DNA of 64,000 bases from Lingula anatina (taxonomy: Eukaryota > Animalia > Brachiopoda), in assembly GCA_051362555.1 (NCBI GenBank), contig CM120640.1, positions 63,094,788-63,158,787 of the forward strand. Direction: 5' to 3'. Made by a program: the position numbers and the translations under genes. Shown one piece after another: positions 1-64,000 of this stretch; the first letter of the stretch is position 1; each line of letters starts with the position of its first letter. The notes beneath the pieces are model-generated. The model was not told the origin of the DNA. It saw only the letters and a list, made by a program, of their open reading frames with translations, and did no database searches.

Positions 1-590
1 TTCAGTTTCGGTATCTTATGGCCGCTACTCCCGTGAAAATGCACCGATTGACCCCAAATTCATGGAGATGAAAGATGACCTGAAGGGTAACACCTTCCAA
101 TAATATTATTGGTTAAGTCTGTGTGGTGTCTGAATAACAGGGCAAAAAAAAATTTTTTCGTAAAAAATTTCATTTTTTTGAAAATTTTGGCCCATTTGAC
201 CTTGAAGTAAAGGTCAAAGGTCAAATCCAAGGGTATATTTGAAATCTACACATATGACTTTTGGAAAGCCGTCTATAGAAATTTTTCCCATAACTCCTTC
301 CGTAGGGTAGATAATTGGCATTTAATTTTGCCATTTTTAGACAAGGGTGCATTGCAATGAGTGCCACACCCAGACCCCAATACCGACAAAGCCCAAATTT
401 TACGTGGAACGAGTTGAGATTATAGGTGACCTAAATCCATGAGATGGGTACGGGGGCCCTTACCGTCTAGGAGGAGAAGCGGTAACGGTAGCCGTCCGGC
501 GGAGCCAACGGAGCCGGCGGAGCCGGCGGAACGATCCGGACGGGACCGAAACCATGTGTACCGCCAGCGCTAACGCTGGTGGTACAATTA
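1..590 (+). mobile_element. 3' part of a non-autonomous Helentron/HINE-like interspersed repeat in a TMTC1 intron
   Basis: CpG-rich block with the TTTGACCTT..AAGGTCAAA inverted motif (196-225), short GCCGGCGGA-type tandem units (about 490-545) and a terminal hairpin TGTACCGCCAGCG-ctaa-CGCTGGTGGTACA (557-586) followed by an abrupt return to AT-rich host sequence. This resembles Helentron-associated elements of invertebrates; family assignment is from pattern recognition only. Confidence 0.55.
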
Positions 591-873
591 TGTTGCAGTG
601 ATGGTTTGCTGTGTACAATTTCCTGTACTAAGTATCATTTTACAGTACAAGCAAGAAATTTTTCATTCTTTCTTTGATGATCTTAACACTTTTAAGTTTT
701 GTAATTCCATCTTAATTTTGGTTCTATAATGAAATTCCTGGTAGATTGAAAATCAAAAGGAAGAATTTCCAAAGCAAACAATGTATTTAAAAGAAATGCA
801 AAAGAACTGGCCATTTTCCTAATTTGACCTTGAAATATAAACAGCTGAGTTTATGGAGGCTCTTATCACTGAC

Positions 874-3800
874 CTTAACGCTGTTCTGTAATGGTGAACT
901 GCCTGTTCAATGCGACCCCAGTCTTTCAACATGTTGGCATAATTGTAGTGGACCTTGGCATTGTGAGGAAGAGTTTCCAGTCCGGACCTGAGAATTATTA
1001 GGGAATCAGTCACTATCTAAGATTCAATGTAAAAATACCTCATGTTCAAAAGAATAAAGAGGTTTAATGAGGCCAAACAAAAAACTCAACTCAATCTCAA
1101 AAATAAGTATTTCAGCACAGAATGTCGCGGTGTACCAATTAACTTGTCTATACTTACGTAAAGAGTGTCTCTCTGTTGTACCACACCCTATTCCTTATCA
1201 CAGTCCTTGCAGCAAACAAAGCCACAAGGCAATATAACATAGCATGTAGCAGTCTTTTCTTTTGTTTAAATTTGACTGTGATACTGTCAAACCCTTGCAC
1301 AACCAAAATACAAAACCCCATGCTGAAAAACAAGTATATCAAATTGTAATTGATTAACTGTTTAAATTACTCAAATTAAGAAATACATTATTCCAACTAG
1401 CATACATTTACTGTTTATTCTAATAGTAATGTTACCTGTATAGTTTTCTCAATAATGTAGCCAACATGTGCACATTACAAATTACATTATTCAAAAATTT
1501 TAAATGAAAATTTGATCCATTAGGTGTCAAGCATTTCATCTTTCCTTCAAACTGAATGGACACAATTATTTTAATTAAACCATTCAAACTAAAACTAAAC
1601 ATTTTTCAGCAAGATCAAATGATACTTGTATATATTTAGCAGACTTTACCTTGAGATGTAAAGGATTCTTTCAGCAACAACAAAGCCTACCCTAATAAAT
1701 AAATTAGAAGCTGGCAAGAAGGGCACAGTAAGGAAAAGAAGGCCTGTAAATGTCACCTTTCCTGTGGAAGTCTACAACAGAAAAAAGGTAATATTCAAAA
1801 TAAACTGAAATGGAGACAAAACTTTTTATTTGGCAATGAATCATCCAGAATAAATTAACTTTAAGTACATGCAACAACATGAAACAAAACAAAGCTTCAG
1901 TCTTAAACAAGATGAAATATCTGTATGTGATGATTGTTTAAATTTGTAACAAAATCTATGAACAGTATCTTAATGTCATATATTGTTCAAGCTAATAAAT
2001 ATCCAAATTTGTGTAATAAAGAAAAAAACTGACTTTATGAACTGACAGTCAGTTTTCCAAAATATAGCGTACCCATAGCTTTCTTATAACAAACACAACC
2101 AAAAACAGCATCACTATGGCAAAAATGAGTGTTGCCAGGTTACGTATATCCCATAATGTTTCCACCAGGGGAATGCTCCCCATCTGCCAGTCATATGACA
2201 GTGTTATGGGAGCTAGCAGCAGCCACATGTTAAATACTAGAAGGTAGGAGTATGTAAGAAACCTGGAAAGAGAGCATTTGAAGTTCATTTTTCTAGTTTT
2301 TGGAGGACAACACTCGTGAAGTGTTTTAGCATTCTGTCTAAAGAAGGCGAAATTCTATAAAAATTAATGACATAAAAAGGAAGCATGCTGTTTCTTTGCA
2401 GTAAACAGCATAAAGAAAATCACGTCAACGTATTTCATAGGAACTATATACTATTGGAAATATTACAGCAAGAATAAATCCCATTCCTTTTCATATATCT
2501 TAGCATTCTTCTGTATCTTTAAGAACCATTGCAATCAGCTTATAATTATTTACTATGATGACACACCAACCTTGTCAATAAATGAGGAGCAAAAGAAGCA
2601 GGATTGTCTTGCTCTGAAAATGCTGGCAGCATCCCATGCAGCATCCAAATTCTAAAGGATAACAGCAAAATAACCTGAAAAGGAAATGCACTGCATGACC
2701 TGCATTTTATTCTTTCAGGTAAGTATTCTGCATTTAGCACATGTATTATATTGGTATTTTTCCAATATATAATAAGTTATAGTAGAGGCTCAAGCTTAAT
2801 TTTGTATGTTTCTTATCCTAAATTTATAACTATTTCTAGATTTCATCATAGCATATCTTCTTTTTAGAAAGATGTTTTGACAATTCTACTACCAATAGTA
2901 TTTCAATGATGTACTAAGCACAAGGCACTTACAACACATGAAGTAAATATCATTCTTTTAACAAGTGGTGTACAGTTTCTGGTTAGACTCCTCTTTCTCA
3001 GGACCCTGGAAAAGGGCAATATATCCACATATCACTTTGACCTCTAAACAAAAATAAATGTATTTATTGTTGTTTAACGGGTCAACAATGACGTGTCTTA
3101 GGAGGAAGGTCATTTGGAAGTAATGCAGGAGGCGCTGTATTCAAACAGTGAACAGATCACGTGAGAGGGGGAAACGGTCATTCGAAGTTGATTAGTGCTG
3201 CTGTGCAGACACTGGTTCTTCACTTTATTGAAAGCTTGTTTTCATATTTGAAATTTACACTTCTATTATGTCATTAGGTAGAAAGTCACAAAGGTTAGAG
3301 AAAGCGCATGAGTTGGAGTCCGACCCTAATGAGAAGATTTTGAGCAGTAAAAGGTGAGCGAACCTGAGCTGATATAGTCGGATGTGGGGGGTGTGGCATC
3401 AAACAAAGAGGCTGATAACTACTCACCAGAAGAGACTGGAGAACCAGAAAACTAAGTGTGTAGCCAAGAAATATCAGGTGAAGTTGGCTCAAATTTTTAT
3501 TATACTTTCAATTTGTTTAAATCTGATATGGGTCAGATGTTTAAAGGGTTAAAAAAGAGAACTGTCAGAGAAAATTTAACTGTAAGCAAACAATAGAGGT
3601 CCTTTTATGACACTGAATTCAAGTTTAAAGGTAACGGAAAGCAGTTTGAATTTAACACTGAGGTCCATGAAAACATCGAGCTTGCAGAGAGTTAATTTTA
3701 GAAAGGGTAAATAAAGTCTAGTAGCCAGTCAATGAAAAGGTACATTGATCAAATAAAAATAAACATTCGAAGAAGGCAGAGGCACATCCACTCTTTCCTA

Positions 3801-5213
3801 TTTATAAATAAATGATTTTGATGTTTGAAGATGAAGTGATTTTGTTTGTTGAGAGTTATTAGATGATGAATAATTTATATACGTTTAAGCATCAGCGAAT
3901 TAGAATATAATGGAAGCTACCTTCAAAATTATGAAAAGAATTGCATTAAAATTCGTAGAACATGTATGCTTTATACTTTGATATCTGAATTCAAAGTCAC
4001 AGCAGAAACTGTGTAGAAACCTTACCTAAGAGTTCCGCTGTGGCAAATAACAAAAGTATCATATAGTATGTTGACACCAAGCACCGTAATCCCATGCTCC
4101 TTTGTAAACATAGCAGCTGTACCCAATACCATGCTCAACATGAAAATAGGTAACCTTTTGACAGTTGGGAACTCTTCACCTGATTGACAATTTATACATC
4201 TGAAATACAGGTGAAATTTCATAAATGCAGATTAATTGCAATAACAATAATTTATACTATGTTCAACTATCTATCTTAATTTACACTTTACCTCTACATT
4301 GTACAATATTTCAAAGCAATGAAACCATGCAGTGCAGCATAACAGCTCTTATTTGAAGCAACATTCTAATTACTTTACCAAGAATGGACACCTATAACCA
4401 AAAACATACATAAAAAGAAAGATATACAGACCCACCTGACATAGCATAAGAAAGACAGTTGGAAAAATATACAGGCTAATACATCTGCTCGTCCAACAAT
4501 ACCAGCCACCTGCAAGAACAAATGTATTATACGCGATATTCCTTAGTGTCAGTAGTGAATAGTAGTTCAACAGTCAGCAGTTCATTCTTGAACCTTTAGA
4601 AACAATGATGTGTTAACATTATAATATTACTGCTATTTTATTGTGTTCCACATGTTATTTCAATGGTTCATACCATTTATACAAGGAATTGGATATATCC
4701 TAAAGAATATGCAATTTACTTTTAGCCAACATTAAGCTGGTGAAAAAACAAGAGCCTGTTTAATATATATTTTACTGAATTAAAAATACAAGCTGTGTTC
4801 ACAAAGGAAATAACTTGGATCAGAAAGGGAGACAGTTGTGTCATTAATCCCATGGTAGTTTTCAATGTTGGGCGATTTGGTGATGTAAAATGAGGCAAAT
4901 TGTAGACATGTACAAATATCATACCTATCGTGGTTTATTTCTGATCTTAGCTATAAACATCACTATTTCTGATCTAAGCTAAGTCTCATGTGAATACAAC
5001 TTTATTCTTACAGCTTCTGTATGCACTGGGTGAACAGCAAACAGCAGTCCTGCCAGCAGGGCCAGGTGGGAAGATGGTCTATAGACTAAAGTATCACAGA
5101 TATGGACAAACAGCAGTGTGGCAATGGTGTGGAGGGCCACATTCACAACATGGAAAGAGACAGGGTTCAGTCCACCTAGCATGTAATTCAACCTGGAATA
5201 ATATTTCAAAAAG

Positions 5214-5244
<31 letters not shown>

Positions 5245-7392
5245 TGACTTTATCAAACCTCTTCTTAAGTTTCTTCAAATAAAAAAAGTTGTAAGAATAA
5301 TCAAAGACATCCCTGTTTGGTTTTCTAAAATCATAAGAATTGTCAAAAGATTATTTACTTGAAGAACAATCTGAAAGATAAGTAAGTATATGAATGTGCC
5401 ATCCACTGAATTTATACAAGTTCTATTTAACCACCAGTGTGACACATTCATTCACACTCCAAACACTATGATCCTATTGTACTTGTTATATATACATGGT
5501 GTGATGAACCATATCTTTCTTTCATGACACTGAACAATAGTGTATTTACAATATCTGGACATAGATATAAAAACTGTACATGAATCATTTACACCTCTCT
5601 TTCAAGTAAACAATTACTATTTTATCCACTCTGTGACAGTTTGAAACACACACATAATGGTGCAACCATAAAACCTAGGTTAATCTTACCAAAGTAGAGA
5701 CTTAACTTGTGTAGTATAGTTTATGAGAAATAGTTTAATGGGTTCCACGCCACAGTTTCATATGCTAAATACATTAGCTTAAGCTTGTTTCATCTCCACA
5801 CTTGAAGTACTGTATGTATGCCTGCCCTGCCTACCCGTATACAGCTGCCCTATTTACTATAAGTGTATATACTAAAGTGTTATTAAAACTAATGTTGACA
5901 GCTTTAAAGCAGCACCTGACTGGTAACAAAAAGGTTGGCATACTTATGTGTATCATTCTGAATGCAGTTAGAAATTGCAGGCACATGAAAAAAAAAATTC
6001 CACCGTGAATAACGATCTTAAACATTATTATTCTAATCTATAATGTGAAAATCTTGCAATGATTCAAGGTAAGCAATCCAGGTAAGGTTCAGTATAACTG
6101 TATACCTAGTTATTTATCTGTTTTGGCATCTGTAGCCTGTACATGTTAATATAAGGCACAAGGAGTATTAGTCTGCCCATGTCTGAGTACTTACATTGTA
6201 TTAGGCTTACCTGGCGACTTTTAAAATTTGCATGCACAATTCCTGATCAACAAAACAAAATGTACCAAAGTTTTAAAACTTATAAAATGCAAATTTTTAT
6301 GCCTGATATTTTTGTTTCAACTATTTTCATCTTTTTTTTTTATTTCTAAGAAAAGTCTTTATTTTTTGCCTTGAATTGGATTCATGCTTCTAACAATCAT
6401 AAGAATTTCAATCATGATCTCTGAGATACTGGCATTTATTCTAGAATGACATGCCTTTAATTAGTAAACCAGTGGACATGAGCTATTCAAGTTTATAACA
6501 TGATAATTTAGCCCCCCCCAAAAAAAAATTTTTTTTTTAAACTTATTCGTACTCTGGTGCACACCCACTTCCCAGCCTACACTTTTCCACTAGTATTTCA
6601 GCATGACACCTTGTGAAATCCCACACAGAAAAAAAAATTTAGAGGTAAAAGTTGTAAAAACAGGGCATCCATGAATATATGCTTGCATACTTAATTTAAA
6701 ATAAGGCTTAGCCCATGCAAGGAAAAAAAACACTGGCACATACTGTCAACATTGCAGGGAAAATATGCATCTGACAAAAATGACATTTATTATTAAAAGA
6801 ACTGAATAAAATCTCTTTGGCATGCTTAATTGGTAAGGAATTTTTTTCATGCAGCACAAGGACTTATGGGCGAATGTTTAGTTGCAAGAGAAGACTACAC
6901 TTATGTCTTTCGACTGGGGCAATACCAGGAGCTTGAAGGTATAAAGCCTGATGCTCTAGATAATTACCAAAATACATGTAGGAAGAGTTACACTTATGTT
7001 ATATATCATACATGTAATATATGGACACTTGCACACCTGAAAGACAGAACACACAGCGGCCTATATGACTTGTGACTTGTGTTGTCTGCCATTGATTTGC
7101 CCCAGAAGTCATTAGAAAACATCTGCGACCATGGCGTGTTTCCTGTGACATCTCCGTTGGATTTAATGGCGGATACATCGTCATGAACAAAATCACCTTG
7201 CAAACTGTTCACGTAGCAAAGTAAACAAGCAGCACTTGGAAGTACATATTTAAGCAGTTTTCCATTTTCTCTGTTAAGCAGTCTTTCCTGTTGACTATAC
7301 AGATAGTTGTTGTTGATGTTCCTTATTAGAGGTACGGAATTTTCTTCTTGTTGTCCTTCTGAACAGCCCACCCTCCTCTTTACCGCCATCAT
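874..7392 (-). CDS. TMTC1: TMTC1-like protein O-mannosyltransferase (TM/DUF1736 region plus start of TPR region), coding exons 1-10; gene continues beyond window start
   Basis: Exons on minus strand, all GT-AG and phase-consistent: 7392-7037, 5192-5012, 4509-4436, 4199-4026, 3005-2933, 2674-2571, 2262-2073, 1771-1650, 1322-1158, 987-874. TMTC motifs: [92 protein letters not shown] and the QMGSIPLV motif favour the TMTC1 paralogue. Confidence 0.93.
3540..3785 (+). pseudogene. Possible decayed gag fragment of a second DIRS-order retrotransposon in a TMTC1 intron
   Basis: Frame at 3618-3695 reads [21 protein letters not shown] between stops, followed out of frame by KNKHSKKAE. This resembles the FKxKGNxxQxxFNxxV ... 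RNKxIxxAD Gag motif I recall from invertebrate DIRS elements; needs a search. Confidence 0.4.
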
Positions 7393-7449
7393 TATTTTGA
7401 ACCCGTGCACTTGTGGTCAGCTCTGTGACGTCACATCGAACATGGCGGC
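7393..7449. promoter_or_regulatory. Ultra-compact bidirectional promoter between TMTC1 and the ankyrin gene
   Basis: ATGs at 7392/7389 (minus) and 7442 (plus). Palindrome TGTGACGTCACA at 7424-7435 contains a perfect CRE. GAACATGGCGGC at 7438-7449 matches TISU/YY1. Local CpG enrichment against a CpG-poor background. Confidence 0.75.
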
Positions 7450-10400
7450 GCCCATGTCGTTAGCGACCGCTGCGGCAAATGGGGATGTTTTTGTAAGATT
7501 TTGAACACAGATTGATATAAGGATTCCTTAGATTATGCCATATGTATCTAAGATGCCTTGTGTTAATATTTTGATAAAAAGTTTATTTTAAGTAGGTCAA
7601 AATAACCCCTTATATCTCATATCTAAGGTAAACAACATGGCTACCCTAGTTCAAAAGTATAAACAATTTCTAAATAAGTCACGCGAAAAAATGTTTTAAG
7701 AACAACGGCGAATAGTCAAAATAGTCATACGAAAAGCTTCGCTATTAGAAAACTACTGATAAATTTTCGCAATATAAAGATTTTTCTTATTTCTTTTACA
7801 GCTTATCAAAGATCTTCTGCAGCGCGGAGGTGCTGATATAAATCTCAAGTCTTCAGACGGCATGACTCCCCTTTCAGTAGCTGCATTCTGGGGTTATTCA
7901 GATATAGTGCAGCTTTTATTAGAGCATGGGTGAGGATTAAATGCTGTTTTTTATGAACGCCTACTACATGAATTGTGACCGTTGCCATGCATATATAAGT
8001 GACTGCAAAAACGATGGCAGGAATGTACTGAGTATTTGCTGTACAGCCAAATTTTATACTAGGCAATATTTAACATGCCAGAGTAAATCTAGGTTTGAAT
8101 CTGTTCATTGGTCAGTGTGAATACAGAATGTATGAACTTCAATCAAACCATGGGCACAACATTTATTGCCCCACTTTGAGATTTGACTTGTGCTGCTATA
8201 CTGTACTGTACTAGTACTAATTACTACCTGTAGGTATACTCAGTACTTCAGTACTATGTGTTTTGCCAAAATGTTTACACACCCAAAATAGGTATATGTC
8301 TGATGTGTATCTAGCTGATAACTGCCCCCAAAAATTATACTGTGTTCAAAATTATTCTCAAAAAGGATAATTACACAGTATGTAATTATTGGATGTTTAA
8401 AACACATTTGGAGATATACATGGGCATGTGTATGATGACCTACATGTAGAAGCCACAATTTAGAGACCAAATTTTTCATTGTGGAACCAGGTATTTTTAC
8501 AACAAGTACATTTGTAGAGCATAGCATTTAAACCATTTTCATTCCCCTTCTTTTTTACTACTCAGGTATAATTACATCTACTGAAAATTCATCTATATTA
8601 TTTAGATGTGTAATTGTGAAATTAAATGTTTCTGAACAAACTCAAAATCTGCAGTAATACAGTCTTATTAATCACCAGACATACCTATATTTTGCCATAA
8701 CAGGCAGATGATGCAGTCTCATTTGGAGTGCCTCAATCAGCTTTATTTTACCAGCAATTGATGCTTAGCCATCCCATGGGAGGGTTCCAGACCCACCCCT
8801 CCCTCAGTAGAGGGTGATTTACTCCATATTTCAACCTTCAGGAGCAGATTCAGAGATATTTTCTGACACATTTTTTGACAGCCTTTAAATTATTTTTGTT
8901 GATCCACCCTCCATTTTTGACCGTCTTCCGACAGAAAAAATTAGATACCTGTCAGTGTAAACTTGAAAATCTGACCATCTTCCAGAAGACCCAGAAAACG
9001 GCCTCAATCCGTCCCTGACCTTAGTCTACCAGCCAGCCTGCTAATGATGCCTTCATAGTGTACTATGTTGAAAGTGCTTTAAATATTTTGGCAGAATTTC
9101 ATTTGGTTAATAATATCATGCAGTAAAATGTCACCTCAGAGATGCTGTTGTTCCCCTAGGCCTTTGATATCTAATAATGAACCAGTCATTTTTATATCAG
9201 CTAATTGGTAACCTGAACCATATTTGAATGACCTTAAGCACTTGGGTATTAAGGTCAGTTACAAATTAGAGTCATTGACGTTGGACTACCATGGTCATTT
9301 TGTGCAGATAGTGCTAATCATCATTATTTGTCATAAGCAAGATTGATGGATGATTCTGAGTAACAACAACCTTTTGATGATCAAATGATGTTGAGAAATA
9401 CCATTAGTATGGAAATCTAAATGTTATTTGAAACGTTACGTAGTCAGCATATCAGTGGTGAGATTGTGTAGAAATATGCATATGAGAAGAGGGCATTTTA
9501 TGTATTTAGCAGAATGTAATTATATGTCTTTGAAAGACTTTGTCAAATATCTGTCACTTGTTTCTAGTGACTGGTTGTCAGTTGTCAGATGAAACGACTA
9601 TAAAGCCAATGTTTAAAAAAGGAGTCTTAAAAAGCATGTGAGGTAAATAAACACTTTGTATGGAAAATTCATTGTGAATTAATCTAGAATATAAACCTTA
9701 TTATGTATACCCACATGCACCCCCAGTGGGCCCATATGCACACACATGTAAATATTTGCTTTTATTTTTTTAGTGCTGATGTAAATTCTTGCAATAGTGG
9801 TACAATGTGGACTGCCCTGCACTGTGCTGCCTTCCAGGGACATGGCAAAGTTATCATGAAAATTATGGAATATAAACCAAATCTCTCATGTAAAGATAAT
9901 CAAGGGAGGTAGGTTGTTTGCCTAGGGCAGAAATATGGACAGCCATTTTTGTTCGATTTTCAGAAGAACAAGAAAGCTTCAGAAGTTTCTTGAGTGTGTG
10001 TGCAAGTAGCTTTTGAAACAAAGATTTTCAAGGAGGTGCTCCTCCTTTGTTAATAATATCTGTTCCTATTATCTTTGAAATAAAGTTTTGCCTAATGAAT
10101 ATGAAGTATAATAAAGATTAAGACTGTTAGCCATTATTACTTTAAGTATCAAAATTCAAGATTTGTAGAAATGGAAAGTTCATAAATAATAAATGTTTCT
10201 TTGAAAATGATTTTTGTGAAGATTATGAGCTTTAATTATCTGATATTATTAATGTCTGTTTTGTTTTATTCCTATAGAACAGCTGCAGATTTTGCATCAG
10301 CTTTGGATGCAATTTGGCCATTTTTTGCTGGTAAGTAAAATGCTTGTAATTATTCTTCATTAACTCAGGGCTAATACATTTGCAGGGTTTTTGCTTGGAA

Positions 10401-13198
10401 TAATGGGTCTGTCAACAGAAATCAATAGACAAGTTTATTGTATTTTAAATATTGTTTGGGTGCTTATTACTTAAATGTGCACAACTGCATCATGCAGACA
10501 TGCACTGTATATAGTACTTGCATGCATACGTGCACCTTTCTTCAGGCTCCAGTTATGTGTGAAGCAATTGTTACGACTACTGATAATGAGTTTCTGATGG
10601 GATTACAGAAGTGCTGTTCGGGACATATCAGTCTTCCTTGTCTTCAGTCATTACTGGTAACGCGACACTAATGCAAGCTACTTCTATCCCATCACTGGGA
10701 ATGTTTTCCAAGGATAATGTTCATTGATTTGCTAATACCTCTATACTTAATTCCCTCATGTGAGACATGTTAAAGTAGTGTGTGCCATTGATAGTGCTCT
10801 TTGGGAACATATGATAAGACTATGGTTCGCCACTGGTAGACAGATTTTTGTCTGTTTTTAAAGACACGGTTGGTGGGACTTTAGTATGCTCTAAATTCCT
10901 ATAAGCAATTCAGATGATCTGTACTTATATCTTTAAAGTTTAAGAAACATCTTTAAGCAAATGGAACATATGTGAAATGTAGAATGAAAGCTAACCCTGT
11001 TAAGGTACTTTGATCCTTGCACCCTTCTGTGCACCAACATTGTACATGTACATGTAGCTGAAGTCATCTAAGCATACAGTTTTGTTTTATAGCATTTACA
11101 TTTATACACACTTTCCCTTCAGTTTGCAATCTTGTGTTCTGATAGGAATCATGCAACCTTTGCTTTTATGTTAAACTACATATGGAGGCAGAAAAATGTG
11201 TTATGATACAGGTACGGGTTCCATAAATTCTGAAGCCCTGTGTTCATGTCAATGCTTTGTTAAGGTGAATATCCATTATGGTGAACAAATTCATAATTTT
11301 AAATTCATATTTGATAAATTGCAAAATTTTAAATAGTTATAAAAGCTGTTAATTAATGCCTTAAATATTTTTTTGATATTTCACAGCGGCCGGATGCAAG
11401 AGAACATCTAAGGCAGATCTAATAAAAATGAACATTGTCAGAAAGGTAAGTTCTGACTTTGAGGATCCTCTTTTTTGTAAAGTCATAAATCAAATATGAA
11501 AAGGCAATGCTTCGTTGAATGTATAATTGTGTTTATTTGAGATTGTTGCATGTTTTTTTTTTTACAAATGGTTTAAAAAAGGTTTGAAAAAAAAAAAACA
11601 AACATAAAACAGAGACCATACTTGCAATCTTTAATATGTTGACCATACCTTTCTTTATTTCCAGGTGCTTATATAGATTTATGTGTATATTGGACAAGAA
11701 TTTTACAGAAATCTGATGTTATTCCAGCCATCTCCACTGAAGTCAGTTCATATATCCAGTCACACAGTTTACATGATCAAATTGCCCCTATTTTTCAAGG
11801 AAAATTCTGACTGTCATCTGGAAATCCCAGAAGACCATCTGAATTGGCCCCTGGATGTTAGCCTGAAAGATAATCCTAATATTTTCTAGGTTTCCAGTGA
11901 TGATGCCAGCGTCCCCCAGTCTGACATTGCCCACTTCTCACGACCTGGTTCCTCCTATGCCATGAGGTCACAGTCACTTAGAGGAAACTGGAATGATGTG
12001 AATAAGGTATCACTGGTCGATTCAAGATTTTAGGATAGGCTGGGGGTGAAAGGGGGGGATAAAGTGATGTGAAACATTTCATTTCACTTGGTTTATCTAT
12101 GTAAGTTGATTAAATCTCTGGTATATATTCCCAACTGGATGTTTTTTTATGCCATCCAGTTACTAGTGAGTCTTTTATGCTACTGGAGCAGAATCAATGT
12201 TATATTTCAATTTCTTGAAAATGAATTCCCTATATATGGCAAACATATGCATCACCTATTTTAATGAGTGCTACAAATTCTACATTTTACTGCTCACTGA
12301 ACCTACAGATGCATGGTAGGGATAGTGGATGCAATGCTGATATAAAAAAATCAATCCTCTGATGACCTGTGGGATCAACAATATTTTTTTAGATCAGTAA
12401 TATCACAAAAAGTTTGGTGAAATGAGACATATATCTGTAATACACATCTTAATGATATCGCTTAAAGATTCAACCGAAGCAGTGTGTTCTGGAGTGTCCT
12501 GATGAGGTTTGCCAGAGGATGATATTGATAAATGATCTGTTAATGACATCCCATTTTCAATCTAGATCTCTCTGCAAAATGAAAGTTTTATTGGTCTCTG
12601 TATGCTATTTTTCTTTGTGCTTTTATCTGAGTATTGTGAGAAAAAAAAAATAAAACAGTGTTAATACTTATAATAGAAATGCAATCAGCATTCTGCATTC
12701 ATCCATCTTCAGTTCCTGATTGCCTTGAGATGTGGAAGTAATTTCCTTCATGGACAATTAGCACGTGCTGCCAGTCTACTATATATCACTTGAGTTAGAA
12801 ATTACAGTATATTAGTATATAATGCTGAAAGGAATAAAAAAAAAGAAATCCATGGATAGTGATAATACTGGTTTAACACTGTATTTTTAGTAGTGTGTGT
12901 GTGCGTGCGTGCGTGCTTGCATGCTATAGGGGCTGTGTTTATTTGTAAACAGGACCTGGGCAAATATGTTGGTACAATTGCTTGAAAGTTACTGTATATT
13001 AGGGATCCTCAAAGTCAAAATATAATGATAAAGCAGACAAAATTCACAGGACATAGTTTTTAAACCTTATGTATGTTTTCTTTTCCTCAGGAGGTGGCAG
13101 CAATAACAGGTGATGTCTTGGCCTCTCTTCCCGAGGAACCTTTAAGCCGTGGCTACAACAATGGAGACAGCCCTTCATTGGCAGCATGGAGAAGCTGA
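7442..13198 (+). CDS. Small ankyrin-repeat protein, 7 coding exons, 216 aa, complete
   Basis: Exons 7442-7492, 7802-7929, 9774-9908, 10278-10330, 11387-11445, 11890-12006, 13091-13198 (651 nt, phases match, TGA at 13196-13198). Ankyrin motifs GADIN..DGMTPLSVAAFWGYSDIVQLLLEHGADVN, WTALHCAAFQGHGKV, KDNQGRTA. Most exons are too short for the ORF track. Confidence 0.88.
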
Positions 13199-14083
13199 TA
13201 TTGGACACGTCTGTGCCTAGACTAAGCATAAATTTATCCACAAATGTTTTTTTTATTGTTTTCTATGGGGATGGCTCTGTCCTTCCTGGTGGATGAGGGG
13301 ATTGGTTTTTCCACTTTGCAACCCCTGCACAAAGTTTTACTACTTTGTTCTATCAACAGTAAGAAATGGACCAAAGAGGTTGAATAAGGACTTCAGAAGT
13401 AGATTGGTGTGCGTGGGGTTAGGAAAATCCTCGTGGAGAAACGAGCTTACTTTATTTAACAGTTGCTGTAATTCTTAGTCATTGATGTGACTGAGGTTTA
13501 GGAAACTGAGAGTGTTGGCTTACAGTTTACATCTTTTCATTTACATTTTTACCACTCTCTTAATGCTTTTGATAGAAAAAGATCAGAAATGGATAATGAT
13601 GCTTTATTTGGCTGATGGGTAGTGAATAATCTTATTTTGTAGCCATTTCCATGTATATGTGCATGGGGAGGTGGGGTGGAAAGAAGTATTGGTTACAAGA
13701 CGAAATAGCTGCAAATTAATTTTGACTTCGTATTCTCTGTGAAACTCAATGAGAGGTGTAAAGAGGGGAGAAAAGTCACAGACAAGGGGACAACACATTT
13801 TAGGAGAGATTTTGTTGAAACTTGGGTCCATCATACACTGGATAAGAAATGTGGCATCTTCTATTTAACCCTTGAGAGATTTAGGTAATCATCCCCTTTT
13901 GTCCTCCGTAATAGACTATAAACCATTTTGATAGCATTAATTTAGTAACAATCAATGTCTGTTCCTGTAATTAACTAGTACACGAATACCATAATACTTC
14001 ATGGTTGCTAAAAAAATATCTGCTACCATTTTAAACATACACGCTTGTGGGACTGTGTTCTAAAAAGTTACCTTTTTTAACGA

Positions 14084-14085
<2 letters not shown>

Positions 14086-14140
<55 letters not shown>
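14086..14140. repeat. (TA)n microsatellite
   Basis: Pure TA run, just upstream of a plus-strand AATAAA at 14165-14170 (possible ankyrin-gene polyA signal). Confidence 0.95.
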
Positions 14141-14142
<2 letters not shown>

Positions 14143-17100
14143 ATAATAGTATTTTACAGTATTGAATAAATATGTTTGTATTATCACCGTATGCCTGCAC
14201 AGACAGTTGTCACAGTGATAAAATGGCAAGGAAATTGAAATAGATCATGAATGAGTTTCGAGTGTCATCACAAGTAAAAAGGTAATGATCAGTTTATCGC
14301 AGTTTAATTGTCATCAGTTATAAAGACTCAGAATGCTGATATCATAATGAGAAAGCTCCACAGAAAAAGAAGGGTCACAGTGGTGCAAGCTTTTGAGAGC
14401 AAACTTAAAGCGAAGTCATTTTAATGGATCATAGGGACCATTCAGCATAGAAGATCTGAGTATCAACTGGTCCAAGGCTCAAATATAGAGGACCCTACAT
14501 GAAAGGAAGACTGCTTAATCCTGTAATGGTCTCTCTGCCTGTAATGATCTTCTATTTTGAATGGCCCCATAGTAGCCTGTGTCTTATGAAAGGCCCAATC
14601 TTGAACAGGGAGTAGTCTGTTCTACCCCCATGGTTTAAACACCAGTTGTTAAATTAAGGAACAGGAAATAACACTAAGGAATGTGGAGTGTATGAAAAGT
14701 TTTACATTTTACTGTTATTCACTATAAAGATTATGCTCTCACTCTCTGGTGTACCAGTACTCATGATCATCTTTTGTTAGAGTTTGTTCTCAGTGTTTTC
14801 TTATGCACATCAAACTAAGGATACATGTTCACTCGGATTCCATAAGAATAAGGTGTAAGAAGTATCATAGATCAAGTTCACATTGAAGAAATCTAGTGAG
14901 ATTAGAATTACGGGGTTAATTATCTGCATGAATTGTCTGTGAGATATACTAAATGACTTCATGATCGATTCATAATTCTAATGCAAATTTAAGGAGTGTA
15001 CAGAGTGGAATAAACTGTTGGTGCACCATTTGCCAGTTTTCTTGCATGGTACATGTACTGTTATATGTACCCGTGCTTTGAGAGTTGCATCTACATTCTT
15101 CCACTCCCTCAGTTAGTGTACACATGACTTCACTTTTTTCATGGGCACATGAGTGCAAACTCCCTTAAGAGGACTCAAACGTGTGGAGTAACACACACCT
15201 CAAAAGTGCACGATTTAGTTAGGGACAGATCTTTGATATGCCTTTGTGTCCTGCCAAAATTTTCTGCTGATATCTGTCAAAAAAAAAAAAAGAAAAAAAA
15301 ACATACTATTTAAATTTATTTTCAAAAGGAATACCAAAATAATTATTTAAGTTCAAAATGCCAATTTCAGAGATATGTTGACTTAGAAGGCATATCTGTT
15401 GATATATTTTTCAGTGGGGAATTGATTATTCACAGGTCTTCTCTTTCCACCCCTTATTTTTTGTTAAACAACTCAAAATTGCTGCTTTTCATTCTTGTTA
15501 TCACCAGATATACCTATTTAGGCAGACGTACCTACACATATTTTGGATTGACATCATTCACTCTCCACATTTTAAATTTGTTATACATATAAATGGAAGA
15601 TAAATTGTTAGAGTTTTGTTGCAACATTCCAGTGTAGTGAGTCAGTTAAGCAAAGCCTTTTGTACCGCAAAAGTATATGTTGCACTATTGTGAAAAAAAT
15701 AAAGTCTGTGATTGTAGTTAAAGTGATTTTTGTTCTAAACATATTTTGTGTCACATTGAGCTTTAATTCACAATTTTAATATAATTTCTTATATAATATA
15801 TATAATATTATACAGGAAGATGTTTTTGTTCTCACCTTTTGTGTGCAATTGCCAGACCTCAATGTATATAGCGAAAGATAAAGTGATGATAGACTGTATT
15901 TCTAAGACTAAAGGTACACCATGCATCTTAGAACTTTATGGTGTTCAACATTGCTGCAAAAATTAAATTAATCTATAAACACTAAATTTCTACTTTGACT
16001 GTTACAAGCCTAATTTACAGGCTTTTATCTTCACTACAAGAATGACTCAACAATTAGAAACTCGAGCTCAAAAATGAATTCTAAATTGCGTTTTTATCAA
16101 TGGTTTGAGATATAGTGCACATTGGTAAAATTTTCAGGCAAATTTATTTTTGTTCCTTTTAAGTTTTGGATGTAGCAATATCTCAGTTTATAGGCTTGTT
16201 AAATATCAAAAGATTACTCATTTTTTCATGCACATGCAATAAGAGAAAAGCTTCAATCTACTGCCATTTACTTTTTGCGTGTGCAAAACCACATGTAAGT
16301 TGCTTTCACTTCAAACAATAAATTTCCAAGAATTATTTGTAAAATGACACCATTTCATTTTCTGCATGATCCAGCTTTTCTTGGTTGGTTTCTGGTTGTA
16401 AGAATAGGAGAAAAAATGCAGTTGTTGTTGGTTTAGCTGACATTATGAGGTTTTCTATACTATTTTCTAGTCTTAGAGTCAAAACCCAAAGCCTCTTGCA
16501 AAGGATTTAAAGAAGCCAAACCTCTGGTTGCATTTTCTAATCGTGTCATTCCACAAATAATGGAATTCATTTTTTATTGTTTACACAATTATTTTATTGG
16601 TATGGAAAGTGGCGCCATTAACAAATGCATCAAGTTTATTTTGATTGATGATTTGGTGTTAAAAATTTGTTAAACAAATCCTACTGAGATAACTCAGATA
16701 AGGATCAACTGTATGGCAATTGTTTTCTTATTCACCTGAAAATGCACTTGATGAACATTTCAGCAGTAAAGCAAGTGTCCATACTCTAGCTTATAACTGA
16801 AAGACTGCTTGAGTTGAAAAATGGAGGTAGGTTTGCCCAATAATACGAAATTAATGGTGGCAAATTCATGTTAGGATAAACATTTAAGTAATAACAATGC
16901 CATACAACTTAAACATTTTAAATTAATTTAATACTATATTTTGAAGAAAAGTATATACATAAAATGGCAAAATTTGGGATTCACTTGAAGCTCCATCTTG
17001 CCTGTATGGCATACAAACAGTTATTAAGCTACGGTATTAAATAGATAGTTAAATATTACAATTATGATATTCTTATAACAAGACTGACACAATGTGTAGA

Positions 17101-20100
17101 TACAGCTCCTGTGTACCACATACATGGTTGAGCAATTCCTTTCAGGTTATTTAGTTAAAAAGGCAAAGTGGTAGGACTGCTTCCACTTGCACCACTTGTA
17201 CGATGACATTAAAGATCATGGATAAATTTAGTCTTTGAAATCTACATATAACCACCCAATGAACTGAATATAAGTCTAGTATCCACTGTTAAGCATCACC
17301 ACATTATAAAAGTTATGTTACTGGTCAAAGCAGCAACATGTTTGTTATTAGGCAAAATTTACAACTGATACAATACAAAAGTGATGTGACTTCAAGAGCA
17401 GAATTTTTTATGTTCATTCACAATATCTTTTGAACACATGAAGAAAGGGCTAAATTTGTTCTGATACAAATATTATTACCTGCTAAGAATAAAGCTTAAA
17501 ATTTAAAATGTGAATATGAAAAAATACTTCTTGTTCAAAGTAGAAATGTCACTGAAATAATTCCAAAAGGTCACTACACAGTGTAGAGTTTCTTAATACC
17601 ATGTCATTCTTGCAAGAATAGCTCATAATTCCAAGCCATAGTAATTTCTCCAACAGTCCAGCTGCTTCACTTCACAGGTGATTAAAAGCTTAAATTACAA
17701 AGTTATTAGATTTCTACCTGAAATTTGATTACTTTGCCATTATCCACAGCAATATATTTTTTTCTGTCTTTAATAGTGAAAACATTCTTTTTTGGTCCTA
17801 CACTTATACTTAGATACACTGCCATATATTTGCTCATCAAAATAAAATCATATTTCTTTGCAGGACTTCATTAAAAAAAAGTAAAAGGTTCAGATCCTGC
17901 TGAAGCTTCACCATCTTCAAGTATTATAAATTTGTGAGTAAGACCCTCATGCACTAAGCTGTGATTTATGAAAAACCTGAGGATGGATAAACTAATTATA
18001 CAAATCTTAAGATAGAGGCAACTTGACCAAAAGAGTCAGATTTTATCAACATGATCTGTGAAATTACCAAACTAGTCTATTGCACAATTTCAGAAATAAT
18101 CCATTTACTGTATAGCATTCCAGCTAAAATAAGAGCAATGGAAAAATGGCTACAATAAGAAAAATAAATTGAAATTGTTCTTGTCAATCAACCAAAATTG
18201 AGTGATCTGCCAGAACAATGCTGGTCAAGGGGCTGAAAGTTCAAACTAATGATGACTGAATAACTTTTTTCTCAGTGATTCCTGGAAACAGATTGCCTTC
18301 GTTTCATATAAGTTATAGGATTTGTTAAGACTGCTAAACTTGGACAGCTGACTATACTGACTTTATAGTTACTGTAGTAGTCCAAGTGAAACAACTAAAG
18401 TTGGCTTCCATTAGTTTGCAATGTTACCATGGTGAGCAGAAGCCAGTGCCTAGCCAACAGTATACTTGTCATAATTTAGAATGTCGTATATCTTAGTCCA
18501 TGTTTCTACATCAGTGGTTAACATTAAAATGTTTATTACTCAATTACTTTAAGAAGTTAATATAATTATTCTTCTGTATTATCACTGTACCTCCTGGGCA
18601 CAAAATCTACAAGTGGCAAAATAAGATATTTGGAAACGGCAAAGTATTCAAAATTCTTGAATGAAAATCTTAGTTTTATAGAAAGCTTTGGATCCTATAA
18701 AATTACAACTTTATCCCTAAAACTTTGATTGTTACCAAAATAAAATAAAAATTTTAAATACCCCCAAAATACTAGAAAGGATATGGGTGAAAATAGGACA
18801 CACTCATAAGATCTTACACATCTAGTCTAATGTTGCTAAAATGGAATAACTTAACAACATAAAGGTATCATATTGACACAGTCTTTTTGCACAAATAAAA
18901 GAAAAAAATCCTTGTTCCAGTCTGCAGAGTGGAAGCAAGAAGGTATTATTTGTAGAGTAAATACTATGCAAAATGCTACCTTCTTTAACAACACAAGCAA
19001 AGATTACCACTTGTTTGTCTATACATACACAACCTTGTATGTACTCATGTGTTTGACACAAAATTCACGTTGATAATATAGAGACTATATTCAAATTCTC
19101 TCTCTCTCCTTTTCACATTCACACAAGCATGTACACATTTGATCACTCACTCCACATTATTTACACATAAAAGTACATTTAGTAAATAGATAAATCTATG
19201 AATACAATAAGCATGTGTTCCTTCTTTATGTAAATAAATTCCTCTTCTTAAAAGCTTCAATCTTTGGACAAGCTTGGGATTGTTTCATAAATGTTATATA
19301 ATAAACTAGAGCTTCATCTAAAAGCTGACTTTATAAAAGTTTAAATAGTAATTAATAAATTTAATGACAAATTACGTAACAACCTATACAGTTTTATATT
19401 ATTCCTACTGGTACATCATGAACCGTACAAGTACACATGAAATGTAAGAGTAGAATAACACTGACTGGCCACCTTTATTTGTATATATTTATATATATAG
19501 CACAGTCACATGTAAGGAAATTGATTATATTTGAGCAGCTGTTTCATACCAAGAAAAACAACCAGCTGACTATGGGCAGTATATTAACATATTCAATACT
19601 GGTATATTTAGGGTGTGAATCCAAAGTCAGCTCTTTTTTGCTTGCTATGTAAAGTTAATAATTCTGAGTGTACCAGAAAGATCTTAGCAAATGACCCGTC
19701 TTTCAGTATATTTCAGAGACTAAATTGCACTGTTAGCCGACTTAGTTTCCTTCTAGAGATATCAATTACTAATTATTATAACTGCTTGTCGTCTACTTGT
19801 ACCTTTACAAAACCAAACAACATCCACATGTGCCTATCTAGCTTCATGTTCAGACAAAATCTCAATCTCATTTAAAAAAAAAAAGAGGGGGAAAAAAACA
19901 GAACACACCAAGAAAAATGTGCTCAATTGTTGTCCTTAGAAACCACACTTGCTTTAAAAGAAATCATATTCTCTAATGATGCTCTGTCATGATAACCAGG
20001 GCTCCAACAGCTCCCAGCCAGGCATCAACAGGCATCACCTATCTTCTTCAGCCAGCTGTCAGGTTGTAGTAAATCCACACTCCATCAGCTATGTAATTTC

Positions 20101-20110
20101 CTGTAGTTTA

Positions 20111-29007
<8,897 letters not shown>

Positions 29008-29183
29008 CTGCAAAGACATGAATAAAATCAAATGACTGGAAATAATAAAGGTGCTAACTAATCAGTCGTATCCTGGTTGCTGTTGCTGGTGTATGTACTG
29101 GACAGAAAAACATTTCTCTGAATAAAAAGGGAAGTTATTAAATTCTACAAAGCGAACAAAAGGATATATAATTGCTAATTACT

Positions 29184-29533
29184 TTGTCTGCTAAAACTGG
29201 GGAAAAAATAATTAGTCATGATCCAATCATTTTTAGACTACTGATGAAAACCTGTGAAATGTTATGAAAAATAAAGAAAACACAACTGTTTCATAAGTAG
29301 AAAAAGACCCCCAGCTGCTGGTATCATAGCAACCCAAAAAATAAAATAAAAGCAATAAAAATCATTTATTTTGGTTACCATCTATAATTGTCTGCTAAAA
29401 CTACAGGAAAAAATATTAATCGTGATCCAATCATTTTCAGACTACTGATGAAAAATAGTGATAATAGAATATTTCATATGAAGAAAAAGGCCCCCAGCTG
29501 CTGTTATCATAGCAACCAAAAAACAAAATAAAA
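29184..29533. repeat. Diverged local direct duplication (about 150-170 bp unit)
   Basis: TTGTCTGCTAAAACT..GATCCAATCATTTT.AGACTACTGATGAAAA..CCCCCAGCTGCTG.TATCATAGCAACC occurs at 29184 and 29388. Confidence 0.8.
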
Positions 29534-29736
29534 AAGTCAGGAAAACTGTCAAGTATACAGATAAAAGCAGAAAATATTCACAAAATAGAAATATTGAGAA
29601 TATTTTATTAGCAAAGGTGTTCAAACCCACGAAACTTCCAAGTCCAAATGAAAATTTGGCAAAAAACTGCATAATCTCCAGTAAAAGAATGCAATCAGGC
29701 TGGTATTCCAACTGAAGCTTTATTACAGTCCTATGA

Positions 29737-29737
<1 letters not shown>

Positions 29738-29772
<35 letters not shown>
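29738..29772. repeat. Poly-T tract
   Basis: About 35 consecutive T. Confidence 0.9.
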
Positions 29773-29773
<1 letters not shown>

Positions 29774-30406
29774 GTAAATTTGAGAATCATAATTAACATG
29801 GCTTACTTTAATGGTGAATGTGGCATCAGTGCCCAAAGTAGGGTTTTTTCAACTTTGATGCGATATTACATAAAGCTTCACAGCATAATCACCACCACTT
29901 TTTATAATATAAGTAGCACGGGTATTCAGATATTGTGACTAGAAAAATCCAATAGGTGACTTCCTATTCAAATTCAATAATAACTAGTCTTTGTTCCAAT
30001 ATGAAGGACTTGATAGAGGCATCTCCAGGGGATTTATGAGGGATATTCACAAAATGATTTCACTGATATAAGTTTCTTAATCTCATCTCTCCTCCCCACC
30101 TTCCAAAGAGTATAATAAGTGTTTGCCCAGTAAATGGGTATAGGGCTACCATCATTTATAATACTATAAATCTCCTCTTAGGACAGTATCCAACAGTCTG
30201 ACCTTCCATCTGAGATTTAAATTTTTCACACATCTCTCTTTTATCATGGATCAATTATAAATGAAATATCTCTGTAACTATGTACTACAATACACAGCAA
30301 AGACATGTCACAAATTTGTCACCAATATTCAGGTGTTCATTTAACATAACTTAACAGTAGCTATTCATGATAACAACATTATCCTACTTATTCAATTTTT
30401 CAGTTA

Positions 30407-30629
30407 TACCCCCTTTACACTGGACGGCGTCCTTTCTGCGTCCTTTCTGCGACCATGAAATTTGGCATCGCTGTGGTCTTAATAAGGAGGCACGAGCATT
30501 AATTTTGTATCAGAATGAATGCTCAATGATCGACCAGTTGTCGGCACGTAAAATATTATAATTTTTTAACTCTCAAATGGGGCCGGACTGCTGGACGCAG
30601 AAAGGACGCCGTCCAGTGTAAAGGGGGCT
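30407..30629. mobile_element. PIF/Harbinger (Tourist-like) MITE, 223 bp
   Basis: Perfect 35-bp inverted repeats CCCCCTTTACACTGGACGGCGTCCTTTCTGCGTCC (30409-30443 and 30593-30627); TTA on both sides (30404-30406, 30630-30632) fits a TWA TSD. Confidence 0.85.
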
Positions 30630-30702
30630 TTAGCAAAGTTTTCCTTTTCATTCTTATCCTGTAGAGTGAAACATTTTGTGTTCAGATATTTTCTCAAACT
30701 TC

Positions 30703-30843
30703 AGGGCCCCATTAACTCGAAAGCACCGTGCATTGCAACTGAGTGCAAGCATCTCGATTCCATAACTTGCCCCATATAATAGCCTCAAAATAAAAGGTGA
30801 TATTGCTATTCGCAATTTGCGATGCTTTCAAGTTACAGAGCCT
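30703..30843. mobile_element. Degenerate MITE-like inverted-repeat element
   Basis: About 35-bp imperfect TIRs: AGGGCCCCATTAACTCGAAAGCACCG.. versus the reverse complement of ..CGATGCTTTCAAGTTACAGAGCCT. Confidence 0.4.
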
Positions 30844-31507
30844 AGTATGAACACTTAAATTATCAAAATACCAAAGTGAGGTGCTTGAACCATGATCTAG
30901 CTAATTTTATGGACCAAAAATCCTTCAAAATTATAAATATTACTTCTCTCCTACCACTTCAAAACAATCAGAAAAGTGACCTATATAATTAAGAAATCAA
31001 CCATGACAGTGGTTTATTTACAATTTTTTTAAGATAACAATCTTATGGAGGCAATTGCAAATTGAGGCTCTGTTCACTAGAAAAAAAAGACAATTTGTTA
31101 ATTGTTTGTTAATTATTCTTCTCTGAAGTCTTTAAATCCAATACCAGTAAGTGGAATACTTAAATTCCTTGCAGTTGCAAGGAACTAAGATACAAAGAAT
31201 CAAGAAAGTTAATCTTGAGGGACCTTTCTCATTGACGTCAGAAGATGCACAATGTATCCCTACAGATTGTGCATTTAAACTCACATTTCTTCCACCATTA
31301 TCCTGAGTCTATTCATCAGTTATTACTAACTTTACCACTACTATTAATACTATGAGTGTTCAACTGCTCAATTTCCATGTTTTGCAACAGAAACATCCCT
31401 TGTTTTCTGGGCATCATATTCAAATATTCTTGTATACTCATATATCAATCCAGGGTTTGAATGTTTGTCGATTATGCTAATGTATACCAAGAAAAAATAT
31501 TATGTTA

Positions 31508-31509
<2 letters not shown>

Positions 31510-31544
<35 letters not shown>
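31510..31544. repeat. (TG)n microsatellite
   Basis: Pure GT run. Confidence 0.95.
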
Positions 31545-31545
<1 letters not shown>

Positions 31546-32682
31546 ACATGTATGTTGCTGGAGGTGGGGCAAGCAGTTTAGCCATTCAAAATCATTTAAA
31601 TTACACAATAAATTAGTTCAAAGCAAGCATTACAAAAATAATAATAGCAATGCATAAAAACCAGCACAGTCTAGGCTAAGACAAATGGCATTAGATAATT
31701 TGTGCAAACATTTAATTGGTTTAGTAAAAGATGGTCACATGTGTGCAAAAAAAAAAAAACAAATCTTATTACATGTCACACTGTCTCTCTGATCTACAAC
31801 ACCAAACTTTAGTGTACATCGTAAAAACGTTACTTTTCTGAATTAATCTAATGTTATTTGTATAAAATAAGGATTCATAAAGAATATATTCTAAATGTAT
31901 TTGGTAACATATTCTCTTTTTAACACCCCTGGACATCAAAACATAAATGGTGACTTACTAATCATCAATCAAACAAAAAATCCTGTCAGACTTTGTCATA
32001 TGGCATACCATGAGTAGTTCACTTAGTTGATTCTTCAGCAGGTCATATAATTGCCTTATAAATCTTTTTCTACAGGCCATTCATAATTTCCAATGGCATC
32101 ACCATCTAAATACATCTTTTTTTCATCCAGGCTGGTTTAACATAATACCATTATGAAAAGGACGTCATCCTATTACTCTAATGCTTTACATCATAACCTC
32201 ACCCTTGTTAAGACTCGCTCTTGCAATGTGGTGCTACCTGCCTCTGCCCATCGCTGGCATCCTACCAGGGGGAAGCTGTGTCTCCTCCCTACTACTATAC
32301 CCCCAGCACAGGGTATGTTCACTTCACACACAACCATAGCACACTGGTGGAGTGGTGACCGGTTCGTTGACCGTCACATAAACAACTCACTTTGAGACAA
32401 ACCTAGCTGGTTGCTTTAGCATGCAATGGAACCAGACTACTTGCTAAGTATCGTTGTATAGAGCTACGATATATGAACCTTCTAGCAACAGCATGCACTG
32501 AGGCAATATGCAAAACAGGCTCAGATGGCTGGGAGCAGAGCGCTCTCTGTGAGATTACCATAATTACCCTAATAGTTTATATACAATTATTTTATCAGTG
32601 GTGTGGTGTGCCCGAGGACTTGGATTAATAAGCTACTATATGGGTCCACAGGTTCTCCCTGATATGTAATCTGTAAGTGACC

Positions 32683-32737
32683 GGGCGGTTGACGTCAAAC
32701 TGTGCAAATGTATGACAATAATGAATAGTTAGCCAAT
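32683..32737 (-). promoter_or_regulatory. Candidate internal promoter in PDE3 intron (GC box + CRE + CCAAT)
   Basis: GGGCGG 32683-32688 adjacent to TGACGTCA 32690-32697, CCAAT at about 32733. Minus-strand donor-like sites lie downstream at 32390 (AAA|GTGAGT) and 31958 (TTA|GTAAGT). Confidence 0.45.
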
Positions 32738-35700
32738 TCCGACCAGTCAGAAAAAAAGATAGATGTTCTATTCATTATGCAACTTATGGGCAAAGAGAAC
32801 ATCATAGTATAATTGATGAGGAGAGGAAGAGATTTAATTGACAAATTGGTATGTCAAGGTGTATGCAGTGTGAAATATGTGTGTGCCCTCTTTATACATC
32901 TGATTTTTACTATATCTTTACAGGTTAAGATAACTTTAATTTTGATTACATACAAAGATAACATATTTGTTTATGTGTAATTGTTTGACAAATATCATAC
33001 ATGTGACATGTCTTCATTGTGATAAACTACACCAACAAAGATAGCAACCTGATAAGGGAACCGTTTTGACGTCATATGTCATGTTAATAAGAAACCAATC
33101 CTAACATTTTCAAACCCTGAGCTTGCATAAAAACACTGTGAACTTGTCAAGTATTTGGCTTTGCATAACCCATTGGTTCATGGACATGCAATGCAAATTA
33201 GACTTTTCTAACTGAAGTCTTCCTATTAAAAACACTCATTAAGAAAGCTCAGGGTAACATTAAAGCAGTTGTTGACATCAGCCTGCATTTTAATAGGAAG
33301 AAATTAACTAGTTCCTACCACAAAGAAAAAAAAACATCTATTTTTAATTCTAATTTCAGTTGTGACAATAGAAAAATTATGTATCAATGCTACATCTCAT
33401 CTAAATTATGCATCTGAAATATAAATTCCTTTTTACAGATATGTGTATCATCAAGGCAATTATCATGTGCTATATCCTATTACAGATAATTACATAATCA
33501 TAATTCAAGTGATACACTTTGGACAAATCTGATGTAAATAAAAATCAACTTGTTCATTCCACTGTTATTTAAAAAGAAGACATTACCAAAAATAAACTGG
33601 CATTACCTGTATGTGCCTTCAGAGTAGAATGCTTTTATCAGTGTTTCATTCACTAAACAGCTCACAACTTTCAGTCAGGGAAAATGAATGACTTTCCCTT
33701 CTTCCTGGTAATTTCACCACAGCACAGCACCCTGTACTTGAAGTTGAGTGTTTGTGAAAAGTGATGGGGTCAAACGGGAGGGAATTCCCACATTTCTACA
33801 CAGTGGGAGGGAAAGTAAACTGGATGGACTACATCGCTAGCACACTTTAAACTTTGTGGTTGCAGCTTAGCAACTAACAAATATCCTACCACAAAAAAAT
33901 AAAAAGGAAATTTGGAGTAGGCAACTCTGTCAGAACTGTGCCTGGCATTTGCGTGGATTGTGCCTTACTTTTTTATGTATGGATCTATGTGAAAAATCAA
34001 AGAAATGAAAACTTTCTTACTAGGAACAGATCCCAATTTCTGAGAAAAAAAAAAAACTAATGCTCTGCTGTTATTTATCTCCATTAGTTTGATGAAGTCA
34101 TTTCAATCCTGGGTCTCTCATTCTACACACCACTAAGCCAATGAATCTGTTTAGACAATAAATAAAAAAAAAAAAACATAAATCTCCAGGCCTTACCTAC
34201 TTGATATCATAGTGTTTTAGGACTTGCCCTAGTTCAACTCTCCACGTCCAGCATTGTACTCAAAATATGAATGAAGAAATACAGAAAAGTCTTTAAGCCA
34301 AGTAGTCTGATGAACTTCCGAGGCATCTGTCTGAACTTAACAAGTCAACTTCACTGCATGTGGGACCAATAAACAGCTACTGAACTGTGCTTTATGCGAC
34401 ACACACCACAAATGTTTTGAAAATAAGCTAAGACAGTTGGCTTTACATATGAAGCAGATGCCAACTGATAATATCAAAACATACAGTGGCAGTAACAGAA
34501 TAATGCACTGCCATTTTTTCCACTTTTTAAAAAACTTTTATTCAGTATTACTATGACTACATGACTTTAAAGTTAATACTATTTATTTCTAAGAAAAAAA
34601 ACTTAATATTTATGACATAATATCTATGAAAATATGTCATTTATCATGTAATCTCAATAAGCCTCCAGTAAGAAACAGAAGTTTATATGATAGACTACAA
34701 GTACGTGGCCTTAGGACACTGCAAATTTATAGGTGTGCCACTGTGATATTCTTTTATATATTACAAACTCAGACATGGCCTCCAGCAAAGAAAATTGTTG
34801 TATGACGTCAATACGTTTGTGACTTCTCCCTGATCTCTGCACCCAGTAATTGTGACCAAAGCACCAAGTCAGTCCAGAGCAAATTCTCTGTAATTTTTTT
34901 CAGTGGGCTATGTGTGTAACAAAAAAGAGTATAATTTGCACTTCCTGAAATTATTTCTCACATTTCAAGATTGGACTTTATCAGAAATGTTTCTAATTGA
35001 AGTGCAGCAATGTCATGAACAAATGGAACTTGAAGCAAATCCACAGACGGAGTGGAAACTTTGAACTTTAAAGCATGAACCAATGTTAATGTCAAATGAC
35101 AAATTATGCTACAAATATTATAACAAAAAATATCGAGATGGGTTGAAACAAGGCACAGCTTGTGGTTAGGTGGACAATATACGTACATGTCAAAACACTA
35201 ACCATGCCTCTGATACTAACACAGATGAGAAACAGATAGTTGTACTGAAGTGTGTAGGGTTAACAATGGCCAACCATTATGTTCTACAGTTGTTTCAGGA
35301 TTTGGCCAAGTTCAGCGATAAACCACAACAGTGAAAAATATATAAAACCATTGTTTCATCCATGAAACATGAAACCACAAGTGACATTAGAAGACACACG
35401 AAAAAGCAGATAACTTATTCATCATAACATACTCTTTATCTATAAAAATCCTGTTAAAACTTAAAAGGATAATTGGGTTTTGTACATTGCTAACAGTTCT
35501 TGTCATGTCATTTTCCATTTTTTGATACCATACATGTATATACATTAACAAAAATAAATAAAAGGTTACAGCAGTTTTTCTATCACATTCAAGACATGGG
35601 GGCACAGTTCAATTAACAAAAAAAAAAAAAATCCCTACTAGAAATTGTACAAGGAAATCCATTACACATTACAAAACACCACTTTTTTTAAATCTAGGTG

Positions 35701-38447
35701 AGTGTTAAGCGATGATCAGAACACTGATCTTGTTCTACCTGTATGTGGTCAAAATACTTAAACCCAGTTACATGCATCTTCCACATTTTGTCTTAAATCA
35801 ATTCAACAATGCATTGTCACCTCTTTTACACATACATGTACAACAGTGAAAATTAAGCATGAAAGTATAATATTCAGTCCAAAAATTTTACCTACATGGT
35901 TTACACTCTGATGCATGGCAGATTAATAATGGAAAAGATAAAGCAGTCTCACACATCCTTTCTTTAAAAAAAAAAGTAATAAGAGAATACATTATTTAAT
36001 CAAGCTTACATTCTTGTTGATTTGTACCCGTAGTTTCAAGCACCTGCCACATTCCTCTGGCAGAAAAAAAATCACCAGTCCTGAGCAAAGCGGTACAGCA
36101 CAATACTTCCCCATGTTCTTAGGACCTACTATTATATACACACAACCACACTGAAGTCTTAAACCAAATAAGATGCCCAAATATAAGAGAGTAAATTTTA
36201 AAGTCTTGGCTAACTGCCTGTCTGTGGTGCCTTATTACACCCACACTGGAGTCAATAATTGGAGAAGACACCGACCCTCAAAAGAATTATACATGCTTAG
36301 GCTTATACCTGGGGCATTTTGTCTCTATCTGTTACAAATATGCAGCATATTTTTACTTTGTTCCACCTTTCTGTCTACACAGTGCAGTGCATTCCACTTT
36401 CATCTGCACCTTGGGGATGTGATAATAAATTGGTCTGTTTTCCACAGGATTGGCCTTTTTTATGATAAACCCGTCTTTTGGCAGGTTTTTTTTACAAGAT
36501 ACTGAAAGCATTGTATCATAAATTAACAGTTCTTTCATATTAATAAAAATAAGAATAAATGGCCTTTTATGTATTTTTGCATACTTTTTTGCATTTGAAG
36601 GTAAAGGTTTTTCCCCTCGACTCACTGTTGGTGACCAAGCATATACCATCATTGTATGTACTAATTGGAGGCCTATAAAGAATGATTTTTATTCTAATTT
36701 GAAATGAGAGTGAGGGATTTTTGCGATACAGTTCAATGCCATACAATTGAAACAGTCAGTTGTGAGTAAACTAAAAGCACTACTATAGTTTCCATTGCAA
36801 GACAGACCTATTCCTTTATCTTGGCATAAAAGGATATCATTTTTACGTTCTCATTATAAAGGCAAATATCAACATAATATTGAAAATGAAGATGATTAGT
36901 CTATGTGTATAAGCTCAGCATGAAATATGTTATAAATCTCTCTTAAAACATGCAATTTACTTATTTACACTTGTTATTTATCAGTAAAACATATTGACCA
37001 GCATTCACCACCATTCAGAAAACAGATAAACAAGTCGTACCTGGAAGCATTTTCATAAATGGCAATAAGATCACAATCAGTTACAAGCAGATCTTTTTCC
37101 CTTTCAATTACAACATTGTCAGCAATTGTTAACCAAAAAGTGAAAAGCAAACAATACAAGACTTTCATAAGACACTTTTCACACAGCTGTATCAGCTCAA
37201 ATCTACTGATATGGATGCGCTTGCACTAGAGGTCTTGTCTGGGTTCTAGTGTCTCACTGTCTAAAATATTTTATGCTATAATACATTTGTTTAGAATTTG
37301 TCCAGCAGTCCTAGTCTACATTCAATGATAGTCATAGTCATAGTGCAGGCCGACCAGAGATTCTACTGTGTTATTGTATTCCAACCAGTAGAACCAGTGA
37401 TGACATCATTTTTGCTTTCAGATATCTGTTGCTGTAATCACACCTTCAAAACATTGAAATCACACATAAAAAGTGCAACATATATACTTATTCAATCCTA
37501 GTGAGTGTTCTCTTTACATGTATATATGTGTAAAGGACTTCACAATTTGATTTCCAGACATATAATGTTCTGTATCTCAAAAACTATTTCCCACCCCTGA
37601 CACCCGATTTCAAATTTGCATTTTACATCTACGCAAATGGAATGCATTACCTATGTCATATGGAGCTTATCAATCATGAATCTCAATTTGTTTTGAAAGA
37701 AATAATTTGCTCACATTCTCTTTATCTTGTTTATTTGATAAAGATGACAACTAGTGGCTCATTAAACTTAAACTAATGCAATGTTTTCTTTATCTTCATT
37801 GTTTCTCCTTAAGAAAAATTCAAAGTAAATCAACATAATTCTCTGCACCCTGCATAATCAAAGGAGAACCAGGGTAAGAAAAAAGAATGTATCATTATAT
37901 AATGCCCTGCGTATCTTTCCTTCCCAGGTTAATGCCTTTTCTCCTTCATTTGGCATAGTCAAAACTGAATAATAAAAACCTTTCTGTCAACAAATCACAC
38001 ATGTCTACCTATACTATATCCTAGCTGGTACTACAAATCTAGACAGAAAAACTCAGGAGAAAAACGCTAATTAATTCTTCCAGGCAAACACACATACTGT
38101 GGACCATATAATTTCAACATTTCCTGGTAAATTGCCAAACAAAACCTTTTAACTGCTTCATGTCAAGTGTTCAGTTTATTCCAAACCATACTACCTTCCT
38201 GAGAGCAGCAATTCTGTTATAAACAATTATCCCAATGCTGACAAAGTGTGAAATATCCACGCTATACATATACTTTGAAGTAAAGGTAGTCTTAGGCCCT
38301 AATTTTCACTTTGTGCAGTAAACTTCTCTGTTTTGCACCATGCTAACTGGTCCTAACTTGTAGCTATGTTATAGTTTTTTTAAACTACTCTCTACAGGTT
38401 TTTTTCTCAACTGTTGTGGGCAGTGGGGCCTCTGCTTGAACTTTTAT

Positions 38448-38618
38448 TTAAAACCAACACACTTTCGGGCTTGCAGAGTTTATTTAAGAAAATAAATAAA
38501 CGACTAACTACATACGATTGAAATATATATAGTATAACAATTCGTTTAAAGAAAAAGGTTGACACAATGGAAAATAACTGTATATAAAAACCTACTGATG
38601 ATGAAACGACTATACCCC
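38448..38618 (-). repeat. Split direct repeat B2 (171 bp), element 3' end
   Basis: Copy of 38907-39077; AATAAA in element sense at 38484-38479. Confidence 0.95.
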
Positions 38619-38677
38619 CCATGCTGAGTTGCAAGTCTGGAATTTTACGTACACCCCCTTGAGGGTGGGTGGGTGGG

Positions 38678-38906
38678 AAATAAAAACGCAATAACTATGA
38701 AGCACCGGAGGAAGAGGGAGAGCGCCTGCTCCCTACACGCTTCTTCCTTGCTCGCTGCCAACGCTCTAATTGCCGATTTTAAAAGAGTCACGTGGCTGCT
38801 TTTCGGCTAACGGCCTTAAATTTGATAGGCTCCCACGACGGGGACCGCGCGCGGCGCGCCCTCCAGTGGCGGTTTTAAATAGCTTTCCGTTAAACGAAAA
38901 GAGTAC
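38678..38906 (-). repeat. Split direct repeat A2 (229 bp)
   Basis: Copy of 42809-43037; directly abuts B1. Confidence 0.95.
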
Positions 38907-39077
38907 TTAAAACCAACACACTTTCGGGCTTGCAGAGTTTATTTAAGAAAATAAATAAACGACTAACTACATACGATTGAAATATATATAGTATAACAAT
39001 TCGTTTAAAGAAAAAGGTTGACACAATGGAAAATAACTGTATATAAAAACCTACTGATGATGAAACGACTATACCCC
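38907..39077 (-). repeat. Split direct repeat B1 (171 bp)
   Basis: Identical by eye to 38448-38618 (offset 459); contains AATAAA in element sense (38943-38938). Confidence 0.95.
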
Positions 39078-39144
39078 AACCCAAATAAAGTAGTTGTAAA
39101 CTAAAGTCTGAAACAGTTTATTACGGGTAGTTACTTGGGACGGC

Positions 39145-40112
39145 CTAAGTTTGTTTGATGGCCTTGTGCATAGTGTCATATTTCATATCAGGGGTGGGCT
39201 TAATATATTCAAAAACAGCGTCACTTGACCAGTCACCCATTGATTTAACCATCCCTAGGGGGGTACCCACGGACAGCAGCCAGGTAGCCCCCCCTCTCCG
39301 CAAACTGTGGGTATTATAGACGGTAGGTGAAAGGCCTATTGTTCCCAGGGATTTTGTCAGTCTATGGCGGAAGCTCGCAGACGTGAGGTAGACCGTAGTA
39401 TCGTCCTTTAGGGTAGCGAAGAGGGGCGCCGATTCTGGCGTCTCGAGCGACAGTTTGAAAAAAGCTGTCAGTGCTGTAGTAGGACATAGTGCGTTCCCTG
39501 GCATGAAGGGAAGGGTGATGATGTGAGTTCTTTGGCCGAACTGGTTGGTTTTTGACTTAGTCACCCGTATGGTGCACCCTCTCTTAGTGAAAGTCACGTC
39601 ACGCCGCAGGATAGAATGACCCGGATCTGATTGCGATTTCGCCGTGAAGTTGCTGACTCTGAGCATGCCGAAAAACGCAGTTAAGCAAGCTGCCCACGTC
39701 TGCAGCTGGTCTAGGTCGCTTAAAATAAGGGTAGAACGCAGTTGGAGCAGGTGGAACGGGAGTATTGGTGATTTCTGTCGGCTGGGGTCCTGTTTGTGCC
39801 GTTTTATCCCGCCGATGGTAGCCTTAACATCCCACGAGGAGAGAGGGTTTGGGAACCCGAATTCCAAATGAATAATCCTAACTATGTTCAGGTACTGGCG
39901 AAGCGTAGATACGCCGCATGTGCGAGCCCGATACGCTGCATATCTGCAGAGATTTGCGGACGAGATAGGAACGGGCACACACTTTATCTCGGCGCAGAAT
40001 TTGGCGTAGGCGCGAAGGTGGGATTTGTAAGTGCTCTTAGTGGACGGTGCGAATAGCTGGGATCTCCAAAAGACTACCTCCTCATCTAGTTGCTGGCGCA
40101 GCCGCACGTGAT
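39145..40112 (-). CDS. Tyrosine recombinase (YR) of the retrotransposon
   Basis: Catalytic set R (FFGMLRVSN), K (SKTNQ), HSLRRGGAT, W (GDWSS), Y (FEYI). Overlaps the RT/RH stop. No ATG until residue 148 of the track ORF; start placed at the putative splice acceptor. Confidence 0.94.
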
Positions 40113-41737
40113 CTGAGTGAAGAAGAGAGAGAAAATAAAGATAAGTCAGTCATGTGATTCCTAAGATTGTAAAAAGGAGGTTTGGTATTGTGGTACATAT
40201 AAAAAACGGACACTAAGTTAATGAAGCGCGCACAAGAGTTCAGGTCGTGTATTCTTGATACGGCGTCGGCCATCCCATTGTCTTTTCCTGCGATATGAGC
40301 CGCCTGAATTGAAAAACAATGCTTCAGGGATAAATACGATAAGTCCTTAAGGAGGTCGTTACACATGTGATTGGGTGACGCTCCTTTGTTTAAGATGTGC
40401 ATGGCGACCTCGCTATCTGTGTGGACAATGACCCGGCATGAAGACCACAGGTGTCCCCATCTGTAAGCTGCAAGGACAATGGCTGCAAGTTCCTTTACGT
40501 TGATATGGCTGGCGCCAAGGCGGGGGGCATCCTGCTCCCAGTTCGTGTAATACCAGTCTCCATTGTGGAAGGCTCCACCTGCAAAAACACTGGAGTCTGT
40601 GAATACATGACATTCTGGACGGAAATCCCAGATTAGTCTGGTGTTGTTTCCTGCAATAAGCCATTTATTCCACCAAAGGAAGTCCCGGCGAAGAGAATCG
40701 AGTTTGCACTTGTGTGCCGCCTTTTTAAGAGTTGAAATCGCGTTGAAAATGGGGCGCACATGAGTTTTGCCCCAAGGGATAACATTTGAAGCCCACACGA
40801 GTTTCCCTGCGAGAGATTCAAGCTGGCGCCGCGACGCACGCTTCCGGGCCATGTATTGTTTTAAGCATGTAATCAGAGCCGACACCTTCTGCTTTTCCAG
40901 GGATAGCGTACCCGCGACAGTGTCTATGACGGTGCCCAGGAACGTAAGCCTTGTCGTAGGGTCGCACACTTTCTTCCAATTCACACTAAAGCCGAGCCGC
41001 CTCAGGAGATTAATCAAGGCGTTGTAAGCGTCCCGACACTCATTAAAGGTCTCTCCTATCACTAGAAAATCGTCGAGATATACTACCACATTAAAACCTC
41101 TTCTCTCCATCATTCGTTTGACGCTTTGTGAAATCCGATGAAAAATTTCAGGAGATTTGGTAGCACCGAATGGCAGTCTTGTATCCACTAGAACACGTGG
41201 CTCCCTATCGTCACTGAATTTCCATTTTAGCCCTGTGAGCCGGAACTGGGACGGGTGCAAGGGAACGGAGCGATAGGCTGCCTCGAGGTCCACTTTCGCT
41301 AGGTAATGACCGGGTTTGATCAGATTGAGGGCCGTCTGTAAAGTCTCACACTTAAAAGTGTTCTTAGTAGCATAATCATTGACAGCCTTACCTTCAGGAC
41401 GACTGTAATCGTGAATTAGGCGTATCTTGTCGTCGGACTTAGGCACTGCTGATAACGCGCTGATAATTAAGGGGTCTGCCTTGGGATATATGTAGCGACC
41501 TTCTCTTATCTCTTCTAGAATCTGCCTTTCCACCATGATTTTTGCACCTCCGCAGGTGGCAGATTTACTGTTAATAGTTTCGACTCTTGGTATGCTATCT
41601 AAATCAATGTCATCCACAATGCGAAAGCCCTCAGAGATTCCCCTTAAAATAAAAACATTGTCAACGTCTCCGCTTAGTTCCTCTCCCCACGCTCGAAGGT
41701 TTTCGCGGAGCGGAGAATCCCTCGCGCTTTGTAATGG
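40082..41737 (-). CDS. pol: Reverse transcriptase / RNase H ORF, in frame with gag behind a single TGA
   Basis: RT motifs RLIHD, AKVDLEAAY, RLPFG, VYLDDFL, FLG; RNase H motifs FTDSS, INVKELAA, HTDS, ADAVSR. The frame is open from 41737, 40 codons upstream of the GTG start used by the ORF track. Confidence 0.95.
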   Translation of the reverse strand, partial: PLQSARDSPLRENLRAWGEELSGDVDNVFILRGISEGFRIVDDIDLDSIPRVETINSKSATCGGAKIMVERQILEEIREGRYIYPKADPLIISALSAVPKSDDKIRLIHDYSRPEGKAVNDYATKNTFKCETLQTALNLIKPGHYLAKVDLEAAYRSVPLHPSQFRLTGLKWKFSDDREPRVLVDTRLPFGATKSPEIFHRISQSVKRMMERRGFNVVVYLDDFLVIGETFNECRDAYNALINLLRRLGFSVNWKKVCDPTTRLTFLGTVIDTVAGTLSLEKQKVSALITCLKQYMARKRASRRQLESLAGKLVWASNVIPWGKTHVRPIFNAISTLKKAAHKCKLDSLRRDFLWWNKWLIAGNNTRLIWDFRPECHVFTDSSVFAGGAFHNGDWYYTNWEQDAPRLGASHINVKELAAIVLAAYRWGHLWSSCRVIVHTDSEVAMHILNKGASPNHMCNDLLKDLSYLSLKHCFSIQAAHIAGKDNGMADAVSRIHDLNSCARFINLVSVFYMYHNTKPPFYNLRNHMTDLSLFSLSSSLRSRAAAPATR

Positions 41738-42802
41738 TCAGTGGGTTGTGTTTCTGCTTTCTTGCTGACTATGTGTGAATTCCCCGTGTGACGAGCTTTG
41801 GCATGTCAAACAAATGTGCGCAAAGCGGCAGTTTTGGAGAGAGCACCCTTGTCGACCATTGTACTTGAGACATATGGGGCGTCCTGACGATGGGTCTGTC
41901 CTGTTCGGCTTTCGTCTGTGTCCCAGGGAAGGAGGCGATGAGCGATCCTGGACTGGCTTAAGTAAGAGTTGCATAAGGAAAGGGCTGTCGCTTCCCCAGG
42001 GAAAACCCATGGAGTTTTGTGCCCTCCTGTACTCCGCATCGTACCGCAATACCGACGACCACGTAAACGATTGACCCATACACGCTACCTTCGTGATGTA
42101 GCCGACATATTGCATGGCTGTCTTCATGTCCGCGCCGTCTTGCTCCACCATTTCCTTCAGAATCTTCATTGATGCCTCGGTGAATTGCAGGGGGGTGATT
42201 TTCTCCAGTGGGATTTTCCGTTCCGTGAGAGATAGTTCTATGTTGCCTACTCGTAGTGGTACGTCGCTCTCTATCTTGCCTTTTTCGTAGGCCTGTGAAA
42301 ACATCACGTAGTCGCGGATCTCACGGAGCTTTGCAGTTTGCTTTTGTGGGATTGAGATCGAAAAGGGGTCAAAAATTTTACCTAGTGGCTCACCTGTTGT
42401 AGGTGTTTTGCTGTCCTGTTTCTCAACTCCTAGTAGCTGGCACAGCTTGGCATAATCTAGTTCGGAGTCAATAGGGTCTGGCTCCGTTTGTTTCCTCTCC
42501 CTCAGAACTTCCCTAGATGTAGATGGCTGATTTCCCTCACTTTCTGTGGCTCCTGTTGAATCACCCTCCCCCGCACCCGGACCCTGGTTGATCCGTGGCT
42601 GCGGAGGCTGCAGTGACTCCACTGCATCCTGCAGGAGTAGCAGCTGGGCCAAGGAAAGGGATCGTCCGAAATGTTTCTGAATAAGTGATTCAGAGAGCTT
42701 TTTGCAGCTCTTCAGAGATACAAAACCCGCGTCCTTTAAGATGTCTACCGTCTCTGGGGATAGCTCATTTTCCTGGACCCAAAGCTCGAAATTCTCTGCC
42801 AT
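41738..42802 (-). CDS. gag: Gag-like ORF1 of YR retrotransposon (354 aa)
   Basis: ATG 6 nt downstream of A1. W.SV.RYD.EYR motif and C-terminal Cys/His finger (CLKYN..GC..NCRFAHICLTC...H) typical of DIRS-order Gag. The N-terminal ~65 aa resemble a SAM fold. Confidence 0.88.
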   Translation of the reverse strand: MAENFELWVQENELSPETVDILKDAGFVSLKSCKKLSESLIQKHFGRSLSLAQLLLLQDAVESLQPPQPRINQGPGAGEGDSTGATESEGNQPSTSREVLRERKQTEPDPIDSELDYAKLCQLLGVEKQDSKTPTTGEPLGKIFDPFSISIPQKQTAKLREIRDYVMFSQAYEKGKIESDVPLRVGNIELSLTERKIPLEKITPLQFTEASMKILKEMVEQDGADMKTAMQYVGYITKVACMGQSFTWSSVLRYDAEYRRAQNSMGFPWGSDSPFLMQLLLKPVQDRSSPPSLGHRRKPNRTDPSSGRPICLKYNGRQGCSLQNCRFAHICLTCQSSSHGEFTHSQQESRNTTH

Positions 42803-42808
42803 AGTTTA

Positions 42809-43037
42809 AAATAAAAACGCAATAACTATGAAGCACCGGAGGAAGAGGGAGAGCGCCTGCTCCCTACACGCTTCTTCCTTGCTCGCTGCCAACGCTCTAA
42901 TTGCCGATTTTAAAAGAGTCACGTGGCTGCTTTTCGGCTAACGGCCTTAAATTTGATAGGCTCCCACGACGGGGACCGCGCGCGGCGCGCCCTCCAGTGG
43001 CGGTTTTAAATAGCTTTCCGTTAAACGAAAAGAGTAC
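42809..43037 (-). repeat. Split direct repeat A1 (229 bp)
   Basis: Identical by eye to 38678-38906 (offset 4131). Confidence 0.95.
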
Positions 43038-44694
43038 GTAATAGCTAGGCAATTAAGTATTCAATCCCTCAAAATGGTGTGAAACAGAAAAGTTTGCCAC
43101 ATGATGTGAAAAAGGTCTTAAATTTAGATTGGCCTTTTTATCTTATAGGTAAGAACAGAATAATAATGAAAATTGTAATATTGAAAACCAAAGCTTTAAT
43201 TAAGTCCCCAAACTTAAACCATTTGCTAATTTCTCATTTGTTAGTCAGTTTCTATATATCACTTTTAACTGAAAAAAAAAAAAAAAAAAAAGAAAAGTTC
43301 TGATGTACATGTTTAGGAAAGCTGTGCACTTGTGTTGCAAGTCACGACTTTTGACAACATTGCCCTTTTTCAACGAAATTATTCAGTGCTCCTTCAAAAT
43401 AATTAAATCAACTTGTCTAAATAGAAAGCACATGGGTCAAGAGATTACCTGACCACCTATGTATTAGTTTCCCCCCCCCCCACCCCCCCACCCAAATACC
43501 TCCGTAAAAATCTCCACACCCACCTATATAGGGTCCATTTCTAGACTAGATGCTGGGAAACCATGCAAAACACGTCTTTGATCTTCGTCTATGCCCACTG
43601 GCCCATTGCAGGCCAGTCAGAGAGTCTCGCCAATTGTGAATCAAATGACGTCACTTGTGTAGCAGTTCTACTTTTCCTCTAGGATGGTTGTCTATTTTGA
43701 TTTCATAATCTAGTGACCTCTGTCCAACTAGCTGAGGCAAAATGTGCGCTTGGCATGCAGTCGATTGCAATCCAGTTATTTAGGTACCATGCCCTGCATT
43801 TACTGCCTCTAGGTCATTCACTGGCTCAATCATTAGCAATACTGATTCAACAAATCTGCGTGTAACTATGCTAAATTTTTCATCTTAAATCTTTAAGGCA
43901 TAGATGTTTAGGATTCTAAACAAACCCTTCAAACTTTTTTAATCAGATATACAGCACAATTTTTCTGTGAACTTTGTTTTTTTTCTTAATTTTTAAAAAC
44001 TTTCAATCCCATATTTTCTAGTACAAGCAAACATGACTTGGACATCCAAAGTGTGATCATGCACAACATGCAAGCATGCAGTAGCTTACCTGCAAACCCA
44101 TATTGCATCCCTAACTTAAACAAACTTCCTTTTTTTCAGTAGCTTTCTACACTTTCTCTCAACTCCATACCAGAGCTTGCATTTGTGAAACATGTGCCCT
44201 TTCACCTACCTCACTGCGGCTTCGCAGCCTCTGGAACCTGTGAACCTTGTGCTTAAAAGACTGGTAATGTTCTTTAAGTGTAGAGTTGCGATCTCCTTGT
44301 CCCCCACTGGCTGTTGAGTTCTGCAGCATTTCACCCTAATGCCTGTGACCTATATCAATCAATTTCAGCACACTGTTGTACATTCCCATTAATTAACTCT
44401 CCTGCTAACTATCTCCTTCTCATTAATTTTTTCCTTTCTACCCTTCTTTTTTTACAAGCATCATGCTCCATCAATTTTCTCCTTGTTAACTTCTGGTGAT
44501 GTTAAAAAGATAATTCAACTTCTACAAAAATACCCTCTTGACATTTTTTTTTTTTTGCCTTTTCTGCTGTTGAACAGCTTTCAGTATTCCTTGCTGCCTT
44601 AATTTGATGAAAAAAACTTAAATAAAACAGGAGCAGTGAACACCAAAAATTCAGGTCACTCTGAAAACAAAATGCAGAGAAAACAGTGACTTAC

Positions 44695-44838
44695 CAGTTC
44701 GAGCACATCATACTCTGATTTGATCACTATTCTCCCTGTATAGTAACTTCTAGCTCCAGGGTAAGTGGCATGCTTGGACTGCAAATCAGGCAAGTCACCT
44801 AAGGAACCCAGGCCAAGGTATCTCTGATACTTTGCCAT
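44695..44838 (-). CDS. Probable alternative first coding exon of PDE3 (48 codons)
   Basis: TAG-ACC-ATG-G (in-frame stop, then perfect Kozak), 144 nt, ends CTG|GTAAGT in phase 0, compatible with acceptor 29007. Confidence 0.6.
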
Positions 44839-47749
44839 GGTCTACTGTGCAACTTACAAAAATGTGTACTCTTCAATTCATTCAGTTTGATTTGATTGCA
44901 TTGTTTTCTTAAAGCATATATCAGTTTCCAAGACACCAAGATATCCACAATGTTCTCAAGGCACAATTAATGGCTATCATAACTGCTCTCACCTAATCCA
45001 TTGCTAGTGCTTAACAGGCATAAAGAGATTATCAGCCTTGGGGCCACAAAACCTGTCAACCATGTGTACAATAATTATACCAAAAATGTTATGGTGCAGA
45101 AAAAGCAATCAAAACAAGGATTTTTTACATTCATCACAATCTCTTCAGATGCTGCATCACCAACTACTTTAAAATCATAGACCATTAAACTTAACCAAGA
45201 AACAAAAGGCTTCAATTCTGATCATCCATCAATTTCTCCCAAATATTATAATACACAGTCTGTCACTACCTGTACTTACTATTCTCTTTAGTAAAATGCT
45301 ACATCTTCTTCATATTCAAGGTTTTATATCAGTATATTTCTTAATGAGTCACTAAGCAGTCATTATGGTCTTTCATGTATCTTGGCTAACATGCTGACAT
45401 AATGTTAGTGGCAAACACCTCCAAGTAGAGACCTCCAAGTAATGCAGGGCAAATAAAAAAATGGGCATACAAACTAATGTCAACATGCAATTTTCAGAAA
45501 AAAATGCAAGGACCTGAAATTTGCATGAAATACTGTTTTTCAACCCAACAGAAAAAAATAAATATATAAATGAATAATCACTATTTAAATACTTTGGAAC
45601 ATACAATTGCAAATATTATTTGTACAACTGGTCAAATGTACCTATGTACTTATGAATCTAATCACATCCTCCAATATCTTTTCCAATGATAGGGCTTCTG
45701 AAGCTGCTTCCTTGAAATCTTTTGTCCTGAAGTGACCTATAATGACTTATTCAGAATGGCACCTGGTATTTCAGGCTGAGGAAATTGGGTGCAAGATAAA
45801 TACACAAATCTGCTACAATACACTTCTCTTTACAGAATGTAGAAAAAAAAATTTAAGAGGCAAAGTTTAAGGTTTTCGAGATGTTTTAACTTAAAAGTAC
45901 ATGAGCCAACTTATCTGAGAAAAAGTAATACTTTTTGATCATTCATGACTCCCTTGATTTAATGTCACCAAAAATTCTACCAAATCACCTCTTAATGAAC
46001 CTAGCCACCTTGGACCATCTTGACAAAACAACCAAGAAATCAGTGCTAGAAGTGATGGCAGAATTTGAGAAACCTATGCTTAATGGGTCAAGGACTTTTT
46101 AATTTCCACAGATTATTATGGTGAGCGTCATGAAAAAAGAATCAAAGGTTGGTTAGTTGGAGAAAAATGTTTACCCCAGGAAATTTTGTGAAGTTTGTAT
46201 GAGGGTTTTGCAGGAAAATCTTACACTAGGCACCTTTAAAGAGGTCCACATTCTTCAGCATGATAACAAATGCATCTCTGTTATATTGAAGATATGTCGT
46301 TTGTCATATGTGTCATTTTCATACACCCCCCCCTTCAAATGCCCACACTGTGGTCTATGGCACAATAAAACCATATAAACCATTCTAAACAAAACATCAC
46401 TGGTGAAAATGGTTAAATATTTCAAATTCCCTTCAGATAATTTCAAATTTCATTTTCCCCAAGGCAAATTTCTTAGAACACAACCAAAATGTGATATAGA
46501 TGTCTATATGAGCTATTGTAATAAATTGGATTTGCAGTGAAGACTAACTTAGTATGAGGAACTTCAGAAAAAGATTTAATACAACAACCTGGTCCATCAC
46601 TTCTAAGAAAGAGCAGCATATGGACAGTGCATACACTACACCACAGCTTTCTTTCAGCCAAGAAACATCGATCAATCATTCCCATAGCGATATTGCCGTG
46701 CTTATGGCCACACCAATCATACCTTGCAATCGCAGTGGGGACTTATTGAGACATAAAGGAAATGAAATCCTCCATCCTAACATCTCAGCACAGGATTAAG
46801 ATGCCAGACAAAAAGCTCTTTTGGAAGCTCTGTGGCACATTTTCCTAAAGGCATCTAAGGAAGGACTACAATGAGGTGTTGAAAATATTAACACCATTTG
46901 TAGCAATTTCATAAAACTGAAAAAAATTAAAATGACACAAAAAGAAAAAATGCTCTCAGCAAGAAAAACATCACTGACAGTTTTCTATGGATATCTTCAC
47001 ACATATTTGAAAAAGAGTTATAAAAGTACAAAATCTCCAGCAAAAAATTTAAAACAAAACATCAAAATGACTTAGGTGGTTTGTTTCAAATCACTGTGGC
47101 TATATAGCAATGGACAAATAAAAAGCATTTTATGTACAGCACATCCTCCTCTTGGGGATGAAACATATTCTGATTTGAAAACAAAACACATATCTTTGTT
47201 TGGATCAGGCTTATTTAATGTGCTTAGAGTACAAATGAAGAATTTGATACTTTGACTTCTATAACATGCCTACAGCAGGTGATGTAGCATGACTAACCTC
47301 TGTGATCTGTGGCTGGCCAAGTTGTTTCAGAAAATAAGACATCAATAAAAATTAATTTCGAAATGGACAGCAAATCTCCCTCTCTTATCTATCCAACTAT
47401 ATACAGACTAATGAAACAATTTAATAATGGATGAGAGGTATCCAGGAGGCATCTGCAAAGTTGAGAAAATGAGGTGAGAATGAGTGGCAACAGTGTTGCA
47501 TTTTGCTCTTCCTACATTTAGGCACATGCAAACTTTTCCAGCCATGAGAACACTACAAGATAAAAAATATTGAAACTGAAAAATGAAACTTGTTTTATTT
47601 ATGTTGTCTCTGCATTGCATACCATATTTATAATGCCAACATGAAGTTCTAAATTAAAATTGTCAGCACCACCATAAAACCATTGTTTGAACTGTAATAT
47701 GCATGTAAGTACGTATACATAGGTACATATGCAGGTACATATGTATGTA

Positions 47750-47935
47750 CACTGAGCAAAAATATAAATGCGCCAAGCAATACATAGAAAAATTATCAGC
47801 ATTATGGGTTACAAATATTTACATTAAATCAAACAAAGTGAATTTTGTTGTTCAATATGCTATAGATTACTGTCTGTAGCTACAAATTCCTGTCAGTAAC
47901 CTATTAAATGTTACATTTTAATTTTTTGCTCAGTG
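47750..47935. mobile_element. Tc1/mariner-derived MITE, 186 bp
   Basis: TIR CACTGAGCAAAAA (13 bp perfect, imperfect to about 21 bp), TA on both sides (47748-47749, 47936-47937), inserted in a (TATG)n tract. Confidence 0.8.
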
Positions 47936-47998
47936 TATGTATGTCCCTATCACACATTCATATTCATTTTTGATATTGAAACAAGAAAGTAAGTCTCC

Positions 47999-48028
47999 AT
48001 CTATCTATCTATCTATCTATCTATCTAC
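47999..48028. repeat. (CTAT)n microsatellite
   Basis: About 7 CTAT units. Confidence 0.9.
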
Positions 48029-51000
48029 ATTAAAAATATATTATGATCTAATCCTGTGCAACATTTATTGCAATCTCCTAAGTTAAAGTCACCTGGTGCA
48101 CACAGGTTTATCCTGTCATGAAAGACATGTTTTGGCTTTTGAGCAAAACAACAGCATGTCTAAAACACGAAGATTTTATTTGGGAAATTCTCATTTCTCA
48201 ACCTGTCTTATGATAAGATTTACCCGATTTACTAATATCTGCTGATAAAAGGTGGTTAATCTTAAAATGTACCTGTGTTTTAGTGCTTGCATGCATCAAA
48301 AGGCAGGTTCAAAGCTGTACTAATTAGGCCCTAAATGGCTTAATCAACTGATGCTGCAAGGTGGCAACATTACAATGGCTTCACAGTATCCTGTGTGATG
48401 GGTACCCCAAGTTTTCTGGTGATATCAGAAAGATTACTCATGGTTTTAGGAAATATGGGTCTAGATATACTTTAATTAACAAACTGTGTCATCACCTGCC
48501 CATATCAAGTTCCATACATGAGGTTACTGTTGCTGTGTCTTATGTTTATTCAATTGCAAATGCTTCCAAAGAGGCAACAGCTACAAAAAAGTAAGAAAAG
48601 TTGTTGACATTCTCTGTTTATGTACTATTTAATAATCCAGATTTCCACAACTGACAACTAAACACTACATGCCATGCAGCAAGAATGTTTAAGTATGGGA
48701 ACATTGGGAAGATATTAAATGGAGACTTCAAGTCAGTTCTGAATCCTATTTAATACAAGCTCTGCAGCCAGGTGCCAACTTCTATGCTTACATAACAGAA
48801 GTAAATTTTGAAAACAGTACCATCATGAGTGTTAAGAGTAATATAATGAAATGTACCCAATGGCTTATGCATTCCCTATCTTTAAAGATACACAGCTTAG
48901 CAAATGGACTTTCTGCTAAAGATAATGAACCTTTAAGGCAGGGACATGATTCTCACCTGTTTTCATATTAATGGATCGCATGTGCTTGTTGTGTTTTCCA
49001 GCACTTAAAATTGACATTTTGCCAAGTTTCTTGGGTTGTAAGTACCTATAATTAAAGGGAGATTATGCTTCTGTTGTTGACGATTTATGGTGAAATATTT
49101 GGCTTCCTATATGAACAGAAACATGGAATTTGTGTGTCCTGAACTAGCTATGTTTGGGAAATATGTAAATAAAACAAGACATCTTACCAATGGTGAACTT
49201 CCATAGTATAACATACGAGAATGGATGCTGATTTTATCAGACTGATAGAGGGAGTCCAATGAAGCATGACCTCGGGTGTGTGAAAGATAGAGGGTTAGTT
49301 ACCCAATCTCCATCTTTCTCTCCTCAGGGATTTGGGGGGGAGGGGCACCTGACTGAACCAGCATACCTGAGGGGTGACTTGTTGTAATACCTGTCACAGC
49401 AATCATTTCCAATGAAGTACGGCTGTCTGCAGATGAAATATTGGCTGGTAAATCTCAGTTAATTCTTCTATAGCTATTCACTAATGAAACTAATTACTAA
49501 GAATTCAATTTAACTAAAAGGCATGCACTTTATTCTTTTTGAAAGACTGTCACTGATAGGTCTGTGTGATCACAGATAACAGGTAACCATGACAATCAGC
49601 TCACCTGCCACTCTGACCTTTTAAGTGTCTCCAAGTGTTTTTAGTCAATTAAACTCCAATTTAGATTGGAGAGAGAGATATGACTTATACTATACAAGAG
49701 CACAGCATTATTTTTGGTATTTTTTAAAGAAGCACATGAAGGATAAAATGGAGATTCAGACTTTGCTCACATCTGTTATTAGCTCTAGTAAGCAATGAAC
49801 ACTGTAATTGTGTTTTAATGAATTCAAATTATACAGTAAGAGTATAATTTGAAGCATCATTTTTAAGTCCTGTAGTAGATAGTTATAATAACATGAGTAT
49901 TGTTTATTTAACTGTCCTACTGAGTGAGAAAACTGGAACACTGAATATCATTTTTGTTTAAAAAAGCTGCAGCACATAACCAGTTACACAACAAAATTCT
50001 ATGTAACATTATGTAATCACCCTCACTCATTCATTTGCATGGAAACAGCAGCTTGCAATCTATCTAGATTCAAAAGTGGCTTTCCCCCTAAGAGAGACAT
50101 ATTCTGATAAACTACCTTCCTATTAGAAGCCTTCACATCTTTATTGGATTTGTCCTTTTTCATCTCTTAGTCACAACAGTCTATTGGATCAGCATACCAA
50201 TGACACATGACAGTATTATTCAAATATAGCTCTGTCTAATAAGGCGGTAAGTAACTAAAACCAGCCATTCAGACTTATCATACAAAAACTTTTCTCTTCC
50301 CAGCTCTAATATTACCACAAAGACAGTTCTATGAAGAGAGAGATAAATTGATTTTTTTGCACAATTTGAGATTTTCATATGAGTCGCCTACATCCCTTGT
50401 TGTCCATCAAGTAAACAAGAAATGTTAGGTATACTTCAACATGCAATACAAAATTAAAACCTAGAAATTTGATGCCAATCACTTGAAAACATGAATTTAA
50501 CATTCTTTCATGTACATCATCTGTGGACTTTCCTCAGAATCAAATCCTAAGATGCAGTTAGAGCAGCATCATTTCAGTTGATATAAATTATGATTTTTCT
50601 TAGGCAAATATATTTATAAATAGAGGAGGAAGTTCTGTTGAATGGATCATGGCTACAAAATTTATTGTAAATAATCACCTCACATTCATCAAGTTAAAAT
50701 AATCATTATTATTTCTATTGCATATTTCCTATTCATACCATACTGTAGGCTTATTCTTCAACTTCAAGCTATATGACCACTGAAAATAGCAAGCTTCACC
50801 CTGTACGACCCTCTAAAACTAGTTATCATTCTTATTGACTGCCATCTTCCAGCCTTCTCTAACTTAAAAGTTTGAATGTGATACATAGTCAATGCAGAGT
50901 GATCTTAGTTTAAGTCCCTGAAGACCTGCCCTATTCCATCTTGATAAATCATTTGGAATAATGCATTTAAATAACAGATAATATTTGAATACCAAAAGGT

Positions 51001-52614
51001 CAATCTTTGTTAAATCTGCTGCTGTTGTAGACTCAATAATCTTAGTCATAAATGGTCATGAATAAAAATATGCTCTTCTACCACACATTTTACTAGTCAA
51101 AAACTCAAAATGTAGGTACAAATTGAAATTCAGTACTTACAGTGCTCTTATAAAAGACATAGATTAATGATGGCCATTTAAGACACACACACATACACAC
51201 ACCTGATATTTAAACAAAATCACGGAGTATGGAGCGAATTAAACAGGACTAAGTCCAGAATTCTTGATGTTTTTTCAATTAAAATACCTACATTACATTA
51301 AACATAATGTCAATATAGATGCACACAGTAACATGTCTATATTAATTTTTCCTGTGATGTTCCTAATCATGTTCCTAAGATAGCAATCTACATTAGTATC
51401 CATAGTTAACTCTTTAAAAAAAAGTAAAATTCTTGATGTCATAAAATTTCCTTTATAAACATAAATAGAATATTTTATGTAGCAAAAGTCTAGCCCAAAG
51501 TAAGATCACTGGTCGATCAATCATGCCTGTTTCATGACGCATACATTTCAGGGTTCTATTCAATATCTAATTTAGAAAGCGACATCTTATGAAGATGGGA
51601 ACAAAATTAATTTCTACCAGTATCCAACATTAGCAATGTCTCTTTTCAGTCCAAAAAATAAAATTGCATTTAATATATATACAGCTTGGTAAATGGACAA
51701 ATAAGTATACAGAAAAATATAACTTTTTTTTTCACTTTGTCTTGTCTATTGGAGGTCCCATTAGACATGAAAACCAGAATATAATAACAAAAGTCTCTTT
51801 TTGGACAAAAATTCAAAATGAGATTCAAATTGGCATGTCTTGAATTCTTATCACCCACTGTGATTAATGGAAATAAGAATCTTTTGCAGTTATTTGGACT
51901 ATCACAAAAAATTTCTTAAAACATAAATTAACCAGTCCTTTCATTAGTAATCAACTGATCATTGAATCTGATAGGTCAATAAATAATTGTTTTTTTCCAT
52001 TTCTGCAACTTTCTTTCTTTCTCAAAGCTACAGAAAATATTTAAAACTACTTGTCATCATAAAAAAACAATCATATATTGTCTACTCAAAGTTATTGGCC
52101 CTTAGCAGCTATGAGTATCATTTCATAGTAAATAAAGTTTAGTGCTTTGATTAAATCAATTTTTGATCCTCTTCCAACTTTAACATTTCATCTTCATCAC
52201 AGTTCATTTCTGGGTTATTGAATTACAAATCCAATATCAGAATACACAAATTGCCCACCGAATCATGTAATGTCAATTGCCTAGGGACTTATGAAAAATC
52301 ATTAAAATAATTAATTATTAACTTCTGACCAAATTTAACCCGCATAATTTGTGTATTATGAACTATACTTCATTGGAACAGAGTATAACTGAGATGTTAC
52401 ACAGGTGGCTACATTTTTGATATCTTTGACTTTGGCTTTCGCAAGCATGTACAAATAATATGATCATCATGCACTCAACTACATTTCACATTAGTTATTT
52501 TATCACAGACTTACATAAAATTCAACTATGTGAGATATAAATACTGGAACTAACTAAGGTCTTTCTGCATTTACATGTTTCAAACTGTTAAGCAGCCACA
52601 ACATTGAAACTTAC

Positions 52615-53484
52615 TCTGTAACCAACTGCAACTTTACCATCATGATCTTGCAACTTGCAGTGCAATCCTTCATGATGTTTTCTTGAACCAGAGCGAGATG
52701 GGCGATATTTTAGCTCAGAGGTGGAAGGAGTGTTGGGGAAGTATTGCACCCCTTTCCTGGTGTACGATGGTGGGCTACGACACGCAGGGTGATCCCATTT
52801 ATCCACCTTATTTGCCGACTGGTAATGGGAATGATGAGTGTGATGCTGGCATTGGTGGTGGTGGTGGTGGTGATGCTGTTTTTGTTCACTGTGTGCTCCC
52901 CTCTCATCTTTTCTGCCCAGGGGACTGGACTCTGCTGCTTTTGTAGCTCCCTCTGCCTTCACTTTGACTTTTGGTGTTTTTTTCTTCCGTAAACCCATCC
53001 ATAAGGTGGAAGTAGCTGACTGTGCTTCAGAAGAATCCACTAAAGTTTGACATTGTAAATCAACCTCCACAGATTTTTTAGATTTAGATGGTCTTTCACT
53101 AGATTTAGATATCCTTTTTAACAGAGAGATCCCTTTCGTTCTTTTCCGTTCTTTAGATTCCTCCACGCACAGATCTGTATGTCTGTGTTCAGGTTCTGGC
53201 TGTTCATCTGTGTGTTTACTGGTACAACAAGAGTACTGATTTGCCATTCTATCGTCTTTATTCACCATATATGTCTTCCTTTTTTCTACAGTCTTACCTT
53301 GTGCAGAGTCACCAGCTTCTGCAGTTGCGTAGGTTTTTCGCTGTTTATGTTCACTTCCACCATTGTCATAATGAGAATCTGTCAATAAAGGCTCAGAGTT
53401 TTCAATATTCTGATATGCTGTCTGTCTCCTTTTTTCATATTTCCCCCTTTTCCTGGACTCTATCAGTGCCTTCCATTTCTTCAT
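52615..53484 (-). CDS. Probable alternative first coding exon of PDE3 (290 codons, basic/His-rich, low complexity)
   Basis: 870-nt stop-free frame in AT-rich DNA, with an in-frame TGA two codons upstream of the ATG. Ends at AGA|GTAAGT donor in phase 0, matching the phase-0 acceptor at 29007. Same strand as PDE3. The join is inferred. Confidence 0.65.
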
Positions 53485-56400
53485 ATTTGTTCAATAGATC
53501 TAAGTGCGAATTACAAATAATTTACAAGTCTAACATCTTCCTACTCCCACATGACTGCAGCCAATCATCTGTGCGTCAAACCAACAGAATTCTGAGGGTT
53601 AATTTCATATATGAATACACACTAGATCATACAACATACAAAACCAACCATCTTGAGTGCCCTTGCACATGTATGTGCTTACATCATTAGGCAAACAATG
53701 CTGTATCATTTACTAAAGATAATACAGTTGCTGAAGGATACAGTCTATTATCTTTGGATTTGCACCTTTCTTAAAGAGAAAATTGATCCCCGAGCTACCT
53801 GGAAAATCAACATTGGTGGTGACAGAGTGATTTCCGCCAACAAAGAGCAGCAACCGAAAGAAGCCATCCTGCTGTCTCCTGATTATTGACAAGCATCCTT
53901 AGTAGAACTAGTTTTTGCCATTTGCCTTGTCCAAAGATATTGCATGATCTTTTCTTTTCCCATACAAGTTCTGGCAGTGAAAAAAGGGGCTGCAGAGTAG
54001 GTCAGGTCAATAGTTTGCCATTTTCTCTGCAACAGCTAAGGTGAGACGCAAGTTCTCGATCATCAGAGATTAGTTTCAAAGCATCCTCTAATCCAATCAA
54101 ATGTAGCTTGAATAGTCAGCTGAGGTAATTGCAAATTCAGCTCCCTTTGATTTTTTTCCCTTCAACTCTCCTATTCTCATCAAAGCAATGAAGGGTACGA
54201 AGAAAAACAGAGCCTGCAAGTCAAGAAACAACAACAACTGGTGTCCATGAATATTTCAGTCCCCTGATTTTACAGTATTGTCACCAAAACTCAGGGTCAA
54301 CAATCTTTAAAAATATGTATAGCTTGAATGTATTGCTCCAAAGGACAAGACCTTGTGCTGCTGCTGCTACTATATGCTACAGCATTCAGCCATTGCAGCG
54401 CGGAATCAGATTCACCAGTAGATAGCACTGCCACATTCCTGGAACTCAATCCTCTGCTGAGCTGACACAGATAATGTTGTCTGAAAACTGACAAATCTCA
54501 AGACTACATTTTGGCGAAGCCAAATCTCGTGGCCGTAATTTGGTTACTACTAATCAGAGTTTTTCCTGATTTAGATAATAACTAATAAGTGGATTTACAA
54601 AAATGGGCCTATTGACCTTTCATCCATTGGTGTAAATTTATAAGAACAAGAAAGGTCCAATGCTTAGCTTTTCATCAAGGTTAACCTATTGATCAGGGTT
54701 AAAACTGCATTGAGATTGGTTACTATCATTTGATACACAGCAAACCACACGGGTAATTACCTGCAGAGGAGATAGGTATTAAAATGTCACTGGGAATAGG
54801 GAATGGACGTTAAATACCACAGCTCTCCACATGTATGTCTTATCAAGTAAGGAAGCATTTCAAATCTTTTATTCATTCACATATATTATGCTCTAGAGAC
54901 AGTTACTGTGAAAGGCCATTTTCCACTTTTTTTTTTCAGACAAAAAGTCTAAACACAAAACATCTTATACAAAGGAATAATCCTTTTCCTGAAGTGGGTT
55001 ATAATGGCCTACGAATAAGAAACCTTTTCCAGTATTGCCTAGCACAACTAATCTTATTGCTTGTTATCATTACAATAAGAACTAATAAGTGCTTGTGCCT
55101 ACCTGAACAGAATTAATAAACTAAATGTTCTAATCCGCCACAGAGAAATGAAGAAGGGGAGAGGGTGTTGAAAAATGAAGTCCTCACAGGTATTTTGATT
55201 TGTCATCTGCATATCAAACAATTTTTGATCATTTATAGGTGTAATTAAGTTTTTGTGTCATACGTGGACACATTTGTTTCAATTATGCAACATTTTGTTA
55301 AGAGACACACAATTAATTTTCTAAAACTCCAAATTTCCATCTCTTTTTCTAGGCATTGTCAAGATTAATTCAACTGTTATTTTTCTTAGCTCTACTTTGA
55401 TATGACTGCCCACATTCAATCCAATTATAGGAAAAAGAAAGCTTCCTGTTGTGCTGTTTTTAAGATTCTTGTGACACATGAAGAAGTGAAGAGATAATCA
55501 TGAGCCATTAGGCTTACCACAGACACAAATGTGACACATATCAAAATTTAAGTAAAAAGGCACCAGCAGGCCATACAACTTCATTTATCCCCCCTCAAAA
55601 ATTAACAATGATAAAATAAAAAATAAAATAACTAAATAAAACCACACACACACAACAAACTTTTTTTATTTAATCTCCAATTACAGTGTCTATAAGGATT
55701 TTCCTTTAATTTAAGTCTACAGTTCTCTATCATCTAAGAGGCAACATTTATCTTCCTTAATGGCAGAACTTGTGAAAAAATCCCAATAATGAAATAAAGT
55801 GAGTGATTGTTTCATCAAACATTCCAAGTTCTTTTATGCTTGGCTTGCATTATTCAAACCTAGTGGGAATAGGAACTCATCAATAGCACGTCATGGTTAG
55901 CCTTTTCCATTGGGCAAGCTATGGACATAACATATTTGTAACACATGCAATGCAACTTTGAAATTCAATACTGTGACCTAGTTTCAACATTGCAAAAAGA
56001 AAAAAAAAAGAAAGAAAAGGAAATTAGGGCATGGGATTATAAAACTGACACTGTCAGTATCCTGCTATGGGTAAAGGAATCACCACAAATGAGCATTTTA
56101 GTACACAGCCATATTTAAAACTGCTACTTCAAAAAATAAAAAAATAAATAAATCTTGATCAATTGGTGCTAACTAATGGAGGTTACAAAACAGGAAACCT
56201 GCATGGTGGAATTCCCATTATTCTATCTTGTTCTCATGAATAATTTCAATATGGTTTGGCAAAAAAGAAATAATAATCCAGCAAGGTCTGACTTTCACTG
56301 CATTGCAATTATTGTGCCTGTGCTAACTTAATTGTTTTTTGGCTGCATTTTCAGTTAGGTTTTGATGGCTTCCAATAAAGTGCATGCTATCTCAGCATAA

Positions 56401-56728
56401 TATGATTTCTTAACATTGGAAGCCAATCTAAAAGCAAGACTTAACTCAATTATAATAGCGTCTGTAGGACAGAGATTAGACAGTCTTCCTATGGTTAGAA
56501 ATTGTAAAGATATTACCTGTTCAAAGAGAACATACCTTGTTATTCAGCTATCACAAAATCATTAAAAATGTCTTTAAACACTTTTTTTCTGAGAATGTAT
56601 ATCTGCACCTCCACGATACTGGGTAACAGCAGGGGGTGATCATCTTTGAATTACAATTCATGCAAAAGGGGATGGACTTGTCTTATTACAACGAACAATT
56701 TTATGTTTCCAAACATTGCATTGCTGTT

Positions 56729-56966
56729 TAATTAATTCTCGGCTGAGCTTCTGATGCCTGGACACATGCGCAGAAGTATTTCTAAACTGTGGAGTTCATC
56801 AGTTTGCACTTATATCTGTCGTGTGTATATGGAGCTCATCTTCTTCGTCTTGTTGTTGCACAAAATCGACAAACACATTTTTCAAAGCAACCGCGACCGC
56901 CATTTACTTTCTCTCTTACTTCCTACTGCCCATGAATCTCCTCCGAGCGCAGCCGAGAATTAATTA
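56729..56966. mobile_element. MITE-like element with 17-bp inverted ends
   Basis: TAATTAATTCTCGGCTG (56729-56745) and CAGCCGAGAATTAATTA (56950-56966); CpG-richer interior. Confidence 0.55.
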
Positions 56967-57685
56967 CAGCTTTGGAAGCTTAACTCGCTCGCCCTGCCAG
57001 TAATTACGCTGCAGGGTATTCAGGGCACAGACCGTTATCACAAGATACCACCAATAGATTTTTAGAAAATAGATTTTTCATGTGAATGGTCCCTAAAACA
57101 GGGCTTAAATCTGGGACACAGACATACCACTCCGTTTTGCAGCTTTACGTTATGGAAAAGAAAGTTCTCAGAATAGCATTTTCATGTTTTTGGTCATCTC
57201 AGGGATCATTTACGGCACACACACTAGAGAAAAACAAAAATTGCTCTTCATCACAAATTGATGGGTGAGGAAAATGGGTTGTTGTGCTATCATTTCCACT
57301 CTCAACTGCAGTACAAAGTATTATCTCCCATACACGTAAACTATACAAATCATTAAATTTTGGGATTTGAATACATGAAATACGCTCTGCTTTTCATAAA
57401 ACAACAATGTGTTAGGAAATCCTGTCATCTGAGCGTGTAATCACAGATGTTATGACCCAATCCTGTTTTGTTTCCTCCATACTTGCAGGACAACGAAACC
57501 ACAGCTAGTGTGTAGTTTCGTTTCCCCATTTAGATTTGGCCAGGGACTTAGCGTAAGGAGTGGAGATTTCCACTGATGATGTAATGACCTGGTCACATGA
57601 ATATTAAATGAGACTAATTAAATTAGCTATACCCAGTCCCAACTTTTTGGCATGTAACTCACGAAAAATGACTTCATGTCATCAT

Positions 57686-58003
57686 TGCTTTCCCAACTCT
57701 GTGAAGTTAAGTGAACTCTTCCCTGATAATTTTTATATGCGTTTAATGTCACATTTTCCCAACTTTATGAATATGAAGCAAAATACGATGTATATTATAA
57801 ACGGAAAGCGTGTACACAAAAGACGATTTCATGTCATTGCTGTTTAACCGCCGATTCAGGATTGCAGCGTGCTTTCCCAACTATGTGAAGTGAAGTGTAC
57901 TCTTCCCCGATAATTTTTGTATGTGTTTAATTTACCATTTTCCAAACTTCATGAATATAAAGCAAAATATGATGCATATTTTAAGCGGAAAGGGTGCTCA
58001 CAA
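57686..58003. repeat. Diverged direct repeat, 134-bp unit, period 184 bp
   Basis: 57686-57819 versus 57870-58003, colinear with scattered substitutions. Confidence 0.85.
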
Positions 58004-58773
58004 GATCAGTTGCCTATGTCCCAATGTTGTTACCCAGTATCGTGGATGTCCAGATATATGAGTGCTGCATAAGACCCCAGAGTATACAATTTCCAGACAT
58101 TATTCAGATAATTAGAAAGATAATGAAATGTATGGTTATTTAAGAAGCAAGACACTAGTATGGCATTTAGAAGCAGTCCACAGAGAATACCAAACACAGA
58201 CAGAAAAAGAAATACCTGGCATTGGGGCATATTATTAGAAATGAGCATGGAATGCAAAGGATGGTAAAATCAGATAAGACTTCCTCAGAAAAACTTAGTT
58301 CCGTGACATAAATGATGGACTTTGATCCAGCACAGAGATTAAACAGACATGAGAATAGAATAACCTGGAACCCACGGCAGGAAAACAGCCATCTCAAGGT
58401 TCACATTATTTAGCAGTAATTCAGAACTTAGTTTACTCATTTATCTCCTTCATCAGAAAAAAAAAACTTGTTTTAAAAGTACATTTTAAATATCACAGAC
58501 AGTAAATAAAAAACTTTACTTGCCAAATGTATCTTAGTTCTGTATTCAGTACAGGTCTTTACGAACTGACTGGCAGATCACAGATTTTGTCCCTGTACAT
58601 CAGAGACAAAAAAAAAAAAAGGCTGATGGTCAAGTCAGAAATAGACAAGTAGTCATTTATCAATTCTCCCTTTTTAAGCAACTCAAACCTATGCTACAAG
58701 AAGTATAAGAAAAAATTGCTACAACTCTCTATCAGACTGACAAGGAATGCAAGTAAGACTACCCACAAATATC

Positions 58774-59077
58774 AGGCAGCATTCACATCGAGTTGAGCCA
58801 TGGCTCTACAAAGCCACGACCTAAATATGGTGGACGTACATGAAAGGAAAACCGCCTAATCTTTTAATAGTCTCTCCGTCTCTCACACGCCTCCCTACGC
58901 GTCGTCCCTGCGGGGGTACAGTCATTAAATCTCGGCTCCATTCGCCCGGAAGCTGGGGAGGCGTGTGAGAGGCAGAGAGACTATTAAAAGATTAGGCGGT
59001 TTTCTTTTCATGTATGTCCGCCATATTTAGGTCGTGGCTTTGTAGAGCCATGGCTCAACTCGATGTGAATGCGGCCT
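58774..59077. mobile_element. Foldback/long-TIR non-autonomous element (122-bp arms, 60-bp spacer)
   Basis: 58774-58895 is the reverse complement of 58956-59077 with 6 mismatches counted by eye; no exact TSD recognised. Confidence 0.85.
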
Positions 59078-62000
59078 CACAGTAATATCTATCTGCTAGC
59101 ACTGATTGCCATGCAGTTCTCCAATTATCATAGGGTTTAAAATGTGGTCAGTGGCTTTAATGTGGTACCAAGGCAATGTCTCTCACTAACTTAGTAACTA
59201 CCACTTCTTCTTGTGACCTATGACAGCATTTAGTGACACTTACTAGACAGAAGAGTGAAATATAGACTAGCTCATTACAGGAGGCCAACCTAAAATTTCT
59301 GCAATCCCGCCAACCACCATCCCCATGACATGGGCACAGCAGGCAACTCAACTTGGGCTCTTCCTAGAAACTTAAAACATCGTTGGAAATCACACAGCGA
59401 ATATACACAAGTTTCAAAATAACCATTGAATAAAGAAAGTAACTTGATAGCTGTTTTTATATTTCTTTCATATCAACAAGAGCATTGAAATCAGATCAAT
59501 GAAAACACTCAATTGAAGGGTTGAAAGCAGGAAAATCTTTCATGCTGTTGTTCTTATGCTAAAAAATTAAGACATTTCCTAAAATGTTAAAGCCATTAAT
59601 TTGAAATTTGACTGGTAAATAAATGTATATAAAATGGCATATATAATATATTAAGAAATGTTACATTTTTTATGACAATCAGATCATTGATTGACTTTTT
59701 TCTTTTACAGATGGAGCACAATTATAATGAAAGGCTTTCACATTCATATTTCTACATTTAAAAGATGCTCTTGACAAAGTTTTTTCCACATGCAAGGCTA
59801 TATATCTAATACTTGATGAAGTCTCACACAACTGCAAAACACAGCTTCAAAGCAACTATCACAAATTAATGACAAGATAATTCCAACACTTTGTTTCATT
59901 CAATCTGAAACATGAATATTCACAAAAGAGGACAAAGACGTGCCAGGAATAACACTCCATAACATTTCCAATGGTAATTAGATGCTACCAGCATCTCCAA
60001 TAACACATCATATTATGTCCAATGAACAGTGCTCTAAACTGTGATCTCAAACAACCCATCTGCAAACATTTAAGTTTTCAAGGTCAAACATCCGTATAGG
60101 TAATTCCCCAGAAATATGAATTTTTATAGGTATCTGGAAACATATTGCACATCAAAGCAGTTAGCTAAAAATCAGTGCAAGTTGTTTAACGGATTTAACC
60201 CCTCCCCCACCCCCCACCCCCCACCCCCGGGCCTTAAGCATTGTCAATATCATGCTCAGTTGGTGTTAAATTGATCAAAGTTTGCATGCGTGCACAGATC
60301 ACTGAGTTATAACAGAATGGTAAGAGGCTTTTGCTCATTTTAATTGTATATTGATCGGCCTTTATGTACACACAAGTGGCTTTGCTACAAAGTAAAAAGA
60401 TGGTCCAAGTCATTACAACAGCCTATGCAAGCTGAGCTAATAGCAAATCAATAAAGCCTATCATATAGCTATTGGAAGTAGAAGCAATCAGAGGTCACAC
60501 GTTTATATCTTCATGATTTATATTAGGAGGGTGAGCATGATGAAGTGGAATGCAGTAGATGAGAAGATGTGATTTGCTGGAACAGTGTCACATCTGGAAC
60601 AATCATAAATGAAGAGGAATAAAGATTCAGCAGCACAATTCATGTTAGTTTTATTCCACAATGAATTGCAGAAGAAAAATTCAGGGGTAATGATATACGA
60701 TATTTGGTTTTAAAATCTCAATACAGACAATTATAATAATAATTATTATTATAAATAAATACAATCATAAATAAAAAAAAAATAAGAAAAACATTGAATT
60801 TAACCTCCAAGATGAAAAATATTCCAAAATGCCATTATCAAATCCGTCCTCCATCTCCCGCCTACCCATTGATAAAAGGATAAGGGGCCTTTTTTGGCCT
60901 GAAAATAGGATCTAGTTGGCTTTATAACAGAGCTAAACATTGCCCTAGGTTTAAAGATAAATGGCCCCCACCTTCTCAAATGTACCTGGTAGTAAAGCAA
61001 TGGTTTGGCAGCATGCAGGCTAAATAATTTGATAATTTGATCTAGGATCAGTTTGTTGAGGATGTGTTAATCTATTTTTTTTTTCAGTGCCACCGCCATG
61101 AAATCCTTTTAAATCAGAACTATAGCTACTGGGATATACCTTGACGACAAGCTATCAATATCAGAGGTGAAGCATATGGAGTTACTATTCAGAAAGTGCC
61201 TAGTAAAATATTCACACTACAATTTACTTCTGACGCAGATGCTGATAATTTGCTATGTGCTGGTGACACAAATCATTACAGTGTGGTTTCATCTGTCAAG
61301 TCAAACAGAGGCGCGCCACAAAAAGAGACAACCTTTGACACAAAGTAATCAGAAGCATAATCTCTGTTTGCTACCTCTGTTCACCTGAGGTTTTTTCCAG
61401 GTGTTGCCATTCCAGACAACTACAGTGAAAAACAGCAGAGGGAGCTGCTAGAGTTGCTAATAATGTCACTGAAAAGGAAAAGCTGCCTGAACAGAGACAT
61501 TAATTAAGAAGACGCGGTTTAACCTTAACCCACACATAAACCCACACAAGCAGACAGATGATAGAAGTAGTATCAATTCTTTTTACATAAAACACTTCCA
61601 GTACTTAGCTATCAACAGAGATGAAAATGGGCAATATAATTAAGCAAATATAATACATATAGTAAACTGCAGCTCTGCCATTCTTCATATTTACTAGGCC
61701 TAAGAAGCAAAGTCAAGAGAACGTTGAATGGGTTTCTCATACCTGTGCTATGTAGGTTCAACCATGTGTTGGAAATACCTGCGTCACAAGGTATTCTTGA
61801 CAAATCAACCATAAACAATACAGACCCTATTCAACAACAAACATAAAGAGATGAGGTTGGAGTGCATCTTAAAATTATTTGTGTTACTTCTAGAAAAATA
61901 TTTTCTTTTGTCAATTAATAAATGTCCTCTTAGTGAAGCTGGTGTATAAACTGCAGGTCAGGCATTAATATCTCAGCGAGCACTTTGCTCCCAAACTCAA

Positions 62001-64000
62001 AACTCTCATTTGCACCTTAGTATCAGAAGAACGCTGATTTTCATTCCTCAAATACCTGACCTTTTTTAACTCTGGGAAACAGTCAAATGAAGGTTAAAAC
62101 ACCAGCAAATGGAATTGGATTTTCTCATTTACGTACTTTTTCGACATTGGGATCTAATCTCTTCACCAATAATACTTCCGATGTTTTCTGCAGCATGAAT
62201 TCTAAATCCTTATCCATGGCCCGACTTAGCTAAGGGAAGTAAGCCAGATCTGTATATTCGAGAAAGAAAACCTGAAAAAATAATTTTTCCACCAAAACCA
62301 TATCAAAAAATGCTGTAAGGTGGCCAAATGAATTCTGCTGGAAGAAAAATCTGGCATCAATTATATGAAAATATTACATTCACAAAAAGCAATCTACATG
62401 TAGGTCTGCTAAAATACAATTCCCCAAATAATACCAACATAAAAGAAGATTCAATTGAACACATGTGCAATGGTGCAGACAGTGGTTTTGATGATCTTAA
62501 AAAACTACCCAAAAAGCCATACATGCTAAGAAAACTTTGCTGTCTTCCCACTGGTTGCCATAAATGAAATAAAATCATTGTGAATAAGGCCATAAGCTAG
62601 ATTGTGACAAAAAGAAAAGAAGAAAGGCCAATCTAAGTGAACCTTAGCACTACTTTGTGAAATACGTAGACTATCATCCATGATCAGACCATGGAAGATA
62701 ATGTTTATATGCTGTGTGTGCAGAGTTCACTATTCTGGATGTAATAAACTGAAATTAGTCTAGGATTGGGGAAATAAATAGAAATGGGTACAGGGAGACA
62801 GATATTGGATACTGAATCGCTTCAGTTATTTATCTAATCAGCCTATGAATTGCTAGACTAGGTATTTGCTCCCATCAGAGGCCAGACCACAGCAATAAAA
62901 TTTGCCCCATTTTTAGTGTGAAAAAGCATTTTGAAAGGATTATTATAAATTGGTTTTCAGTTTCACTGTTGAGCACTTTTTGCTTTGAATGATCACTCCC
63001 AGAAGGCAGTTAATCACACCTTTTTTGTAACTATATACATTGCGTGCTTGTGGTTAAATGCATTACAAAGTTGCATGGTTGTATGTATGCCTGTGAATAT
63101 GTCAGCTTGCAGATGAAAGCACATCTGTGCACGCAACGTGCAGGCGTATGTGTACATGCACAGAAACTGAAGAACCCTTTACCATCTAAAACATCAATTG
63201 CAAGAATAAAGTAAAACATCACATAAAACCAATTTACTGCTTCCCACTGTTTTGCTAAAGATCATACAAACACAGCAGAGTTACACATAATGGACTTGCA
63301 GATAGAGTGCCATCCACAATTAATAGCCATTCTACCACATTTTATTGAATACCTGTTCTAAACAGCTGTTTAATATAGGGTGATTTTTCAGTTTTCTGCC
63401 AAGAACTTTCCATCTCTAAAATCTGAGTCTCATGGGCAGAACTTTAAAAGGAGGCACTTACGTACTTCAAATAGTCCTGGGAATACACAGTTCATAGCAA
63501 ATTATGGATATGGAAAGCATCACCATACTATGAATGAGTTTCCAACTGAGTTCTCAAGTATATCTGTTTGATACATAAATACAAATAATTATGGTCCTAA
63601 CTGTGTGACCATTACATTTGAATACACATAAACATTTACCTCTTATGAGGTTTGAATAGATTGCTTATGAACTTATGCACCTAAGATAACATGTAAATTC
63701 ACAAAACTTATAATGAATATAAAATGAGAGAGAGAGAGAGAGAGGGAAAAAGTAATGATTTGGAATTTTGAGTGTACCATGTAATAAGCTAATAAAATAA
63801 GATAAAGTTTACAGGTCTATTACTTTAAGCCTTTTGGCTACGTTTCTAGCTATAAAATACCACACTGACAGGATTCCTTTCCTATCACCTGCCCTTAACA
63901 GTTACTATACTCTTAACCTAGTTGTTAACAAATCATGGCCAAGGGTTTACCTCAGAACCAGTTGTGGTATATGGCAGTGGCCACAGGGAACAATTTCACA

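Follow-up and report, generated by a model that had tools for sequence, protein, structure and literature searches.

A predicted spliced Gag-recombinase message in a Ngaro-type retrotransposon of the brachiopod Lingula anatina

Introduction

How a tyrosine recombinase (YR) is produced when its reading frame offers no usable start codon is the question raised by a retrotransposon on the minus strand of contig CM120640.1 of Lingula anatina. The stretch analysed, referred to here as the window, comprises 64,000 nucleotides. In Ngaro elements the YR frame overlaps that of RT and RNase H (RH) at -1 and is probably expressed by frameshifting, according to Poulter and Butler (2015) as quoted in PMC13003380; this statement in print on the translation of a start-less YR is a guess. 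A sequence-only reading of the locus had proposed a different route, namely that the recombinase is made from a spliced message in which the N-terminal part of Gag is fused to YR. The proposal was evaluated here using related elements, structural models, protein matches and RNA reads.

Results

Architecture and classification of the element

A complete and intact YR retrotransposon was found at 43041-38445 on the minus strand (Table 1), with RT and RNase H followed by YR on one strand and the split repeats arranged in the order A1, ORFs, B1, A2, B2, all of them direct. As the two copies of A are 99.6% and those of B 99.4% identical, the insertion is young. No second copy of the element was found within the 64-kb window and no relative was found in viral contigs. 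Nine homologues of gag were obtained at 36-47% identity. The Pfam match of the RNase H in pol was weak, while YR matched Phage_integrase (E 2.1e-5) and, in its N-terminal domain, Phage_int_SAM_4 (E 0.0014). The catalytic residues R151, K187, H268, R271, W294 and Y302 of YR (with H-x-x-R) were invariant in an alignment of 56 sequences.

Pfam matches of the 551-aa pol frame, accepted up to an E value of 0.1, included no methyltransferase, for which little room is left after RH, and with this domain not detected a PAT-like YR retrotransposon was ruled out. A DIRS-like element was ruled out as well, the repeats of note being all direct and inverted pairs 18-24 nt long at 75-83%. By the definitions given in passages of PMC4157794 and PMC3783388, in which Ngaro-like elements have gag, RT/RH and YR in this order, split direct repeats and no methyltransferase, the element is Ngaro-type, a placement made by architecture.

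The gag and pol frames share one frame that is interrupted by the gag stop. Among the 26 full gags described below, the gag/pol junction was a same-frame stop in 14, a -1 overlap in 8, an open fusion in 2 and of another kind in 2. The same-frame stops were TGA-C in 10 cases, TAG-G in 3 and TGA-A in 1, and AAAAAAC was present in 6 of the 8 overlaps. At this locus gag and pol are read in one frame on both sides of TGA-C, an arrangement shared by 10 of the 14 same-frame relatives that suggests readthrough, and readthrough and frameshifting appear to alternate within the clade at gag/pol.

Elsewhere in the window, several exon-like frames at about 29030-25540 (minus strand) gave no Pfam or PDB match; they resemble a PDE3-type cyclic-nucleotide phosphodiesterase. 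The retrotransposon lies upstream of these PDE3-like frames on the same strand and may reside in an intron, in which case host transcripts could be captured by the strong acceptor of the element. The window also contains a 300-codon open frame of low complexity and no clear family (53490-52591, minus strand) and a 300-nt imperfect palindrome (58774-59077) that is 85% self-complementary, like a small inverted-repeat transposon.

Table 1. Coordinates of observed and predicted features of the element within the window.
Feature	Coordinates	Strand	Remarks
Split direct repeat A1 (5' end)	42809..43041	-	233 nt, 99.6% identical to A2
gag ORF, 354 aa	41738..42802	-	SAM-like domain, linker, helical core, Cys/His zinc-finger-like end
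SAM-like five-helix domain, Gag 1-65	42608..42802	-	pLDDT 88; within predicted fusion
Predicted exon 1, coding part	42394..42802	-	136 Gag codons + one base; splice inferred
Predicted 5' splice site 1, CAG/GTGAGC	42388..42396	-	intron starts 42393, phase 1, best donor in gag
Alternative 5' splice site 2, TAG/GTAAAA	42376..42384	-	intron starts 42381, phase 1
Predicted retained/alternative intron, 2281 nt	40113..42393	-	spans Gag C-half and RT/RH
gag stop TGA, then CCA TTA, pol in same frame	41732..41740	-	readthrough-like; readthrough inferred
pol frame, 551 aa, RT + RNase H	40082..41737	-	Pfam RVT_1 E 2.6e-17, RT_RNaseH E 0.0047
Predicted branch point CTGAC, pyrimidine tract, 3' splice site CAG	40113..40149	-	within RNase H tail
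YR open frame	40149-39145	-	closed upstream by TGA at 40152-40150
Predicted exon 2, tyrosine recombinase	39145..40112	-	321 residues past junction codon
Split direct repeat B1	38904..39077	-	174 nt, 99.4% identical to B2
Split direct repeat A2	38678..38910	-	99.6% identity with A1
Split direct repeat B2 (3' end)	38445..38618	-	99.4% identity with B1

Start codon and splice signals at the locus

The YR frame is closed upstream by a TGA at 40152-40150, as the sequence-only reading had it. That reading also placed the first Met of the frame two residues before the catalytic Arg, which holds; its residue number of 148 does not, as numbering from stop to stop makes this Met residue 162, and 148 applies just when counting from the GTG at 40107. 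Owing to the proximity of the first Met to the invariant Arg, a protein initiated at this Met would be devoid of the entire N-terminal binding domain (residues 29-92), leaving YR with no usable ATG.

The proposed acceptor at the YR start was verified in the sequence: 19 of 20 bases in the pyrimidine tract are pyrimidines, and the tract is followed by CAG ending at 40113, all within the RNase H tail. The CTGAC proposed as its branch point is present at 40149-40145, and branch-point consensus is weakly kept among relatives (YTRAY in 17 of 59 elements). Acceptors with 19 of 20 pyrimidines were found four times in 128 kb (both strands of the window) and once in the coding region of the element, and the acceptor at the YR start is more than chance. 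Both proposed donors, CAG/GTGAGC (42393) and TAG/GTAAAA (42381), were found in gag after 409 and 421 coding nucleotides and both are phase 1, as is the acceptor in the YR frame. The predicted intron accordingly has the features of the U2 type, with GT-AG ends, pyrimidine tract and matching phase, and its length of 2281 nt and the predicted product of 458 aa were reproduced by arithmetic. The top donor-like site of the whole element lies in RT at 41391 with a score of 7.4, above that of the gag donor (6.4).

Conservation of the acceptor in relatives

Relatives were collected from metagenome contigs using the alignment of 56 YR proteins, and the best 80 of 448 confirmed loci were taken. Together with the window these formed 66 clusters at 70% YR identity, of which two with a truncated YR start were dropped, resulting in 64 elements (window included) with a median pairwise YR identity of 37%. 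The best pyrimidine-rich AG in a 120-nt interval around the YR start was in phase 1 in 59 of the 64 elements, mostly 2-29 nt 5' of the first YR helix. In control intervals containing an AG, phase 1 was observed in 133 of 476 within RT/RH and in 129 of 315 inside YR, and a binomial test of the acceptor phase versus the YR control gave p ~8e-18, a value to be read with some dependence among the relatives in mind. Of the five exceptions, four carry a phase-1 AG of slightly lower score (12-14) in the vicinity; in the fifth (L016) there was no phase-1 AG nearby and an ATG was present. An in-frame ATG near the YR start was absent in 39 of the 64 elements and present somewhere in 25.

Two features that lie outside the scoring were inspected in the 59 phase-1 acceptors. 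Position -4 was mixed between T-rich neighbours and position +1 was A or G in 53 of the 59. The consensus of 3' splice sites has a mixed position -4 with T-rich neighbours and a purine at +1, and the composition at both positions fits such a site. The AG cannot be accounted for by an amino acid constraint on RNase H, because the RH frame shifts relative to YR while the acceptor stays in phase 1. The sequence-only reading had put forward a comparison in which splice signals and phase are conserved while neighbouring sequence diverges, and this was the outcome: DNA around the acceptor matched the window at just 14-22 of 52 bases in five relatives, and acceptor, donor and phase were kept.

In 24 of the 59 elements, a CAYATG motif precedes the acceptor by 10-45 nt (about 40160-40150 on the minus strand in the window). 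It may represent His-Met of the RNase H tail, belong to the branch region or be an element that acts in splicing. In addition, L005, L016 and L031 showed a Gag N-terminal match 1.3-1.6 kb 3' of the YR start, an arrangement that tandem elements or assembled circles would produce.

A donor cluster in the Gag linker

A full gag was available for 28 elements including the window, or 26 once near-copies were removed, and donors in these were scored with an approximate matrix. The phase of the best gag donor was rejected as evidence taken by itself, since it was phase 1 in 23 of 26 gags while shuffles gave a mean of 16.6 and a maximum of 25. The position of the donors was informative. In 20 of the 26 full gags, a phase-1 donor scoring 4 or more was found at a distance of 70-140 residues on the N-terminal side of the Gag core anchor, compared with means of 3.3 and 5.5 and maxima of 11 and 12 in 500 shuffles each of codon order and by synonymous resampling, respectively. 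No phase-0 or phase-2 donors with a score of at least 4 were found in the bins from -140 to -61. As the 70-140 interval had been picked after inspection, the count was retested with a freely sliding interval, resulting in 19 of 26 against shuffle maxima of 12 and 13 (1000 each, one of the shuffles keeping the protein fixed). In the six other gags, donors in this zone were weak (score 1.0-4). The introns implied in relatives span 2173-2731 nt.

In the structural model of Gag, the donors of the window would fall within a low-confidence linker that connects a helix at 117-123 to the core at ~196-280. The closest Gag relatives carry Gly-Lys just before an FDPF motif, at a position between the two donors of the window. 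This dipeptide may be the protein echo of a G/GTAAR donor, and either of the two donors could be used in the window. Of 46 Gag proteins, 18 (8 of the 9 closest among them) have Gly-Lys or Gly-Glu no more than 16 residues upstream of the invariant Pro146, and such a pair was found in 82 of 745 intervals elsewhere. In L056 and L059, gag continues into pol as a single open frame with no stop between them, and the phase-1 donor and acceptor are still kept.

The N-terminal domain of Gag

The Gag portion of the predicted fusion includes a SAM-like domain (Table 1). The best structural match to the model of Gag 1-65 was the SAM domain of p73 (Z 8.3, rmsd 1.7 A over 61 residues), pointing to a SAM-like fold. 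By sequence, the Pfam match to SAM_2 (E 0.082, 13.5 bits) was below the cut-off of 20.5, and the best PDB sequence-profile matches were C-terminal domains of RNA polymerase alpha, which have a related fold. A Foldseek search of PDB and of viral models with the whole Gag model gave no match at E 0.001. A profile of the SAM-like domain matched 17 of the 26 gags, 15 of which had been used in building it, and the domain was absent in 9; it can therefore not be the general reason for a fusion. SAM domains commonly self-associate, which suggests that, where the domain is present, the fusion could dock YR onto Gag through it.

RNA reads, fusion proteins and intron-less copies

Four of nine raw-read runs from the same species were searched, 6-26% of each run being read and a joint requiring three reads in order to be listed. 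The numbers of reads placed on the element were 58, 14, 8 and 7, or 87 in total. No joint was found among these 87 reads, a search without power, given that even the best run reached a depth of only ~0.05 in the acceptor bin and that the threshold was three reads. In runs X1 and X4, 58 and 14 reads were at least 95% identical across gag, RT and YR, and mostly oriented as sense RNA would be in a common stranded library; runs X7 and X8 gave partial matches only. Reads were observed inside RT, and unspliced RNA is thus made from the family of the element. Reads of X1 differ from the copy in the window by a substitution at 40527 (6 of 9 reads) and a one-base insertion at 39457 (4 of 6), indicating that other copies or alleles are transcribed. 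Reads of X8 with loose ends at 40095-40126 were put down to fortuitous similarity with the pyrimidine tract and rejected, being unlike the element on both sides.

A clean Gag(N)-YR protein was not found among 150 matches to the Gag N-terminal profile. The one match of the 150 with both parts (P0279) consists of RT fragments and only the C-terminal end of YR, and was set aside as resembling a faulty gene model. No integrase family was present in the Pfam column of 16 longer Gag N-terminal matches, and no intron-less DNA copy was found among the best 80 of the 448 loci. The collections behind these three negative results consist mostly of genomic contigs, on which genes are called unspliced.

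Alternative routes to the recombinase

The route given as probable in print (Poulter and Butler 2015, quoted in PMC13003380) is a programmed frameshift from the end of RT/RH into YR, which would yield a Gag-RT/RH-YR polyprotein. The RH and YR frames do overlap, by 65 nt here and in 49 of the 61 elements with an RT match (3 of the 64 had none). The overlap is absent in the other 12, however, and YR is placed at -1, +1 or 0 relative to RH in 28, 23 (window included) and 10 of the 61 elements, respectively. Among the 28 elements at -1, a strict slippery heptamer was found in 1 and a relaxed one in 8, and no strict site was found in the window. An equal scan of the -1 gag/pol junctions gave strict sites in 6 of 8 and relaxed sites in 8 of 8, so the scan does detect frameshift signals in these elements. 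On a quickly built YR tree, 20 changes in the label of the RH/YR frame were counted while the phase of the acceptor is kept, and a drifting frame with a fixed acceptor phase is the prediction of splicing and not of frameshifting, which leaves both the fixed phase-1 AG and the donor cluster unexplained. We consider a frameshift into YR highly improbable. Much the same holds for a start of YR at a near-cognate codon, here the GTG at 40107, or through reinitiation past the RH stop, with the splice signals being incidental. The GTG lies two codons 3' of the acceptor here and a near-cognate codon or ATG is found at -20 to +6 codons in 56 of the 64 elements, but four candidate codons at 26 positions are often expected by chance, no single codon is kept (ATG in 19 and GTG in 21 of 64), and the phase-locked acceptor and the donor would stay unexplained; such a start is very unlikely. 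The frameshift and the GTG start, both raised as alternatives by the sequence-only reading, thus fare badly in the relatives.

A further possibility is that the acceptor is real and is joined to something other than the Gag linker, such as the donor at 41391, a short leader with an ATG, or host exons. No donor-like site of the element scores higher than that at 41391, whose phase in the Gag-pol frame is also 1, and the donors in the Gag zone are weak in 6 of 26 relatives. Against this, 41391 sits on a conserved Gly codon and is kept in 1 of 30 elements, for which it was rejected as a donor; the donor cluster in the Gag linker is well above shuffles, and inspection of the sequence of A1 revealed no ATG 5' of gag. 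An exon other than Gag is consequently regarded as unlikely. Splicing from the Gag linker to the YR start, as the sequence-only reading proposed, is supported by the conservation of acceptor, donor and phase, and in our assessment the recombinase is very probably made from a spliced Gag(N)-YR mRNA.

Discussion

In the mechanism proposed here, a single promoter presumed to lie in A1 would give rise to a full-length RNA. Left unspliced, this RNA would serve both as the genome and as the message for Gag, and would produce Gag-RT/RH by likely stop-codon readthrough in the element described and by -1 frameshifting in some relatives. In a fraction of the RNA the predicted 2.3-kb intron would be removed by joining the phase-1 donor of the Gag linker to the phase-1 acceptor at the YR start, and the spliced product of ~458 residues would contain the N-terminal part of Gag and the whole recombinase. 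More speculatively, the SAM-like domain may serve as a tether between the recombinase and Gag assemblies, allowing the enzyme to travel with the new cDNA. A broader version, in which a wide Ngaro clade makes the enzyme solely as a spliced Gag(N)-YR protein and has RT/RH lying within a retained intron, the Gag piece, often a SAM-like polymerising domain, docking YR into the Gag particle in place of the Gag-Pol polyprotein by which LTR elements package integrase, is offered tentatively, its chances being a little short of even.

If true, a conserved splice would correct the expression model for a large group of elements and redefine the YR protein, which would carry about 100-250 additional N-terminal residues. 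It would also explain the freedom of the RH/YR frame to drift, name the protein to express for integration assays and make the element subject to the host's control over splicing and intron retention. The model further suggests a way in which an integrase that is not part of a polyprotein could reach the cDNA.

The type of element is known, and its route of YR expression was not found described in the literature searched, where no report of a spliced Gag-YR message was found; the founding papers may mention one. The order of gag, RT/RH and YR, the A1...B1-A2-B2 repeats and the lack of a methyltransferase are common to Ngaro-like elements and the element described here. Goodwin and Poulter are said to have described spliceosomal introns in fungal and algal YR retrotransposons in 2004; these are reportedly short and non-coding, whereas the intron predicted here is 2.3 kb, coding, and contains the RT/RH gene. 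The env messages of retroviruses and gypsy-type elements and the pol message of foamy viruses are spliced, and the likeness to these is that a 3' gene without ribosome access of its own is reached from a 5' donor. To our knowledge, however, the spliced products in these systems are env or Pol with mostly little or no Gag sequence, and a Gag piece of 100-250 residues fused to the integrating enzyme, as predicted here, is not known among them.

Among Ngaro elements, that of Xenopus has an extra ORF for an SGNH hydrolase, as described in PMC9210276, and the element here is without one. The Ngaro model in print, as quoted in PMC13003380, is a -1 frameshift into YR, whereas here YR lies at +1 and the evidence points to splicing. 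The plant Ty1/Copia element EVD, as described in PMC5580714, makes a spliced subgenomic GAG RNA through a conserved alternative splice while unspliced RNA stays as the genome, and the splice predicted here is alike in both respects. The two differ in outcome: in EVD a short, GAG-only message raises the amount of structural protein, whereas the predicted splice in the Lingula element would bypass RT/RH and attach the N-terminal part of Gag to the integrating enzyme.

Follow-up and report, generated by a model that had tools for sequence, protein, structure and literature searches.

A young, intact Ngaro-type retrotransposon in Lingula anatina carries its gag and reverse transcriptase (RT) genes in one reading frame interrupted by a single TGA, and we consider it probable (roughly 0.78) that RT is made as a minor 906-residue Gag-RT-RNase H fusion through programmed UGA-C read-through. 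The element lies on the minus strand of the window, the whole 64,000-nucleotide stretch of DNA that was analysed (GCA_051362555.1 CM120640.1:63094788-63158787), and all positions refer to that window (Table 1). The gag frame opens with the ATG at 42802 and ends ACC CAC TGA (41740-41738); the same frame continues CCA TTA CAA AGC and is open for 551 codons to the stop at 40084-40082, so that gag and RT together make up 906 codons interrupted by a single TGA. The 40 codons at 41737-41618 read PLQSARDSPLRENLRAWGEELSGDVDNVFILRGISEGFRI. A sequence-only reading that preceded this analysis had reported the gag end, the frame shared to 40082, this peptide and their coordinates, all of which were reproduced when the sequence was re-read. 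Under the proposed mechanism, most ribosomes would terminate at the UGA with Gag as their product, a small minority would place an amino acid there and continue into Gag-RT-RNase H, and the leaky stop would set a high Gag-to-RT ratio, as in gammaretroviruses; the recombinase would come from a spliced gag-YR RNA. The junction is genuine and belongs to an intact element, programmed read-through accounts for it best, and an apparent family-wide exchange of three recoding modes adds to its interest.

Table 1. Features of the element and of its gag-RT junction (window positions).
Feature	Positions	Strand	Basis or remark
Ngaro-type tyrosine-recombinase (YR) retrotransposon, 4590 bp	38448..43037	(-)	Empty-site joint, ends checked
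Split direct repeat A1, 229 bp	42809..43037	(-)	0 differences from A2
ORF1, gag-like, 354 codons + TGA	41738..42802	(-)	Label from position and a motif common to relatives
Predicted splice donor CAG/GTGAG in gag; intron start 42393	42389..42396	(-)	136 codons precede the intron; phase 1
In-frame TGA with +4 C, predicted read-through site	41737..41740	(-)	Sequence, contigs, relatives
ORF2, RT-RNase H, 551 codons stop to stop	40082..41737	(-)	Pfam, structure model
RT N-terminus, 67 codons before first in-frame ATG	41537..41737	(-)	Alignment, model, structural alignment
Possible extended stem, 7 nt past stop	41624..41730	(-)	Weak, found post hoc; MFE and centroid
Predicted splice acceptor, polypyrimidine tract + CAG; intron end 40113	40113..40140	(-)	Phase 1, YR frame
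ORF3, tyrosine recombinase, 334 codons stop to stop	39145..40149	(-)	Pfam
Repeat B1, 171 bp	38907..39077	(-)	0 differences from B2
Repeat A2, 229 bp	38678..38906	(-)	Matches A1 229/229
Repeat B2, 171 bp	38448..38618	(-)	Matches B1 171/171

The element is of Ngaro type, as assigned by repeat layout and ORF content; the RT trees described below comprised the relatives' loci only. Its repeats are arranged as A1-[ORFs]-B1A2B2, with the internal repeats downstream of YR, which is the layout given for Ngaro elements in the accessible text of PMC8547959. The ORFs follow the Ngaro order of gag, RT/RNase H and YR, with gag recognized from position and motif only: a Pfam search of ORF1 returned no match, and its C-terminal end carries a Cys/His zinc-finger-like motif (CLKYNGRQGC...C...H.C). 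ORF2 matched RVT_1 (E 2.6e-17) and, weakly, RT_RNaseH (E 0.005), and ORF3 matched Phage_integrase (E 2e-5) and Phage_int_SAM_4 (E 0.001). No methyltransferase match was found, and only about 55 residues are left in ORF2 past the RNase H fold; the Xenopus methyltransferase is described as having about 284 residues (bioRxiv 2021.08.05.455354, available portion). According to the available portions of PMC4157794 and bioRxiv 2021.08.05.455354, absence of the methyltransferase separates Ngaro from PAT and DIRS1, and the former source cautions that calls from structure alone can mislead. Two other assignments were rejected. A PAT-like element (DIRS group) needs a methyltransferase together with split direct repeats, and ORF2 leaves no room for the enzyme; a DIRS1-like element needs inverted terminal repeats and an internal complementary region, and the only repeats of size here are direct ones, with no long inverted pair. 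The exons neighbouring the element are ones we take to be TMTC-like and PDE3-like.

The window's sequence is present in nine runs, and four DNA runs from three studies were examined; one of these runs may be the source sample. Copies were judged from the contigs of DNA runs, and contig depth was not taken as copy number. The TGA is unchanged in the stop-spanning contigs of all four runs (38907-43037, 40674-42906, 41318-41947 and 41334-42691), which, like run contigs generally, drop rare variants; the differences listed exclude 32 substitution and 6 indel rows. In contigs of three runs (X5, X7 and X8) 38447 is followed directly by 43038, the 4590 nt between them being absent, and the element termini have different flanks in other contigs. 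It follows that the insertion is polymorphic and that the family has moved recently, and the combination of identical repeats with an empty site likewise indicates recent mobility. Among the copies, the variants listed from contigs and reads include 13 coding changes, of which six are synonymous, seven non-synonymous and none a stop; this variation is only a weak sign of selection on the coding sequence. RNA reads over the element numbered 58, 52, 14 and 12 in four runs, were mostly in the orientation of the sense transcript and reached a depth of about 1 to 3 at the junction. One RNA run has a 1-nt insertion in YR in 4/6 reads, so some expressed copies may be broken.

Relatives came from a metagenome scan, of which the best 80 of 110 confirmed loci were used; a search of viral contigs found no relatives. 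Twelve of the 80 had no detectable gag end or RT start, including one with a TAA upstream of RT that was left unclassed (L068). Three more were set aside, namely a natural stop-free gag-RT fusion (L056) and two loci with long inserts (L058 and L075). Among the 65 that remain, 43 look intact, and their junctions fall into three exclusive classes: RT in frame behind the gag stop (15), at -1 (21) or at +1 (7). The sequence-only reading had set the in-frame layout against the overlapping frames usually drawn for DIRS elements; this description fits the present element, but both layouts occur within one family. The heptamer A AAA AAC, read in the gag frame, lies no more than 90 nt from the gag stop in 20/21 of the -1 relatives, the exception (L005) having A AAA AAG, and TTT CG stands in the gag frame in 7/7 of the +1 relatives. 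Each motif is absent from the other classes and from the last 90 nt of gag in the present element. UUU_CGU is listed as the PA-X-type +1 frameshift site in the accessible part of PMC5009743. Because frameshift motifs occupy the same spot in the other classes and one locus is an outright fusion, we infer that the family makes RT as a Gag fusion.

The stops of the 15 in-frame relatives are also distinctive, comprising six TGA-C, six TAG-G, two TGA-T, one TGA-G and no TAA; across all 65 loci, 17 of the 20 in-frame junctions have TGA-C or TAG-G. These two contexts account for 12/15 in-frame stops, compared with 4/28 gag stops of the frameshift classes (p 4e-5), 10/33 RT-end stops (p 0.002) and 13/44 YR-end stops (p 0.0009), in a grouping that was picked after inspection of the data and accords with published read-through classes, given in the available text of PMC3542737 as UGA-CUA/CGG for type II and UAG-G for type III. 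TGA-C alone is significantly enriched only against the frameshift-class gag stops (0/28); its 6/15 does not differ significantly from RT-end stops (7/33, p 0.29) or YR-end stops (7/44, p 0.07). A conserved in-frame TGA-C, which had been suggested as the feature to look for in other copies and related families, was thus found as a TGA kept in 4/4 runs, whereas in the in-frame relatives TGA-C itself occurs in 6/15 and the wider pair TGA-C or TAG-G in 12/15. These motifs suggest that A AAA AAC, TTT CG and TGA-C/TAG-G are recoding sites, and that read-through, -1 and +1 frameshifting are exchanged for one another at the junction within this family.

RT trees were built from the 54 sequences whose RT was open over 200 codons or more. 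On these trees the in-frame label requires 10 changes, and well-supported branches force at least six changes of the in-frame state on the quick tree and at least seven on the careful one; the in-frame elements formed one group in 0/200 bootstrap trees. Because the trees are unrooted, they do not set the direction in which the junction changed. Besides the present element there are nine in-frame lineages, eight of them with TGA-C or TAG-G (p about 4e-4 against RT-end or YR-end rates) and the ninth with a TGA that is kept while its +4 base varies. The stop codon is identical in 12/12 sister pairs, eight of them disjoint, and in 10 of these pairs 48-69% of the conserved RT codons have changed synonymously. 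The kept TGA, the recurrent layout, the kept sister stops and the frameshift motifs elsewhere all support the earlier proposal that a Gag-RT-RNase H is made by read-through and that the stop is not a private nonsense mutation; read-through itself is what we infer from them.

The nearest relatives of the present element are four -1 elements, with which it forms a 100/100 clade, and its junction aligns to theirs within a base or a few codons. The element could accordingly descend from a -1 frameshift element whose RT was moved behind the gag stop by an indel, in which case it would yield no useful RT and be mobilized in trans; the DIRS-1 RT can act in trans, according to the available text of PMC7192593, and few distinct copies were seen. 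However, the last 268 nt of gag lack a slippery heptamer save two far upstream, and 0/15 in-frame relatives retain a heptamer in the last 90 nt. Against it stand also the three open ORFs and identical repeats, the lack of any other junction in contigs of at least 85% likeness among the matches listed, and the recurrence of the in-frame state with kept stops in many lineages. The absence of a close in-frame relative from the sample leaves some room for such a broken frameshift element; we regard it as very unlikely, and as the least remote of the alternatives to read-through.

The codons that follow the stop encode a conserved part of RT. The RT alignment had 48 rows, the element plus 47 of the 120 listed RT homologues (675 were found), and in it G37, F38 and N56 are invariant (47/47 relatives) while W17, L21, D24, D26 and G33 are each present in 42-46 of 47. 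The first in-frame ATG past the gag stop is at 41536, codon 68; it was correctly placed after the RT N-terminal block by the sequence-only reading, the block is conserved in relatives, and Met68 itself occurs in 0/47. An AlphaFold model of ORF2 (pTM 0.89) has pLDDT 94-98 over residues 11-60. Its best structural match is MLV RT (Z 20.9, rmsd 7.9, 396 residues aligned), an N-terminal MLV fragment gave Z 19.4 (rmsd 3.2, 237 aligned), and the alignments to MLV and HIV-1 RT start at model residue 6-8, as judged from the end points of the ranges only. In the model, the block ahead of the ATG folds as the RT N-terminus, and initiation at Met68 would remove part of the RT fold.

These results bear on the possibility that RT is translated separately, by reinitiation or from an internal or non-AUG start past the gag stop such as the ATG at 41536. 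That ATG lies in a strong context, with A at -3 and G at +4, and two in-frame relatives (L026 and L059) have a Met ahead of the conserved block. A protein begun at Met68 would, however, be missing invariant residues as well as two N-terminal helices of RT, and 13/15 intact in-frame relatives have their first Met only after the FIL.G anchor. Scanning to Met68 is disfavoured because 17 ATGs within gag and two out-of-frame ATGs precede it, and reinitiation after a 354-codon ORF is inefficient. Separate initiation would also leave the stop-context bias and the frameshift motifs unexplained, and we judge it a shade less credible than a broken frameshift site.

Splice signals in the family appear to serve the recombinase. 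YR has no early Met, the first lying 149 codons past the predicted acceptor, and because the predicted donor and acceptor are both in phase 1, the frame would be kept from the 136 gag codons before the intron into YR. In 38/42 relatives the top-scoring acceptor near the start of YR is in phase 1. Matches to G/GTRAG are in phase 1 in 29/33 cases in the relatives' gag, compared with 3/10 in RT, and 19/28 complete gags of relatives carry such a match. As far as these signals predict, YR is thus likely to be expressed from a spliced message in which 136 codons of gag are fused to YR and RT is left out. Spliced reads were absent from the RNA reads listed, whose depth was too low to reveal joints or editing, and a Gag-YR fusion protein was not seen among the best 120 of 214 YR matches, four of which had N-terminal extensions, none gag-like.

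The same signals raise the question of whether a spliced or subgenomic RNA that avoids the stop is the source of RT, a route for which the strong gag donor and the family's conserved splice signals could be adduced, as could a passable phase-1 acceptor before the RT block in 3/15 in-frame relatives. The best phase-1 acceptor ahead of the block in this element scores -9.6, however, against 9.3 for the YR acceptor, and the threshold is passed before RT by 5/43 relatives, about the 11% of control windows. With no comparable acceptor ahead of RT, splicing likely serves YR and removes RT, the conserved acceptor lying downstream of it; a spliced RT message is about as improbable as separate initiation.

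Read-through of the UGA remains the favoured route, and the immediate context of the stop agrees with it in part. The +4 C of type II read-through is present, and the classic CUA or CGG next codon is replaced by CCA. The likeness of CCATTA to the CARYYA of type I read-through, to which attention had been drawn, found no support: CCA TTA does not fit that motif, CARYYA occurs in 0/20 in-frame relatives, and the relatives' next codons are CTA, CCA, CAG, CGC, CGT and CGA. An alternative genetic code was set aside, as relatives use TAG and TGA alike at the junction and ORF2 itself ends in TGA. The stop could instead be recoded by A-to-I RNA editing to a Trp codon, or read as selenocysteine. Editing would fit the 0/15 TAA, TGA and TAG needing one edit and TAA two, but the 5' G is the least favoured neighbour for ADAR, and selenocysteine leaves the TAG class unexplained. 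The +4 bias is better explained by release-factor leakiness than by either, and this pair of mechanisms is the most far-fetched of the alternatives.

A stem starting 10 nt after the stop had also been suggested. Arms are present at 41727-41719 (+11) and 41699-41691 and form 8/9 pairs, but the fold is at chance level: the z score was 0.47 for 58 nt and 0.04 for 101 nt, and ranged from -0.7 to +0.5 in five windows, against dinucleotide shuffles, so that the folding check failed to bear the suggestion out. Longer windows gave a possible extended stem with an 11-bp core (41722-41712 with 41643-41633) and z of -0.8 to -1.4 against dinucleotide shuffles and -2.33 against synonymous shuffles. A similar 3' structure signal was found in 0/15 in-frame relatives, by a test whose low power is apparent from the -1 class, where such structures are expected (4/21, with 8/126 in controls). 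The extended stem resembles the long-loop stems described for alphaviruses in the available part of PMC3159437, and is a weak candidate for a read-through stimulator.

Taken with the relatives, these predictions outline a joint expression plan for animal Ngaro-type elements that we hold to be somewhat better than an even bet. From one promoter, Gag would be made by plain translation, RT as a Gag fusion via a cassette swapped among UGA-C/UAG-G, A AAA AAC (-1), UUU CG (+1) and outright fusion, and YR as a spliced fusion to the Gag N-terminus; the present element would have switched from -1 to read-through.

Among known systems, the closest are the Ngaro elements of Xenopus (DIRS-53_XT) and Cafeteria burkhardae, which, in the portions of the sources available, share the A1-[ORFs]-B1A2B2 layout, the gag/RT-RH/YR order, the absence of a methyltransferase and a YR start that overlaps the RT end. 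All ORFs of DIRS-53_XT are described there as overlapping, whereas here a single stop separates gag from RT within one frame; the present element also has no SGNH hydrolase ORF. The gammaretrovirus MuLV (gag-UAG-pol, type III) likewise uses one frame with a single leaky stop that sets the product ratio, and TAG-G occurs in six relatives; unlike MuLV, the element has UGA-C, no protease, no DDE integrase and no demonstrated pseudoknot. Type II read-through in alphaviruses and tobraviruses resembles the junction in having UGA followed by C and, possibly, an extended stem from 7 nt downstream, but differs in the next codon (CCA, not CUA/CGG) and in that the stem here lacks comparative support. The relatives' A AAA AAC and TTT CG recall the -1 heptamers and +1 shifts of LTR-retrotransposon gag-pol and the UUU_CG of influenza PA-X, with the difference that all three modes plus fusion occur inside one YR-retrotransposon family.

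On how DIRS-order elements make a start-less RT and recombinase, the sole statement found in the literature searched is the proposal by Poulter and Butler 2015, as quoted in the accessible text of PMC13003380 (a newt paper), that YR is expressed via frameshifting; the conserved splice signals reported here point instead to splicing. The accessible portion of the Atkins 2016 recoding review (PMC5009743) makes no mention of DIRS or Ngaro, and neither gag-RT recoding nor gag-YR splicing is described in the available portions of the Xenopus, Dictyostelium, kinetoplastid, nematode, fungal, newt, Chlamydomonas and Cafeteria papers. The literature searched, available in part, contained no account of either process in DIRS or Ngaro elements, although gag-RT frameshifts may be mentioned by Goodwin and Poulter in their papers of 2004-2005 or in Repbase notes.

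If correct, this reading provides an expression plan that can be put to the test in a retrotransposon group of wide occurrence, and dozens of natural junctions where signals for read-through, -1 and +1 shifting substitute for one another at a homologous position. Such a set would help in studying the origin of recoding signals and the way one gives way to another. It also bears on annotation, in that ORF calls give the RT of such elements an arbitrary start and an element with the in-frame layout may be mistaken for a dead one. Among 958 candidates, a search that is insensitive at such divergence returned no fused Gag-RT protein across the junction. Two long RT matches that include gag (P0078 and P0095, both Oculina gene models) skip the gag end or the RT start and may be prediction artefacts.

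Predicted phase-1 splice signals, a donor in gag and an acceptor near the start of the tyrosine recombinase (YR) frame, are conserved between the Ngaro-type element and its metagenomic relatives (L001-L079). Splicing at these sites would take RT out of the message and place the recombinase, which lacks a start of its own, behind 136 codons of gag. The predicted gag-YR splice conflicts with the frameshift that Poulter and Butler guessed for YR expression, as quoted in PMC13003380.

Loose ends of DNA contigs from sequencing runs X5 and X7 lie near the YR start and are perhaps truncated copies. The 3' end of the element is arranged B1-A2-spacer-B2 (split direct repeats), and at the A repeat, reads or contigs from X5 and X17 represent a related, more diverged family, ~90% alike.

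In the tabulated elements with RT at -1, the heptamer A AAA AAC stands shortly 5' of the gag stop, often with TAG directly next. Every +1-frame element encodes the peptide PPRFR with TTT CGT at the gag end, and all belong to one clade; this TTT CGT looks like a PA-X-type +1 shift site. L056 carries a natural gag-RT fusion without a stop, and its sister, L034, is a -1 element. In the sisters L058 and L075, which were left outside the junction classes, the RT frame is open far upstream of the conserved block.

The neighborhood also contains host exons that look TMTC-like and PDE3-like, and a long exon of low complexity.

Features of the element, its relatives, and its surroundings (window positions unless prefixed by a relative)
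Feature	Location	Strand	Detail
Splice donor/acceptor, predicted	42393/40113	minus	
Loose contig ends	40064, 40110		
A2-B2 spacer	38619-38677		59 nt
A repeat	38831-38906 / 42966 (X5 and X17, diverged family)		
A AAA AAC, -1 elements	gag ends		L001, L008, L011-L014, L018-L020, L022-L024, L029, L032-L034, L038, L039, L044
PPRFR / TTT CGT, +1 elements	gag ends		L003, L015, L016, L037, L040, L042, L043, L069
gag-RT fusion	L056:1122-2817		878 codons
Open RT frame	L058:1500-3136		543-codon upstream extension
Open RT frame	L075:2300-3095		260-codon upstream extension
Host exons	7006-7416, 27347-29061	minus	
Low-complexity exon	52588-53490
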